Origin: an uncultured Nitrososphaeraceae archaeon
GTDB taxonomy: Archaea > Thermoproteota > Nitrososphaeria > Nitrososphaerales > Nitrososphaeraceae
NCBI GenBank assembly: GCA_963779615.1
Contig: CAVZZA010000001.1
Span: 480,001-544,000, forward strand
Direction of reading: 5' to 3'
Length of the DNA stretch: 64,000 nucleotides
Shown here: positions 1 through 64,000 of the stretch, one piece after another
Numbering within the stretch: the first letter of the stretch is position 1
Layout: every line of letters starts with the position of its first letter
Made by a program: the position numbers and the translations under genes
Notes under the pieces: model-generated
Database searches by the model: none
What the model was told of the DNA's origin: nothing
Seen by the model: the letters and a program-made list of their open reading frames with translations, nothing else

Positions 1-2
1 AT

Positions 3-392
3 AAACTAAATGTTGATATTGTTTCCGGCCTAAATAAATGCAAGCTTCACGATTTCCTTTCTTTTCACGATGCCTTTGCTTATTTTTCCAAACGATACGG
101 AATAAGCCAACATGCAATACAGGGCTTATCCCCACAAGCAGAAGTTCCCCCACAAAAAATAAAAGAAGCTATAGATCTTTCAAAACAATTGGGCATAGAT
201 GTTATTTTTGCTGAGGATCATGTAGATCCAAGATTACCTGATTTAATAGCAAAAGAAATAAATGGACAAGTTTTAACCTTAAGTCCAATAGAAATAATTT
301 CAGATGCAGAAAAGCAAATGAATAAAGATTACTTTTCAAAAATGCATGATAACTTAAACAATTTAAAAATAGCTTTAAAATGCACAATTTAA
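3..392 (+). CDS. znuA: Zn/Mn ABC transporter substrate-binding protein, C-terminal part (runs off window start)
   Basis: Frame open from position 3: FLSFHDAFAYFSKRYG...VIFAED...LTLSPIE...YFSKMHDNLNNLK, typical of cluster A-I solute-binding proteins; directly upstream of a ZnuB-type permease. Confidence 0.85.
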   Translation, partial: KLNVDIVSGLNKCKLHDFLSFHDAFAYFSKRYGISQHAIQGLSPQAEVPPQKIKEAIDLSKQLGIDVIFAEDHVDPRLPDLIAKEINGQVLTLSPIEIISDAEKQMNKDYFSKMHDNLNNLKIALKCTI

Positions 393-443
393 CTTCAAAT
401 TTTTTTGTAACATCATTGTTAAAAATAAATAAAATGAATATAT

Positions 444-1286
444 ATGCTTGAAATATTACAATATGAGTTTATTCAACGTGCATTAATTTCTGGTATAGCA
501 ATATCTATTAGTTGTTCCTTGTTGGGGCTATTTTTAGTACTCAAAAGATTTTCCCTGTTTGGGGATGCAATATCTCATGTCGCTTTCGGAGGTCTTACTT
601 TAGGATTGTTTCTAAAATCCAACCCAATTTGGATTTCCTTTATCGTGTCAATTATAGGAGGATTGGCGATGGTAAAATTGAATTCAAGCAAAAGAGTATA
701 TTCTGATTCCTCTGTTGCAGTTTTATTATCATTTGGATTAGCCATTGGCCTGGTTTTAATTGGATTATCTGGCGGTTTCTCTATAGATATTACAAGTTAT
801 CTATTTGGGAGTATCTTTTTAGTTAGTTACGATGAAACCCTGATAATTGTGTTTCTTGGTATTGTTATTATTTCATTTGTTATTGCGTTTTATAAAAGAC
901 TGGTTTATTTAGTTTTTAATGAAGATCAAGCAAAAATAAGTGGATTGAACGTTACGTTATTGAACTATTTATTTATTATACTAGCAACAATTAGCATTGT
1001 TATTTCTATTAGATTGATTGGCGTATTGATGGTTTCTTCATTATTAATAATTCCTAACGTTGCAGCTTTATTGCTTGGATATGGATTTAAAAGGACTCTT
1101 TTACTTTCAGCATGTTTTTCCTTACTATCTGTTGTATTGGGAACACTTTTATCATATGAAATAAATGTTACACCTAGTGGAATGATAGTTTTAATGTCTA
1201 CTGGAATATTTTTTTCATTAAGCGTCTCAAAATATGTTTACTCTAAATTGTTCCATAACAAAAAACTTGTAAATCATTCTACCTGA
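444..1286 (+). CDS. znuB: Zn/Mn ABC transporter permease (ABC-3 family)
   Basis: FIQRALI...GDAISHVAFGG, SYLFGSI and IRLIGVLMVSSLLIIP motifs; multiple TM helices. Confidence 0.9.
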   Translation: MLEILQYEFIQRALISGIAISISCSLLGLFLVLKRFSLFGDAISHVAFGGLTLGLFLKSNPIWISFIVSIIGGLAMVKLNSSKRVYSDSSVAVLLSFGLAIGLVLIGLSGGFSIDITSYLFGSIFLVSYDETLIIVFLGIVIISFVIAFYKRLVYLVFNEDQAKISGLNVTLLNYLFIILATISIVISIRLIGVLMVSSLLIIPNVAALLLGYGFKRTLLLSACFSLLSVVLGTLLSYEINVTPSGMIVLMSTGIFFSLSVSKYVYSKLFHNKKLVNHST

Positions 1287-1372
1287 TCTTTACTTAATTT
1301 GCTACTATTTTTATATAATCCTTAAATCGATATTATTATTTACTAGATAAAAGATACCATATTATAAGAATA

Positions 1373-2245
1373 ATGGTATTTAATTCTAAATCATGTGTAA
1401 TAACACTTATCGTTCTTTCTTCTTTCTTCTTTCTTCTTATTCTTAATTATCATGTATTTTCTATATTCTCAAAACAATTAGGGGCAAATTTAGGTGAAAA
1501 TGATCCTTTTGGTATAAAAAAAATATATCCCACAAAACAAGGCGGTAGAGAATGGTTCATGAATATGTCTAATCCAAAAAATGATCCAAATGTATCCTTT
1601 ACTTTTAATCCTAATCTACTCAAACAAAATGATAGTTCGTGGAAGCTTGACAAAAACGATAAAGTTAGAATTAATGTCGAAACACCAGATAGTTTACCCG
1701 AATGGAAAAATGTAGAAATAACAGGGTATGTAAAAATTGATTCTCTTGTTAAACCGAACGATACAAATATCATATCCGATATTGATTGGGTCTCGAGAAC
1801 AGACAGACATAACGAAAACCTGCCGTGTTATGGTTTATCTTTACATGGCGGCATTTACCCTGATGGCACTGTTGCTTGGAAAAAAGAAATCTGGTTTACT
1901 GGAGGATATACCAAAGAAAGATCCGTACCGAAAATAACTGAACCAATTATCGATAGATGGATAGGCTGGAAAGTAGTAGTGTATAATACAAATAACGATT
2001 CTGCAGTGAAGATGGAATCATATTTAGATAATTCTACTTCAAATCATTGGGTAAAGGTTTTTGAAACGACCGACAATGGTAAATGGTTTGCAAACAGTTC
2101 CGATGATGAATTTTATAGTGCAAATTGTGGGAGGTCCAAAGATCATATCGTTCTAAATTCGGGGCCAATTGTAACTTTTCGAACAGACAATGTGGTTTTA
2201 AACTTTAAAGACTTTAGCATAAGAGAAATAGATCTCCCCTCTTAA
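1373..2245 (+). CDS. Secreted/membrane-anchored thaumarchaeal protein, Trp-rich beta-type domain
   Basis: N-terminal hydrophobic helix; DPFGIKKIYPTK..GREW, WKNVEITGYVK and WIGWKVVVYN motifs recalled from Nitrososphaerales hypothetical proteins. Confidence 0.65.
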   Translation: MVFNSKSCVITLIVLSSFFFLLILNYHVFSIFSKQLGANLGENDPFGIKKIYPTKQGGREWFMNMSNPKNDPNVSFTFNPNLLKQNDSSWKLDKNDKVRINVETPDSLPEWKNVEITGYVKIDSLVKPNDTNIISDIDWVSRTDRHNENLPCYGLSLHGGIYPDGTVAWKKEIWFTGGYTKERSVPKITEPIIDRWIGWKVVVYNTNNDSAVKMESYLDNSTSNHWVKVFETTDNGKWFANSSDDEFYSANCGRSKDHIVLNSGPIVTFRTDNVVLNFKDFSIREIDLPS

Positions 2246-2675
2246 AAATAAACATGAATTAAAAATTATCGGAAAGCAAATTCAAATTTCTTTGTTGATT
2301 GTAGTAATGCATGTGCTACTATACCATTAACCAATTGATATGAAACCGATATCATTGAATATATTTGAAACACTTGTTGCAGAGGGTTAGATCATATCGT
2401 TATTTTAATGGTATATTACAACTAAAATGGGATAATCCCCATATATGGTGGTCTAGGTACAATGGTGGTAATAACTGGGCCATAGATTCTGCTACACCAG
2501 AATTTCAATTCAGATACTATCGACTACAAGTTTGATTAAAATTAAAATGGGAGTTTTCCCCTTGAACTTATCTGTTTATGCTTGTGATAAAGAAACTTAC
2601 AAATCTCAAGATAATAAATCCTATATTAAAATGAAATAAATTAATAGGTAAAGTACTTTTAATTTTTATTTATAC

Positions 2676-4814
2676 ATGCTGATAAATTTGGATAATGATA
2701 AAATTTCTTCTTTTCTTTCATTTATGGGTTATAATTCTTTTTATCCTCCCCAACAATTAGCTATAGACAATGGTTTGTTAGATGGGACTAATACTTTAGT
2801 TACTACTCCTACAGCGAGTGGAAAAACACTGATATCTATACTAGCCGCTATTAAGGCACTAGAAAAAAATAAGAAAGTAGTGTACATGACCCCATTGAGA
2901 TCCCTTGCCTATGAAAAATATGTAGATTTCAGTAATATAGATAAATCCAAAGTATTTCCTAAAAAAATCAAAATAAAAATTAGCACGGGTGACTTTAACG
3001 CCTCAAATAACGAGTTAGGAAATTCTGATATTATCATTCTAACTAATGAGAAACTGGACTCAATCCTTAGACAGGGCGGTTCATGGTTATCTAATGTTGG
3101 TCTTTTTATCTCAGATGAAATTCATTTAATCGGGGATGCAGATAGGGGACCAGTACTAGAAATGGCTCTTACAAAAATAAAAAAATTTTATCCCTCTTCT
3201 CAAATTCTTGGTTTAAGTGCTACTGTAACCAATTCTTTTGACTTGTCTGATTGGCTAGATTGTAAATTGATTGAAAGTTCTTGGAGACCAACAAGATTAT
3301 TGGAGGGAGTTTATTCTGATGGTATTATTTACTACAACGACAATTCCAAAATAAAAGTTTCTGAATCAGGAAAAGATGCCACGTCGATGACACTGGATTT
3401 AATACTAAATTCTATAAATGATAATGGCCAGAACCTCATATTTGTTGAAACAAGGAAAAGATCAATCTCTTTAGCCAAAACATCTTCTGAAATAATTTAC
3501 AAGACTCTAACTTTGGAAGAAAAAAAATCCGCGCTAAAATATTCTAAATTACTCTTAGACAACAACGATGACACTGATCTGACAAATGCTTTATCAAATT
3601 TGATATCGCTAGGTGTTGGTTTTCATCATGCAGGATTAAGTTTATCTAGCAGAGAGATAGTTGAAAAAGCTTTCAAAAACGGAATAATAAAAGCACTATT
3701 TGCTACACCTACTTTAGCCGCTGGGATAAATCTTCCTGCTCGACGAGTTATTATTACAAATGTTTCTCGATATGATTTTAGGTATGGGGCAACTCTTCCG
3801 ATAAGTGTTCTGGAATATAAACAACTTTGCGGAAGAGCGGGGAGGCCTCAATATGATACCTATGGAGAATCAATAATAATATCTGATTCACGTACATCGC
3901 ATGAAGATATATATGAGCACTATATCTTAGGCACTCCGGAACCATTAAGATCTAAATTTGAAAATACCATTGCAATAAAAATCCATTTACTTGGGACCGT
4001 CTCCTCCTTTCATGGAATAAGTATTGATGATATATATGACTTATTTTCTAAAACATTTTATTCTTTTCAAAACAAAAATAACTCTTCCCTTTACTACAAA
4101 ATAGACGCATCTTTAGATAACTTTTTGGATGAAGATTTAGTCAGATTTGAAAATAAAAAATATTATGTTACCCCATTTGGTAAACTGGTGTCTACTTTAT
4201 ACCTTAATCCTGAAACTGCTGTAGCTTTTAAAAAAATCATCAAATCGATAAAACCTCGTTCCTTAAAAACAGACAATATTTTTGGTTTTTTGCATATGAT
4301 TACTACATGCCCTGATTTTTACCCTAAATTCTCCTTTAGGAAACAGGATATCGAAGAATTTAGCATGATCTTTTATAATAATTACGACGAGTTTTTTTTT
4401 GATGTGGAATTGATGGATTGTTCCAGAAGTATGTGGGCTTTATATGAGTGGATTAACGAATCTACTGAAAAAAGAATTCATGAAAAGATTGGAGTAGATC
4501 CAGGTGATGTTCATAGAGTTGTTGAAGTTTCAAATTGGTTAGTCTCGTCTATCTTTGAAATAACTAAATTGCTTGGAAGAAATGATTTGCTCCATACCAT
4601 TTTTTCGCTTGAGAGTAGGATAAGGCATGGAGTCAAGACAGAACTTGTTCCATTGGTTCAGATTAAAGATATCGGTAGAGCAAGAGCGCGTTCTCTATAT
4701 TCGTCTGGAATCCATATCCCTAATGATTTATCAATAATGCCCGAATCCAAATTGTCATCAATTCCAAAAATAGGGCCCAAATTAGCTAAAAAACTGAAAA
4801 AAGCATACAGTTGA
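2676..4814 (+). CDS. hel308: Ski2-like SF2 DNA helicase Hel308/Hjm
   Basis: TPTASGKT, DEIH, LSAT, FHHAGL, ATPTLAAGINLPA, QLCGRAGRP; C-terminal HhH (IGRARARSL, IGPKLA). Confidence 0.93.
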   Translation: MLINLDNDKISSFLSFMGYNSFYPPQQLAIDNGLLDGTNTLVTTPTASGKTLISILAAIKALEKNKKVVYMTPLRSLAYEKYVDFSNIDKSKVFPKKIKIKISTGDFNASNNELGNSDIIILTNEKLDSILRQGGSWLSNVGLFISDEIHLIGDADRGPVLEMALTKIKKFYPSSQILGLSATVTNSFDLSDWLDCKLIESSWRPTRLLEGVYSDGIIYYNDNSKIKVSESGKDATSMTLDLILNSINDNGQNLIFVETRKRSISLAKTSSEIIYKTLTLEEKKSALKYSKLLLDNNDDTDLTNALSNLISLGVGFHHAGLSLSSREIVEKAFKNGIIKALFATPTLAAGINLPARRVIITNVSRYDFRYGATLPISVLEYKQLCGRAGRPQYDTYGESIIISDSRTSHEDIYEHYILGTPEPLRSKFENTIAIKIHLLGTVSSFHGISIDDIYDLFSKTFYSFQNKNNSSLYYKIDASLDNFLDEDLVRFENKKYYVTPFGKLVSTLYLNPETAVAFKKIIKSIKPRSLKTDNIFGFLHMITTCPDFYPKFSFRKQDIEEFSMIFYNNYDEFFFDVELMDCSRSMWALYEWINESTEKRIHEKIGVDPGDVHRVVEVSNWLVSSIFEITKLLGRNDLLHTIFSLESRIRHGVKTELVPLVQIKDIGRARARSLYSSGIHIPNDLSIMPESKLSSIPKIGPKLAKKLKKAYS

Positions 4815-4848
4815 TTATTTGATAAAAAAATAAAATAAATAAAAAAAT

Positions 4849-5586
4849 TCAATGGGTGTTAACAATTCCAACATTGCCAATTTCTGAACCTATTCCATAC
4901 CCCAATAGCGCTATGCCTGTTCCTAACAAAGACATTTCTAATCCTCCTTTCACCCAATTTTTCTTTGCTAATTTGCCTTTAACTGCGCCTATGACAAAAG
5001 AAAATAACAAACTAATGGATATGGCAATCAATAATGCTATAGAATTTGTAATCAATCCTGTTTTGACAATAAAATATGGAATTATGGGGAGAATACCTCC
5101 TATTAAAAATGACACAAACATAACCAGCGCCCCTTTGACTGGCGATCCTATTATTTCCAAGTTTAAACCCAGTTCCTCAGTAAGCATTGTTTTTAACCAA
5201 ACTTCTTTATTTGATGTGATTTTATTTACAACCATATCCAGCTCCTCACCAAAAAAACCTTTAGATTTATAAATTTCTTCTATTTCTTCTCTTTCTTTAT
5301 CAGGAGTATGTTTTATTTCATATTCTTCTCTTTTTATTTCTGATTCAAGAATTTCTTTTTGAGATTTTACCGCAAGGTAGTTTTGAACCGCCATTGCCTT
5401 TGCGCCGGTAAACATGCCTATTAATGCTGCAAGAATAACGATATCCACTCCAATAGACGCCCCTCCTATGCCTGCCACTATACCTAATGAGGTATTAACT
5501 CCATCCCCAAATCCAAACACTATATCTCTGATGTAATTACTTTCTTTGATGTGAGGCTCAACATGGAAACTTGATTCTTTTTTCAA
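4849..5586 (-). CDS. VIT1/CCC1 family Fe/Mn transporter
   Basis: IRDIVFGFGDG, MAVQNYLAVKSQ, Glu-rich cytosolic domain, SFLIGGILPIIPY. Confidence 0.9.
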   Translation of the reverse strand: MKKESSFHVEPHIKESNYIRDIVFGFGDGVNTSLGIVAGIGGASIGVDIVILAALIGMFTGAKAMAVQNYLAVKSQKEILESEIKREEYEIKHTPDKEREEIEEIYKSKGFFGEELDMVVNKITSNKEVWLKTMLTEELGLNLEIIGSPVKGALVMFVSFLIGGILPIIPYFIVKTGLITNSIALLIAISISLLFSFVIGAVKGKLAKKNWVKGGLEMSLLGTGIALLGYGIGSEIGNVGIVNTH

Positions 5587-5715
5587 TTATGTATTTGTGT
5601 ATTTTCCAGACAGGATATAATCTTTCAATATAGTTTTTATCCTTATAATTATACTCTGCAAATATCGTCGATTGTTAATAATTTTGTGTTGTTATATGTC
5701 ATCATCAAGGAGTTC

Positions 5716-5840
5716 ACATCCCCAAAACACTAAATCTAAAGATAAAGGCACTATTTCCTTGATGGGTTCAATAAACGGAAAGAACACCCGCCCCATTTAA
5801 TGTATCTTTTGTGGATTACACCAGTGTTTTTGGGGTTTGT
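5716..5840. other. Nested inverted repeats (candidate structured RNA or MITE-like element)
   Basis: CCCCAAAACACT pairs with AGTGTTTTTGGGG; inner AAAGATA/TATCTTT, ATGGG/CCCAT and AAGG/CCTT stems. Confidence 0.3.
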
Positions 5841-6508
5841 AGCCAATAAAAAGAAGGATATCAGAAAGTCTATTATCTGGTTTATAAAAAAAAGTCTTTC
5901 CTGTACAAAAACCTGGAACTAAATGCAAAAATACAATCCTCAAAAGATATCCACAAAGGGGGAAAATTGCAGAATATCAGCGTATGTAATAACAAGACAT
6001 TACTCAAAAATGGTGGTGACCCTGATTTGATACAGTTGTTATGATGCCTGTTACTATAAAGAATCAAAAGCTAAAGTAATCCTTTATTCTAAAAAGCACA
6101 CCAATGTAAAGAAACACAATGCCCATCGCAGAGAAGTTTATTAACAATTAATTAATATCCATGGTAAGCACTATTTCCACACATGGGGATTTGGTACTCA
6201 TTAGACTTGTAAATCCTGAAAATGGAACACCACACACATTTTGCCTCCGGGATGAGCATCATAATTGAAAGGACCACCACTGTATAAAGCATAAAATAGA
6301 TGGAACTGAAAAATGCTTTGGTGATTGCTATTCCTATGAAAAAAAGAAGAATTGCAGATTAAAGCATGCAGTGAATTGGGCGATATGTTTGTTGATTATC
6401 GTAATGAGGAGAGATTACTTGAGAAAGGAGCCCACAAATGATATTAAATAATTTAATAGTACCATAAAATATTACAAGATCTGTCATGATGTTATGGAGA
6501 AATAAAGC

Positions 6509-6907
6509 ATGGATTATAATAAACTAATACCAGAGGAAGAAAAATCTTTTGTAAATAAAGCAACAGAAGATCCTTTTGAGGGTGAGTACAGCAATTTTTA
6601 TGGAGATGGGGCATATATCTGTCAAAGGCGTAATACTACTCCCTTTCCATCAAAAAGCAAGCTTGATTCAGGATGTGGGTGGCCAAGCTTTGATGAAAAC
6701 TTGTCAAATGCAATAAAAACTACAGCCGATTTCGATGGGCTGCGAACAGAAATACAATGTACAAACTGTAAAGCTCATTTAGGACATGAATTTGTAGGTG
6801 AAGAACACTTTACAGATAAAAATACTAGGGAATGCGTTAATTCAGATTCATTATCTGTATTTTTTATCCCAAAGGAAAAGGGGTTGCCAAAAACAATTCA
6901 TGAATGA
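6509..6907 (+). CDS. msrB: Peptide-methionine (R)-S-oxide reductase, possibly degenerate
   Basis: SGCGWPSF, RTEIQCTNCKAHLGH, RECVNS; first Zn CxxC reads CQRR. Confidence 0.85.
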   Translation: MDYNKLIPEEEKSFVNKATEDPFEGEYSNFYGDGAYICQRRNTTPFPSKSKLDSGCGWPSFDENLSNAIKTTADFDGLRTEIQCTNCKAHLGHEFVGEEHFTDKNTRECVNSDSLSVFFIPKEKGLPKTIHE

Positions 6908-7451
6908 CAATACTGAAATCGCAACACTTGCCAATGGGTGTTTCTGGTGTTCCGAGGCTGTCTTTAAAAGACTTAAAGGTGTCGAATCCGTTCTACCTGG
7001 CTATGCAGGAGGAACAGTAAAAAATCCTTCTTATGACGAGGTATGCATGGAAAATACAGGGCATGCAGAATCAATTCAAGTAAAATTTGATCCAAAGATC
7101 ATTTCTTTTGAAAAGATCCTCAACGTTTTCTGGCATACTCATAATCCAACTACTCTTAACAGACAAGGTAATGACATTGGTACACAGTACCGATCTGCAA
7201 TCTTTTTTCATGACGAAAAACAGAAAGCGATTGCCGAGAAATCAAAACAAGATCTTGAACAAGCAGGTCTTTACAAAGATCCCATTGTGACAGAAATTAC
7301 TCCCTTTGAAAATTTTTATATTGCAGAGGATTATCACAAAAACTACTACGACAAACATCAAGAAGTTTCCTATTGCAATTTTGTGATAGACCCCAAAATC
7401 CACAAACTGCTTAAGCAGTATAGAAGTGATATAAAAGAAGAATACAAATAG
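6900..7451 (+). CDS. msrA: Peptide-methionine (S)-S-oxide reductase
   Basis: GCFWCSE, GYAGG, TGHAE, RQGNDIGTQYRS, AEDYHKNYY; ATG at 6900 overlaps the msrB end. Confidence 0.95.
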   Translation: MNDNTEIATLANGCFWCSEAVFKRLKGVESVLPGYAGGTVKNPSYDEVCMENTGHAESIQVKFDPKIISFEKILNVFWHTHNPTTLNRQGNDIGTQYRSAIFFHDEKQKAIAEKSKQDLEQAGLYKDPIVTEITPFENFYIAEDYHKNYYDKHQEVSYCNFVIDPKIHKLLKQYRSDIKEEYK

Positions 7452-7529
7452 ATTTCATTAAGTAGGAAAGGAAGAAGGAAGGAGTATAAAATGAGATTGT
7501 ATTTGCGTTACCTAGGCAATCTCCATTTG

Positions 7530-7970
7530 ACTTCAATACGAGAGCATGCTTTAATTTTGCATTTTTTCTTGTTTCTACATGGAAGGTAATCAAAGTTTTC
7601 TATCCTATCTTTTAAATATTGAAGTTCTTTCAATAATTCTTTTCCCATTCTTGTACACAAGAAAATGAATGAGACGACTAATCTTTAAGAACTTGCAGGC
7701 TTGAGGATACCAGGTACCACCGTCGGCCTAAACTGGGTGTTCTCCATATTCACCTGCAACTTGACAAAAACGTTTTGCCACAAACGTATCCCTCTCCTTT
7801 GACAATCCTGACAATTTTAAACCAAGTATCTCTTTTTCTACAGCTCATTAGCAATAAACAACAAAATTGATTCAGAGCCAACTTGATTAAAGTTTATCAA
7901 TTATATATATAGAACAGATTGTTTTCTTTTGTTTGTGCTTTCATACCAATTTCCAAACTATACATGGCTT
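7530..7970 (-). pseudogene. IS6-family transposase remnant
   Basis: Minus-strand fragments SKERDTFVAKRF, YGEHPV*ADGGTWYPQACKFLK, IIERT and PCRNKKKCK, broken by stops and frameshifts; boundaries approximate. Confidence 0.75.
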
Positions 7971-8426
7971 ATTTTGATAATATGTAAAAAAGAAGACATT
8001 GGGGGGTGTTTCTAAAGATAAACCCAGAAAGTACAAGCAACCCATTGCCAATGAATTCTGAAGGTGTTCTGTTATTTTAATAACCATGTTGGAGTTAGGG
8101 CATCTTTTACTATGTGATTTTCCTTAAGTTAAAGGCGCCTTTTTATAAATTGAAAACTTTATACCTTATCTCGCCTAGAATTAGAATCTATTTCAAGGAC
8201 CGATATCCGCACTAAACCCCGGCAATTTCAATACTTGACATTTCTTAACCCAGTCCTTATTTATTTGCACCAGATGAATACCACAAATCTGCAGAATAAA
8301 ATCCAATGGTTTCAATAAGAGATTTGTATATTGTATATTGAATAGGCATCGAAAGACAATCTGGATATCAATCTCCAAATTGATTAGTTTTTAAATTTAG
8401 AGAGCTCAAATATGGAAGAAGACCCT

Positions 8427-9012
8427 CTATAAGGATGACACACCGTCAAAGTTATCTATCTTTGTCCTCAATCCATCAATTTCCTTTTCAAGTTGCAGTT
8501 TCTTTGAGTGCAGATGCAAAATATGGTTATTGTACAGGTCCACCTGTTTACGCAAGTCCAAAAGGCGATTTTGGGTCTCCAAGAGTTCTGTGATTCCCTG
8601 TTTACTCAATCCCTCTTTTTTTATACGCCTATACAGATGCACAAGGAGTACAAAGTCTTCACCATTTAACTCATTGTAAATGTTTACCAGACCCCCCATT
8701 CTTGACAGCCGCAGGTAGTCGCCATGATAATCGAGAATGGCATCGGCATCTATATCCAGCTCAATTGCCACGTCTACAAGGGCCTTTTTTGTCTTTGAAC
8801 AACCTAAAGGCCTGGGCACAGGGGGACAAATTCTTAAGGCGCCTTTCTTTATCCTCTTCTTCAATAGTGACGTCATCACCGGTTACTCGATTCATTATTT
8901 CTCCAATGGCTCTAAATGATATGTGTACCTGTTTGGCTATTTCACGGGTGGTCCTGCCTTCATTGGCAAGTTTGACAACTAGTTCTTCCTTTTCACTCTT
9001 TTTTAAAATCAA
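8427..9012 (-). pseudogene. HTH + coiled-coil protein (Nitrososphaerales paralogous family) split by a 1-nt frameshift
   Basis: ORF 8761-9012 ([15 protein letters not shown]...QAFRLF) continues in ORF 8427-8879 (LVDVAIELD...) across an A6 run near 8785-8790; colinear with intact paralog 26259-26876. Confidence 0.75.
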
Positions 9013-9052
9013 ACCATCTATACATATAGCAATTAGTTTATATATAAGGCAA

Positions 9053-9418
9053 CCTGGTTCCCCTGGTTCCCCTGGTTCCCCTGGTTCCCCTGGTTCCCCT
9101 GGTTCCCCTGGTTCCCCTGGTTCCCCTGGTTCCCCTGGTTCCCCTGGTTCCCCTGGTTCCCCTGGTTCCCCTGGTTCCCCTGGTTCCCCTGGTTCCCCTG
9201 GTTCCCCTGGTTCCCCTGGTTCCCCTGGTTCCCCTGGTTCCCCTGGTTCCCCTGGTTCCCCTGGTTCCCCTGGTTCCCCTGGTTCCCCTGGTTCCCCTGG
9301 TTCCCCTGGTTCCCCTGGTTCCCCTGGTTCCCCTGGTTCCCCTGGTTCCCCTGGTTCCCCTGGTTCCCCTGGTTCCCCTGGTTCCCCTGGTTCCCCTGGT
9401 TCCCCTGGTTCCCCTGGT
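9053..9418. repeat. Perfect tandem repeat (CCTGGTTCC) x about 40.7
   Basis: Directly visible; 366 bp with a 9-bp period. Confidence 0.98.
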
Positions 9419-9726
9419 ATAAGCGGTCACAATATTCGTTGATAGGCCTTCTAAATTATCCTAGGAAAAAAAGGTGGGGTGAGGTGCTAGCGGTAGGGTA
9501 GAGGTAGAGAGGAGATTCAGTCCAAATTAAATTCTTTACTGTGAGGACCCTAACCACTTTTAATTCTACATTTTGAGGACAAGGAGGTAGTTTTGGACTT
9601 GGAGGAAAACCACGTAGGGGTGAATAGATCTGATTGTAGTCGTGGTATTAATTGCAGTATCAGAGAAATAGGTAATCAAGTTCTCCCACTGATTGAAAAG
9701 ATAGGACCTGATCTTATTGATGAATG

Positions 9727-9836
9727 TATTACCTGTTTTATTTCTGTAGAAAAAACCCAAATTAACTATTCTTTACAAATTTAAAAACCCTGTGTCAAAA
9801 CCCATGACTAGGATGGAGGGAATGGGATTTGAACCC
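9727..9836 (-). repeat. att site copy: about 85-bp arm plus 23-bp core identical to the tRNA-Val 3' end
   Basis: TGGAGGGAATGGGATTTGAACCC at 9814-9836 equals 38632-38654; the arm is repeated at 10431-10517. Confidence 0.9.
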
Positions 9837-9984
9837 GCTACTTGCATTCACGGGTTCATATGAAAATATCTCCATTTAATTTTCAACTACAAGTAGATTC
9901 TAGGTATTAAAGCAATTATCCAAGAGGAGAGAGGGACTTAAATCCTGGCGGTAAGTCGGTTCTAACACTTTTTAAAACGATTGT

Positions 9985-10428
9985 CGAGGGTCTCATCATT
10001 CACAAAACAGGCCATAAGAAAGGAAAAAGGCATGACTATGACATCTATAAGAAGAATCATCCCGTAACTCCAAAAGAAGTGATAAATGTGTTTGACCTTG
10101 GCTAGCTTGGGGTTTGGAAAGACTATCCAGGGCAACTATCATCTTTACCATATAAAAAGAAGAAAGATCAAGGGCCATGTGCAGAAGAAAAGGATACAAC
10201 CAGAACCACTCCAGAAAAAGGGTAGTGATAGAGCACACCATTTGCAGGGTTGAAATAAGCACAGGATTATGGGCGATGTCTTCAGAAACAGGTTATGAAA
10301 TTACGACAAGGTATCTGAAATAGTATCAGGACTGGTAAACTACAGAGCATTGTAATCTTTTTAGATGGCTACTATCAGTCATTGCCATACTGATAGGACA
10401 TGCAGATTATAATTATGCAGGAGATCTA
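9985..10428 (+). pseudogene. IS5-family (DDE_Tnp_4/ISL2-like) transposase 3' remnant with probable terminal IR
   Basis: HDYDIYKKNHPVTPKEVINVFDLG*LG, RKRVVIEHTICR and VFRNRL*NYDKVSEIVSGLVNYR; ATGCAGGAGATCTA at 10415-10428 matches the reverse complement of 16009-16022 at 12/14. Confidence 0.8.
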
Positions 10429-10430
10429 TA

Positions 10431-10533
10431 TATTGACTGTTTTGTTTCTGTAGAAAAAATCCAAATTAACTATTCTTTACAAATTTAAAAACCCTGCGTA
10501 AAAACTCGTAAAGAGTTGAGGGAATGGGATTTG
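10431..10533 (-). repeat. Second, degenerate att copy (arm plus 16-bp core)
   Basis: Near-identical to 9727-9831; GAGGGAATGGGATTTG at 10518-10533. Confidence 0.85.
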
Positions 10534-10630
10534 TTTACATGTTAGGCAGTAATCTTTTAATAGGCTATAGTTGATTTTAATTGTCTTGCATTGATGCTAA
10601 TTGTTAATGAAATAATTCAAAAAAATAGAG

Positions 10631-12376
10631 TTATATCTTGACCTCCGTTCCATCAAACCTTGTAAATCTGATTTGCTTTGTAAAATTCTCATTGTAAGTT
10701 AGTTTCTGTTCTTGTAATATTCCGATTGATATTGCTTCCCCCAGTCTCAATGAGTTCCAATAATCACTTCGGTAGTGAACACCTGCGCCATTTCTACCTA
10801 TAGCAACATTTGCGGCTAATTTATTTAACTCCCCTCCCAACGTTAGTTGGTTCTTATCTGATCCTTCGTAATCGTGAAGTCCATTACCTGAATCATTAGC
10901 TTCCACAGGATTATCAATCTTGAAAGTATTATCAAACCAAGCTTTCAGGATAGTTACACAGGCACCAGCTACAGTTGCATGTCCTGCGCCATATGAAGGG
11001 TGAGCAGGTGATCCCTCTGGAAATGCTAAAGGAAGCAAATAAGTACCTCCGGTTTGTTCTCTATCCTCATTTTGTTTCTCATTATGTTTGAATATTTTTT
11101 GAAGAACAGATGAATTCAACGCATCTATATGGATAGGATAGTTGACGTTACTTGCCTTTTTAATATGAATTAATCCTGCTATAGCTTCTGGCCTTAATCG
11201 GCGATATAAGAACCATTTCGTATACCATACTGATTTCAACGCCCTTGTTGCTACCTCGCAGACCAAACTTAATATATGTGGACCACCAAAGGTTCCGAAT
11301 CCATATTGAGTTTTAAACTGCGTTGTCGAGTTATCTTTGTAAGGATTACCTTCATTTAGTATTTTAGCACCCACATTGGCGTCATCAGATAATCTGAGTA
11401 AATACATACATGCTGAAAGATATGCTTGATATAGTGCATCATAATGTACAAAAGTAGCCAAATCTCTTAGATTACGCAAGAACTTGGGTTTGTTTTCAAA
11501 GTAGCTTAATGGATCTCTATCATCATTCTTATAGAGTGGGCTAATATCCCGCTTCTCTCCTCGTTGAACTGAAATCCATGATTTATAATTTGTAACGAAG
11601 TCTTTACCAGGAACTGCCACTACGTGTCTTTGGTCAATTGCGCAGGTCCCATACTTAAGCCATCCATCATCTTCGTCACGATTTAGGACAATATCTTTAT
11701 TGCCTTTAAGCATAAATTGTGAGATATATGGGCCCACAAGATCGCCGTCAGTCGAACCTCTAAATATGCTTTTTTCAGTCACCTTGCCACCAATTTTTGG
11801 CCCATGAAAATCAGATAATTTATTCAAATCCGTTATAGCATCTTTCACCAAGTTATCAGTTCGATAATCAGTAAAATGTACATCTCTAATAAGGGACATC
11901 CAATATAATTCCACTATTTCACCTGCGGCTTCTGCTGAATTTAGCTTTGGTGGAGATGGAAATGGAAAATAGCTGTTGATATCATTTAGATCGGTTGATC
12001 CTTTCTTTATTAAGGCAACTGCATGGCCATCGGGACCCTCTAATTCATATGCTAATCCTGACTGAGGATTTGTGAGTTTTTTGTTGCCTCTGCCATTAAC
12101 AAATGATTGATCTAGAATAATATTTTGAAAGTCAATAGGGTCACCGCTTTGTATTGCTTTGAGAAAGCTTTGATATGCGGCTACATCAACTTCTCCTGAA
12201 TCTTGATGAGGCAAACTCTTGTGAAAATTGGCGATGAGATTAGGATAAGTTTGCTCCTCTTCATTAGGAGGCCCTATCTGTAAGTCCTTACCAAAATGTG
12301 GTCTACTGTTGGCAAGGTTTGTCGCGTCATCTCTAATTTTTTTGGCATTGTTTTTTCTTTGCATAGGATCGTTCAT
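10631..12376 (-). CDS. Vanadium-dependent haloperoxidase (bromoperoxidase-like, PAP2 superfamily)
   Basis: Vanadate-site motifs KWFLYRRLRPE, HPSYGAGHATVAGAC and GRNGAGVHYRSD; also NFHKSLPH, ELYWMSL.RD and GPYISQF as in algal/cyanobacterial VBPOs. Confidence 0.9.
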   Translation of the reverse strand: MNDPMQRKNNAKKIRDDATNLANSRPHFGKDLQIGPPNEEEQTYPNLIANFHKSLPHQDSGEVDVAAYQSFLKAIQSGDPIDFQNIILDQSFVNGRGNKKLTNPQSGLAYELEGPDGHAVALIKKGSTDLNDINSYFPFPSPPKLNSAEAAGEIVELYWMSLIRDVHFTDYRTDNLVKDAITDLNKLSDFHGPKIGGKVTEKSIFRGSTDGDLVGPYISQFMLKGNKDIVLNRDEDDGWLKYGTCAIDQRHVVAVPGKDFVTNYKSWISVQRGEKRDISPLYKNDDRDPLSYFENKPKFLRNLRDLATFVHYDALYQAYLSACMYLLRLSDDANVGAKILNEGNPYKDNSTTQFKTQYGFGTFGGPHILSLVCEVATRALKSVWYTKWFLYRRLRPEAIAGLIHIKKASNVNYPIHIDALNSSVLQKIFKHNEKQNEDREQTGGTYLLPLAFPEGSPAHPSYGAGHATVAGACVTILKAWFDNTFKIDNPVEANDSGNGLHDYEGSDKNQLTLGGELNKLAANVAIGRNGAGVHYRSDYWNSLRLGEAISIGILQEQKLTYNENFTKQIRFTRFDGTEVKI

Positions 12377-12519
12377 GTAATTTCACTCAATTGATATTGG
12401 TTTATCATTGCAATAATTAACAATAACTATTATATATAGTTTGTGAAATATTGGATATTCTTGCCAAAATTAAATATTATTGTATATTGTAAGACTTGAA
12501 CAATGATAAGAAATTGAGC

Positions 12520-12670
12520 ACTTCCCAAAATTATCTTTCTGTAAATAATGATACTGCATGATAGTTGCACCAGGCAAGATAATTCTCGGATTTCTTTTCG
12601 TATCTTGTGAACAGTTTCCTGAATCTGTTGTGCCATGAGTTTTCCTGTCTACAATCCATCACCTGTTTTT
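12520..12670 (-). pseudogene. IS5-family transposase C-terminal remnant
   Basis: NSWHNRFRKLFTRYEKKSENYL, then after a frameshift LVQLSCSIIIYRKIILG. Confidence 0.75.
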
Positions 12671-12952
12671 TGCAGGAGTGCCTCATGAAATAATATAATG
12701 TATTTTCTATGCAATGAATCAAGAAATACTAGAATTTTTAAATGTTAGATAATCAATGATACGAATTCACATCGAGATGCCTCATATCCTGATAAGTTTA
12801 TTTAGATTCGTTTGCTAGGAGGTATAGCAAAATAAAAAAATCAGATTAACAGGACATGATCAGAGGCTGCTGTGATTGATTACACATCTTTGTATCAATG
12901 TTTAGTCAAATATGGAAAAAACCTTAAATCATTTATTTTTTTATAAGATAGA

Positions 12953-14651
12953 GTGGTTCTAAAGATAAAAGGCAATCGTTATTTATCGTTTTTTGTTTAT
13001 GGACTTGCAGCTGGACTTGTTGCTTTTGCATTATCGATTTTCTTAAAAATAACTATAAATGGATTGTTTATTCCTGAACTGGCGTCTCAAGGCTTGATAT
13101 CGATTACTTCTGGGGAAATTGAATCTCAAGCTGTACTTACTCTTGGACCATTAGCAAAATATTCCACATTTATTGGTGCAACGGTGGTTAGCATCTTACT
13201 CTATGGAATAATAGGCATAATTTCAGGCGCATTATTTGATAGATTAAAAGTGAATAGATACATCATTAGAACCGGCCTATCAAGACTTAATTTCTTATGC
13301 AATACTAATTTTTATCGTTGTTATCTTTGTTACGTTAAGTACAGTTCCAGGACAACCTGTTTTGATCCCTTATAGCTCGATAGCAAAATTCGTACTGCCC
13401 AATATTGGTTTTGGATTAATAATTTCATTATTGTTAAGAAAAGGAAGTGAAAAATCAAATTCAATCAAACCTGTCCCAAATGAAGGAGAAGAGAGGGTAA
13501 TCTCTAAAGATAATGAAAATCAATCTATAGATTACAATAAGAGGAACATGATCCGGGCCTTGATAATATCTGCTATTGCCCTTCCGTTAATTTATTTTGG
13601 TTTCAATAGAATCCTTCACAGCGCGGAACAACAATCAGGATCGGAACTGTCACAACAAGCTCAAAATAACGCTACACAACAAATATTGCAGTCAAATACA
13701 AGACCTGTTGGTTTTGAAGATCCACGGCTGACCCCATTACTGGATGCCGAGATTACTCCAGCTTATCTTTTTTATCGAATAGATATTAATGCAATTGTCC
13801 CTGTTGTTAATGCTCAAGATTGGAACCTCTCAATAAAAGGGCTAGTGGACAATCCTCTAGTGATTAACTATAAAGAAATTAAAAGTATGGATCCAGTTGA
13901 GCAATTCTCTACTTTGGTTTGTGTGAGCAATAAAATTGGTGGAAATTTGACCAGCACTGCCTTGTGGAAAGGCATACGTCTCAGAGATCTGATATCCAAA
14001 GCAGGGATAAAACCAAATGTCAAGTATGTTGTTTTTAGATGCTCAGACGGCTATGACGTTGGAATACCCTTTGAGAATGGCATGATGGATGGAACTATTT
14101 TAGCATATGATATGAATAGGTCACCGCTAACCAATGAACATGGATATCCTATTCGAGCAATAGTGCCTGGTTTCTATGGAATGATGAATCCGAAATGGAT
14201 AACAGAGATAGAATTGGTAGATAAAACATATGAAGGATTCTGGCAGAGAAAAGGCTGGACAAATGACAGTATTAAAAACATCTATTCATCAATCGTGGTT
14301 CCAGGAAGCCAGCCTATTACGGACCGATTTCCTCATACAGTCACAGATAATTCCTTTACAGTTGGAAAAAGTATTCCAATCGCTGGAATTGCTTTTTCTG
14401 GGGACCGAGGAATATCCAAGGTTGAAGTCAGTACAGATGGCGGAAAAACGTGGAAAACAGCGGTAGTTAAAGATCCATTGTCACAATATACCTGGGTGCT
14501 ATGGACCAGCCAGTTTACTTCTGAGAGTAAAGGCGCATTCGACATTGTAGTAAGAGCAACAGACAAAACAGGGCAGGTCCAAACCTCCAAGTTAGAAAAT
14601 CCGTTTCCCAAGGGTGCTAGCGGATACAATCAAATAGATTTAAACATATAA
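12953..14651 (+). pseudogene. Membrane-anchored molybdopterin oxidoreductase (sulfite oxidase/MsrP-like), frameshifted near 13255-13290; catalytic ORF 13362-14651 open
   Basis: TLVCVSN (Mo-ligand Cys), ALWKGIRL, EHGYPIRAIVPGFYGMMNPKWI, ISKVEVSTDGGKTW, VRATD; the upstream ORF encodes TM helices that continue in the +1 frame (LISYAILIFIVVIFV). Confidence 0.8.
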
Positions 14652-14804
14652 TGTTAGTTAGATCCTTCTTTGCCCATTTGTTTAAGCAACTAAAATGTAT
14701 TTAATGACAATATTCCTTGCAAAATAGAATCAAATGATGTATAAAAAAAACAAACCAACATAAAAGAAATTTACAAAAAGAATGGAAAATCCAGCGTGTG
14801 TCAT

Positions 14805-14978
14805 TGATGAAGAGTCTCATTGAAAGGACAATGCAACACATCAGGGCAGAACCGAAAGTTTCAATGATTGCTTTCCATGTAGGAGAAAGAATTGTAAACT
14901 AAAGCATGTAAAAAATTGGCTGTGGTTTTTTGTAGATTACCATAACAATGAGTTAAAAATGCATAAGTGAACAGAGCC
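14805..14978 (+). pseudogene. IS6-family transposase 3' remnant with terminal IR
   Basis: KSLIERTMQHI / RTESFNDCFPCRRKNCKLKHVKNWL; ends AACAGAGCC (reverse complement GGCTCTGTT, IS6-type IR). Confidence 0.75.
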
Positions 14979-15084
14979 TCCTATAATAATAAAAAACCAA
15001 TCTAATTGACAATGGTGTCTGTCTTCATTTAGTATTTGAAGATAGAATGGATCCTACTAATCAAGTCTATTTAGTATTATCATT

Positions 15085-15891
15085 TTATTGTGTTCCCCTA
15101 AGCAATTTTTTAATTACACTCTGGAATTGTTTTTTATAATTTGGTGTTGAAAACTTGTTTACCGAATTGCTAATCAAGGCCCTTTCAGAATATGGAATAT
15201 CCAAGGCCGACACTATGATTTTTACCGCTTGTTCCAACGTATGGTATTGGAATTTTGAAGGTACGAATTCTGTTTGTCCCCCTATATCAGGTACGACAGG
15301 TATCAAGCCTGCACTCATAGACTCGGAATTAGTAAGCACAGTGGAATTTTTTATCATGTTATCATATGCATATTTTAGCCATTCCAAATATCGTTTCCTA
15401 TCAAAATCAACAGCATTGCTTTGATTATTGTTGTCTTCTTTTATGGCATTGGAATCAGTAGGGATTGAGAATGATGGCGAGTCTCTTGCAACTTTAAGAT
15501 ATTTTTCAAGATATTCTTTATCTTCTGATTGTATAAGAAACTTTGCAGAGGAAAAATGGCAATATGCAATAGAGTTATTCTTTGAAAAGGATTTATTGTA
15601 ATATGTATCGATATCGCCATGTGTATTTATTATAAGGTCATACCCATTCTTCACATTATCGCGGATACTTTGCTCATCAAACATCGACAAAACATTTACT
15701 TTTTTTATATCACTTATGACAGAAGCAAGATCTTTACCGTAGGCATTCTGCAATTTTGCCATATTGGGTTCTTCCAGTGTTGTTAGCTCAATATCAATAC
15801 CCATTTCCAATACCGCTTGCATGGTCACAAGGGTAAAACACTCGCCACCTCCACAAGGGTTTAAATCAGAATATACAAAATTTGCCTTCAA
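15085..15891 (-). pseudogene. GT4 (ALG11-like) glycosyltransferase with a large in-frame internal deletion
   Basis: LNPCGGGE N-terminus; VLTNSE is fused directly to SMSAGLIPVVP, so most of the nucleotide-sugar domain is missing. Confidence 0.7.
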
Positions 15892-16008
15892 TTAGGAATT
15901 AGGATAACATAGACAACATATATTTCAAAAAAGAAGAAAAAGAAAAAGGATTCATCAAATTAAATGGCTATTTCATCTAAAATATTATTTTATGATTATG
16001 GAAATTAA

Positions 16009-16690
16009 TAGGTCTCTTGCATTGTTAGAAACATTTTACCCGTTTTCCATCAGTGCTTTAACTTTCTATCCATCTAGATTTGATTTGTTATTCTATAGTC
16101 TATAGTTGATATTAAATCTGATATCCCATTACACGTTATCCTTTTTTCGAATGCATTATTCATTACTTTATGCTTTTTTACAATGATTTATGATCCATCG
16201 TTATTCTGATTTAAAATGACCCGCTAATTGTACTCTTTTTATTCTTGAAGCAGATATTGTTTTCTCATCCATCTGTTTGGCATGAATGACCTTTGGTCAG
16301 GAAAGTCTTTCTTCTTTCCAAAATAACCAGGTCAAACACGTTAACAGTTTGTTTGGAAGTCACAGAATGATTATTTTTATATATGATACAGTCATGCTGA
16401 TGTCCTCTCTTGTGTTCTGTTTTATGATTGATAATGCCTTGATTGTTAACAATAGGTTAGTTCTTGAATTATGTTTCTTTTTCTTTTGTACAACGTCCTC
16501 TCACATGATTTTTTATATCCTGTCCTTTGCAAAAAAATGATTTTGATTAATAATAACCATCAAAAAAACTGTATTTCAAATACTGTGTTCTGTTTTGCGG
16601 TTTACAAACACAATATTTTCAATCTTGTAGTTTTTGCCGTATTAACAAAGCAGGGCCCGGAGGGATGCGGTTCAATAGTGAATGAAACCT
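16009..16690 (-). pseudogene. IS5-family (DDE_Tnp_4/ISL2-like) transposase remnant
   Basis: VNNQGIINHKTEHKRGHQHDCIIYKNNHSVTSKQTVNVFDL...KDFPDQ, homologous to the 9985-10428 remnant; IR-like end at 16009-16022; right boundary approximate. Confidence 0.7.
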
Positions 16691-16899
16691 AAACCAGGTT
16701 TATTTGCATTTTAATAAAATTATTAACCCTTGACTTTAAATTAAATATTTAATTTTAATACAGAAATAAACTATGTTTTTGCTTTGGTGCAGCTGTTGTG
16801 TAATATCACAATCTAAAGAAAGATTAATTGGATAGGCTCTTGACATTTAGAACCGCAATGTTAAATGACTTTAATATTACATTCTAAACCAAGTATGAT

Positions 16900-17892
16900 G
16901 TGGTAAATTTAATAATTTTTACAATGACAGTATTATTCATATTATTTTTTTATATTGGCGATGATGGTGGCTTAGCCGTTATCTTTGCGCAGACCAATGA
17001 GGAAAAAACCGTAACAATACCTAAGGGGTCGGCAAACCCTGAAGTTGACATGACAAAATTCACACTAAAGCAATGGTACAAGCCAGCAGAAGTCACAATC
17101 AATGTAAATGATACCGTAAGATGGATTAACTATGACACAGAACCCCATACAGTGACGAGCGGCATGGGCGGGGGCTTGGCCAGTGCAGGAACTAACTCAA
17201 AGGGAAAACCCAACGGCCTGTTTGACAGCGGGCTGTTCAAGCCTGGTGATTCATGGTCCTTTAAATTCAACAGGCCAGGAACATTCAACTACTTTTGCAC
17301 CATACACCCATGGATGGAGGGAGTTGTCAATGTCAAAGGCGAAAGCACAAACATACCCCCTTATGCGGTTGACAAAAACGGAAGCAGAATTGACAAGGTT
17401 CCCTCATACGTTTTATCCAATGACAAAAAGTTTGAGACGGGCCTCTCTTGGAGTCCATCATCAATAAAAACAAACGAACCAATCAACTTCATAATTGACT
17501 TTTTTGAAATGCCCAAAAACACCAAACTGCATCTGTGGCCCTACAATTTTGTTTTGATTCAAAACGGAAAGGAAATCTACAGGACAACCGGTATCACCCA
17601 AATAGGCTCCAGCGCGGTAAAATACGCATTCAGCGCCCCTGGCAATCTAACCATCAAAATTGAAAGCAACCAGGACCCAAGTTCCTTTTCACAGTATGGC
17701 ACAATAGTATACGATAATCCCCATCCAACCTCTCACAACATGTCTGGCCCCATGCAAAATTCACAGGCACAGTCCTCACCATTGGGATTCATAAACACAT
17801 TGACCCTTGTTTACTCCGTATACGCAATCATAATAGGGATACCGATAGTTTTGGTTGTGTTTGTCATACTCATCAAGAAAAGGATAATTTAG
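16900..17892 (+). CDS. Membrane-anchored cupredoxin (plastocyanin/azurin family) with an extra domain
   Basis: WINYDTEPHTVTSG...FDSG...YFCTIHPWMEG type-1 Cu site; N-terminal signal and C-terminal TM helix. Confidence 0.9.
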   Translation: MVNLIIFTMTVLFILFFYIGDDGGLAVIFAQTNEEKTVTIPKGSANPEVDMTKFTLKQWYKPAEVTINVNDTVRWINYDTEPHTVTSGMGGGLASAGTNSKGKPNGLFDSGLFKPGDSWSFKFNRPGTFNYFCTIHPWMEGVVNVKGESTNIPPYAVDKNGSRIDKVPSYVLSNDKKFETGLSWSPSSIKTNEPINFIIDFFEMPKNTKLHLWPYNFVLIQNGKEIYRTTGITQIGSSAVKYAFSAPGNLTIKIESNQDPSSFSQYGTIVYDNPHPTSHNMSGPMQNSQAQSSPLGFINTLTLVYSVYAIIIGIPIVLVVFVILIKKRII

Positions 17893-18210
17893 AAAAAAGA
17901 CGGGAATACCTTTAAAATCAGGATTGCCATTATTTTGGAATTTGGATGGGTTGGGCTTTGCTCCGTTTTTCAAATGGCAATTAGGGCTATAACGCCTTTT
18001 TGGCAAATCGCATCAAATTATGGCCATGGTTTGCTTTGCAAATACCAACTAATATGCGACAGGAGCAACTGCCAAATTAACTTAAAAAGCAGACAATAAA
18101 ACAAGAGACGAGGCACCATCATGGTAACATTAACTGTATTGCACCCCCAATTCCGTAAAGAAAGAGCCTAAAAAAATGAATGCATAACCAATTGGTATTT
18201 GAAAAAAAAG

Positions 18211-19269
18211 TTATTGAGTAGGCGGCATCAGCATTTTTGACATGTCCATCGGAGCCCCCGAAGACTTGGAGCCATTTTTGGATGGGATGAGGGTAAAGTC
18301 CATCGTTGAAGAAGAAGCATTGTTCGATGAAGTCGGGTTATGCTTGCTTGCTATTTGCAAAACCACTGGCTTTGTGAGCATGAAATGAGCTACATCCTGT
18401 GTTTTGTTGGACCCATCCACCACCAGGTTGTCAGTTACATCCACCCCATTAACAAGTCCGGTGTAACTACCTGTGGCGGACAAAGCGCTCGGTTTTGGCA
18501 CATATATCTCCTGATGGATATACACATTGTTTTCTTTAGCGTTCAACCTGTTCATGTCATAGCTAAACGGCATATCAAACGAAATCGCATTTGATTCTGG
18601 CACATAGGTGATATTGCCTATCTTATCGTAATAGCCAAGTATCTTGACGGGGAGAGGTTTGCCGTCAATGTTAAAATCTTTTTCTTTGTAGGCACCAACA
18701 CTAAGCCAGCCGTTGAATTCAGGTTGCTTGTCATCAGGCAGAATTGTCCTGGAAAAATCGACAGTGACAATCCTCACAGTAAAATGGTATAACCCACCCT
18801 CAGAAAATATTGGGCCCGAGGCTACCACATGTCCGGAACCTTGGCTGGTGTAGGCATTTAGAATTGGGTCAAGCTCTCCGGATACCGTAATGTGGCTCGT
18901 GTTTCTGGGCTGCATTTGGAGCAAGAGGTCCCCATTTGGATTGTAAAACCAATCGGCCAGCAACTGTTTCCCGTTTTTCTCAATTGTGATAAAGTAGGTG
19001 ACCTCTTTGAATGTCTGGTTGGTTTTTGAATCATATAGCTTAAACTCTATCACCGGCTGTTGACCCTGTTTTTGAATCAATTCGGTAGTTACCACAGGTG
19101 GAGACATCTTTATCAATAGATTTGCCTGGCGGTCTCCGAGTGACCCGGCCAACTCCTCCATAAACAACCCATCTCCAAAAACGTTGCTAAATGTAAATGA
19201 ATAGCTTGCAAATGATGTGATTAAAAGCATAAAAAAAAGACAAAAAGAAAAAACATTGCCCATAACCAA
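18211..19269 (-). CDS. Secreted thaumarchaeal surface protein (PEFG-CTERM-family-like ectodomain without anchor)
   Basis: Signal peptide; GPIFSEGGLYHF, SFDMPFSY and HQEIYVPK motifs; Met-rich tail. Confidence 0.6.
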   Translation of the reverse strand: MVMGNVFSFCLFFMLLITSFASYSFTFSNVFGDGLFMEELAGSLGDRQANLLIKMSPPVVTTELIQKQGQQPVIEFKLYDSKTNQTFKEVTYFITIEKNGKQLLADWFYNPNGDLLLQMQPRNTSHITVSGELDPILNAYTSQGSGHVVASGPIFSEGGLYHFTVRIVTVDFSRTILPDDKQPEFNGWLSVGAYKEKDFNIDGKPLPVKILGYYDKIGNITYVPESNAISFDMPFSYDMNRLNAKENNVYIHQEIYVPKPSALSATGSYTGLVNGVDVTDNLVVDGSNKTQDVAHFMLTKPVVLQIASKHNPTSSNNASSSTMDFTLIPSKNGSKSSGAPMDMSKMLMPPTQ

Positions 19270-19722
19270 TTATTGTCTATGCAACTATTTATTTTTAAAA
19301 ACAGTATCTGAAATAAAGGCGAATCAAAAAGTACGTTTACTAGTTTTAATGTTTGATATTTGTTATCTTTCAAAGGCTTGATTGCTCTCCATTTGACGAA
19401 ATCATGTGGCTTGAAGATGCTCCATTTTCTTGTGAATTTTAGAAAAAGAGCACCTTCACAATAAATTGGCATGGCTTGTTCTTTTATTTTTCAGGTTTAT
19501 CATCAGAAAGGCTTCTGATAGGCTGGCCTGATGCTTTATCAAACAAGAAATGTTTCCATTGGAATTGGATACAAAATTACAAACCAAAGAGGCAGACTGT
19601 TTTGTTTGGTCGTTGAGAAAAGGTGCAATATTTACAACATGGATTCTTTTGGAAACCTGCTTGAGTGTATTGTTTGGAAAAATATTTAAGGTGATTTTTA
19701 AAGGAATATACAGGTTTGACTT

Positions 19723-20937
19723 TTATTTGGTCGTCGCTGGCAGTTCTTTTTGATATATCTTCTTAAGCCATATTGGTGTTATTACGGTAGTTAGTGCCAC
19801 CATGATGATAATGGCCGTGTAGATATCAGTTGATAGTGCCCCGCTTGTCACTCCCACACCGGCAACAATTAACCCAACCTCCCCTCTGGAAATCATCCCT
19901 ACTCCAACCCTCATTGACTTTGCCTTGTCCTTGAGGAATATCCACGAAGGCAAGCCGCATCCCAAAAGTTTTGTGGAGATTGCAATCGCAACAACTATTC
20001 CGGCAATTAAAATGACATTGAGGTTTATGCCCCTCAGGTCCACCTGTGCGCCTATTATGGCAAAGAAAAGGGGGGCAAAGATAAACTGAAGTTTGTGAAC
20101 ATACTCTTCAACCTGCTTTATCAATCTGGTACTGGCAATGGCCATTCCAACTGCAAAGGCACCAACAATGGGCGACAACCCAACATAGGCAGCTATCCCA
20201 GCTGTCCCAAAGAAAATCGCAGTTGTGATTCCCTCAATGCTTCCCTTTGACCTCCACAGTTTTTCGCGGTGCAGTATCCTTGGAACGAGGAATATGGCAA
20301 CTATGAGCAGGATTGCAAACAATCCCAGTATTTTCAGAATAAGAAAAGTAATTTCCATAATGTCCGGTGTGATGTTCCCAGACTGGACCATGGTAACCAC
20401 AACAGACAATACGGCAATCGCAAGGATATCGTCAACTATTGCGGCCCCCAGAATAAGCCGTGCCTCTTTTGATTGCATTTTTCCAAGTTCTGTTAACACC
20501 TGAATGGATATAGCTATGCTCGTCGCTGTCAGGGCAGTAGCGATCAAAAGGGTTTCAAATGCATTTAACCCATAGACAGAAAATACACCAAATCCTACAA
20601 AGAAGGGTATAACTACTCCAAGTGCGCCCACGGTAAACGAAGCTGCGCCTCCCCTAAGGAATTCCCTTGGCGTTATTTCCAACCCTGCGACAAACAAAAT
20701 CACAATGGCAGATAGTTCACCGATGTGCTTGACGGTCTCATCCAATACCACTAACGGCCCTCCATCAAACAGTGGCAGTCCACCCAAAGCATATGGCCCT
20801 ACCATTATCCCTGCCAGCAGCTCACCCAATACCACTGGCAATTTTATTCTCTGGAAAATCTCGGCAAACACTTTGGCACTGAATAATAATATGGAGAGTG
20901 AGATTATCACATGGATGAATACAGATTCCGCAGCCAT
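19723..20937 (-). CDS. Cation:proton antiporter (CPA2, KefB/NapA-like)
   Basis: LPVVLGELLAGIMVGP, ATSIAISIQVL, ILGAAIVDD, GMISRGEV. Confidence 0.92.
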   Translation of the reverse strand: MAAESVFIHVIISLSILLFSAKVFAEIFQRIKLPVVLGELLAGIMVGPYALGGLPLFDGGPLVVLDETVKHIGELSAIVILFVAGLEITPREFLRGGAASFTVGALGVVIPFFVGFGVFSVYGLNAFETLLIATALTATSIAISIQVLTELGKMQSKEARLILGAAIVDDILAIAVLSVVVTMVQSGNITPDIMEITFLILKILGLFAILLIVAIFLVPRILHREKLWRSKGSIEGITTAIFFGTAGIAAYVGLSPIVGAFAVGMAIASTRLIKQVEEYVHKLQFIFAPLFFAIIGAQVDLRGINLNVILIAGIVVAIAISTKLLGCGLPSWIFLKDKAKSMRVGVGMISRGEVGLIVAGVGVTSGALSTDIYTAIIIMVALTTVITPIWLKKIYQKELPATTK

Positions 20938-21057
20938 TGACCATTAAACAGGAATTATTTTCAAGGAGCTAATATAACACATGCTTTTTAGGTATGGAGA
21001 TTAGGTTTTAGTGTATGGTGTTCTTAGAAAATGGCGTGAATATTATAGTTATACTCT

Positions 21058-21468
21058 TCAGTCACTAAACAGGCTTTTTGGTATTTCATCCATATCGTAA
21101 TAGTATCCCAATATGTTGTCTATTGTGTGTCGGAGTTGGGTATTACTGTTCACCACAACCACGACAGTTCTGTCTTTCTCAATTATTTTTAGTACCCTTA
21201 CATTCTCATACTCTGAAACAACCCATCTTAATTTGCCCAGTAGTTTGTTGTCATAATCTGTTCCTTTTTGTTCTCTTACAACTCTATCGTTTTCATCAAG
21301 GCCAATGGCATCAAAAATAGAATCAATATATTTTCTGTCAATATTTGCATTGTTTGCAATATACAAATCCCTAATTTGCGATGACTCTACAATAAAAACG
21401 GCCAATATGTCATCATCTACCTCTACAAGGTGCTTGACTTTATCGTAATTGGCATCACTTTTTTTCAA
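21058..21468 (-). CDS. Hypothetical protein (roadblock/longin-like pattern)
   Basis: 136-aa ORF in tandem with the antiporter; LGKLRWVVSEYENVRVL resembles thaumarchaeal small sensory-type proteins. Confidence 0.55.
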   Translation of the reverse strand: MKKSDANYDKVKHLVEVDDDILAVFIVESSQIRDLYIANNANIDRKYIDSIFDAIGLDENDRVVREQKGTDYDNKLLGKLRWVVSEYENVRVLKIIEKDRTVVVVVNSNTQLRHTIDNILGYYYDMDEIPKSLFSD

Positions 21469-21675
21469 TGTTTCAATGTCAGTACAGGAGAATATATGAC
21501 TTTGTTGACAATAATTGCTATTCGGTTTGGAAGTGCATGTGTGTTATAGTTGAGTGATGACCCATTTTTCTTTATTGTTATCTGCCACCTTTTTTGTTTT
21601 TTGTTCAAAATCCGGACTTGCAAAATTGCGTTATAGTGCTCGAATGGCTTGAACTTAACCCGCAACATACATTTA

Positions 21676-23144
21676 TGAACCGTCGTTTTTCAGGGAAAAC
21701 AACAAATTTGCATAAGAAATACACCATTGGCCTCATCATAATATCAATCTACGCCATCGCCCTCTTTACGGTCCCACCCCTACTGTTGGACAAGGATGTC
21801 ACTCCCATCCTTGCTTCCATCACTTTGGTCATGGTTGCAGTGTATGTTTTGCTTGGGCTTGAGATTGTCCACAGGACCGTTCTTGCGGCTTTTGCTGCCA
21901 TCCTTTCCATCATTTTGGCGATTACCTTGGGCTCCATACCAGCTGAGGAAAGCCTTGACTTTGTAATTGAAGCCATTGACTTTAACACCATTGGCCTCCT
22001 GTTGGGAATGATGATTATAGTGGCCATCCTTGGTGAGACAGGCGTATTTTACCAGGTAGGAATAAAGTTGGGCAAGGCCAGCAAGGGCAATGTCTGGACC
22101 TTGATGCTGCTTCTTTGTGCGTTTACCGCTGTTGCCTCAATGTTCGTTGACAACGTCACCACGATTTTGCTCATGGTGCCGGTCACCCTGTCAATAACAA
22201 GGACACTAAAGGTGCATCCAATCCCGTTCATAATAGCTCAGGTCTTGGTGTCAAACATCGGAGGGGCCGCCACCTTGATTGGTGACCCTCCCAATATTCT
22301 TATTGGTTCAGCCGCTGGAATTGACTTTAACTCTTTTCTTATCTATATGGGTCCCACCATGGCAATCATATTCGCCATTTCTTTGCTGCTGTTAAGGTTG
22401 TTCTTCAAAAAAGAGCTAAAGGGGGAACAGAGCCTGGAAAAGGAGTCCGATGTACAGGTGCTGATGCACAGGGATGAGGACGCCATAGTTTCGCACAGCA
22501 AAGGACTGCTGACAAAATCAATGATTGTGCTGATAGGGGTTATCGTTCTGTTCTCACTGCAGGGTGTAACTCATCTGGAGGTCTCCATAGTCGCAATAGG
22601 GGGAGCCGCTGTCTTGCTTGCCGTTACAAGAATTCCCTTGGAGAAGATACTGCATGAGGTTGATTGGTCCACCCTCTTGTTCTTTATAGGCTTGTTTGTT
22701 TTGGTGGGGATGGCAGAGCATGCAGGCCTTATAACCATACTGGCAAAACTCGCCATTGGCATAACCGGCGGCAATCCCTGGCTCACTTTTGTAATGATAG
22801 TGTGGCTGTCCGGCATCGCAAGCGCCTTTGTTGACAACATCCCGTTTACAACCACCATGATACCGCTGGTTCATTCACTTATCGACACTCCAAGCATTGC
22901 CTCAACATTTGGCACTGCGTTTCACATTAGCCCATTGTGGTGGGCTTTGGCCCTGGGGGCAGATTTGGGCGGTAACGGAACTTTGATTGGCTCAAGCGCA
23001 GGGGTGGTTGCCGCGGGTTTGAGCATGAAATTTGGGCACGGAATATCCTTTATGAGATTCTTCAAGATAGGGTTTCCATTTATGCTCATTACCCTGGCAG
23101 TAGGAACTGTAGTGCTTTACGGATTGCTATCGTTTCTGTATTGA
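21676..23144 (+). CDS. ArsB/NhaD (P-protein/SLC13-like) permease
   Basis: IDFNTIGLLLGMM, FVDNVTTILL, SNIGGAATLIGDPPN, VDNIPF, GADLGGNGTLIGSSAG; ATG at 21676 assumed as start. Confidence 0.9.
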
Positions 23145-23255
23145 CAAATAAGGAAACCTGTGATTACATGCCACCATTATCCTGGTTTGACTATTCATAC
23201 CATACTTGAAAAAAAAGAGATTAGTCAAGGTGTACTGCACTTGATTGCAGACCTT

Positions 23256-23510
23256 TTACTCGTAAATGGAGGAATGGTTTCTTTGTGATGGATTGCTGAA
23301 CTTGAGACCCTTAGGTAACTTTGCCATGCCTTCCTTATTCGTTGCCTTTTTCTTTTTGTATTTTTCTTCGAATTTTTTCTCTTCAGTTTTTTTATGCAGG
23401 TCACTGTTTCCCTGAAGCACATCATAAGGAAGAGAAAGGGCGTCTTCGTTTAGAAATGTGTAACCGCCATTATCCGATTTATCTTTCAATATTCTTATTT
23501 TCTTTTTCAT
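23256..23510 (-). CDS. Small basic hypothetical protein
   Basis: 84-aa Lys-rich ATG ORF; no recognisable motif. Confidence 0.4.
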   Translation of the reverse strand: MKKKIRILKDKSDNGGYTFLNEDALSLPYDVLQGNSDLHKKTEEKKFEEKYKKKKATNKEGMAKLPKGLKFSNPSQRNHSSIYE

Positions 23511-23793
23511 GTCCTTTTGCGCCTATTTGGGATGAATACAATGGGTTTGTTTTCTCAGTGAATTTCTTTTCCATAGCTGTTTATCTGAAGCAAAATTAGT
23601 TTACAGGCAAAACATATCCGCAAACTGCTGCAGAATATTGGCACAACTAGTAAGACTAATCTTGAGCTAAAATACTAAGTGAAAAGATTCATGGATTGAA
23701 CCTAAAGGTATTCAACAAGTGGTTATAGTTCCAGAAATACTTAAGGTTTCCTCACGGTTATTTTTTGATATTCCTCAAACTTGCGGTGTTTGT

Positions 23794-24702
23794 TTATTGT
23801 GAGAATTCTTGCTGTATCAAGTCGGTGTTTACCCCCACAGCAGCCCGGCTTCCTTCGGCTGCCGCATAAATCAATTGAGACGGAGCAATCACGGATGCAT
23901 CCCCTGCTGCATACACCCCTTGGATGTTTGTCCTGCCAGAAGAGTCCGTCGCAATACCGCCCATCAGGTTGTTTTCGCAACCCATCTGTTTGCCAAAACC
24001 GGAAGATTGGACCAATTGTGGAAGGACAAAACCATTTTTTCTTGCCATGGTCTCCCCGTCTTCAAACACTACCTGTTCCAGCAGCCCCTCCTGTCCAACA
24101 AGGCCCTTGATTCGCTGTTCCATGACTTTGATTCCCTTGCTTTGGAGTAAACGTTTTTTCTCCGAATCCAAAATCACTTTACCATTGGTGCATACAACCA
24201 GGTCCTTGCTCCAGTTGTAAACTGTTTGGACATAATGAAGGACATTCTTCTGGTCTTCTATGATTACCACCAAAGGCCTGTCCCTTAACTCCCATCCGTC
24301 ACAGTATGGGCAGTTAAACAGGCTTTTGCCGTAAAACCTGGAAATGTTATCTATATCAGGCAATACATCTTTCAATCCTGTGGATATGATGATTGTTTTG
24401 GATTGGTGCTTTTCACCATCAGAGGTTATCAAATCAAATGACTTTTCATTTTTGGTTACCGAAGTTACTTCATTCTTCCTAAATTCAATGGAAGGGTATC
24501 TGCTTAGTTCATCATGGGCAATCTGTCTAAACTCACCAGGGTTTGTTCCATCCCTTGTGATAAAACCATGGGACTCGTGTGTAACGGCGTTCCTTGGTTT
24601 GTTGTTGTCAAACAGAATAATGTTTCGCCTTGCCCTGCCCAACACCAGTGCAGCACTCAGGCCAGCAGGACCCCCGCCAATTATTGCACTGTCAAGCAAC
24701 AC
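23794..24702 (-). CDS. Thioredoxin reductase-like FAD/NAD(P) oxidoreductase
   Basis: IIGGGPAGLSAA, SHGFITRDG, CPYCDGWE, GVYAAGD. Confidence 0.92.
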   Translation of the reverse strand: MLLDSAIIGGGPAGLSAALVLGRARRNIILFDNNKPRNAVTHESHGFITRDGTNPGEFRQIAHDELSRYPSIEFRKNEVTSVTKNEKSFDLITSDGEKHQSKTIIISTGLKDVLPDIDNISRFYGKSLFNCPYCDGWELRDRPLVVIIEDQKNVLHYVQTVYNWSKDLVVCTNGKVILDSEKKRLLQSKGIKVMEQRIKGLVGQEGLLEQVVFEDGETMARKNGFVLPQLVQSSGFGKQMGCENNLMGGIATDSSGRTNIQGVYAAGDASVIAPSQLIYAAAEGSRAAVGVNTDLIQQEFSQ

Positions 24703-24800
24703 GCCAATTAATCTGTATTATGTTACTTAATCTTTATCCGGTATTGCTTGAGCAGGGTTTGTGTTACAAACAATTTCGCCATTTATGAAGAGCGGGATTT

Positions 24801-25025
24801 GTGTTAAGGTGGAATATTAGAAATAACAAATTTGGTCAGGAAGGGGTAAAGGCGATGGAGAAGGTTCTTGATGGATTGTATAGATGGTTTGACAAATCTT
24901 TGTCATTAGATTGGATAGATGAGTCCTATTGGCATACACATCGCAAAAAGAGCACTAGTCCATGTGACTGTAAAACCTACAGAAAAAAAATGATAAAGCA
25001 TTATGTTAAACAATTAATAATTTAA
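24801..25025 (+). CDS. Small hypothetical protein
   Basis: 74-aa ORF with HTH..PCDCK His/Cys cluster; start uncertain. Confidence 0.3.
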   Translation: MLRWNIRNNKFGQEGVKAMEKVLDGLYRWFDKSLSLDWIDESYWHTHRKKSTSPCDCKTYRKKMIKHYVKQLII

Positions 25026-25061
25026 CTATTTTATTTTCTTGACAGTAGGAAGAACAATGAT

Positions 25062-25610
25062 TTGAAACAAGACGACAATGACTATAGTAATGGTAAACGT
25101 TTTAAACCACTTTACAAACACCTCTTGATAATCTGTATTGTGGTAGTCACCTTGGTCGGAATAAGCGCCTATGCCGAATTACAGATAGGAAAGTCCGACA
25201 TTAAAGAAAAATCCTTCAGAAATGACCCGTTTGTGTTGCGTGTTCATTCGCACTTGACAATCATGATGGATAATAAATCCATTACCACACCCAGCCAAAT
25301 AGGCATAGATAAACCATTGTGGAAAGGTCATACGCTTGATAAATATGGAGCACCTGGAATGCCAATGCAAGGAATGGTGATGCCAGGTATGGCGCCAATA
25401 TATACCACAGACAATAGCGGTCTAATCCATGTAGGCTCAGTAGTCAATAGGAACTATACATTGGGTGAGTTTTTCCAGATATGGGGGTTGGATTTGGATG
25501 GTAAAACAATAAAAGCCACGGTTGATGGGAAACCAGTGCCCGATTTTAAGAACATCATTTTGAGAGAGGGTCAGCAGATTCACCTTGACATCACCAGTAA
25601 AAATGGATGA
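25062..25610 (+). CDS. Membrane-anchored thaumarchaeal protein
   Basis: TM helix, then VHSHL...PSQIGI...IYTTDNSGLIHV...YTLGEFFQIWG; Met-rich loop. Confidence 0.7.
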   Translation: MKQDDNDYSNGKRFKPLYKHLLIICIVVVTLVGISAYAELQIGKSDIKEKSFRNDPFVLRVHSHLTIMMDNKSITTPSQIGIDKPLWKGHTLDKYGAPGMPMQGMVMPGMAPIYTTDNSGLIHVGSVVNRNYTLGEFFQIWGLDLDGKTIKATVDGKPVPDFKNIILREGQQIHLDITSKNG

Positions 25611-25629
25611 TTTTTATAATATCACATCA

Positions 25630-26107
25630 TAATGGTATCGATTATTGGCAAAATCTCCATGGCCCATTTTAACCCGCTGTGACTTTGGGCTTTCTGATTA
25701 CAAAGCACATAACGAAAAGACAGTTACTCCTTTACATATCTGCAGATATAACGGGGGCGCTATTGGCAAACTTGTTTGTAAAATATGCCATAGGGAATGA
25801 GGCATTCCTTGGAGCCGATTCTCCAAACTATGCGTATCCTCTGCCTTTGATAATCGGGGTGGAGATGTTGGCTTCTGCCCTGCTGATGGCTGTGATATTG
25901 ATTGTTGTATATACAAGGGGCCTGAGAGGCTTTGGTGGAATAGTTATTTGTGCTGTGGTTGGCTTGGACATTTTCTTTTTGCCCTTTGTGTCAGGGGCAT
26001 CAATGAATTCTGCTCGTTCATGGGCCCCTGTCAGTGTCTGGCCAAATGGGAAACCTGTGGGTTTTACTCATAAGCCACCTTTGCTGGAACACCGCCAACA
26101 ATCGTAA
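25630..26107 (+). pseudogene. Aquaporin/MIP channel pseudogene
   Basis: ISMAHFNP broken by a 1-nt shift before VTLGF; second box SGASMNSARS; N-terminus missing, C-terminus out of frame. Confidence 0.8.
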
Positions 26108-26258
26108 CGGTATTTGGTAGAAAATTTTCGCATACATTATTGTTTTAATAATGCCGTTAAAGACTATGTTGCCCCACACCAAAAAGCAACATAAAAAACA
26201 GCATGTGTAGCAGTAAAAAATGCGGTAACAGGGATAGCGGCCAAGAAATGGCCGTAAC

Positions 26259-26876
26259 ATGGGTATAAAAACTCATCTGCTTATATACCATCTCAATAAC
26301 AATGGTTGGCGCATGCCACCAAATGAAAAGGACAAAGAAAAACTTGTTATCGACCTGCTGAAAAAAGGTTACAAAACAAGGGAGATTGTAAAGCTGGCAC
26401 ATGTTTCGAACACCACCATCAAGAAAATAAAAATGAAACTAACTGGAGAGGTTAATAAAGAACAGGAGCCTGATGACACCAAGAAAAAACCATTGTCCGT
26501 TTCATCACAGGCCTTCAATCTTTTTTTGGAGGGCAAACCTGTTGTCAAGGTGGCCATTGAACTTGATTTAACAACAGACCAGGCACTGAAAATCAGCTCT
26601 GACTACCTGGTATTATGGAACATGGGAATGGCGTCTCGCGTCTTGATGGAAAACAAGAATAATCTTGGGGCATATTTGAAACTGCTTGATTTTCTGGACG
26701 GAAACAAAATAAAGATGAGGGATTTGAACCATGCTGTCGATTTGGCGCAAAACATAGACAATATGAAGAAAGAGAAATCGCAACTAGAATTCGACATAGA
26801 CACGCTGATTGACTTAAAAAAGTGGTATGAGAAGGAACTAGACGAAATCAAAAGAAAATACTACAAAATCCGTTAA
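26259..26876 (+). CDS. HTH + coiled-coil protein, paralog of 8427-9012
   Basis: KEKLVIDLLKKGYKTREIVKLAHVS...SQAFNLF...VKVAIELD; true start may be the ATG at 26313. Confidence 0.75.
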   Translation: MGIKTHLLIYHLNNNGWRMPPNEKDKEKLVIDLLKKGYKTREIVKLAHVSNTTIKKIKMKLTGEVNKEQEPDDTKKKPLSVSSQAFNLFLEGKPVVKVAIELDLTTDQALKISSDYLVLWNMGMASRVLMENKNNLGAYLKLLDFLDGNKIKMRDLNHAVDLAQNIDNMKKEKSQLEFDIDTLIDLKKWYEKELDEIKRKYYKIR

Positions 26877-27078
26877 AAAAATACATGTATTGAACAGTTA
26901 ATTCTACCCTCTGCAGTCACCTAAGAAGACAATAAACTGCATGAAAGCAAATTGTGAAAATGTCTCTGCCTTTTTTTACTTAACGATTTGTTGTACGTTC
27001 ATCATTAGCATTCGTTAATTAATATTATATCGCAATCATACCATGGAAGGTAAAGCAAGTTTTACGTGTGAATATGCT

Positions 27079-27372
27079 TTAGTGTGTTTCCCAATACATT
27101 GTCATCCACTGCCTAGAGTACATCTTGATGCCCGCAACATCCTCTTTCTCATCATTGTCAACTGTAATGTACGCATTATCAATCAGGAACCTGAGGGATT
27201 CGTCTACCTGCGCTTTGTCCCTGCCGCCATAAACCCTTTCAACATCCTCTCCATGGATTAACACGTTCCAGTCATCGTTGTGGCATTTCTTGTCCCACAA
27301 CAGGGTCAGTATTGCGTAGGTTGCCATTATTTCCTGCGGGGCGTCTTTCAGTATGTCTGAATCGGATTTCAT
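27079..27372 (-). CDS. Small hypothetical protein, possibly winged-helix
   Basis: 97-aa ORF; QVDESLRFLIDNAYITV resembles a wHTH recognition helix and wing. Confidence 0.5.
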   Translation of the reverse strand: MKSDSDILKDAPQEIMATYAILTLLWDKKCHNDDWNVLIHGEDVERVYGGRDKAQVDESLRFLIDNAYITVDNDEKEDVAGIKMYSRQWMTMYWETH

Positions 27373-27424
27373 TCCCTACGATTTTTCTTATGTGTTTTGG
27401 TACCTTAGGTTTTCCATCAAATAC

Positions 27425-27790
27425 ACTCCTCAATATTGGAATATGCTTTTTGGTTTGACGGCAGAACCAAACAAGGTATGGGCAAAAAACGCCGCACTGA
27501 TTGTTGTGGTTGCCTCAAACAAACATTTTGACATCAACGGAAAATACTCCATAATGCACCAGTTCGATACTAGGGCCACCTGGAAAAACTTGGCCTTGGA
27601 GACATCAGCAATGGGATTGGTGACATGGCATGCAGAGATTTGACTATGAAAGGAAAAGGGCAGACTTGAGGATTCCGGACAGCTTTGGTGTTATGGCCAC
27701 GATTGCGAAAGGAAAAGGGCAGACTTGAGGATTCCGGACAGCTTTGGTGTTATGGCCACGATTGCGAATGGAAAAGACGACCAAAGGAAT
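27425..27790 (+). pseudogene. Nitroreductase-family 3' fragment with frameshift and duplication
   Basis: NKVWAKNAA...FDTRATWKNLALE...GLV, then FDYE...LRIPDSFGVMATIA.G. Confidence 0.75.
27648..27776 (+). repeat. 59-bp tandem duplication
   Basis: Identical units start at 27648 and 27707; GAAWGGAAAAG microhomology at 27648, 27707 and 27766. Confidence 0.95.
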
Positions 27791-27855
27791 GTATTGTATT
27801 TAATAATGATTAAGGAATTGGAAACCTTTAATTTAATGCAGAATATATTATTGAA

Positions 27856-28809
27856 ATGTATAGTAAATCAAATCCTAAGTTTTATGATGAGGGGAGAATG
27901 GCATTTATGTCATATTTTGCTATAGGGTTACTATCATTGTTCGCTCTGACCGTTGTTGCTAACGATGTAAATGCTCAGGGTGAAAATGTCACCATTAACA
28001 CAACAAAATTGTCTAACAATACATATATGCTTGAAGGGTCGGGAGGAAACATTATTGTTTCTGTTGGACAGGATGGCGTTTTTATGGTGGATGATCAATT
28101 TGCGCCCCTTACAGAAAAAATTAAAGGGGCGATCTCAAACATAACTGACCAACCCGTAAAATTTGTGATCAACACTCATTGGCACTCCGACCACACAGGG
28201 GGAAATGAGAATTTTGGTGAGTTAGGCTCGATAATAGTTTCGCATGATAATGTCAGAAAACGCCTGAGTACAGAGCAATTCTCGGCATTCTTTAATCGAA
28301 CGATTCCACCCTTGCCAGAAAAGGGTCTACCAATCATCACCTTTTCAGATAACATGACTATCTTTCAGAACGGCGACGAGATAAAGATAATTCATGTAGA
28401 TAATGGCCACACCGATGGCGACTCTATCGTCTACTTTACAAAGGATAATGTAATCCATGTCGGAGACGACTTTTTTGATAAATCATATCCAGTGATCGAC
28501 ATATCAAGTGGTGGCAGCATAGATGGATTCATTTCATCGTTACAGAAAATATCATCAATAATTGATGATGAAACAAAAGTAGTGTCCGGTCATTCAGAAA
28601 TATCCAATAAAACAAAAGTCAATGACCTTGAAAATATGCTAAAAGACGTGCGCCAGAACGTTAGTCAAATGATAGCGGATGGAAAATCTCTGGAAGAAAT
28701 AATTGCCTCGCAACCAACATCAAAATACGATGGAATCTATTATGACAATAGCACAATAAAACCAGAAGATTTTGTAACAGTTGTGTATCAAAGCCTCACC
28801 AAGAAATAG
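27856..28809 (+). CDS. Secreted MBL-fold metallo-hydrolase (cyclase-like)
   Basis: INTHWHSDHTGGN, GHTDGD, HVGD, SGH; signal peptide. Confidence 0.9.
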   Translation: MYSKSNPKFYDEGRMAFMSYFAIGLLSLFALTVVANDVNAQGENVTINTTKLSNNTYMLEGSGGNIIVSVGQDGVFMVDDQFAPLTEKIKGAISNITDQPVKFVINTHWHSDHTGGNENFGELGSIIVSHDNVRKRLSTEQFSAFFNRTIPPLPEKGLPIITFSDNMTIFQNGDEIKIIHVDNGHTDGDSIVYFTKDNVIHVGDDFFDKSYPVIDISSGGSIDGFISSLQKISSIIDDETKVVSGHSEISNKTKVNDLENMLKDVRQNVSQMIADGKSLEEIIASQPTSKYDGIYYDNSTIKPEDFVTVVYQSLTKK

Positions 28810-29347
28810 ACACATGTAGAGACCTGATAAAATATTTCTTTTCCTTTTCCTTTTTATTTGTCCAAATCAATAGAAATAAGAACTTGATTATCTGTTTTTA
28901 TGTTGGGTGCCGGATAGAATATCATCAATATAGATATCAGTATTCATATTTCAAAATACAGTTCCTTGCCGTAGATTATGACGTCCCAAAGATTGAGCCT
29001 TTTGCCGGCAAAGTCGCTCCCAAATGCGCTATCATGCATTAATCCAACGAGCCTATTGATAAATAATGATGTTTGACGCGACCTAATTATGATTCAAAAA
29101 TACATAAAACAACTGTCAGAACCGTCCAACCGTCAAAATATGCAATAATAATATTTGTATAGTAATACCTAAAGCATAACCAAGAGCAAGATAACAATTT
29201 ATTTGCAACATAATTTTTCTATTTTTCTGCTTTATGCCTTTATGATTAGGATATTATGCTACATATCCATTTCTGTAAGCAAATACAAAAAATATGTAAA
29301 GTAAATAAAAACCCCCCAGGCCTACGGAGGCATTGGATGTGATAATT

Positions 29348-29999
29348 CTACTGTGTCAGTGAAGTGACTATGCCAAATCGGGGAACTGAAAAATAGCCCC
29401 CTGTTTTGAAAGCATCCAAACTCAAATTTGCTAATTTGCCATTTATTAGGTATAAAGTGACTGGCACGTCATTAAAAGCGGTCTTACCGTTGATATTTAC
29501 ATCTGCAATACCACGGAATGATGTGCTGTTGCCTGTCAATTGTATATTGTTGTTAGAACTAGGCAGAATAGCACCTGTGGAATTGCGAATTTCACTAATG
29601 GAAAAAAAGCCGTTTACCTTACCGTTTAATGCAATTGCTTCTGCATTCCATTTAAAGTCCTGTAGTTGACCGCCACTGACTGCAAAACTCCAATTCCCTG
29701 ACAGTATTGAACCTTGAGGTGGAGCTATACCAAATTGCAAAATTGATTCGCTAGCCTGTGGCATGCCTCCAGGCAGAACAAATACCTGGCCTGTATATCA
29801 GGATGCACTAAATGTGTCAACAGGTACTGTTCGCCTGTGCTGATGCATTTTGCAGGATATTATTGTTCAACACTGACATACCTGCCACAAAAAGTAAAGG
29901 CAATACAAGCACAGTCATAACAAAACGTTTATCATAACTATATGATGCTGGAATCATTATTTGTATCTGGTTATCAAAGTTTAAATATTTAGCCATCAT
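29348..29999 (-). pseudogene. Secreted thaumarchaeal beta-rich protein split into two ORFs
   Basis: Signal-peptide ORF 29817-29999 (ends ASAQ) followed by ORF 29348-29764 (ILSGNWSF...FGIV); frame broken between them. Confidence 0.5.
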
Positions 30000-30364
30000 A
30001 AAGCAAATACTTTACAGACTCAAAAAGAAATATTGTAAAGGATATAGAATCATCAAGTTCTGAAAGAAGTTACCCATTAGGAAATCTTGGTGAAATTAAA
30101 AAATATATATTATTAGGCTTTAGTTGATTGAGGTCGAATAAGATAAAGAAAAAAGAAAAACACGTTATATGACTTGAACAACGTGAAACAATCAAATACT
30201 TAAAAAATGTTTTATTAAAGTTGGTTCCCATAGTACCCCTTCAATGATGGCTACAAAAAATTCAAAAATGAAAAACATGGGTATTTCATTCACAAAAAAA
30301 CTCCATATTTACAAAACCCAACAATAACGAATTGACGGTAGTTTGGACGGTTATTTGAGAACCG

Positions 30365-30955
30365 TCAATTTTTGCTATTGCACACGTGGTGCTTCATAAA
30401 GTGTATGTCTCCCCTTTGAGGACATTTGTCGCATTCAAAAGTGTCTGAATAACCAAGTCTGTGTATATGAGGATTAAACAACGACCCCTCGTCAACTTTA
30501 TTCAAGATTTCTGTACTATCCATCTTTCTTTGCAGTTTCCTTATCTTGATGACTCTGTGTCCTTCGCCATTTTTTTCACCAGTGATGATTTCGATACCCT
30601 TCTCCTTCAGGTTAGGCACGATTTCGTTTATCTTGAATGTCAGTTTGTTTGAGGCTTTGGGCCACAGGTTGCTTCGTTTTAGTTCGGGTTTTATTTGGTC
30701 TATTACATCGCCCAAGTCTTTGTGAAGCCTTGTGGGCGTTCCCTCCCAATGATAACTGTCTTCCTTTTCGCCAATAAAAAGAAGCAATGCCTCGGCAACG
30801 GGCGACGACTCTATCACCTCATCGTTTTGGTTGTCAAAGTTTTCATGGTATGCATTGATAAACTCAGTGTCTTTGTTTTCTAAACAGCGTGAAATGATTT
30901 CTCCTCAATCTGCAAAGTCGGCCATTCTCGGAGAACCTTTCAGTATTTTTTCCAT
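30365..30955 (-). pseudogene. 3' fragment of a plasmid/virus primase-helicase (Rep)-like gene
   Basis: SPRMADFAD*GEIISRCL (TGA at a usual Trp position), WEGTPTRL, WPKASNKL; C-terminal CDKC..GD..MKHHVC as in 32846-34741; 5' part absent. Confidence 0.7.
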
Positions 30956-31039
30956 ATAGTTACTTTTATTAGTATTAGAAATTTGACATGAATTAAATGT
31001 GTTATAACTTTTATGTACTAATCATGAATGAATGAATCA

Positions 31040-31933
31040 TTAAAACCATTTGGTCAAATCATTTGTTTTCCCAATTGTAACGTCGAATGCGTCATTCAAT
31101 AAGTTTTTATCAATTTTGTTAATCCTATTTTCCATTGCTGAAAAAACGTTGGAAGCCCCTCTACTCCTGCTGGCTAAGATTAAATCGTATCTCTGACCAT
31201 CTGTTTCTACCTTCGAGGAGAAAACATTGTATTTTTCATCTTTACCCTCACATTCTATTTTATTGCGATAAAGTGAAATTATATCATCCATGGTGTTAAA
31301 TTCTGTATTAATTCTTTCACCAAAAAATAATTCTAACTTTAATTCAGATTGTTTAGCATTTGTATTCCTGTATATCCCTTCACTATGTAGTGTCATGATT
31401 ATATCCACTGCCCCATAGTTAAGTAATAATTTCATTGATTTCCATTGAATGTCTAGCCCAAAAGGATCTAAAAAGACTAAAAATCCTTCTTTCTCTTTCG
31501 CAATTGTACCAAACAATTCATTAATTTTTTCATTTACGTCTTTTTTTTCTATAGATATGAGATTATTATGACCTAAGCTATGGCCATTAATTCTTTTTTG
31601 TATTAAATTGATGTATTTTTTAGAGATGTCTGAAAGAATGTATTTATCAAATCGATATTTGTTATATAGTGCTACTAATGATGAGCCTGGGAACCTGTAC
31701 TTATTATCTATGGTATACAACCCACTTCCACAGAAGGGGTCGACAAAAATAGGATTGTAACCATTTTTTCTATAAATTTTGATGCAGGGTTCGATATAAT
31801 AGTCTAATGCAATTAATTTTTTGATTGACCATGTGCCATGATTTGGTGTTGTTTCATCTTTATCTTCCCAGTTGCTTACATTAGAATAGAGGCTTTTTAT
31901 TCTGTCTTTGGTCCACGTATAAATATCAACCAA
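31040..31933 (-). CDS. tcmP: Three-Cys-motif partner protein TcmP (SAM-dependent methyltransferase-like fold)
   Basis: WSIKKLIALDYY, FVDPFCGSG, GSSLVAL, VFLDPFG..IQW; overlaps the DUF5131 gene by 8 nt. Confidence 0.85.
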   Translation of the reverse strand: MVDIYTWTKDRIKSLYSNVSNWEDKDETTPNHGTWSIKKLIALDYYIEPCIKIYRKNGYNPIFVDPFCGSGLYTIDNKYRFPGSSLVALYNKYRFDKYILSDISKKYINLIQKRINGHSLGHNNLISIEKKDVNEKINELFGTIAKEKEGFLVFLDPFGLDIQWKSMKLLLNYGAVDIIMTLHSEGIYRNTNAKQSELKLELFFGERINTEFNTMDDIISLYRNKIECEGKDEKYNVFSSKVETDGQRYDLILASRSRGASNVFSAMENRINKIDKNLLNDAFDVTIGKTNDLTKWF

Positions 31934-32687
31934 ATAATGTTAATTGATTATTCGCTGCCTTAATTTCAATACTCTGTTTAACTGGAAATCCATCCCATAT
32001 TTTCCCATCTAATAATCTTCCTTTTGATTTGGAAGTAAGTCCACCCCATTGCTTGAAAAAGAAAGGTGTATTAGTTGAAATGCATTGATTTCGTATTTCC
32101 CTAACCCATTCAGTCTCGCAAGGCCTATGATTGGATCCTGATTCGCCTCCGGCAATAACCCATTCTATATCATCAAGATTTAACAGTCCCATTGGACCGA
32201 TTAAAGGCTCTAAACTTAAAAAATGGACTTTGGCATCAATTGTTGTTAAATCGGAAATTCTGTTTTTAAAATATTGATTTTCTACGGATACTCCAATCCA
32301 AATATTGTCTGGAAATTTTCCATAAACCTTTCCGAATTCTTTAAGCCTTGTGCTTCTTTTAGTTAAAATTTGAAATTTATGCCATGTTGCCTTTTTGATG
32401 ACATCAAAAACCATTCTGATAAATCCAAAGGGTACATCTTGATGAAATAGATCAGACATGCTATTTACAAAAATCATTCTAGGTTCTTTTATTTTTAAAG
32501 GAAAATCAATCACATCTTCGTGTATTGTGAGATTAAATCCATTTGAATATTTTTTTGTTCCCATTTTTTGTAATCTGAGTGCAAATCGTTCGGCATAACA
32601 ATTTCTGCAACCTGGGGATACCTTATCACAACCTGTAATTACATTCCAAGTTGTATTTGTCCACTCAATTGCAGACTTATCCGCCAT
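31926..32687 (-). CDS. DUF5131 / phage Gp37-Gp68 family radical-SAM-like protein
   Basis: IEWT..TWN..TGCDKVSPGCRNCYAE (Cx6Cx2C), FVNSMSDLFH, QILTKR, EWVIAGGESG, FFFKQWGG. Confidence 0.93.
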   Translation of the reverse strand: MADKSAIEWTNTTWNVITGCDKVSPGCRNCYAERFALRLQKMGTKKYSNGFNLTIHEDVIDFPLKIKEPRMIFVNSMSDLFHQDVPFGFIRMVFDVIKKATWHKFQILTKRSTRLKEFGKVYGKFPDNIWIGVSVENQYFKNRISDLTTIDAKVHFLSLEPLIGPMGLLNLDDIEWVIAGGESGSNHRPCETEWVREIRNQCISTNTPFFFKQWGGLTSKSKGRLLDGKIWDGFPVKQSIEIKAANNQLTLFG

Positions 32688-32845
32688 GTTATTATAAATG
32701 GTAGGAACATAATAAAATTATAATGTTGTTTGTTGTCACACATTACATTTTAGATTCTTACTTCATAAAAATAACAGAAGTATGGTTGTTGAAATAATTA
32801 AATAATCTTAATTATGAAAAATAATATAAAAGATAAAACTTAACA

Positions 32846-34741
32846 TTATTTTCTCTTATTCATTTTGCAGATATGCTCTAACATATGCCATTTGTCTCCT
32901 GTTCCGTTACAATTAAGACAGGCCCATGTGTCTGAACCGGGCCATTTTCTGTAGAGTTGCTTTTCCTTGATTTTGGCTTCCACTTCATTTTCACGCTCTA
33001 ACACTTCTAACACTTCTAACGCTTTGGTAGGTCTTGCATCTTCACTCTCTGTAATATCCATCAATGAAATGTTATTGTTTTCGTCTATAACTTTACTATT
33101 TCCTTCATATTTTATAGTTTTTTGTTCTGAATTAGTTAGCCTACCGCTTTTTAAACCATTGTCATGAAAGCCATTTCCCTCAACACTCTTCCAAAAAGTG
33201 TTAAAAGTGTTAGAAGTGTTAGTTAATTTACCGGTATCCAATATTTCTATTCCCTTTACTGAGGAATAGTTGCCTTTGAGCTTTTGTAATGTGGTCCAAT
33301 TGAAGACAAGGGACCTTTTCTCTCCATTATGCATCTTACGAGCTCCAAACTTGTCCTCGCATATTCTGGTCACCAGTGTTTTTGATATAGTTCCGAATTC
33401 ATCCGTGTGAAAACATTGAGGTTTATAGGAGTCGGCATGTCCAGGAAGTAAACATATTATTTTCCACAAATCTTCATTTGGAACTACTATGTTTTCATCC
33501 TTTACCAGTTCTAATAGAACTGAGAAAAGGTACGAATCCAAAGAGTTTAATTTTTTGTTGTTCTTCTCGACAAGAAATTTGGATAAGGCCTTGACAATTT
33601 CATCCACAGTTTTTGTGTTTTTGAATAGCCTTAGAATGGGCTTGCAAAGCTGCTTGTCCCTGTTTCTGATTGAAAGGCGAATGTCGGATACTTGGTCATC
33701 GTAATGGATTATCCTATATACAAGCAAAAGCTTGCGCAAGTCATCTATTTCCCTGAATAATTTTATGTGTTTTTGGTCCCCTGCGTCATTTATTACTTCA
33801 GAAATGTCATATGAAGGGTTACCGGGAGAACATCTTACAGTAAATATTCTTTCTGCGAATCCCCTACCCTTGTAACCCGGTTGCTTCTCTGAGCTGAACG
33901 CCTTAAAGCAATATGTGTTGTATCTTTGTTGTCTTTTGCTTTTTGCCCCATTTGGAGTGTCATAAATTCTGGTGACCTTGGCTCCAGCAACATATCCTGC
34001 CTTGTATATCCTCATTTTATCTTCCTGTTCCTCAATGCTGTCTATTTCATCCTCAAGTATTATTCCCTGACCTTCTTCAAACTGCCCAAGGAAGTTGTAG
34101 ATGTTGGCAGGAGTAATGCTGGTATCAAATAAGGGTCTGTATCCCAATTGATGGAAAATTCTCAGAGCATTGCTTTTTCCTGTGTTGTTGTCTCCCACAA
34201 ACAAAAGGTAATGGGTCATGCCCATCTTGTCTTGAAAATATGTGAAAATGGTGTCTGCAGAGCAAAGAGTTAAAGACTCATCGTCATTGTCAAAACATTT
34301 TTCCCAAACGTTTTTTACTTTTGCAAACAGCCCATCCATTGTTTCTTTTTGGGCTCTTGTTACATACTTTTTGATCTCATCAGCGGATGAAAAGCTGTAC
34401 TCTTTGCTTAAATACAAGGACTTGCCTGGCGGAACTATAGTCAGGTTTTCCAACCTTATTATTTCAGACAGGATTGGCTCGCCATTTCTTATCTGCAGAT
34501 ACATTGGGAGGTCATTTACCAAAATGGATTCTGCAAGTGGCATGCCCTTGCTGTATTTGTAAAATGAATATTCTCTAGTATCTTTGTTTTCCTCTCTGTC
34601 TTCCTTTGTCGATTTCTTTGTTTTGGTATTTTTAGTAATGTTGTTGTTACCTCCTTTACTGCCGACCTGGATATTGTTTTCAGAATAACGGGAAGAGATA
34701 GGGGCATATCCTATCAAATCATCACTTATAGGTTCATCCAT
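32846..34741 (-). CDS. Putative replication protein (P-loop NTPase/helicase-like) with C-terminal Zn-binding motif
   Basis: Walker A GDNNTGKS, Walker B ILEDE, ERIF Arg-finger-like motif, C-terminal CLNC..GDKWHMLEHIC; sits in the integrase-RHH backbone. Confidence 0.7.
   Translation of the reverse strand: MDEPISDDLIGYAPISSRYSENNIQVGSKGGNNNITKNTKTKKSTKEDREENKDTREYSFYKYSKGMPLAESILVNDLPMYLQIRNGEPILSEIIRLENLTIVPPGKSLYLSKEYSFSSADEIKKYVTRAQKETMDGLFAKVKNVWEKCFDNDDESLTLCSADTIFTYFQDKMGMTHYLLFVGDNNTGKSNALRIFHQLGYRPLFDTSITPANIYNFLGQFEEGQGIILEDEIDSIEEQEDKMRIYKAGYVAGAKVTRIYDTPNGAKSKRQQRYNTYCFKAFSSEKQPGYKGRGFAERIFTVRCSPGNPSYDISEVINDAGDQKHIKLFREIDDLRKLLLVYRIIHYDDQVSDIRLSIRNRDKQLCKPILRLFKNTKTVDEIVKALSKFLVEKNNKKLNSLDSYLFSVLLELVKDENIVVPNEDLWKIICLLPGHADSYKPQCFHTDEFGTISKTLVTRICEDKFGARKMHNGEKRSLVFNWTTLQKLKGNYSSVKGIEILDTGKLTNTSNTFNTFWKSVEGNGFHDNGLKSGRLTNSEQKTIKYEGNSKVIDENNNISLMDITESEDARPTKALEVLEVLERENEVEAKIKEKQLYRKWPGSDTWACLNCNGTGDKWHMLEHICKMNKRK
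32998..33222. repeat. Two inverted arrays of 3 x 9-bp repeats inside the Rep-like gene (candidate origin)
   Basis: CTAACACTTCTAACACTTCTAACGCTTTGG at 32998-33027 versus CCAAAAAGTGTTAAAAGTGTTAGAAGTGTTAG at 33191-33222. Confidence 0.75.
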
Positions 34742-34750
34742 AACTATCCA

Positions 34751-35191
34751 CTATTCTATAAACCGCCACTTGTGGGAAACAAGCTCCCTTATTTCACTAA
34801 GCCGTGCTTTAAGCAGCACTTTGTCTTCATTTGCATAAAGGGATAAAATACGGGATTCAGCTTCTTTTGCTATTCGCGCAATAACGTCCACAATTACCCA
34901 ATTGAGTCTTTGATGTTTCTCTTCCGTGGACTTGCAGCATTTGGTGTAATTCCGGATGTGATCTATTGTTTTGACATCAAGATCTTTATAACTAATTTCA
35001 TAGAGAGTAATGGGCGATTTAATCCTAAAGTACCTGAATTTGTCTGCTAGTTGAAGGATATATTCATTGGATTTTGTATTTTTGTCATATCCGTTTTCCA
35101 TCAGATTGACAAATATATTGTCCACCAAATATCCAGGGGTCCAAATTTCATCAGCAGTGGATATATTATCAACAGAACCTATGGAGTTCAT
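34751..35191 (-). CDS. Hypothetical element backbone protein
   Basis: 146-aa ATG ORF ending 9 bp before the Rep-like start. Confidence 0.65.
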   Translation of the reverse strand: MNSIGSVDNISTADEIWTPGYLVDNIFVNLMENGYDKNTKSNEYILQLADKFRYFRIKSPITLYEISYKDLDVKTIDHIRNYTKCCKSTEEKHQRLNWVIVDVIARIAKEAESRILSLYANEDKVLLKARLSEIRELVSHKWRFIE

Positions 35192-35294
35192 AGCCCCTTC
35201 CCTATTGCAATGGTTTTGATATGGTGAAAAAGAGAATTAAGGACCAAGGTTTGATGCAGCTTAAGATAAGAAATATCGACGGACTTTTTAGTAA

Positions 35295-35543
35295 TCATAT
35301 AAAGTCAGCACCACCATTTGCTATTCGCGGAGATTTTCTATGACCAGCATTTTTCATTTCTTCATCGCATCTATTGAATTTCTTTAAGCACACAGAACAA
35401 AGATTTAGGGAAATTGTTCCATATTCTCCTGCACTTGCATCAATCTTCTTTAAAGCTGTGTTTGAACATTCCAATCCGTCGCAAATGCCTTTATAGGACT
35501 TTTCTGTATTTTCATATAGGGGTTTGATATCTGATACCATCAC
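35295..35543 (-). CDS. Small Cys4 Zn-finger-like protein
   Basis: CDGLEC...LNLCSVC; in an operon after the RHH gene. Confidence 0.65.
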   Translation of the reverse strand: MMVSDIKPLYENTEKSYKGICDGLECSNTALKKIDASAGEYGTISLNLCSVCLKKFNRCDEEMKNAGHRKSPRIANGGADFI

Positions 35544-35548
35544 CTATC

Positions 35549-35743
35549 TCACCTTGTAGGTTCGCTTGATACTAGGCCTTCGAAACCAACATCAAGCGAG
35601 CTTTTTTTTATGTTTCTTTTTCGATGTGACCTTTCGAGTAACCTCAACAAATATCTACTACGCGGTATATCCCTTCTGTCTATGTCTATCTGCTCTATCA
35701 CTTTTTTTGGGAAAGATATTCCCACTGAAATGGTGTTTGCCAT
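35549..35743 (-). CDS. Ribbon-helix-helix (CopG-like) regulator
   Basis: MANTISVGISFPKKVIEQID..R.DIPRSRYLLRLLE; ATG at 35743 preferred over the longer ORF-track start. Confidence 0.7.
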   Translation of the reverse strand: MANTISVGISFPKKVIEQIDIDRRDIPRSRYLLRLLERSHRKRNIKKSSLDVGFEGLVSSEPTR

Positions 35744-35828
35744 TTTAATAATATTGCAGAGTTTACTATAAAATGCATTTTTGTTATATACCCTTTTTAA
35801 ACAAAAGGGTATCATTTCAATCATTGAC

Positions 35829-37016
35829 ATGGGATTATCTGAAACAATGATGGAAATTGAGCAGGAAGAAAGCGCTTGGCTAGAAAACAACAAGAATTTG
35901 AAGGCTTATTTTGAAAGTTTTAAAAATGCAAATGTTGTTGGAATTAATGGACTTACTACTGAGGCGTGTTATACACTAAAGCAGTTCCTTTATGAAGATT
36001 ACTTGTCTGTAAGTCAAATAACCAATATTTTGCAAAATACGGCTCCTCATCATGTGAAAGAAAAGATTGATAAATTCCTTGAACTGGGTTTAATAAAAAA
36101 GACTAATCCTTCTGCCTCTCTTCCAAAATCACGTCACAATAACAAAACAAGCAAATACTATAAGCTGACAAGCATTGGTTTATTTTACCTATTAATCAAA
36201 ATCGACAAAAATGACGTAAGAGTAGATCCAAGCAATGACTGCAGGGTTAAAATATTCAATATTTATGAAAATGATCCCCTTTTTCAAATTTTTATCCATA
36301 GCCTAATAGACAAGGAATTACTTTGTCGTATTACCGAAGATATAATTTTATGGGAAATTATCAATTATATAAAACAAGTATGTCAAGTGATTGACAATGA
36401 ATTAAAAATTTTTAGGGAATTTTACAAAAACGGAAAGATTGAAGAGCGTAGCATAAAATGGAATTATAATTTAAAAGACAATAGGGCAAAATGGGATGAG
36501 TTTTGTCAGGGTTTAGTAGGTAGCGTTATCCTTGTACCTTGTAAACCTGGAAAGTACTCAATTGAATCGATTGTCAATACTTATGTTTCTTCTAATCGCC
36601 TTTCTTTTGAATGTGCTAACACCAAATACTCCATCGAAATGGACGAACAGAATAGTAAAGCTAAATTATTAAGGAATGATAAAGAATATGAGAACATCCC
36701 TGTTAAAAGGGCACGCAATTGCTTTATCCTGTATAGAACAAAATATTGGGATGAACGTGAATTTCTATTATCGATGTTTCCTCGGTTTTGGTACTCTGTT
36801 GATCATTTAAAGTTTCAGTTTGGATTCTCTATTTTGCAATTATTCGATAAACCCGATGGGGAATATTTTTACTTCCTTTCACAATTAGAGTCTGAAAGAA
36901 AATATCATTCTATATTAAAAGAACTAGCAAAGGATGAGAGAATTAGACAACTAATAGGTGATATAAATGATGAATTCAAAGAACATTATGAGGCGTTTAT
37001 AGGATTTAGTAAATAG
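35829..37016 (+). CDS. Winged-helix domain protein (possible element regulator), divergent from the RHH operon
   Basis: LSVSQIT...VKEKIDKFLELGLIKK...KYYKLTSIGLFYLL; start uncertain (35781, 35829 or 35847). Confidence 0.65.
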   Translation: MGLSETMMEIEQEESAWLENNKNLKAYFESFKNANVVGINGLTTEACYTLKQFLYEDYLSVSQITNILQNTAPHHVKEKIDKFLELGLIKKTNPSASLPKSRHNNKTSKYYKLTSIGLFYLLIKIDKNDVRVDPSNDCRVKIFNIYENDPLFQIFIHSLIDKELLCRITEDIILWEIINYIKQVCQVIDNELKIFREFYKNGKIEERSIKWNYNLKDNRAKWDEFCQGLVGSVILVPCKPGKYSIESIVNTYVSSNRLSFECANTKYSIEMDEQNSKAKLLRNDKEYENIPVKRARNCFILYRTKYWDEREFLLSMFPRFWYSVDHLKFQFGFSILQLFDKPDGEYFYFLSQLESERKYHSILKELAKDERIRQLIGDINDEFKEHYEAFIGFSK

Positions 37017-37028
37017 ATTTAATTTTAA

Positions 37029-38564
37029 TTATTTTATCATTTTCTCTAAGACCTCTGGTTTCACGTTAACCAAAGCGGGATTCTGCTGGATAAGTAAGAA
37101 TATCTTGGTCATACCACTCTTTAATGACTCTATATCGCTTTCCAGCCTGTCCATTTTTTGCTTATCTTTATTCCTTACTTCATTATATGAATCATAAGAT
37201 AATATCATTTTACATTTTGGGCAAAACATATTATCCTGTTTATTTGGCTCAAAACAATTTGGACATTGTTTTGATTTGAGAATGTTTTGTGATCCTGTTT
37301 CATTTTCTTTGATTACTCCTCTTACCTTGAGTATGGATCTTGATGATTCAGAACCAAAATAATGAATATATCTTTGGGGCATTTTGCTGGTTATAGACCA
37401 TCCTGCATGATTCCTAAGAATGTGTTCTTTGATGATTTTTGATTTTTCTGTCAAAGCCGAGTGGCGTATGATATACAAGTTCCATGGTTTAGTAATGAAA
37501 TTTTTTATATATGCTTTATCAACTTCAGGGACCTTTTTATCATCTGAAAGTTTACGAAAAAGGTTAAAATACTGATTCTTATACCTTTTTAATAATCCAT
37601 TAACTGATAGTTGATTTGATAATGTAAAATTATCGTTATTGTTACTGCCATAGTTTTTATCACTTAGAGAAACAAAAAGCCATGAATCGGGATTATTTCC
37701 ATTTGGATGATTTAATATCCATTCTTTAAGATAAGGAATGCTGTCTATTAGTGGAAGAGTCCTAGGTCCAGTTTTTCCATCTACTGTAACTTCTGCATAT
37801 TGTATTGAGTCAGAAGATACCTTAAATTTGATGTCCTTGATTTTTAGGCTTAAAAGTTCATGTGGCCTTGCTGATGTGTCACAGGCCATAGCATGGTAGC
37901 ATCTGTCTCTTGGATAAGGACAATATTTCAAGAATAAAGAATGTTCTTCCATGGTCCACATATCATCTGGTTTATATGGTGATTTTTCCTTTCTTGGGAG
38001 TTGTCTTATGCTTTTCATACAACCCGGAGTTTCTCTTTTTCTAATGTCTGGCTCATTACGATTGTATAACCATCTAAAGAATTTTAAAAATAACATCTGT
38101 CTTGAATTCCATGTTCCTATGCTCTTGTGAGTTGGATCTGCTATGGAGGATTCCCTGAGATTGTTGAGATAGTCCAGTATGTCCTCCTTTGTCATTTCAT
38201 AAAATGTTTTTTTGTGATGAAAATATCTGGATAGATGAACAAGTTTTTTTATTTTTGTTTCCTTAGTAGATTCCTTTATATTCAATTCATTTTGTTCTGC
38301 AACAATATAATCACATATATCTTTTAGATTGTTGGAATTAATTTGTAAAACTTCATATAATATTTTTGAAATATATGGTTTAAGATACTGTGTAATATGT
38401 TCAATTTTTCTTTTTAAATTTGCAACATCTTCTAAATTATTGGATGAGGATTTTTCAGTTGTTATGATGAAGATATCGGCATTTTCATTGAAGTCTTTTA
38501 CTTTGTTAGTTTTATTGTTATTGTTCAGAACTTCATTAATTGTAGCTGCATTTTCCTCTGTCAT
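37029..38564 (-). CDS. int: Tyrosine recombinase/integrase with C-terminal Zn ribbon
   Basis: DTSARPHELLSLKI (R), GKTG (K), YIIRHS, HAGW, MPQRY (Y); CPNC...CPKC; starts 67 bp past the tRNA 3' end. Confidence 0.93.
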   Translation of the reverse strand: MTEENAATINEVLNNNNKTNKVKDFNENADIFIITTEKSSSNNLEDVANLKRKIEHITQYLKPYISKILYEVLQINSNNLKDICDYIVAEQNELNIKESTKETKIKKLVHLSRYFHHKKTFYEMTKEDILDYLNNLRESSIADPTHKSIGTWNSRQMLFLKFFRWLYNRNEPDIRKRETPGCMKSIRQLPRKEKSPYKPDDMWTMEEHSLFLKYCPYPRDRCYHAMACDTSARPHELLSLKIKDIKFKVSSDSIQYAEVTVDGKTGPRTLPLIDSIPYLKEWILNHPNGNNPDSWLFVSLSDKNYGSNNNDNFTLSNQLSVNGLLKRYKNQYFNLFRKLSDDKKVPEVDKAYIKNFITKPWNLYIIRHSALTEKSKIIKEHILRNHAGWSITSKMPQRYIHYFGSESSRSILKVRGVIKENETGSQNILKSKQCPNCFEPNKQDNMFCPKCKMILSYDSYNEVRNKDKQKMDRLESDIESLKSGMTKIFLLIQQNPALVNVKPEVLEKMIK

Positions 38565-38631
38565 ATGTTTATTGTATTAAAAATCTTGTTTTTTTAAGAT
38601 AAAAGCATTCTGTATAAACCCATGAATGGAG

Positions 38632-38706
38632 TGGAGGGAATGGGATTTGAACCCATGACCACCTGCGTGTAAGGCAGGTATCCTAACCAGTCTAGACAAC
38701 CCCTCC
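38632..38706 (-). tRNA. tRNA-Val(TAC)
   Basis: GGAGGGG...CCTGC-CT-TAC-AC-GCAGG...GGTTCAAATCC...TCCCTCCA cloverleaf. Confidence 0.97.
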
Positions 38707-38811
38707 AAAAAATATTTAAAATTGTAATGGTATAATGTTATTAAACGTTTGTTTTAATTCAGAAGAAATGGGTTCTTAACAATAGATCATATCTTTATGC
38801 TGTATGTGTGC

Positions 38812-40278
38812 TTAAACGTCTGCATATAGTGAAAACTCGTGCGGATGGGGTCTAATGGTCACATCTTCATGATCCTTTACTTCTTGCAAAATTATTGAAT
38901 CAATAATTTCATTATCAAAAATTGGTTTTAGAAATTCTCTGTCATTACTTAACTCTTCATAGGCCTCACGGAGAGTTGCCGGTAGCTGTCTAATTCCTAA
39001 ATCATGCCTGCGTTGGGGTGTCATTTTAAAAATATCTTCATCTATTGGATCTGGTATTGATGTCTTTTTCTTTATTCCTTCCAAACCTGCAGAAATTATT
39101 GCAGAAAAAGCTAAATAAGGATTGCAGGAAGGGTCCGGGGCTCTGAATTCTATTCTCTTCATATGCGCAAATCTTTCTCCTCTATAATGGGCTGCATTTC
39201 TAATAATTGCTGATCTGTTTCCAGTACTCCATGCAATGTATACCGGGGCTTCATACCCTGGAACTAACCTTCGGTATGAGTTTGTAGTAGGGGCAACTAT
39301 TGCTGCAAGTGCAGGTGCATGACTTAAAACTCCCGCAGCAAAATATCTGGCTGTCTGAGACATTTCCGCGTAGGCATCATTAACATCAAAAAAAAGGTTT
39401 TTTTCTATATCCCATAAGCTAACATTAACATGCATGCCAGAACCGTTATCTAATGCTATGGGTTTTGGCATCATAGTTGCAATCATACCATGTTTTTTTG
39501 CTATATTTTTTACAATATATTTATAGCTTTGAACGGAATCTGCAGCATTTACTAATGTATCAAATCTAATATCAATTTCGCATTGCCCTGCAGTTGCAAC
39601 TTCGTGATGGTGTGCATCACAAATGATTCCAAAATCATTACTTAATACATCTACACACTCATTCCGGTATTCCATTAAAGTGTCACCGGGAGCACTGGGA
39701 AGGTATCCTTCTTTTAGTCTGAGGACATATCCCACTCCCTCAGTGGACCATGGCGCTTCTCTAGATATTATATTATAGCTTTGAGATCTATATGGTGTCA
39801 TTGTGTTAACTTCTAATTTATCAAATACAAAAAATTCTACCTCTGGACCCCAATACGATTGGTGATATCCCTGCTGCCTTACGTATTCTTGAGCTCTTTT
39901 GGCAATTCCTCTTGGGTCCTTTTTAAACTGTTCTCTTAATTTTCCACCAGCTAGTATATCGCATATAAGCCGAGCGGTTTTATCTTTTATTATCCATGGA
40001 ATGATAGCATAAGTCGATGGATCAGGTCTAATTATAAGATCAGATTCATGAATTTTTGTAAAACCCCTTATGGAAGAGCCATCTAATTTTGGCAGTCCAT
40101 CCTCAAAATCTTCTAGTTTAAACATGTTTGCCGCCATTGTTGTATGGTGGAATCTACCGGTTAATCCGGTAAACTGCAGATCCAGAAATTTAATTTCTTC
40201 GTCTTTTAACTTCTTTATTGCTTGTTCTGCGGTGAAATTTAAAGATTCAATCTTCCCACCTACAACTTTATATGGCAA
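38812..40278 (-). CDS. glnA: Glutamine synthetase type I
   Basis: DGSSIRGF, GPEVEFF, HHHEVATAGQCE, MPKP...NGSGMH, NSYRRLVPGYEAP, RIEFRAPD. Confidence 0.97.
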   Translation of the reverse strand: MPYKVVGGKIESLNFTAEQAIKKLKDEEIKFLDLQFTGLTGRFHHTTMAANMFKLEDFEDGLPKLDGSSIRGFTKIHESDLIIRPDPSTYAIIPWIIKDKTARLICDILAGGKLREQFKKDPRGIAKRAQEYVRQQGYHQSYWGPEVEFFVFDKLEVNTMTPYRSQSYNIISREAPWSTEGVGYVLRLKEGYLPSAPGDTLMEYRNECVDVLSNDFGIICDAHHHEVATAGQCEIDIRFDTLVNAADSVQSYKYIVKNIAKKHGMIATMMPKPIALDNGSGMHVNVSLWDIEKNLFFDVNDAYAEMSQTARYFAAGVLSHAPALAAIVAPTTNSYRRLVPGYEAPVYIAWSTGNRSAIIRNAAHYRGERFAHMKRIEFRAPDPSCNPYLAFSAIISAGLEGIKKKTSIPDPIDEDIFKMTPQRRHDLGIRQLPATLREAYEELSNDREFLKPIFDNEIIDSIILQEVKDHEDVTIRPHPHEFSLYADV

Positions 40279-40337
40279 TTAAAATATTCGTTATTATAAA
40301 ATAAAAACTTCTAATTAAGCTTATCACACTACGTTAT

Positions 40338-40979
40338 TTGGTAAAAATGGATTTGGATAATCAAACTGATTATGTAAGCATTGAGGAGATTTTTAATACC
40401 TTAAAGAGGGAAATACAACTTACTTCCGGTCCCCAGCCTATCCGACCTAGTTTTTATCAAAATGTAGCCACTTTGATTTACAAGTTGAAAAATAATCCAA
40501 TAGAAAAAAAAGAAGAAGGTGAAGAAAACATAAAATTGGAAAACGAAAAAATAGATAAAATATCTTATCAAATTAAGAATAATCTATTGGATTTATTTAC
40601 TAAATCAGTTACGTTGCTGTTTATTTATAGGTGTAAGAAAACTTTCAATATTAATAAAATTAAGGAAACTTTCGATTATTCTAATTTAACAGACGAGGAA
40701 AAATATGTATTTTATGGCAATAGGGAAAGAGAACACAGAATTAATATTGTTTTAAATATGTTGTTTGAAGGAAAACCTAAAACGTTAGAAAAAATAGTTT
40801 CTTCTATCAATCAAAATTATGTTATTTTAAGATTCTTGGGTTCTCTGGAGCAGTTTGTTGGTATTAATATGAATAAATATGGACCATTTAAAAAAGATGA
40901 TGTTGCAATTTTACCCTTCGAAAACGCAAGATCAATTATTGAAAATAATAAAGCTATTGAAATTAACATGATCAACTAA
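40338..40979 (+). CDS. GINS complex subunit (Gins51/Gins15 type)
   Basis: Helical A-domain (NLTDEEK) plus C-terminal B-domain LRFL...FVG...YGPFKKDDVAILPFENA. Confidence 0.75.
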   Translation: MVKMDLDNQTDYVSIEEIFNTLKREIQLTSGPQPIRPSFYQNVATLIYKLKNNPIEKKEEGEENIKLENEKIDKISYQIKNNLLDLFTKSVTLLFIYRCKKTFNINKIKETFDYSNLTDEEKYVFYGNREREHRINIVLNMLFEGKPKTLEKIVSSINQNYVILRFLGSLEQFVGINMNKYGPFKKDDVAILPFENARSIIENNKAIEINMIN

Positions 40980-41040
40980 CTCCTTAGTGTTGAAGATCCT
41001 TTTTTTATTTTCATTTTTTAGAATATGTTGCAATAAATTT

Positions 41041-41202
41041 TTACTTTTTTTCATGATTCATATAGTGCTCTGACAATTTTTGTGAATAACAAATACCGCA
41101 TAGATGTCCTGAAATGCTCCATTGTGGCATAGCAATATACTTGAAATCTTTGATTTCTTTATCGCAAATTTTACACATAATTTGGTCCCGCCCTATTCCC
41201 AT
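41041..41202 (-). CDS. 53-aa Cys4 zinc-finger microprotein (below the ORF-track cutoff)
   Basis: MGIGRDQIMCKICDKEIKDFKYIAMPQWSISGHLCGICYSQKLSEHYMNHEKK, with two CxxC motifs. Confidence 0.75.
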   Translation of the reverse strand: MGIGRDQIMCKICDKEIKDFKYIAMPQWSISGHLCGICYSQKLSEHYMNHEKK

Positions 41203-41398
41203 TCTCTCGTAGCAATAAAATTAACGGAAATAAAAATTATGGTATTACTGCTTACTTTTGATTCAAATTTTATTTGTTTTTTTTTCAGATATTGAAAAAA
41301 TATCTAAAAAAATATCTGAAAAAAGATGCATTTTTGTGGTCTCTTTTTATCTTCGTAAAAGAAATTAATAGGGGATTTTTTATAGAAATGATGTCAAT

Positions 41399-41905
41399 AT
41401 GAATTATGATAATACTGACAAGACAGCATTTTTGGCAATCATGGGATTAGCTGCATTAACGGGAGTTCTTTGCTATTTTATTTTCGCTGCGGCCACTCCA
41501 AAGGTAGGGGTTGTAGATTCGATATATAGGCATGAACTTCCACCACCAACTGAAGCTGCGACAAATGCACCAGCTGCCGAAGCCATAGATGAATCAAAGT
41601 TTACTACAAAGGTTACGGTCAATATATTAAAAGGTGCCTCAACTCAAGGAAATCCAAGTTATGGACCAAGCCCTGTTGCTACTACCAGTGATGCATTAAT
41701 CACATGGGTTAATGAAGATGTTTCTCCTCATACCGCTACAAGTGGAACAGGCCCCCAGGATCCTGAAAGCGCAAAGCTTTTTGACTCAGGCATCAAAAGT
41801 CCAGGTGATAAATTTAGTATACCCGCTTCAAAATTAGGAAAAGGCGAATTCTCTTACTATTGTACAGTTCATCCATACATGCTGGGAAAAATAACCGTAT
41901 CATAA
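41399..41905 (+). CDS. Membrane-anchored cupredoxin (blue copper protein)
   Basis: WVNEDVSPHTATSG...FDSG...YYCTVHPYMLG. Confidence 0.92.
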   Translation: MNYDNTDKTAFLAIMGLAALTGVLCYFIFAAATPKVGVVDSIYRHELPPPTEAATNAPAAEAIDESKFTTKVTVNILKGASTQGNPSYGPSPVATTSDALITWVNEDVSPHTATSGTGPQDPESAKLFDSGIKSPGDKFSIPASKLGKGEFSYYCTVHPYMLGKITVS

Positions 41906-42059
41906 TTTTATTTAATTATCTTTATTTATTAAATATTCTTTAAATATTTATTATTTTATAAAAGTATTATATTATTTGTACTGATATTTAATAATTTTTA
42001 TAATTATAACGGGGTTATATTGACGAATATTTATATAATGTACTTTTATTAAAAGATTT

Positions 42060-42842
42060 ATGTCATTTCTTAGTATTAAAGACCTGCGTGTAAATATTGA
42101 TGATAAAGAAATTCTTAATGGGGTTAATTTGGATGTAAATAAGGGTGAGGTCCATGCTATAATGGGACTCAATGGATCTGGGAAAAGTACATTAGCTAAT
42201 GTTTTATTGGGACATCCCCGTTATTCGGTAATTTCGGGCGATATATTAGTTAATGATGAAAGCATTCTAAAGTTAAAAACCGATGAGCGCGCAAAAAAGG
42301 GATTGTTTTTAGGGTTTCAGTATCCAACCGAGGTATCCGGTGTTGGCTACAGTCATTTTTTACGCAATGCATATAATTTATTAACCAAAAGCCTCGCCGA
42401 TGAGCAAAAAAACAGAGAGGTTTTCATAACCGTAAAAGAATTCCATGAGTATTTAAAAAAGAATCTTGATAACGTTGGATTAGACCAAAGCTTTCTAAGC
42501 AGGTATCTTAATGAAGGTTTTTCTGGCGGAGAAAAAAAGAGATCAGAAGTGATGCAAATGCTTGTTTTAAGGCCCAACCTTGCAATTCTTGACGAACCTG
42601 ATTCTGGGTTAGATATTGACGCTGTGCAGGCAGTCGCGGAGGCAATTAACAAATTAATTGAAACAGGGTCTGGTGTAATTGTTATTACCCATTACGCAAG
42701 AATATTGCGATTTCTTGGCAAATTAGATAAGATTCATGTAATGTCCAAAGGAAAAATAATTAAAACAGCCGGCAGAGAATTGGCTGAAGAATTAGAGGTA
42801 AAAGGCTATTCCTGGTTAGGGTTAACCGATGACTTTAAATAA
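42060..42842 (+). CDS. sufC: Fe-S cluster assembly ATPase
   Basis: GLNGSGKST, FQYP.EV.GV, RYLNEGFSGGEKKR, LDEPDSGLDIDA. Confidence 0.95.
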   Translation: MSFLSIKDLRVNIDDKEILNGVNLDVNKGEVHAIMGLNGSGKSTLANVLLGHPRYSVISGDILVNDESILKLKTDERAKKGLFLGFQYPTEVSGVGYSHFLRNAYNLLTKSLADEQKNREVFITVKEFHEYLKKNLDNVGLDQSFLSRYLNEGFSGGEKKRSEVMQMLVLRPNLAILDEPDSGLDIDAVQAVAEAINKLIETGSGVIVITHYARILRFLGKLDKIHVMSKGKIIKTAGRELAEELEVKGYSWLGLTDDFK

Positions 42843-42909
42843 TAATTTTATTTATTTTTTATTGCGTTTCATTTAAAACTATTTATTAATTTAGAATATC
42901 AGTATTGAT

Positions 42910-43773
42910 ATGGTAGGTAAAAATGAAATTAAAGTTAATGATGATGATAAATTAAACAATTTAAAAAAAGATAACGATAACCCTAATCCCGCTAAAAACA
43001 CAAATACTGATAGCAGTTTAAAAATAAATAAACAGGACAAGGTCATTATCGATTCTACCAAACCCGCCGATAACAGTTATACTAATAATCAAAACAAAGA
43101 AAATAAACCTGAAAAATTCATTAATTTTACCTTTTATAAAGTTGACCCTAAATGGCGTTGGTTAAACGAAGTAGGCAAAGACGAATCTTCTAGGGAATTC
43201 CTTGAATTATTAAAAGCAGCTAATACAAAAATGAAAGTCAAGACCTACTCTACGATTGGTTTAAGGCATGATTCTGAATTTATGATCTGGACAATTTCAC
43301 AATCATTGGAAAATATCCAAATTTTTGCATCAAAAGTATATTCCACCATCTTTGGAAAATATGTGGAACCCACCAACACTTTCCTTTCATTGACAAGAAA
43401 ATCAATTTATTCAAACCAAGCTAAACTCGGATTTGAGAGTGATGATGATGCTCAATTAAAATACGTTGTAGTCTATCCATTTATTAAATCACGAGAATGG
43501 TATCTTTTGCCATTTGAAAAAAGAAAGCAACTTATGGATGAACATATAAAAGTTGGGAGGAAATATCCTGAGATACGACTTAACACTACCTATTCGTTTG
43601 GAATTGGCGATCAAGATTTTATGTTAGCTTTTGAAACCGAAGATCTTTCAAAATTCCAAGATCTCATAATGGATCTGCGAGAAACACAAGTTAGCAGATA
43701 TATTCTAAAGGATATACCAATGATTCCATGTGTTTTAAAGGGTATGGATGAAATAATAAAGAGCCTGGGATGA
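42910..43773 (+). CDS. Chlorite dismutase/coproheme decarboxylase (Cld/ChdC) family heme protein
   Basis: YPFIKSREWYLLP..R..LMDEHIKVGRKY, YSFGIGDQDF. Confidence 0.88.
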   Translation: MVGKNEIKVNDDDKLNNLKKDNDNPNPAKNTNTDSSLKINKQDKVIIDSTKPADNSYTNNQNKENKPEKFINFTFYKVDPKWRWLNEVGKDESSREFLELLKAANTKMKVKTYSTIGLRHDSEFMIWTISQSLENIQIFASKVYSTIFGKYVEPTNTFLSLTRKSIYSNQAKLGFESDDDAQLKYVVVYPFIKSREWYLLPFEKRKQLMDEHIKVGRKYPEIRLNTTYSFGIGDQDFMLAFETEDLSKFQDLIMDLRETQVSRYILKDIPMIPCVLKGMDEIIKSLG

Positions 43774-43837
43774 CTAGTCATTTATTTTTCATTTAAATTG
43801 AAAATACTTATAAAAACATTTACCTTATCTTAGTCTA

Positions 43838-44710
43838 TTGTTCTCTGTGTTTTATCCTTCTATTTTCTTTAAGGATAATTTATCCTTTGAAAAATTCAAT
43901 TCGTATGGTTTATCTGGTCAATCAAGATCTACCTCTGTATCGACATCATCATCACCGCCTGCACCCAAACTACAGTCATCAAAGTCGGGGTTAGTCAATG
44001 ATGCATCATTATCATTTGACAAAGGATCCGACTCAAATTCGAATTTTGTTGCAGCATTGAAAGAATGGGCTATTGTGTGTAAAGCGGCAGAAGATGGAAA
44101 ACAGGTTTTATTGTTTAGGAAAGGCGGTATAATGGAATATCGAAACGGCTTTGAACTTAAACATAAAAACTTTTTCCTGTTTCCGACCTTTGAACATCAA
44201 TCTATGGAATCGATAAGAGATGAATATAAAAAAGAATTAGAAGGCTTGACTAACCAACATATTATAAAGGATGATGAACAGAATGATTCGATCTCAACAG
44301 TCCCAAATGATTCTCGGATATCGCCAAATTCCACAACAACTATCAATTCATTTGTAGAAATATCTTGCTTTAATGAAATAAATGATATCAACAAACTAGA
44401 AAAATTGGAAAAGTTTCATATTTGGAACCTTGATTATGTGAAAATGAGATTTAATTATAATCCTAAAAAACCTCTTTTTTTAATGTTGTTACGAACCTAC
44501 AGGCTAAGAGATGTCATCAAAATTCATAACAAGCCTGAATGGTCCGGATGCAAATCTTGGATTCAAATAGATCTAAAGGACAAAGCATTGGAAACCCATT
44601 TTAAAAATGGTTTGTCTCAAAGTTTTGAATGCCTGAAATCCATCAGCATACCAAGTATAGATGATGTTACCTTTAATAACATAACTGAAGAAATAAGGAG
44701 TATAGTCTAA
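43838..44710 (+). CDS. DUF1802 family protein
   Basis: ALKEWA...G.Q.LLFRKGGIME...FFLFPTFEHQ, GCKSW; start uncertain. Confidence 0.85.
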   Translation: MFSVFYPSIFFKDNLSFEKFNSYGLSGQSRSTSVSTSSSPPAPKLQSSKSGLVNDASLSFDKGSDSNSNFVAALKEWAIVCKAAEDGKQVLLFRKGGIMEYRNGFELKHKNFFLFPTFEHQSMESIRDEYKKELEGLTNQHIIKDDEQNDSISTVPNDSRISPNSTTTINSFVEISCFNEINDINKLEKLEKFHIWNLDYVKMRFNYNPKKPLFLMLLRTYRLRDVIKIHNKPEWSGCKSWIQIDLKDKALETHFKNGLSQSFECLKSISIPSIDDVTFNNITEEIRSIV

Positions 44711-45702
44711 TGAAATACCGTAATTTGGGTAATAGTGGAATTAAAGTTAGTGAAATTGGTTTTGGAACTTGGACTTTGAGCTTGGATTGGTGGGGGAAAA
44801 AACTTGAGGAAGAAGAGTCTATAAAGATGTTAAAACATGCTTATGATGTAGGAATAAACTTTTTTGAAACCGCTGACATGTATGGAAAAGGCAAAAGCGA
44901 AAAATTGCTATCAAAAGCATTTAAAGATATGCGTAACGACGTGATTTATTCAACAAAATGGGGCTATGACATGTATAGTGCTGACCAAATCGGACATAAC
45001 GAAATTCCACAAAAGCACAATATTGATTTTTTAAGTTTTGCATTGACTGAAAGCATGAAAAGATTGGAGACTGATTTTATAGATGTATACAGTTTGCATA
45101 ATCCTAGAATGAGTGCAATAAAAAATGATCTGTTGTTTGATGAATTGGATAACCTGGTGAAATCTGGGAAAATTAAAAGTCATGGTGTTGCTTTGGGCCC
45201 CGCAATAGGCTGGAAGGATGAGGGCATTTACGCTATTGAACACAGGAATATAGTTAGTTTACAGACTGTATACAATATTCTAGAACAAGATCCGGGACGT
45301 GCATTTCTTGACGCTGTTGATAAAACAAGTAAACCGGTGGGGATAATGGTGAGGGTCCCGGATGCTTCTGGTGTTTTGACCGGAAAAGTGAATGAAAATA
45401 CTGTTATGGATAAAAATGATCATAGGAGCAGCAGAAAGAAAGAATGGATTGTTCAATCAATGAAAAAAATAGAAAAACTTAAACCAATTGCTGATTCTCA
45501 TGGATGGAACATTACTGAAATAGCTATTAAATATATCTTGTCGCAAGAACAAATATCTGTTGTATTGCCGACTGTTTTGAGTATTGATGAAATAGATATG
45601 TTTGCCCAACTATCCGATGGGAATTACTTGAATGCTAGTGAGAAAAAACAAATCGAACAAATGTATGAAAGTAATTTTCATTTGCCCGATCTAACAGCTT
45701 AG
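44710..45702 (+). CDS. Aldo/keto reductase
   Basis: LGNSGIKVSEIGFG, FFETADMYG.G.SE, TKWG, DVYSLHNP. Confidence 0.93.
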   Translation: MKYRNLGNSGIKVSEIGFGTWTLSLDWWGKKLEEEESIKMLKHAYDVGINFFETADMYGKGKSEKLLSKAFKDMRNDVIYSTKWGYDMYSADQIGHNEIPQKHNIDFLSFALTESMKRLETDFIDVYSLHNPRMSAIKNDLLFDELDNLVKSGKIKSHGVALGPAIGWKDEGIYAIEHRNIVSLQTVYNILEQDPGRAFLDAVDKTSKPVGIMVRVPDASGVLTGKVNENTVMDKNDHRSSRKKEWIVQSMKKIEKLKPIADSHGWNITEIAIKYILSQEQISVVLPTVLSIDEIDMFAQLSDGNYLNASEKKQIEQMYESNFHLPDLTA

Positions 45703-45800
45703 TATTTTTCTTTGCCATCTAGGCAAAATAAGACCCCCAAGTAAAAATAGTCAGTTGCAAATTTCAAGCAAAAAAACAAAAATTTTTAATTTAATAAACA

Positions 45801-46793
45801 CTACTCAAAATATTTGACACGTTCCTTTTTAAATTCCCTTGAACTAAATAGTATTTTATAGGTTTCCACTCCAATTACTGTTGAAATTTCTTTAGCTATT
45901 TTTTCTGCAGCTTCTATCGTCCTTGAGTGAATCATACTAAAAAGATTAAATTCCCAATCAGGGTAAACTGGACGTCTATAGCAATGACTTACTTGTGGAA
46001 ATGATGCAATTTTTGTACCCTTTTCGTCTACTTCCTCTTCTGGAACCTTCCAAACTATCATTCCATTTGCTGTAAATCCTGCCTGCCTATGCCTTAAAAT
46101 GGCTGCAAATCTTCTCATTATCCCAATGCTTTCATATTCTTTAATTCTGTTAAAAAGTTCTGCCGATGTTATTCCTAAATTTTCAGTGATTGACTTAAAA
46201 GGCTCTTTGGTTATTTCTATATCTTTCTGTAGTTGCCTTATGTATTCTCTGTCTACCTCAGATATTTTTTCAGCTTTTGTTTCCAAACTTTTAACCTTGT
46301 CATTGGGAGTGGGCTTTTCAGGATCGTCGTTTACCATGTCTAGTTTTACCCCAATTTTGTACATTTTTAACGTTGGTAATACTCTATACTTCAAGACCCC
46401 ATCTAGAGATGCCATTTTGTCAAGATCTGCTTTCATGTCACCGTCTGGTGAAACAGCAAGTGTAAACCATACATTATACTCGTGATTTCTTTCGTAGTTG
46501 TGGCTTACTCCAGGGTGTTTATTTATCTCATTTGCAACATAGTCTATTTTGTTTTTGTCTACTGAAAAGGCTACCAAAGCGCTTTTGTATCCTAGTTTTC
46601 TTGTGTCAAATATTGCGCTTATTTGCCTGATTATTCCAGTATCTTTTAATTTTTTTACTCTTTGAATTACTTCTTCTTCGGTTATGTGGTATCTATTCAC
46701 TAATTCTAAAAAGGGCCTATCGACTAATGGAAATGTCCATTGAATATCGTTTAATATTTGTTTATCTATATTATCTAGTTCATGAATTAGCAT
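45801..46793 (-). CDS. ahbAB: Fused siroheme decarboxylase AhbA/AhbB (NirDLGH-like)
   Basis: Two Lrp-like repeats with PGVSHNYER and PQVSHCYRRP...NLFSMIH; FSSREFKK. Confidence 0.88.
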   Translation of the reverse strand: MLIHELDNIDKQILNDIQWTFPLVDRPFLELVNRYHITEEEVIQRVKKLKDTGIIRQISAIFDTRKLGYKSALVAFSVDKNKIDYVANEINKHPGVSHNYERNHEYNVWFTLAVSPDGDMKADLDKMASLDGVLKYRVLPTLKMYKIGVKLDMVNDDPEKPTPNDKVKSLETKAEKISEVDREYIRQLQKDIEITKEPFKSITENLGITSAELFNRIKEYESIGIMRRFAAILRHRQAGFTANGMIVWKVPEEEVDEKGTKIASFPQVSHCYRRPVYPDWEFNLFSMIHSRTIEAAEKIAKEISTVIGVETYKILFSSREFKKERVKYFE

Positions 46794-46900
46794 AAATAAT
46801 ATATTTAGATTGCTTTTGATTAATTAATAAATATGTATCTTTAGTTTTCTTATATTATATGCACAAGTTTAAAAGAAGGTTGCATTTTAATAGAACGCAA

Positions 46901-46995
46901 GGGGCTATCGTCTAGCTTGGTAGGATACCATCCACAATTTTGTGGGTATATGCCCGGGGCGCTGGCGGTCGAGGGTTCGAGTCCCTCTGGCCCCA
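46901..46995 (+). tRNA. tRNA-Pro(GGG) with a 21-nt non-canonical intron (46931-46951, position 29/30)
   Basis: Spliced form gives the arm CCAGC-CCGGGGC-GCTGG; BHB motif GG-ATAC-CA^T-CCACA...TGTGG-GTAT-AT^G-CC. Confidence 0.9.
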
Positions 46996-47118
46996 TATCA
47001 TTCGGTTACAGCAGCAGCAGCATTTTTATCCAATACCATATTACCGCATTAACTTAAAGGATCCAAAAACTTTTGAATGCTTGGATGAGAATAATGTGTG
47101 CCATCTTCCATGTATGGT

Positions 47119-47162
47119 ACCATTTGACCACCATTTGACCACCATTTGACCACCATTTGACC
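47119..47162. repeat. Tandem repeat (ACCATTTGACC) x 4
   Basis: Directly visible about 125 bp downstream of tRNA-Pro. Confidence 0.95.
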
Positions 47163-47431
47163 ATTAGTAATATTGTGCTATCAAAAATTTTACCCATACA
47201 AATAATGATAGTATTTAAAGAGGCGAAATTTTTTAGATCAATTGTCAACAATATCCATCTAATTAAGGCTAAAAGGATAATATCTACACACCTTCTGTAA
47301 AATAAAAGAATATTCGCAAATATACGGAAATGAATTTGGTTTAATTTTGGTGCAATTACAACAAATTTAACAGTAATAATTAAAATTTAAATTAATATAT
47401 GACCGTTTGACAAAGGAAAGCGAATCTATCC

Positions 47432-48415
47432 TTAAATTAGTTCTTGGTTAACAATTGTAAGAGGTATTTGCCCGCGTGATAATCTTTCTATATTTATTGT
47501 AATTATTTTCGTTATTGAGTCAATCGCTTCAGCAGTCCATCCAGCGATATGTGGAGTCAAGAGAAAATTATCAAGACTTAATAGATCTTCATTTGGATCT
47601 ATTGGTTCACTCCAATATACATCGAATGCAGCTCCCGCTATTTCTTCGCTAGTTAAAGCCAAATGCAGCGCATCTTTATCTACTATATGAGCTCTTGCAA
47701 CGTTTATCAAGTATGCTGATGCCTTCATCCTTCTTAATTCGTTAGATCCGATCATGCCCTCTGTTTCTTTATTGAGAGGTGTGTGGATGGAAACTATGTC
47801 TGCATTGGATATTATCTCCTGAAGCTTATCTGTGCCATTTATACTATCCACAAAGTATTTGTTGTTACTTCCTTCTGTTTTTGTAAAGGGATGTTTTGTT
47901 ATTGCGTTAACTCGCATACCAAATGCCTTTGCTCTTTTTGCTACTTCTATCCCTGTTACTCCTAAACCAATAATTGCAAGGGTCTTTCCGGCCACTTCGA
48001 TACCAGGAAAACCCTTTATCTTTGTAGTTAATGTTCCTGAAAGACTACCTTCTTCACTGGTTTTACTTTTAATGTTCTTAGCTAGATATAAAATAAGAAA
48101 TATTGTGTGCTCTGCTACGGAAATTGCATTGGCCATAGGAACATTTGCAACATAAATTCCCCTGATTGTACACTCTTTAATGTCAATACTGTCAACCCCA
48201 ATACCGGATTGCTGTACGAGTTTTAATTTTGGGCATAAATCTAAAATTGATTTATCTATACTATTAAAACCGTTTACAATAATGGTGGCGTCAGCAAGCT
48301 GTGGTTTTAGGGGTTTTTTAAAATCTACAAATCCTATATCAAAACCTATTTTATTCATTTTTTTAGATAGGAATTCAATAAATGTAACATTTTGTAATAA
48401 CCCTATAATTTTCAC
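47432..48415 (-). CDS. D-isomer-specific 2-hydroxyacid dehydrogenase
   Basis: NAISVAEH, IIGLGVTG, INVARA, FDVYWSEP, LTPHIAG. Confidence 0.92.
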   Translation of the reverse strand: MKIIGLLQNVTFIEFLSKKMNKIGFDIGFVDFKKPLKPQLADATIIVNGFNSIDKSILDLCPKLKLVQQSGIGVDSIDIKECTIRGIYVANVPMANAISVAEHTIFLILYLAKNIKSKTSEEGSLSGTLTTKIKGFPGIEVAGKTLAIIGLGVTGIEVAKRAKAFGMRVNAITKHPFTKTEGSNNKYFVDSINGTDKLQEIISNADIVSIHTPLNKETEGMIGSNELRRMKASAYLINVARAHIVDKDALHLALTSEEIAGAAFDVYWSEPIDPNEDLLSLDNFLLTPHIAGWTAEAIDSITKIITINIERLSRGQIPLTIVNQELI

Positions 48416-48765
48416 TATATTTGTTATTACTTTCTTATGTTTTTGTTTATCTGTTAGTATGAGTTATGGTCATGTAAATATATGTAAAAATTATTGAAAA
48501 TAAATATATATTCGATACGCAATAAAATGCCCAATCAATACTTATTTAAATATAATAAGTTTTATTCTTTTATTGATTTATAATATGTTATGTAAATTGT
48601 TTGATGACAGTCACAATTATTCATGGTGACATTTAATATGAAAGGATAGGCTTGATTTATACCATAAGGTTTATTTTGAATAAATTAAATCAATATTGCA
48701 ACCAATAATATATCCTATAAAAAAGGATAAAATACTTTTTATAACGATTTGATAAAAATTCTATA

Positions 48766-49230
48766 TTGGATAATAAAGTTTCTAAAATTTTGGTCGGGAT
48801 AGATGGATCAGAATCTTCCTTTCACGCAGCAAATTATGCAACTGATCTATCAATAAAATTTGATTCCGAATTAATTCTTTTATCAATTGTTCCTTCTAAA
48901 ATTCATCATGGTGATTCTTCTGGTGTTTTTGGTATGGTCTCACAATCATACATGAATGAATATAAAAAAGAAGCAGAAAAATGGTTCAAAGAAATTATTA
49001 ATAATATGAAAGGTGAACAAACCTTTGAAGCTGATAAAAAAATAAAGACAGATGTCATAACTACACCATTTTCAATTGCTGCATCAATTTTAAATTACGC
49101 TGAAGAAAGAAATGTTGATCTAATCGTAATCGGTACTAAAGGAAAATCAGGACTAAAAAAAATGCTGCTTGGAAGCGTGGCCTCGGACACAGTAACCTAT
49201 TCGTATTGTCCTGTACTAGTAATCAAATGA
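48766..49230 (+). CDS. uspA: Universal stress protein
   Basis: KILVGIDGS, DLIVIGTKGKSGLKKMLLGSVA, CPVLVIK. Confidence 0.93.
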   Translation: MDNKVSKILVGIDGSESSFHAANYATDLSIKFDSELILLSIVPSKIHHGDSSGVFGMVSQSYMNEYKKEAEKWFKEIINNMKGEQTFEADKKIKTDVITTPFSIAASILNYAEERNVDLIVIGTKGKSGLKKMLLGSVASDTVTYSYCPVLVIK

Positions 49231-49683
49231 AATGTCATGTTTTGCCAATAGATCATTTAATCTTGCTTCACATTTTACTGTCTTTTGGAAACAAACACAC
49301 CTTTTGTATTGCCATATTTATATAATTCCTTATAAAAAAAGTAAAATGTACCAATAATTGGCTTTTTAATATTAATTTATTAATATGGCTCAAAATTTCC
49401 TTTCATTACCTTTTTGATTAAAAAATGCCTCTTTAACATAACGGTAAATATTGCTTAAAACTATCATCATATGCGACAGTGATAATGGTTTAAAAAAAAA
49501 ATTATATTTACCAATCAGTTTTACATGATGATAAATAATATCAAAAAATAGATTGTTTTCACCTTTACAAATAAAACTAGTTTTCAATCGAACCAACAAT
49601 TGTTATCGATTAATATAATCAAATACAAGTTTATATCAAAGTAACCATTTATCAAATGCGTTAATTCAGTTTATCTTTAATTG

Positions 49684-49740
49684 CCTCATAACCAATAAAA
49701 TTGATATAATTTCCCTCATAACCAATAAAATTGATATAAT
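49684..49740. repeat. 27-bp direct repeat (30-bp period) upstream of the ParB-like gene
   Basis: CCTCATAACCAATAAAATTGATATAAT at 49684 and 49714. Confidence 0.9.
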
Positions 49741-49821
49741 ATTTTTAAAAAAGTAATAAAAATAACAATAAATTTTTAAGTTGATAAAAATGTATAAGTA
49801 TTAGATTAATTTAATTATACT

Positions 49822-50712
49822 ATGCACATGTTCGATACTAGTATAGTGGAACATATAGAAATGAAAATGGTTCGGCCATCTCAATTTTCTATTCGAGATA
49901 AGTATAATGACCATCAGGAAGTTGAATCTCTTATTTCCAGTATCAAAGAACATGGCTTGTTACAACCTATATTGATTCGTCCCTATCAAAATAGTTTTGA
50001 AATAGTTGCCGGTCATCGCAGGTTTTATGCATGCAAATCTCTTCGTTGGCGTCATATTCCGTGCAAGATAAGGGAGTTGAGCGATAAACAATCTTTCGAA
50101 ATTCAAATTACAGAAAATATTCAAAGAAAGTCTATGAGTGCTTTAGAAGAAGCCGAGGCATATAGAAAATATGTTCAAGATTTAGGCTGGGGTGGTGTTA
50201 CTGAGTTATCAAGGAAGATCGGCAAAAGTGAAGAATATGTTTCACACAGAATTCAACTCTTAAAACTTCCGCAAGATGTTAAAGAAAAGATAATGTTGAA
50301 TAAATTAAGTATAAGCCAAGCATTAGAATTAACAAATTTGTCACATGAAAACATGATCCAGTTTACCGATCACATTATAGAGAATGAACTAACAATAAGG
50401 CAGATTAGAGAGGTTAAATCAGTTTTTTCAAAAGAAAAGATTGCCATAGATGATTTGCTAAATAATGATATTATAAGTTCCAAAAGTGTGAAAACCTTAA
50501 AAGTTGCAAAAAAAACCTCTCTTGCTCTAAAAATTACACTTGCTCGATTGGATAGCATAATAGAAGAAGTTCAATTAACTTTTGAGCCTGCCCAAAGTAC
50601 TGATATCATTAGCTTTTTGATGGATTTACGACTTAACATTCATTCTTTAATAGATGACACTATTAGATTTAAAAATTTGAAGACATCCAAAATCCATAAA
50701 TGCCTAAAATAA
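49822..50712 (+). CDS. ParB/Spo0J-family protein (CTPase domain + HTH), no adjacent ParA
   Basis: SIKEHGLLQPILIR, EIVAGHRR, ENIQR..M...EEA, HTH ELSRKIGKSEEYVSHRIQLL. Confidence 0.9.
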   Translation: MHMFDTSIVEHIEMKMVRPSQFSIRDKYNDHQEVESLISSIKEHGLLQPILIRPYQNSFEIVAGHRRFYACKSLRWRHIPCKIRELSDKQSFEIQITENIQRKSMSALEEAEAYRKYVQDLGWGGVTELSRKIGKSEEYVSHRIQLLKLPQDVKEKIMLNKLSISQALELTNLSHENMIQFTDHIIENELTIRQIREVKSVFSKEKIAIDDLLNNDIISSKSVKTLKVAKKTSLALKITLARLDSIIEEVQLTFEPAQSTDIISFLMDLRLNIHSLIDDTIRFKNLKTSKIHKCLK

Positions 50713-50730
50713 CTCGTATTTTGCATTTTA

Positions 50731-51291
50731 CTAGATCTTTGCTGTGTTCTCGTTGTCATTTATAGGAATATAAAACCATTCGCCTAAAAATTTTTTATAC
50801 TCTCTATCCGTGTAGGTAAATGCATTATACCCAAATTCTTCCGTAGGGGAAAAATCATATACCCCATAAGTTTGAATTATATCTCCGAACAAATTTCTAT
50901 AAGTGTCACTTTCCTCATCAGCAATTTCTGTTGATGGAAATACCTGGATTGTGATCCAGTCATATCCTCCTCTGGTTCGACCAGAAAACAATACAAATGG
51001 CGCATCTTCTAAATATTTTTTTAATCCTTCCAGCCTGCTCGTTAAATGTTGTGATGACCTAAAAGTCATCAATACTGCTCTTATTATTTTATGTTTTACT
51101 TTTTTAATGTTGATGGAAATAGTATACCCTAAAATTACTTTTTCATCCTCTAATGTTTTTATTCTTGAACCGATCTCATCTAGACTTAAATTATACCCAT
51201 AGTCTCTTATATAGTCGCCCATTTCATGTAAATCCTGTTTTGAGTTTTTACTTAATGCGGAGAGTATTAATTCATCTACAGTATCTAGCAT
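50731..51291 (-). CDS. Lrp/AsnC-family transcriptional regulator
   Basis: LDTVDELILSAL..NS...RIKTLEDEKVILGYT; RAM-like domain with GGYDW. Confidence 0.85.
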   Translation of the reverse strand: MLDTVDELILSALSKNSKQDLHEMGDYIRDYGYNLSLDEIGSRIKTLEDEKVILGYTISINIKKVKHKIIRAVLMTFRSSQHLTSRLEGLKKYLEDAPFVLFSGRTRGGYDWITIQVFPSTEIADEESDTYRNLFGDIIQTYGVYDFSPTEEFGYNAFTYTDREYKKFLGEWFYIPINDNENTAKI

Positions 51292-52137
51292 TCATTTAAC
51301 ATTACTAAATAAATATATCTTAATTTATGGTGTTGAAATTAATAAATAAGAAATATTGTTACATTATTCAAGACTTTGAATCTAATGAAAATGCCGAAGG
51401 AGTGTTACTTTCGACATAACCTTAAATGACGGGCTTTTGGAGCGTGATGCCAGCGTCTGTATTAGTAATTCTTGGAGTCATTGTCGTGTAATAAAATAAG
51501 ACAAGATTTTTATATTTTCAGATTTCGTTTATTCTTTTAGAAGATTTGGACCTGAATTTTAATATTTTTTGCTTTGAAAAACTGGTATAAAGGTTAGCAT
51601 TAGATTGGTTTTATCCTGATTTTAATTCTATCAACATGGTACCCGTATTATAAAACTAAGGAATTATAAAATAACTTATGATCATTGAAGAAGTTAAAAA
51701 TAAAGGGGAAACATAAAGTAATACAAGATTTTTTTTTGCCTTTTTAGTTATTTTTGGATAGGTAACATAATAACTTGATCATTATAAAAATATGCTAATT
51801 ATGCAGACGTAATAAAATAGAAAGGACAAAAGAATGAGAAGATTTGTTTTAAATGTATTTTAAAAAAATTATAAACGATAGGGAATTACAATTATAGATC
51901 ACAAACAATCGAACAACTACAAACGATCCCAATATCTATATATAGACACATTATATTAAAAAGTAGTTGGAAGAAAGCAGGACTTAACTTTTAAAAATAC
52001 CTCAATATATTACGAGAATTACGCGTAGGTTTTTCCATTCAATGTCTTGTTTTATCTAAAGTAATTTTTATCACCTTTTTATTAATAAACTGTAATTTTT
52101 TACAAATTGTTAAACAATACTTAGACAGACACATACT

Positions 52138-53298
52138 GTGGGAATACCTACATTTACATCAGGAGATCCTGTACTTGATTTTTTCTATATATTATTCAAT
52201 GGCATCTCAGAAGTACCTTTGTTTAGTTCTCCTGTAACTGGCATTTTAATCCTTGTTGGAGTGTTAATTGCTTCTCGGAAAGCTGGTATGATGATGGTAT
52301 TAGCTGGATTAGTAGGGGCTGGCACGGCAATATTATTAGGTGCAGATTACGGTCTCGTAACTTTTGGTTTATTCGGTTATAACTCTATTTTAACTGGAAT
52401 GGCTTTTTGGTCTGGACCGTTTGTGAAAGCAAACAGGGTAACCCTATCCATTTCAATATTTGGTGCTGCCGTAACTGCCGTTGCTTGGATGGCATTTGGG
52501 CATTTTATGGGAGATATATTTAGTCCAGACGATAGGGGGGGAATAATAAACTCTGTTGCTATCCCTGGGTTTACATCCTCTTTCATTTTCACAACTTGGG
52601 CAATGATGTATGCGAGCAAACGTTATGGTTATGATGTGTGGCCTGAAGTTCCAGAACCACCAAGGGCTGAAAGTCTTGAAGGGGTAAAAGAGGAGACCAA
52701 TAAAGATATTGATAGCCCTGTTCAAACAACTGAGACAGAGTTCAAATGGACCGCAAAAGAATTTATCAAAGCAACTCTAAAGGGTGTATCTCAAGTTACC
52801 TTTGTAGAAAACTGGAAAACTGGTCTATTGTGGGTTATTGGGTTGACACTGGCTTTTGAACTAGCTCCGTTTATAGCTGGTGTTCAGGATAGGCCTTGGT
52901 TTACTAATGCTTACACTGCAGGATGGGACGAGTATTCACCATTATACCTTGCGGGGGTTATGGCCTTAATAGGATCTGCGATAGGTGCAGCTTTATCTAT
53001 ACTAATGAAGTTACCAACACAGGAGACTCGAATTGGTTTGCATGGATTTAACCAGGTACTTGTTATGATTGCATTAACCAGTTTTGTTCCGTTAACTTGG
53101 CAATCATTCTTGATGGCTGTATTTGCAACTGTAACCTGCTCTGTAGTGGTAATGCCTGCTCTGCAGCGTTTCTTTGGGCAGTGGGGCCTACCTGCACTTA
53201 CCGGACCTTTCGTATTTACTGCGTGGGTATGGTTAATTGCAATATTTGGATTCACAAATATTCCTGCGGGAATTGGCTGGTCTAGACCGCAAGGTTAA
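52138..53298 (+). CDS. Urea transporter (UT family)
   Basis: Two repeats: GISEV / GVSQVTF, GLFGYN / GLHGFN, PGFTSSF / LPALTGPF. Confidence 0.92.
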   Translation: MGIPTFTSGDPVLDFFYILFNGISEVPLFSSPVTGILILVGVLIASRKAGMMMVLAGLVGAGTAILLGADYGLVTFGLFGYNSILTGMAFWSGPFVKANRVTLSISIFGAAVTAVAWMAFGHFMGDIFSPDDRGGIINSVAIPGFTSSFIFTTWAMMYASKRYGYDVWPEVPEPPRAESLEGVKEETNKDIDSPVQTTETEFKWTAKEFIKATLKGVSQVTFVENWKTGLLWVIGLTLAFELAPFIAGVQDRPWFTNAYTAGWDEYSPLYLAGVMALIGSAIGAALSILMKLPTQETRIGLHGFNQVLVMIALTSFVPLTWQSFLMAVFATVTCSVVVMPALQRFFGQWGLPALTGPFVFTAWVWLIAIFGFTNIPAGIGWSRPQG

Positions 53299-53417
53299 TT
53301 GACCTACCACTTTTTTTAAAAATGTCCATTGCAATATTCTTTAAATAAATTATATTTCAGAATGTAGTTTTATTTCTATATGATGTTTTGCTTTAAAAAT
53401 GTTAATCATTTTATAAA

Positions 53418-53999
53418 ATGTCCGAATTTAATAAATCTCTAAAACATCTTAAAAATGATATTGAAAGGTCCAACTCTCAAAAAATTGGTATTTTTTACCA
53501 ATTGTGCAAAGAGCACAATATCGAACCCGTTATATTGAGACTCTCTGGTGATATCAAAAATAGGTTTACCCGTTCTGGTTACCTTATCACATTCACTAAC
53601 ACAAGGGTTATTGTATCAGAGAAGAGTAATTTACGAAATCTTTTAGATATTGGTTACATTGCAGGACTTGGACCGTATTTGTATTATCTTTTGTCTGATA
53701 GAGTTAACCTTGAGGATGTAAAATCAAAAGATTCTTTTGTCCAGGGTTTACCTTCTGGTTCAAATTCAACAAAGGAATTTTATATCCATTATAAAGAGAT
53801 TGAGAAACTTTTATTTTACCATGGAATTGAAACGCTAATAACAAACATGCTCGGTTCTGCGGTGAATTATAATTTTTTAAAAATACGTACTCAAAAAACT
53901 CTCTATAACTTTAATATTTCAGCTAAAAAAAATGGTGATTATGAAAAAATACTTTATTGGTTAAAGATGTCTTTGCCTATTAAAGTACACAAAGAATAA
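53418..53999 (+). CDS. Hypothetical protein (PH-like pattern) in the urease cluster
   Basis: 193-aa ATG ORF; LITFTNTRVIV...IHYKEIEKL. Confidence 0.65.
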   Translation: MSEFNKSLKHLKNDIERSNSQKIGIFYQLCKEHNIEPVILRLSGDIKNRFTRSGYLITFTNTRVIVSEKSNLRNLLDIGYIAGLGPYLYYLLSDRVNLEDVKSKDSFVQGLPSGSNSTKEFYIHYKEIEKLLFYHGIETLITNMLGSAVNYNFLKIRTQKTLYNFNISAKKNGDYEKILYWLKMSLPIKVHKE

Positions 54000-54114
54000 G
54001 TATGTTCAATTAAGTCGACATCTACTAAATTCAGACCTTTTTATTATGGATTTATATAAATTATTATTTTGAATTTTAATATAATCCATTTCTGTTTTTA
54101 ACTATGAAATTAAA

Positions 54115-54417
54115 ATGATGTTGGTCCCAAGAGAAATAGAAAAAATGATGATATGGACTGCAGCCCAAATTGCAGAGGGAAGAAAACAAAGAGGAGTAAA
54201 ATTAAATCATCCCGAATCAATAGCGTATATATCTAATTTTGTAGTTGAAGGGGCACGCGAAGGAAAATCAGTCGCAGAACTGATGATGTCTGCACGGAGT
54301 ATTTTAAATAAAGAAGATGTAATGGACGGAGTATCGGAAATGATTCACACAGTTCAGGTGGAAGCTACATTTCCAGACGGAACAAAGCTGGTAACTGTGC
54401 ATGATCCAGTTCAATAG
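54115..54417 (+). CDS. ureA: Urease gamma subunit
   Basis: [32 protein letters not shown]. Confidence 0.98.
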
Positions 54418-54486
54418 TAGGTTATGAAAAATGATTAAAAAAATTATATATAAATCAAACTTGAAAGGAGGAGGTATTGTTACACA

Positions 54487-54861
54487 ATGATACCTGGAGA
54501 ATATGTTTTATCCGAAGGAGATGTTTTGTGTAACGAGAACAGAAAAACGATAAAGATTACTGTAAAACATACTGGTGACAGGCCTTGTCAAATCGGTTCA
54601 CATACACATTTCTTTGAGATCAATAAAGTTCTTGATTTCCCTAGGAAAGAGGCATTTGGCTTTAGGTTGAATATACCCGCCGGTACCTCTGTGCGATTTG
54701 AACCAGGTGATACTAAAGAAGTAGAACTGTGTGAATTAGGGGGTACGAGAGTCTGTTTTGGTTTTAATGGCTTAACTATGGGAAGCATGAAATCTTCTAA
54801 TATAAAAAAATCCGCATTTGAAAAAGCAAAATTCCAGGGATTTAAAGGAATGGGTAATTAG
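54487..54861 (+). CDS. ureB: Urease beta subunit
   Basis: MIPGEY, GDRPCQIGSHTHFFE, LNIPAGTSVRFEPG. Confidence 0.98.
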   Translation: MIPGEYVLSEGDVLCNENRKTIKITVKHTGDRPCQIGSHTHFFEINKVLDFPRKEAFGFRLNIPAGTSVRFEPGDTKEVELCELGGTRVCFGFNGLTMGSMKSSNIKKSAFEKAKFQGFKGMGN

Positions 54862-54874
54862 AAAGAGGTAATGC

Positions 54875-56605
54875 ATGATGGTATTAAAATTAACAAAAAA
54901 ACAATATTCTGAATTATATGGTGCAACGAAAGGTGATAAAATCCGTTTAGGCGATACTGATATCCTTATTGAAATAGAAAAAGATTTGATCTCACATGGA
55001 GACGAATGTGTTTTTGGGGGTGGTAAAACTTTAAGGGATGGTTTAGCCCAAACTTCTGGGGTTACTAATGCAAACGGTGCCTTGGACTATGTCATCACCA
55101 ATGCCGTTGTACTTGATCCGGTGATTGGTATAGTAAAAGGTGATATCGGAATAAAAGATGGAAAAATTGCGGGAATAGGAAAGGCTGGTAATCCCTTAGT
55201 GATGGATGATGTGGATAGAAACCTAACTGTTTCTGCTTGTACAGAAGCCACTGCAGGTGAGCACACAATATGTACCCCTGGACACTTTGATACCCATATT
55301 CACATGATTTCTCCACAACAGTATATCGATGGAATAAGCAATGGTGTGTGTAATATGATAGGTGGTGGTACAGGTCCTGCTGATGGAACTAACGCCACAA
55401 CGTGCACCCCTGGCTCATTTAATATAAGTAGAATGCTAGAAGCGGTGGAGGATATACCTGTTAACTGGGGATTCTTAGGAAAAGGTAACGATTCGCACCC
55501 CTCATTAGCCACTCAAATGGAGCAAATAGAAGCAGGAGCATGTGGACTTAAAGATCACGAGGACTGGGGAACAACCAACACAGTATTGGATGCGTCATTA
55601 CGAGCTGCTGATTTGACCGATACACAGGTTGCAATACACACAGATTCCATAAATGAATGTGGTTACCTTGAAGATACAATAAATGCAATAGATGGCAGGG
55701 TTGTACATAGCTATCATACAGAAGGGGCAGGCGGTGGACATGCACCTGATATCATTGCTATAGCTTCTGAACAAAATGTTTTGCCATCCTCAACTAACCC
55801 AACTAGGCCATTCACAGTAAATACTGTTGATGAGCATCTGGACATGCTGATGTTTTGCCACCACTTGAATCCTGCTGTTGCTGAAGATGTGGCCTTTGCC
55901 GATTCTAGAATTCGTGCTGAAACAATAGCTGCTGAAGATGTGATGCATGACGAAGGTGTTTTGAGTATGTACTCTTCCGATAGCCAAGCCATGGGCAGAA
56001 TTGGAGAGGTGGCTCTTCGCGCTTGGCAAACTGCAGACAAGATGAAAAAGATGAGGGGAAGGTTAAAAGAAGAAGCAGGTGACAACGATAATTTAAGAGC
56101 AAAAAGGTATATTGCAAAAACTACCATTAACTGCGCAATTACCCATGGTGTGTCTGACTACCTTGGTTCTCTTGAGGTAGGAAAATATGCAGATTTAGTG
56201 ATGTATAACACTGCTTTTTTTGGTGCAAAACCAAAAATGGTTTTTAAGGGTGGCTTTATTGCCTGGTCTATAATGGGTGACCCTAATGCTTCTCTTCCGA
56301 CCCCGGAGCCAGTCTATTATCGACCAATGTTTGGTGCAATGGGCCGTGCAGTCCAAAAAACTTCCTTTACATTCATGTCTAAAAAGGCTATAGAATTGGG
56401 GGTTCCCCAAAAATTGGGCCTAGAAAAAACAGTATTGGCTGTCAAAAACTGCAGAAATATTGGCAAGAAAGATATGATTTGGAACGATAAAACACCGGAA
56501 ATTACAGTTGACCCCGAAACATATGAAGTAAAAGTTGATGGAGAAATTGCAACAGTTGATCCAGCAAAGGAATTAAGTCTTGCGCAAAGATACTTTATGG
56601 CATAA
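54875..56605 (+). CDS. ureC: Urease alpha subunit
   Basis: [45 protein letters not shown]. Confidence 0.99.
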
Positions 56606-56691
56606 ATTTCTATTTTTATAATATAGAAAAATTATACATAATATTTTCTTTTTTTTGATATATTTATCTTTTAGGACTTTTGATTTAACTT

Positions 56692-58251
56692 ATGTCTTCG
56701 CCTCAAAATTATGGAGTTTGGAAGCCAATTGCAGAAAATATCGAGTTTAATGCGCTAGAATCAAATTCTAATGCAGTAATGGCAGTAGCAGATACAGTGA
56801 GAACCACTCTGGGACCAAAAGGTTTGGACAAACTCTTGATTGACCAATCTATGAACAGGCATGTTTCCAATGATGGTGTTACAATTCTCTTATCGCTGAG
56901 GGCGATTCATCCGGTCGCAAAAATGATAGTGGAAATTGCTGAGAGACAGGAACAAAAAGTAGGTGATGGTACTACCACAGCAGTTATTCTTGCAGCGGAA
57001 ATGATTAAGGAAGGCAAGAGGTTAATTCGGGAGCTAGCTGTTCATCCTACAAAAGTTGTTGAAGGCATAGAAAGTGGAGTAAAGCACTCTTGCGACCTGT
57101 TAAAAAAAAGTGCGAAAAAAATCAGTTTAGACGAAGTAGAACTTGATCAAATAGTAAAAACAAGTTTGTCATCAAAATTGGATGGAAATGTATTACATAA
57201 AATGGTTGTTTCTGCTTTAAGGGCTGCAGGTAAGGATGCAATTTATGGTGACAAATATGATTTTGATAAATCACTAAAGGTAGTCAGACGAACTGATATG
57301 GATGATAAAATTGTTAATGGAGTTATTTTAGAGCGAAGAAGATTAGACCCAGAGCTGCCTAATAAAGTAAATAACGCTAAAATACTAATATTGAAATTAG
57401 ATTTAAAGCCTGTTAAAGAATCTTGGATTAAAGAGAACAGTAAATATCAGGATATCCTTAAAATGGAAAACGATAGATTGGAAAAGTCCAAAAAAATAGT
57501 TGATGCGATTCTTGAAACAGGGGCAAATACCCTTTTTGTCGCATCCCCTGAAGTTGACCAAATAATTGAGGATTTGTTTGTATCAAAAGGCATTTTTGCA
57601 GTCCACATTTCAAATGAAGAAATAGACTATTTGTCAAGATATACCGGAGCAAAACCTGTAAGAAATTTGGATGATTTAAAAAATAGAGATATTCTCGGAA
57701 CTTCTGAAAAAATATATGAAGACGAAGATATCGGAATAATTTATTTAGAAAACGGTTTAGGAAAAAAAATTATTACAATTCTAATCTCTGGATCCACCAA
57801 AGAAACATCTCTGGAAAGATGGAGATCAACAATTGACGGAATAAATGCTGCAGAAGCTGCATTAAACTATGGGATTGTTGCAGGAGGAGGCGCAGCAGAA
57901 TTACACATCATTGAAAAAATCAAACAGCTTAAGCTTAAGGGACTAGAACAGGTTGGACTTGAGGTTGTTACCTCTGCACTCGAAAGCATAATGAGGCAGA
58001 TATTAACAAATGCTGGATTTAACGGACTTGAAAAGGTGATGAATGCAAAAGCTTCTCCTGAAGGTTATGGTGTTGATATTGATACCGGTGATATTGTTGA
58101 CATGATATCAAAAGGTGTTTTAGATCCTGTATTGGTTAAAACAATGGCCTTGGAAGCATCCGGCGAAATGGCAAAATCCGTATTAAGGATAGACAAAAAC
58201 CTTGCAGCCGATGACCTTAACCCACAAGCAGTTGCTGATTCCAGAAGGTAA
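56692..58251 (+). CDS. Divergent group II chaperonin (thermosome-like) inside the urease operon
   Basis: TTLGPKGLDK, NDGVTIL, GDGTTT, GGGAAE, GVLDP...K. Confidence 0.92.
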   Translation: MSSPQNYGVWKPIAENIEFNALESNSNAVMAVADTVRTTLGPKGLDKLLIDQSMNRHVSNDGVTILLSLRAIHPVAKMIVEIAERQEQKVGDGTTTAVILAAEMIKEGKRLIRELAVHPTKVVEGIESGVKHSCDLLKKSAKKISLDEVELDQIVKTSLSSKLDGNVLHKMVVSALRAAGKDAIYGDKYDFDKSLKVVRRTDMDDKIVNGVILERRRLDPELPNKVNNAKILILKLDLKPVKESWIKENSKYQDILKMENDRLEKSKKIVDAILETGANTLFVASPEVDQIIEDLFVSKGIFAVHISNEEIDYLSRYTGAKPVRNLDDLKNRDILGTSEKIYEDEDIGIIYLENGLGKKIITILISGSTKETSLERWRSTIDGINAAEAALNYGIVAGGGAAELHIIEKIKQLKLKGLEQVGLEVVTSALESIMRQILTNAGFNGLEKVMNAKASPEGYGVDIDTGDIVDMISKGVLDPVLVKTMALEASGEMAKSVLRIDKNLAADDLNPQAVADSRR

Positions 58252-58259
58252 TTATAACA

Positions 58260-58700
58260 ATGAAAATCCGCCATTGCGTTGAAAAATCTAATGTTGAAAA
58301 ATCTCTAATCATAATGGATCCGTTACAAATAAGGCATGCAGTCATAAAGTCCGGAAAAATATCATCTTTGTCCGGTTTAATAGACCCAAAATCACATCTT
58401 AATTTGGATTACCCTCCTCATTTGGTTAAAAATTGCATAATATCTGAAAAATTTGAGTTAGGTTCTGCAGTTGAAATATCTGATGGCAATTTTATATTTG
58501 CCCAAATAAGACCTGATAGTTACCAACACCTTGGTAAGTATGATTATACTCAAAACTTAATGAACATGATTGAGTCTGTAAAGAAATTAAGAAACATAAA
58601 TACAGACATCACTACTAATACTAATATTGATGCACATAAAATTAAATCTTCTCCAACATGTGCTTCAGATAAAATAAACAACAACAATCAAAATCAATGA
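58260..58700 (+). CDS. Hypothetical protein coupled to the chaperonin gene
   Basis: 146-aa ATG ORF 8 bp after the chaperonin stop; low-complexity Asn/Thr tail. Confidence 0.7.
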   Translation: MKIRHCVEKSNVEKSLIIMDPLQIRHAVIKSGKISSLSGLIDPKSHLNLDYPPHLVKNCIISEKFELGSAVEISDGNFIFAQIRPDSYQHLGKYDYTQNLMNMIESVKKLRNINTDITTNTNIDAHKIKSSPTCASDKINNNNQNQ

Positions 58701-58739
58701 AATTGTTTTTATTGTCAATAAGAAACTATATGATATCTT

Positions 58740-59276
58740 ATGTTAACGGTCACAACTATTTTAGGGAATATAAAAAAGGATCCTATTTTAAATCAAAGAT
58801 ATGGAGAGTTATTCCAAAAAAGCCTTGTTGAAAGCGTAATAATTCAAAGATCAGAGTCAGAAAAAGTCAGGATGAGAAAAACATCAGACAAAGGCACGGA
58901 CATAGGGTTTATTTTGCCATCCAGAACTAGGCTTAAAGACAAAGATGTAGTTTTTTTGGATGACACTAAAATGATCCTGGTAAAACTGTCTCCCGAACTT
59001 GTAGCAGTGTTAAGTTTTAAGGATTACCCAAATCATGAATACGATGGACAACACAAGCCTGATTTGATAAACATCGCAATAAAAATTGGCCATACTATTG
59101 GTAACTTACATAGACCGTTAAAATTAGAGGAAAATAAAATCATTTTTCCACTCCAAACTGTAGAAGAGATAGACCTTTTCCAAAGACTTTTGCCCAGTTT
59201 AAAGGATCATATTGTTATAAAATCAGATAACCTAATTTTTGAACCTGATCAAGGATTTGATATACATGAACATTGA
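58740..59276 (+). CDS. ureE: Urease accessory protein UreE
   Basis: RMRKTSDKGTDI, IGHTIGNLHRP; only a short HEH tail. Confidence 0.92.
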   Translation: MLTVTTILGNIKKDPILNQRYGELFQKSLVESVIIQRSESEKVRMRKTSDKGTDIGFILPSRTRLKDKDVVFLDDTKMILVKLSPELVAVLSFKDYPNHEYDGQHKPDLINIAIKIGHTIGNLHRPLKLEENKIIFPLQTVEEIDLFQRLLPSLKDHIVIKSDNLIFEPDQGFDIHEH

Positions 59277-59988
59277 AAAGGATAATACCTTTGTATCTGT
59301 AGATGATATTAGCTTTTTACAGTTATCTGATTCATTTTTTCCTACGGGATTATATACCACTTCAAATGGTTTGGAATCATTATTTTACAATAGGGACAAA
59401 AAAAAATTAACCTATACCGATGTTTTTGATTTCATTAAAGCGTATCTATCGCAACAAGTGGGGCCGACAGATTGTTCTGTCATTGGTAATGTATACAGTT
59501 GCATTCAAAAAAGTGATTTTTCGACACTGCTGGAGTTAGACAGTGTGTATTATTTTATGCGGTTGATAGAAGAAACCAGATCTGCTTCCATAAGGTCTGG
59601 AATTCAGCTCTTAAGGTGTATCTCTTCCTTTACTGGCAACAATGAATATGTTAACTTTTATTTAAAAAGCATTAAAGATGGTCAGGCAAAAGGCGTCTAC
59701 CCTGTCTCTTTTGCATTATCGTGTAATGCCATGAATATAAAAAAAGAGAGATCTGGCTTAATGTTGCTTTATGGTTTTGCCGTTAGTGTAGTTGGGGCTG
59801 CGTTACGTTTGGGTATTCTCCAGCATTATGATGGACAGCGGATTATTCACGAAATGAAACCTATAATTTTATCAAGTGTAACAAAGAACATTAATCGATC
59901 CTATTCTAATATGTGGCAGTTCATTCCCCAGTTAGATATAATTCAAATACAGCATGAACAGATGGATTCCAAAATGTTTATTACATGA
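59266..59988 (+). CDS. ureF: Urease accessory protein UreF
   Basis: LQLSDSFFPTGLYTTSNGLE, AALRL, QHEQMDSKMFIT. Confidence 0.93.
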   Translation: MNIEKDNTFVSVDDISFLQLSDSFFPTGLYTTSNGLESLFYNRDKKKLTYTDVFDFIKAYLSQQVGPTDCSVIGNVYSCIQKSDFSTLLELDSVYYFMRLIEETRSASIRSGIQLLRCISSFTGNNEYVNFYLKSIKDGQAKGVYPVSFALSCNAMNIKKERSGLMLLYGFAVSVVGAALRLGILQHYDGQRIIHEMKPIILSSVTKNINRSYSNMWQFIPQLDIIQIQHEQMDSKMFIT

Positions 59989-60006
59989 TTTTTTATCTAG
60001 TTTTCT

Positions 60007-60663
60007 GTGTCAATTTCACGGATTCCTCGCATTGGAATAGGTGGACCGGTAGGTTCGGGAAAAACAATGTTAATCGAACAAATAGTCCCTATTTTAAAGG
60101 ATAAAGGATATAATGTTGGCATAATATCCAATGACGTTGTATCAAAGGAAGATGCTGAGAGAATGCGAAAAAACCTTGCCACGGAAAAGGGTTTGATGTC
60201 AGAGGACCTAGTTATTGGTGTCGCTACAGGAGGTTGCCCGCATACTGCTGTAAGGGAGGATCCATCCATCAATATATCTATTGTAGAAGAGATGGAGATC
60301 AAACACCCAAACCTTGATTTGATAATTATCGAAAGTGGTGGTGATAACATTACAACTACCTTTAGCCCTGCACTAGCTGATTATTTCATTTATATAATCG
60401 ACGTTTCCAGTGGAGACAAATATCCAAGAAAACGAGGTCTTGGAATAGAAACATGCGATCTCTTGGTAATTAATAAAATTGATATTGCTTCCTATATTGG
60501 TGCAGATCTTAGTATAATGGAAAGGGATGCAAAGATTATACGAGGCGATAAGCCTTTTGTTTTTGTCAATAGTAAGACTGGCCAGGGCATTAAAGAGGCA
60601 ACAAATTATATTATTAAAGACATATTATTTAATGCGACTCCAAAATCTAAAATAACTATTTGA
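60007..60663 (+). CDS. ureG: Urease accessory GTPase UreG
   Basis: GGPVGSGKT, TGGCPHTAVRED, ESGGDN, NKID. Confidence 0.97.
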   Translation: MSISRIPRIGIGGPVGSGKTMLIEQIVPILKDKGYNVGIISNDVVSKEDAERMRKNLATEKGLMSEDLVIGVATGGCPHTAVREDPSINISIVEEMEIKHPNLDLIIIESGGDNITTTFSPALADYFIYIIDVSSGDKYPRKRGLGIETCDLLVINKIDIASYIGADLSIMERDAKIIRGDKPFVFVNSKTGQGIKEATNYIIKDILFNATPKSKITI

Positions 60664-60682
60664 TTAGAATGCGGTAATTTCA

Positions 60683-61618
60683 ATGAGTTTTTATGATCTT
60701 TCTTTTTGTACGCCAAAAGATATTCCACATGAAATTTTGGAATATGACGCGCAATTAGAACAATTAGCTGTGGGAACGTCTGGTAAGCTTGGTGTTTTAA
60801 AATTACATTTAGAGAACGATAAATTTAATAATAAAACATCAATAAAGAATCAGTTTTATAAAGTTCCATTGTGTATCAAACGTGCTCTTTATCTCGAAGA
60901 AACCTGCCCTGAAATGGCATATATTTATATTATTTCGCCATCCGGAGGGATATTGCAAGGGGATAGATATAGAACTGATATAACGCTTAAAAACCATGCC
61001 AAATCCCACATTACTACACAAAGTGCAACAAGAATTTATAAAATGAATAAAAATTTTGGGACTCAAATAATAAATTTAGATGTCGGTGAAAATTGTTATC
61101 TGGAGTATATTCCTGATCAAATAATACCATTTAAAAATTCCAAATACTATCAGGTTTCTGATGTTAAAGTTCATGATAGTGCCACTTGCGTATATTCTGA
61201 GATATTGACGCCGGGGAGAGTAGCTAGTAATGAATCTTTTGAGTATGATATATGTTATATGAAAGTCAAAGCTGAAAACCATTTAAACAAATTAAGGTTT
61301 ATTGACATAGCAAAACTTGAGCCTAAAAAAGAAAACATCAAATCTTTTGGCATCATGAATGATTTTGATATACTAGGGAATGTATATATTTTGTTGCCAA
61401 AGGATCAAGTGACGGATGTTAAAAATGAAATAAATATGATGTTAAACAATCTAAATAACGTTATAGGGGGATGCACAAAATTGCCCGATGACGGTGGGTT
61501 AATGGTTCGAATACTTGGTCGATTTGTTTTTGATATTAGAAATATAATATATTCAATTCTTGGGATAGTTAGAAAAAAAATTCTAAATGTTTCATTTAGT
61601 GGGATACGAAAAATTTAG
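60683..61618 (+). CDS. ureD: Urease accessory protein UreD
   Basis: SPSGGILQGD, TTQSATRIY, EYIPDQIIPF, EILTPGR. Confidence 0.94.
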   Translation: MSFYDLSFCTPKDIPHEILEYDAQLEQLAVGTSGKLGVLKLHLENDKFNNKTSIKNQFYKVPLCIKRALYLEETCPEMAYIYIISPSGGILQGDRYRTDITLKNHAKSHITTQSATRIYKMNKNFGTQIINLDVGENCYLEYIPDQIIPFKNSKYYQVSDVKVHDSATCVYSEILTPGRVASNESFEYDICYMKVKAENHLNKLRFIDIAKLEPKKENIKSFGIMNDFDILGNVYILLPKDQVTDVKNEINMMLNNLNNVIGGCTKLPDDGGLMVRILGRFVFDIRNIIYSILGIVRKKILNVSFSGIRKI

Positions 61619-61699
61619 CATCTATTTATCCTTTTAAGTAATAATTGATTGTTTTTTTCATTAAAAAATAATTAATTCTATTTATTATGATTTCAAATT

Positions 61700-62734
61700 A
61701 TGGTGGAATGTGTCATATATTTACGACCTAAAAGTAGCCATAAATTTTTTATCACACTCTCCATATTTTCTTTTATAGTTCTTGTTATAGGAAATATTGG
61801 ATTTAGTGGAAAAGAAATAAATTCTGCATACGCAATAAATAAATCTCTTTCTGTTATCACTTCTGTATCGCCTATCACCAATATAGTAAAGAATGTGGGT
61901 GGTGATAAAATAAATTTGATAGGCATAGTGCCGGAGGGTGTAAATTCACACACTTTTGAATTGGTTCCCTCAGATCAAATAAAATTAAATAATGCAGATC
62001 TTGTGATTGTAAATGGACTATCTCTTGAGGAAAATATTGAAAAAACTGTTAATGAAATATTGAAAAAAAATCCAAACATTCAATTGTTAAAACTGGGTGA
62101 TAATACCATTAATTCTGCAGATTGGGTTTTTGATTTTAGCTTTCCAAAAGAAAAGGGCCATCCCAATCCTCATCTGTGGTTGAATGTTGCCTATGCAATG
62201 GAATTTGCTAATTTGACCCGTGATAAATTGATAGAAATGGATCCAAATAATGCTGCTTATTATACCGATAATGCAAAAAAATACCATAGTTTATTGAAAC
62301 AATTAGATAAAGGAATAATGGATTCTGTACAAACCATACCTCCAGAAAACAGAAAACTTTTAACATATCATGACTCCTGGGCCTATTTTGCACCACGATA
62401 TAACATGACAGTGATAGGCGCTATTCAACCTTCAGATTTCTCAGAACCATCTCCCCTTGATGTAGCGAAATTAATAGATCAGATAAAACAAGAAAAAGTG
62501 CCTGCGATTTTTGGATCCGAAGTATTTTCAAACAAAATTATAGATCAAATAGCTAAGGAATCTCATGTTGCCATTGTTCAAACCCTACGTGACGACGCAC
62601 TGCCTGGTAACCCAAACGATAAGAATCATACCTATGTGGGTATGATGATTGATAACATGAAAAACATGATAATACCTCTAGGGGGAAATATTGATAAACT
62701 GCTTTCATTAGATCCTGGAAATACATTTAATTGA
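61700..62734 (+). CDS. Metal ABC transporter substrate-binding protein (TroA/ZnuA-like)
   Basis: NSHTFE, NPHLWL, YHDSWAYF and LRDD ligand motifs. Confidence 0.92.
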   Translation: MVECVIYLRPKSSHKFFITLSIFSFIVLVIGNIGFSGKEINSAYAINKSLSVITSVSPITNIVKNVGGDKINLIGIVPEGVNSHTFELVPSDQIKLNNADLVIVNGLSLEENIEKTVNEILKKNPNIQLLKLGDNTINSADWVFDFSFPKEKGHPNPHLWLNVAYAMEFANLTRDKLIEMDPNNAAYYTDNAKKYHSLLKQLDKGIMDSVQTIPPENRKLLTYHDSWAYFAPRYNMTVIGAIQPSDFSEPSPLDVAKLIDQIKQEKVPAIFGSEVFSNKIIDQIAKESHVAIVQTLRDDALPGNPNDKNHTYVGMMIDNMKNMIIPLGGNIDKLLSLDPGNTFN

Positions 62735-62783
62735 TTTTCGGATACTTTTCTTTTTTTTAAAATGTTAAATAGAAATCATTGGT

Positions 62784-63557
62784 TTGTACCTATGGATATT
62801 GAGTTCTTTCAGTTTGTTAAAGTTGATCAATGTGTCATTTGGTTTTTCATATCATGATTATGTTGTTGAGGGTGTTAATTTGACTATTCCAAAAGGACGT
62901 TTTGTATCCATTGTAGGCCCGAGCGGAGCCGGCAAAACCACCTTATTGAAAATTATCTCTGGTATCCATGAGCCTTGGCATGGTGATGTTGAGTTTATGG
63001 ATAACGATGGTATTCATTTATATAATATTCCATCAATTGGGTATGTTCCTCAAATAGAAACAATAGATTGGAGTTTCCCTGTTTCTGTCCAAGAAGTATT
63101 AGCTATGGGCTCTTGGAATTATAAAAGTTATTTGCCATGGATTGATAAAAAATTAAAACAACAGATTAAAGATATTTTAAAAATTCTTGGTTTAAATGGC
63201 TATGGCAGCAGACATATTCGGGAGTTATCTGGAGGAGAGCAACAACGGGTTTTTCTAGGTAGGGCATTGATAAGAAATCCCGAAATTCTTATTTTGGATG
63301 AACCTACTACAGGACTCGATTACGTATCCAGGGAAAAAATTTTTGAAATTCTAAAAAATTTAAATAATAATGGGATGACAATTATCTTGTCTACTCATGA
63401 TATAATTCATATTGCAAAAAGATCTCAATGGGTTGTCTGCTTTAACAAGACTATGATTTCGGAAGGGTATCCTCGTGATGTTCTTGAAGAAACAACACTT
63501 TTAAAAACATTTGGGCTTCCAGATTATAGAGCACTAACTCGTGAAGATCATGACTGA
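62784..63557 (+). CDS. Metal ABC transporter ATPase (ZnuC/TroB-like)
   Basis: GPSGAGKTT, IGYVPQ, LSGGEQQR, LDEP; start uncertain. Confidence 0.93.
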   Translation: MYLWILSSFSLLKLINVSFGFSYHDYVVEGVNLTIPKGRFVSIVGPSGAGKTTLLKIISGIHEPWHGDVEFMDNDGIHLYNIPSIGYVPQIETIDWSFPVSVQEVLAMGSWNYKSYLPWIDKKLKQQIKDILKILGLNGYGSRHIRELSGGEQQRVFLGRALIRNPEILILDEPTTGLDYVSREKIFEILKNLNNNGMTIILSTHDIIHIAKRSQWVVCFNKTMISEGYPRDVLEETTLLKTFGLPDYRALTREDHD

Positions 63558-64000
63558 TTTTCTTTTACCATTTCAATATGAGTTTTTTATAAAGGGTATT
63601 ATTGTATCGGTTTTACTTGGTGGCATGTGTGGTTTAGTTGGTGTGTACGTAGTACTAAGAGGTTTGGCCTATGTTGGACATGGTCTTTCCCATGCAGCCT
63701 TCGGTGGTGCCATCATAAGCAACATTGGAGGTTTGAATTTTTATGTTGGAGCAATTTTATGGAGTTATCTAGCTTCATTTGTTATACATGAGATTAGTAA
63801 AAGAAATAAAATCAAACCTGATGCTGCAATAGGCCTTGTGACCACAGCAATTTTTGCCTTCGGTGTCTTGTTGGTGAGCATGACAGACCGCTATACCAGA
63901 AATTTCGAATCTCTGTTATTTGGAAACATTTTGTCTATAACTGACCAAGATCTTTACATAATTATCTCTGTAACAATATCCGCTGGGTTTTTCTTTTTCT
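63550..64000 (+). CDS. Metal ABC transporter permease (runs off window end)
   Basis: MTDFLLPFQYEFF...GVYVVLRGLAYVGHGLSHAAFGG...LLFGNILSI. Confidence 0.9.
   Translation, partial: MTDFLLPFQYEFFIKGIIVSVLLGGMCGLVGVYVVLRGLAYVGHGLSHAAFGGAIISNIGGLNFYVGAILWSYLASFVIHEISKRNKIKPDAAIGLVTTAIFAFGVLLVSMTDRYTRNFESLLFGNILSITDQDLYIIISVTISAGFFFF

Follow-up and report, generated by a model that had tools for sequence, protein, structure and literature searches.

A 64,000-nucleotide stretch of DNA from an uncultured Nitrososphaeraceae archaeon (hereafter, the window) carries an intact copy of a two-gene candidate system already listed by PADLOC as PDC-M41. The cassette comprises one gene for a DUF5131 (Gp37/Gp68) protein and one for the methyltransferase-like protein TcmP, and it is cargo of an element of ~28.8 kb (~9.8-38.65 kb) integrated at a tRNA-Val gene. 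Nucleic-acid modification or defense is the best-supported class of explanation for the pair. We consider it an evenly balanced proposition that the two genes form a two-enzyme, SAM-dependent module for DNA-directed modification or conflict, of which the window holds a typical PDC-M41 copy. The first-pass annotation had proposed base modification or an anti-virus function; this class is indeed best supported, but repair is a live rival.

The DUF5131 gene (31926..32687, minus strand; 253 aa, ATG start) is an ORF that matches Pfam PF07505, PDC-M41B, and phrog_2045, and the TcmP gene (31040..31933, minus strand; 297 aa, TTG start) is an ORF that matches TIGR04474 and PDC-M41A. In the ORF list, the DUF5131 stop and the TcmP start overlap by 8 nt (31926-31933). 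The TTG codon is the earliest start available in frame, and it is supported because the alignment of homologues begins at residue 3. Both genes are full length when judged against homologues, in agreement with the original description of two coupled, intact genes, and both retain all invariant columns of their family alignments. The cassette was also described as AT-rich, and its GC content is low (0.322), but this is not distinctive relative to the host flanks (0.334-0.346); the whole element is at 0.373. Reading the sequence upstream of DUF5131 revealed an AT-rich spacer of 158 nt (32688..32845, minus strand), presumably the promoter region of the cassette, in which a search for operator-like inverted repeats found just such AT-rich pairs as chance would produce. 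For positions 30300-34800, no RNA runs are listed, and two soil-metagenome DNA runs have small shares.

The tRNA-Val att repeats and a tyrosine integrase bear out the earlier call of an archaeal integrative element. The integrase gene (37029..38564, minus strand) matches Pfam Phage_integrase (27.6 bits, cut-off 27.1) and Phage_int_SAM_4. The integration target is a tRNA-Val (TAC) gene (38631..38706, minus strand; ARAGORN; Rfam tRNA, 61 bits; repeat D4), the 3' end of which is the right-hand att copy. A direct repeat of this 3' end at 9814..9836 (no strand assigned) is the left-hand copy, and the surrounding repeat (9782-9836 versus 38600-38654) shows 82% identity. A partial third att copy lies at ~10517-10535, and the invariant core of the three-way alignment is GAGGGAATGGGATTTG.

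Some claims regarding the neighborhood of the cassette fared less well. Directly upstream is a 631-aa ORF (32846..34741, minus strand) whose sequence contains a P-loop (GDNNTGKS) and, at the C-terminus, a Cys/His motif. It was initially called Rep-like, but all its profile matches are sub-threshold P-loop matches (AAA_21, E 0.007; AriA in PADLOC, 2.8e-4). It is no more than a possible replication protein of the element, and a search of 35 Nitrososphaeria loci turned up no relative of it beside the pair. The second Rep gene missing its 5' part is likewise a weaker point, its basis being a C-terminal Cys/His match of 23 residues (10/23 identical, E 0.001). Much of the neighboring cargo was thought to have decayed; a single gene is seen in that state, a MIP fragment (25679-26107) spanning profile positions 74-196 of 222. 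The element also contains a tandem duplication of 59 bp, and a truncated second DUF5131 copy resides elsewhere in the same genome (83% identity over 100 aa).

The DUF5131 protein matches PF07505 with 309.8 bits against a gathering cut-off of 28.9 (E 1.6e-92; positions 2-243 of 243) and the PDC-M41B profile at 6.9e-106, and PDC-M30B also matched. Near its N-terminus is a three-Cys motif, C20-x6-C27-x2-C30, and residues C20, C27, C30, C202, and G180-G-E-S-G184 are invariant in 28 DUF5131 sequences. The canonical radical-SAM spacing CX3CX2C is absent, the spacing here being CX6CX2C. Of the best 120 long DUF5131 proteins (444-2000 aa), 18 have an intein-like insertion immediately ahead of the third Cys. 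The structural model (pLDDT 78, with low confidence in the cluster loop) is predicted to be a radical-SAM partial TIM barrel. It is closest in fold to 4fhc, a spore photoproduct lyase (Z 11.4, rmsd 3.2, 196 residues), with radical-SAM enzymes next at Z 8-10, and the top 20 VIA matches are, by title, solved radical-SAM enzymes (Z 8.6-11.4), with TYW1 (Z 8.2) and Cfr/MiaB types (Z 7.7) ranking lower. Foldseek matches were weak (best E 1.9e-3), and a sequence search of solved structures with DUF5131 gave no match. In radicalSAM.org (PMC9477430), the DUF5131 megacluster (5-2) is located beside that of spore photoproduct lyase (5-3). The lyase differs by having only 11% aligned identity, a CX3CX2C motif, and 340 aa. 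We take DUF5131 to be a putative [4Fe-4S]/SAM radical enzyme. A distant homologue, TIGR04471 (radical SAM mobile pair protein A; E 8.1e-19), also belongs to a mobile two-gene pair; membership of DUF5131 in TIGR04471 itself was rejected at 68 bits versus a cut-off of 355.

TcmP matches NCBIfam TIGR04474 with 111.5 bits against a cut-off of 53 (E 6.6e-32; positions 2-260 of 263) and PDC-M41A at 4.8e-21. The family calls of the first-pass annotation thus agree with HMM scores for both proteins, and the motifs it named (Cx6Cx2C in DUF5131, DPFCGSG and DPFG in TcmP) are all read from the ORF translations. In TcmP these correspond to motif I (D65-P-F-C-G-S-G71) and motif IV (D156-P-F-G159) of a class I methyltransferase fold, which also has the motif X Lys (K39) and acidic residues D102 and D132. 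The sole invariant columns among 76 sequences are K39, G71, and D156, which correspond to the Lys of motif X, the Gly of motif I, and the Asp of motif IV. Conservation in the same set is 90% or more at D65 and G69, and the D102 column is D or E in the alignment rows shown (entropy 1.0 bit). Motif IV varies within the family (DPEG, DPYG, DNEG, and others), and its second Pro and aromatic residue are not kept. Methyl transfer by TcmP is not assured because motif IV lacks these usual residues.

The folds nearest to the TcmP model (pLDDT 95) are DUF519 2oo3 (Z 16.6), RlmJ 6qe5 (Z 16.5), and Trm1 3axt (Z 15.4), followed by a plateau at ~13. RlmJ is the 23S rRNA m6A2030 methyltransferase, and Trm1 is responsible for m2,2G26 in tRNA. 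No Pfam match of TcmP to RlmJ/DUF519 was found at E up to 0.01, nor a PDB sequence match to them; the PDB sequence search gave just a weak match to RsmD-like 2fhp (E 0.0068), in which DPPY is profile-aligned with the DPxG of TcmP. The Pfam profile for D12-class N6-adenine DNA methyltransferases scored 19.7 bits, below its cut-off of 22. K39 and D156 of TcmP match K18 and D164 of RlmJ in kind and approximate position, and the RlmJ study (PMC3814359) reports that both RlmJ residues are essential and that, according to its authors, the active site resembles those of DNA m6A methylases. RlmJ differs by its 14% aligned identity to TcmP and by its DPPY motif IV, compared to DPFG. TcmP is also unlike RlmJ and Trm1 in that it is mobile, hypervariable, and fused to or beside DNA enzymes rather than ribosome or tRNA genes. 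We take it to be a probable SAM-dependent exocyclic-amine methyltransferase.

The cassette had been singled out as a candidate for an undescribed system. However, the two adjacent genes match PDC-M41 A and B by profile, PADLOC system rules and thresholds aside, and the NCBIfam TcmP family is named for this same partnership, with the window TcmP gene adjoining (by its 8-nt overlap) a gene for a three-Cys-motif protein. The source of the PDC candidates is the preprint of Payne et al. (bioRxiv 10.1101/2024.01.29.577857), which explicitly describes them as untested. In profiles, adjacency, and coupling, the window copy is like the PDC-M41/PDC-M30 and TIGR04474 pair, with no essential difference. 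Its particular features relative to the PDC-M41/TIGR04474 pair are the DUF5131-first order, its location in an archaeal integrated element, and a highly diverged TcmP. The literature searched yielded no experiments on the DUF5131 or TcmP families, consistent with the original remark that neither has a demonstrated function. Type I/III restriction-modification systems resemble the pair by combining a conserved enzyme with a fast-diverging methyltransferase-type partner, and they are further linked to it by Type III-like operon settings and an HsdM fusion of DUF5131. Unlike these systems, the module has no nuclease or helicase, and its conserved partner is of the radical-SAM type.

DUF5131 and TcmP were said to be recurrent neighbors on phages and islands, and we found that this association extends to plasmids. 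Among 80 genome loci from many phyla, gathered with the DUF5131 alignment as query, TcmP is located within 1 kb of DUF5131 in 64, in all four orientations and frequently with stop/start overlaps. The DUF5131-first order of the window cassette is found in 11 of the 80. A survey of Nitrososphaeria located a DUF5131 match within 3 kb of 38 of 43 TcmP matches (a count that takes in one pair from an unpublished genome, G231), and most adjacent pairs there are divergent with a gap of ~200 bp. Only these two genes are conserved across the 80 loci: there is no third conserved gene beside the pair (the next cluster is common to just 5/80), and no nuclease partner was found. Furthermore, the 120 long DUF5131 proteins mentioned above include 84 DUF5131-TcmP fusions and 1 TcmP-DUF5131 fusion (85/120), although these are predicted proteins mostly from metagenome contigs, and some may be gene-calling or frameshift artifacts.

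The two partners differ greatly in their rates of divergence. Compared pairwise between loci, DUF5131 has a median identity of 61% and TcmP one of 20.5% (55 pairs, 1485 comparisons; Spearman 0.04), with the DUF5131 value inflated because the 80 genome loci and 80 viral loci chosen were those most similar to the query. The window TcmP is 13.8-24.7% identical to those of the compared loci (median 19%). Many DUF5131 genes have no TcmP: this is true of 26 of the 64 full-length matches from the Nitrososphaeria survey and, among viral loci, of 42 of 78. DUF5131 can therefore work without this partner. When 16 TcmP-less Nitrososphaeria loci were searched with our own TcmP profile, none matched (0/16; positive controls 4/4), and no alternative fixed partner recurred in their flanks. 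Scattered defense matches in the flanks of these 16 loci were to SIR2, AbiEii, and capP-like proteins.

The distribution of both genes is sporadic. Of 301 Nitrososphaeria genomes, 38 contain TcmP and 56 contain DUF5131, and neither is present in genomes of the same genus (0/8 for each). DUF5131 is carried by 435 of 72,556 plasmids and by 180 of 50,697 phage records. At E <= 1e-10, over 8000 clusters scored for DUF5131, and the TcmP search yielded 892 representatives. A tblastn search of the phage records with the window TcmP gave no match, and the TcmP of phage ThankyouJordi retrieved only 13 records. TcmP counts in phages are thus underestimates, because TcmP queries gave few or no phage matches. 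Decayed TcmP fragments adjoin DUF5131 in some genomes (G100, G139).

Several lines of evidence suggest that DNA is the target of the pair. One is its fusions to HsdM, Dam, and PolX: DUF5131 is fused to HsdM_N plus N6_Mtase (P0289) and to Dam (P0346), a GMT-wHTH tail is present in P0308 and P0327, a PolX thumb is fused to TcmP in P0137, and PolX adjoins TcmP in L084. Another is the location of the pair inside restriction or defense operons and prophage immunity regions. It is embedded in Type III-like operons at two loci (L050, L082), and in Gordonia phage ThankyouJordi it is found between the integrase and the immunity repressor. By our own reading and with no matched background set, 14 of the 110 nearest flanking ORFs (12 of 60 loci) match defense models, with types including DRT UG5, Type III Res and Mod, Type IIG, TIR, HmaA-like, and AbiEii. 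Many flanking genes are ordinary housekeeping genes, and toxin-antitoxin neighbors are frequent (ParE, MazE, PIN, HipA, PrlF, SocA, TumE).

We discounted PADLOC flank matches that appeared generic, namely GlgB-like (L028), IstB-like DrmD and ABC-transporter mad3 (both L072), an oxidoreductase (L090), methyltransferase mad2 (L051), and SbcC/Rad50-like LmuB (L091). PDC-M30A flank matches at L046 and L080 were also set aside, since these are TcmP relatives themselves. In S. meliloti, TcmP is immediately behind the defense gene hna, with DUF5131 1.3 kb off. Because hna alone gives back complete phage resistance there, according to the published report (PMC12445080), the pair added no detectable effect.

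In viral contigs, 16 of the 36 paired loci versus 7 of 40 unpaired ones encode a repressor, regulator, or integrase no more than two genes away (p 0.013). In keeping with a DNA substrate, another DNA methyltransferase is within two genes in 7 of 40 TcmP-less loci versus 1 of 36 paired loci (Fisher p 0.059). The TcmP-less viral DUF5131 genes are located among genes for RusA, RecT, helicase, and primase.

Host-type LexA boxes upstream of the pair provide the remaining indication of a DNA target. Upstream regions of 60 loci (10,797 bp) contain three matches to GTTC-N7-GTTC versus 0.33 expected, all among the 6 alphaproteobacterial loci, and two to GAAC-N4-GTTC versus 0.17 expected, of which one, from an Actinomycetota locus, is a full CGAACATATGTTCG. 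With three palindromes as controls, there was 1 match versus 0.63 expected, and the gamma-proteobacterial box CTGT-N8-ACAG had no matches in the 60 loci. To our knowledge, archaea lack LexA, and these boxes are therefore uninformative regarding the window copy.

From the observed families, folds, catalytic positions, linkage, fusions, and contexts, we infer the iron-sulfur and SAM chemistry, DNA substrate, order of steps, and biological role of the following model. DUF5131 would be a radical enzyme that holds its cluster through CX6CX2C on the partial TIM barrel. TcmP would methylate an exocyclic amine in the manner of RlmJ or Dam, most likely N6 of adenine and possibly N2 of guanine. The two proteins may act jointly on DNA, either bound in a complex or one after the other on a single nucleotide. 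The fast-diverging, swappable TcmP would provide target recognition, base flipping, and probably methylation, and the highly conserved DUF5131 would perform an invariant radical step, with either the TcmP-targeted base or unmarked DNA as its substrate. In this way, the module might serve its element or host through exclusion of, or defense against, other viruses and elements, or through marking of its own DNA. As a more tentative proposal, which we hold to be possible but doubtful, DUF5131 could be the core of a new radical DNA chemistry that is sited by interchangeable TcmP, HsdM-like, or Dam-like modules and that turns the targeted or methylated base into a new hypermodified one or damages unmarked DNA. 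Should it damage unmarked DNA, this would be a nuclease-free restriction principle common to archaea, bacteria, and their viruses.

The structural matches of TcmP do not favor this reading of the pair as DNA-directed, because its nearest solved folds are RNA methyltransferases. These matches to RlmJ and Trm1, together with the RsmD-like profile match and the "RNA methyltransferase" label given to DUF5131 by some phage annotators (rows H11, H20), would fit a pair in which TcmP methylates an rRNA or tRNA base and DUF5131 elaborates it, perhaps to escape or impose tRNA- or rRNA-directed attack. The successive action of Trm5 and TYW1 is a precedent for a methyltransferase followed by a radical-SAM enzyme on RNA. 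We regard an RNA target as quite unlikely, given that the fusion partners are DNA enzymes or binders (HsdM, Dam, wHTH, PolX), that DUF5131 is nearest to a DNA enzyme (Z 11.4) rather than to TYW1 (Z 8.2) or Cfr/MiaB (Z 7.7), and that a universal RNA target leaves the extreme divergence of TcmP unexplained. Moreover, the RlmJ active site is itself DNA-m6A-methylase-like in the description of its authors (PMC3814359). Repair or tolerance of DNA damage, with DUF5131 reversing or processing a lesion by radical chemistry after TcmP finds and flips it, would make the pair a fitness gene of mobile elements. The proximity of DUF5131 to spore photoproduct lyase in fold and in radicalSAM.org megacluster points in this direction, as do the PolX-type domains, an Ada/MGMT neighbor (L094), the LexA-box-like motifs, and the replication and recombination genes around TcmP-less viral DUF5131. 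A TcmP of ~20% identity that is swapped between near-identical DUF5131 genes is nevertheless unexpected for a repair partner, as are sporadic mobile spread (38/301; 0/8 congeners) and a location inside restriction or defense operons. The LexA boxes occur in just 5 of 60 loci, are silent on the archaeal copy, and reflect a type of SOS control that is also common among prophage and toxin genes. Overall, repair seems an unlikely explanation, albeit one to keep in view.

Damage to unmarked nucleic acid by DUF5131 could also operate selfishly, in a restriction-modification- or toxin-antitoxin-like addiction module that punishes loss of the cassette and benefits the host only secondarily. A compact two-gene cassette that moves alone, the divergent arrangement with a gap of ~200 bp in most adjacent Nitrososphaeria pairs, frequent toxin-antitoxin neighbors, and decayed TcmP fragments beside DUF5131 are all consistent with such a module. 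However, the solitary DUF5131 genes of many genomes and phages are hard to square with an unguarded toxin, and toxins are not usually fused with their antidotes into one protein, making addiction improbable in our estimation. Finally, the window copy might simply be inert, its two frames still open but having lost expression or function as the element around them decays. The MIP fragment and the 59-bp duplication, which give parts of the element a decayed look, and the truncated second DUF5131 would fit this, but full-length frames, retention of every invariant column, and preserved translational coupling leave this explanation with very little likelihood.

Read here preferentially as a module for DNA-directed modification or conflict, the DUF5131-TcmP pair ranks among the more widespread mobile gene pairs without a known function, and it unites two enzymes that both use SAM but differ greatly in their chemistry. 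An understanding of its action on nucleic acid could bring to light a DNA modification, a principle of restriction or repair, and a radical-SAM reaction that are all new. The archaeal copy is intact but offers no easier route to testing than bacterial copies, and it adds little alone, but it shows that the module is also present on integrated elements of ammonia-oxidizing archaea.

The two genes lie on the minus strand and, as the first-pass annotation had proposed, are coupled: the DUF5131 gene (31926..32687; 253 aa, ATG start) and the downstream TcmP gene (31040..31933; 297 aa, TTG start) share an 8-nt overlap when the ORFs are read from the DNA. Profile searches place both proteins in the families originally assigned to them. 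The DUF5131 (phage Gp37/Gp68) match is full length (Pfam PF07505, E 1.6e-92, 309.8 bits, cut-off 28.9), and the gene also corresponds to phrog_2045, whose annotated function is unknown. TcmP, short for "three-Cys-motif partner protein", matches NCBIfam TIGR04474 (E 6.6e-32, 111.5 bits, cut-off 53). All of the motifs claimed earlier are present in the two translations, namely C20-x6-C27-x2-C30 in DUF5131 and both D65-PFCGS-G71 and D156-PFG in TcmP. The description of the cassette as AT-rich is correct in that its GC content is 0.322, but this value is close to that of the host flanks (0.334-0.346); it is also lower than that of the whole element (0.373).

Contrary to the earlier suggestion of an undescribed system, the pair is already catalogued: both genes match the PADLOC models for the phage-defence candidate PDC-M41 (A, 4.8e-21; B, 6.9e-106). 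The DUF5131 protein also matches PDC-M30B, and PDC-M30A models match TcmP-like proteins at other loci. According to the source preprint (bioRxiv 10.1101/2024.01.29.577857), PDC systems were predicted from their embedding within known defence systems and are untested per its authors. A search of the full text of papers for functional studies of DUF5131, TcmP, PDC-M41 or PDC-M30 returned only annotations and listings, in agreement with the earlier statement that neither family has a demonstrated function.

A tRNA-Val (38631-38706), an adjoining tyrosine integrase (37029-38564), and a repeat of the tRNA 3' end serving as an att copy (about 9814-9836) show that the cassette is carried as cargo within an integrated element about 28.8 kb long, possibly with a small tandem remnant. 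A partial second repeat of the tRNA 3' end (about 10517-10535) is also present. The core of the tRNA 3' end occurs in three copies (9782-9836, 10423-10535, and 38600-38654), together with a shared upstream stretch (9719-9801 versus 10423-10505, 89% identical), which suggests that integration at this tRNA happened twice, in succession or in tandem. Among the other genes carried are transporters, plastocyanin-type proteins, and a molybdopterin oxidoreductase, a make-up similar to that of the "cryptic integrated elements" of Thaumarchaeota described in PMC6563490. The sources named for close DUF5131 homologues indicate a Nitrososphaeraceae archaeon as the host. The labels "Rep-like" and "second Rep" given to genes flanking the pair are unproven, since the 631-aa upstream ORF yields only sub-threshold P-loop matches and the 150-aa downstream ORF has just a 23-residue Cys/His motif in common with it.

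Several other features were observed in and around the element. A 142-aa ORF (25679-26107, plus strand) aligns with the MIP (aquaporin) profile over positions 74-196 of 222 alone and has the appearance of a cargo gene that has been truncated. Inside the element, 59 bp are perfectly duplicated in tandem (27648-27765) among short overlapping ORFs, possibly at the expense of a gene. An ORF (8702-9442, plus strand) immediately beyond the left att site consists mostly of a perfect 9-bp (3-residue) repeat in 41 in-register copies (repeats at 8963-9500; collagen triple-helix repeat match, E 1.1e-22). ARAGORN reports a 95-nt tRNA-like gene (46901-46995, plus strand), its anticodon unusually called as four bases (attt), which may be an intron-containing archaeal tRNA. 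About 0.5 Mb from the cassette, the same genome carries a truncated second DUF5131 copy (G000:C1:6330-6614, locus L002) that covers only profile positions 3-101, shares 83% identity with the copy in the window, and has no detected TcmP beside it. Such cassettes thus come and go in this lineage.

The two families are strongly linked. We surveyed 301 Nitrososphaeria genomes, including the window's own genome and one unpublished genome (G231), and found TcmP in 38 and DUF5131 in 56; neither was detected in any of eight genomes of the same genus. A DUF5131 match lies within 3 kb of 38 of the 43 TcmP matches, and TcmP is nearby for 38 of the 64 full-length DUF5131 matches. In most of these neighbouring pairs the genes diverge and are about 200 bp apart. 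Among the 80 genome loci closest to the DUF5131 alignment, which span many bacterial and archaeal phyla, TcmP lies within 1 kb as the first of two co-directional genes in 47, in the window's order (DUF5131 first, co-directional) in 11, divergently in 4, and convergently in 2. TcmP is farther away in one locus and was not found in 15, some of which are cut by contig ends. No third conserved gene accompanies the pair in these loci, as the next cluster is common to only five. DUF5131 was found in 435 of 72,556 plasmid records and 180 of 50,697 phage records. Among the best 80 IMG/VR loci, 78 have a DUF5131 ORF, with TcmP within 1 kb in 36 and no TcmP in 42. The earlier view that the families are recurrent neighbours on phages and islands is supported. 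DUF5131 and TcmP form a self-contained, mobile two-gene module, and the window's cassette is a typical, intact member on an archaeal integrated element.

Fused proteins join the same partners. Of 694 DUF5131 proteins with lengths of 444-2000 aa, we examined the best 120: 84 are DUF5131-TcmP fusions (with a median of about 560 aa and a linker of some 2 residues), 1 has the reverse order, 18 are split by an inserted segment of about 310 aa, and 17 carry other additions. The intein-like insertion (P0288, P0295, P0296, P0299, P0305, P0310, and 12 more) sits exactly between the second and third cysteines of the CX6CX2C motif, such that the third cysteine directly follows it, and this placement singles out the three cysteines as functionally central to the family. 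A precomputed Pfam list gives PF14528, which we take to be a homing-endonuclease domain, for many of the 18 proteins, and also PF14890, presumably an intein-splicing domain, for one. The proteins with other additions include DUF5131 joined to HsdM_N and N6_Mtase (P0289), to Dam (P0346), or to a C-terminal GMT-wHTH domain (P0308 and P0327); a further protein joins a PolX thumb to TcmP (P0137). A few could be artefacts, since all are predictions and most come from metagenome contigs; many clusters have several members.

The partners evolve unequally. Across 55 pairs (54 loci plus the window, after dropping loci with TcmP < 250 aa, DUF5131 < 220 aa, or genes that are not adjacent), DUF5131 proteins share a median pairwise identity of 61% and TcmPs one of 20.5%; choosing loci by likeness to the DUF5131 query inflates the former value but not the contrast. 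The two identities are not correlated among these pairs (Spearman 0.04), and some loci with DUF5131 proteins that are 75-80% identical have TcmPs that are only 19-25% identical. The pattern recurs in related Gordonia phages. This contrast indicates a fixed radical-SAM-type enzyme whose partner is exchanged or diversifies.

DUF5131 is strikingly conserved: the window's copy is 51-60% identical to homologues across phyla and domains, and 67 columns are invariant in 28 sequences, including C20, C27, C30, C202, and G180-G-E-S-G184. Its predicted model (pLDDT 78, cluster loop poorly defined) is closest to spore photoproduct lyase 4fhc (Z 11.4, rmsd 3.2, 196 residues), followed by radical-SAM enzymes at Z 8-10; Foldseek alone gave only weak matches. 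Likewise, PMC9477430 places DUF5131 (megacluster 5-2 of radicalSAM.org) next to spore photoproduct lyase (5-3). The predicted TcmP model (pLDDT 95) has a class I methyltransferase fold closest to DUF519/RlmJ (Z 16.6 and 16.5) and Trm1 (Z 15.4 and 13.6), ahead of generic methyltransferases that level off near Z 13, and Foldseek agrees. Only K39, G71, and D156 are invariant in 76 diverse TcmPs, with conservation otherwise limited to SAM-binding and catalytic motifs. PMC3814359 reports that the RlmJ motif X lysine (K18) and motif IV aspartate (D164) are essential and that its active site resembles those of DNA m6A methylases. In a profile comparison, the DPxG motif of TcmP falls opposite DPPY in an RsmD-like methylase (E 0.0068). 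Because of the fold, the invariant residues, the essential RlmJ Lys/Asp, and this alignment, TcmP looks like an active amino-methyltransferase, its atypical motif IV (DPFG in the window) notwithstanding.

Genomic context was assessed from the 110 nearest flanking ORFs of 60 genome loci with an adjacent pair. By our reading, 14 of these ORFs, in 12 loci, match defence models, a count that stands without a matched background and beside many ordinary metabolic flanking genes. They include DRT UG5 reverse transcriptase, Type III Res and Mod, Type IIG enzymes, two TIR proteins, an HmaA-like helicase, capP, AbiEii, an OLD/AriA-like ATPase, PDC-M24B, PDC-S05, and PDC-M44B; toxin-antitoxin and mobile genes are further flanking genes recognised by Pfam. 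In two unrelated bacteria (L050:1774-9365 and L082:41-7581, the latter also with the OLD/AriA-like ATPase), TcmP-DUF5131 is tightly packed and co-directional within Type III-like operons, between the Res helicase and the Mod methylase. Elsewhere the pair directly follows a DRT gene (L038) or a Type IIG gene (L074). Among viral contigs, a CI/LexA-like repressor, other regulator, or integrase lies within two genes at 16 of 36 paired versus 7 of 40 TcmP-less loci (Fisher p 0.013), and in Gordonia phage ThankyouJordi the pair sits between integrase and immunity repressor. TcmP-less viral DUF5131 genes tend to lie within replication and recombination modules, and another DNA methyltransferase is within two genes at 7 of 40, versus 1 of 36 paired loci (p 0.059).

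A defence phenotype is nevertheless not a given. On Sinorhizobium meliloti 2011 pSymA (1246602-1259369, locus L120; no genes listed in the PLSDB table), TcmP lies directly behind the experimentally studied defence gene hna and is followed by a 415-aa ORF and then a convergent DUF5131, 1.3 kb away. PMC12445080 reports that TcmP is co-upregulated with hna, and that hna alone restores full resistance. A repair or DNA-damage reading of the pair is kept alive by the PolX links of TcmP and by LexA boxes, which were sought over 170 bp of upstream sequence at 60 loci. The alphaproteobacterial GTTC-N7-GTTC occurs 3 times (0.33 expected), all among the 6 alphaproteobacterial loci, and GAAC-N4-GTTC twice (0.17 expected). 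Three control palindromes gave 1 (0.63 expected), and the gammaproteobacterial box was absent from these upstream regions. These host-type, LexA-box-like motifs lie just ahead of the pair at three alphaproteobacterial loci and one actinobacterial locus (L048:6967, L080:1855, L090:6560, and L093:6941).

The HsdM, Dam, PolX, and wHTH fusions, the lyase-like fold of DUF5131, the stand-in DNA methylases, and the placement in restriction or defence operons and prophage immunity regions together point to DNA as the target, and to a unit made of a methyltransferase-type module and a radical-SAM-type enzyme. In such a unit, TcmP would most likely provide recognition and probably methylation, and DUF5131 would most likely carry out a conserved radical step. 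The result could be a mark that protects, a hypermodified base of a new kind, damage to DNA that lacks the mark, or the repair of lesions.
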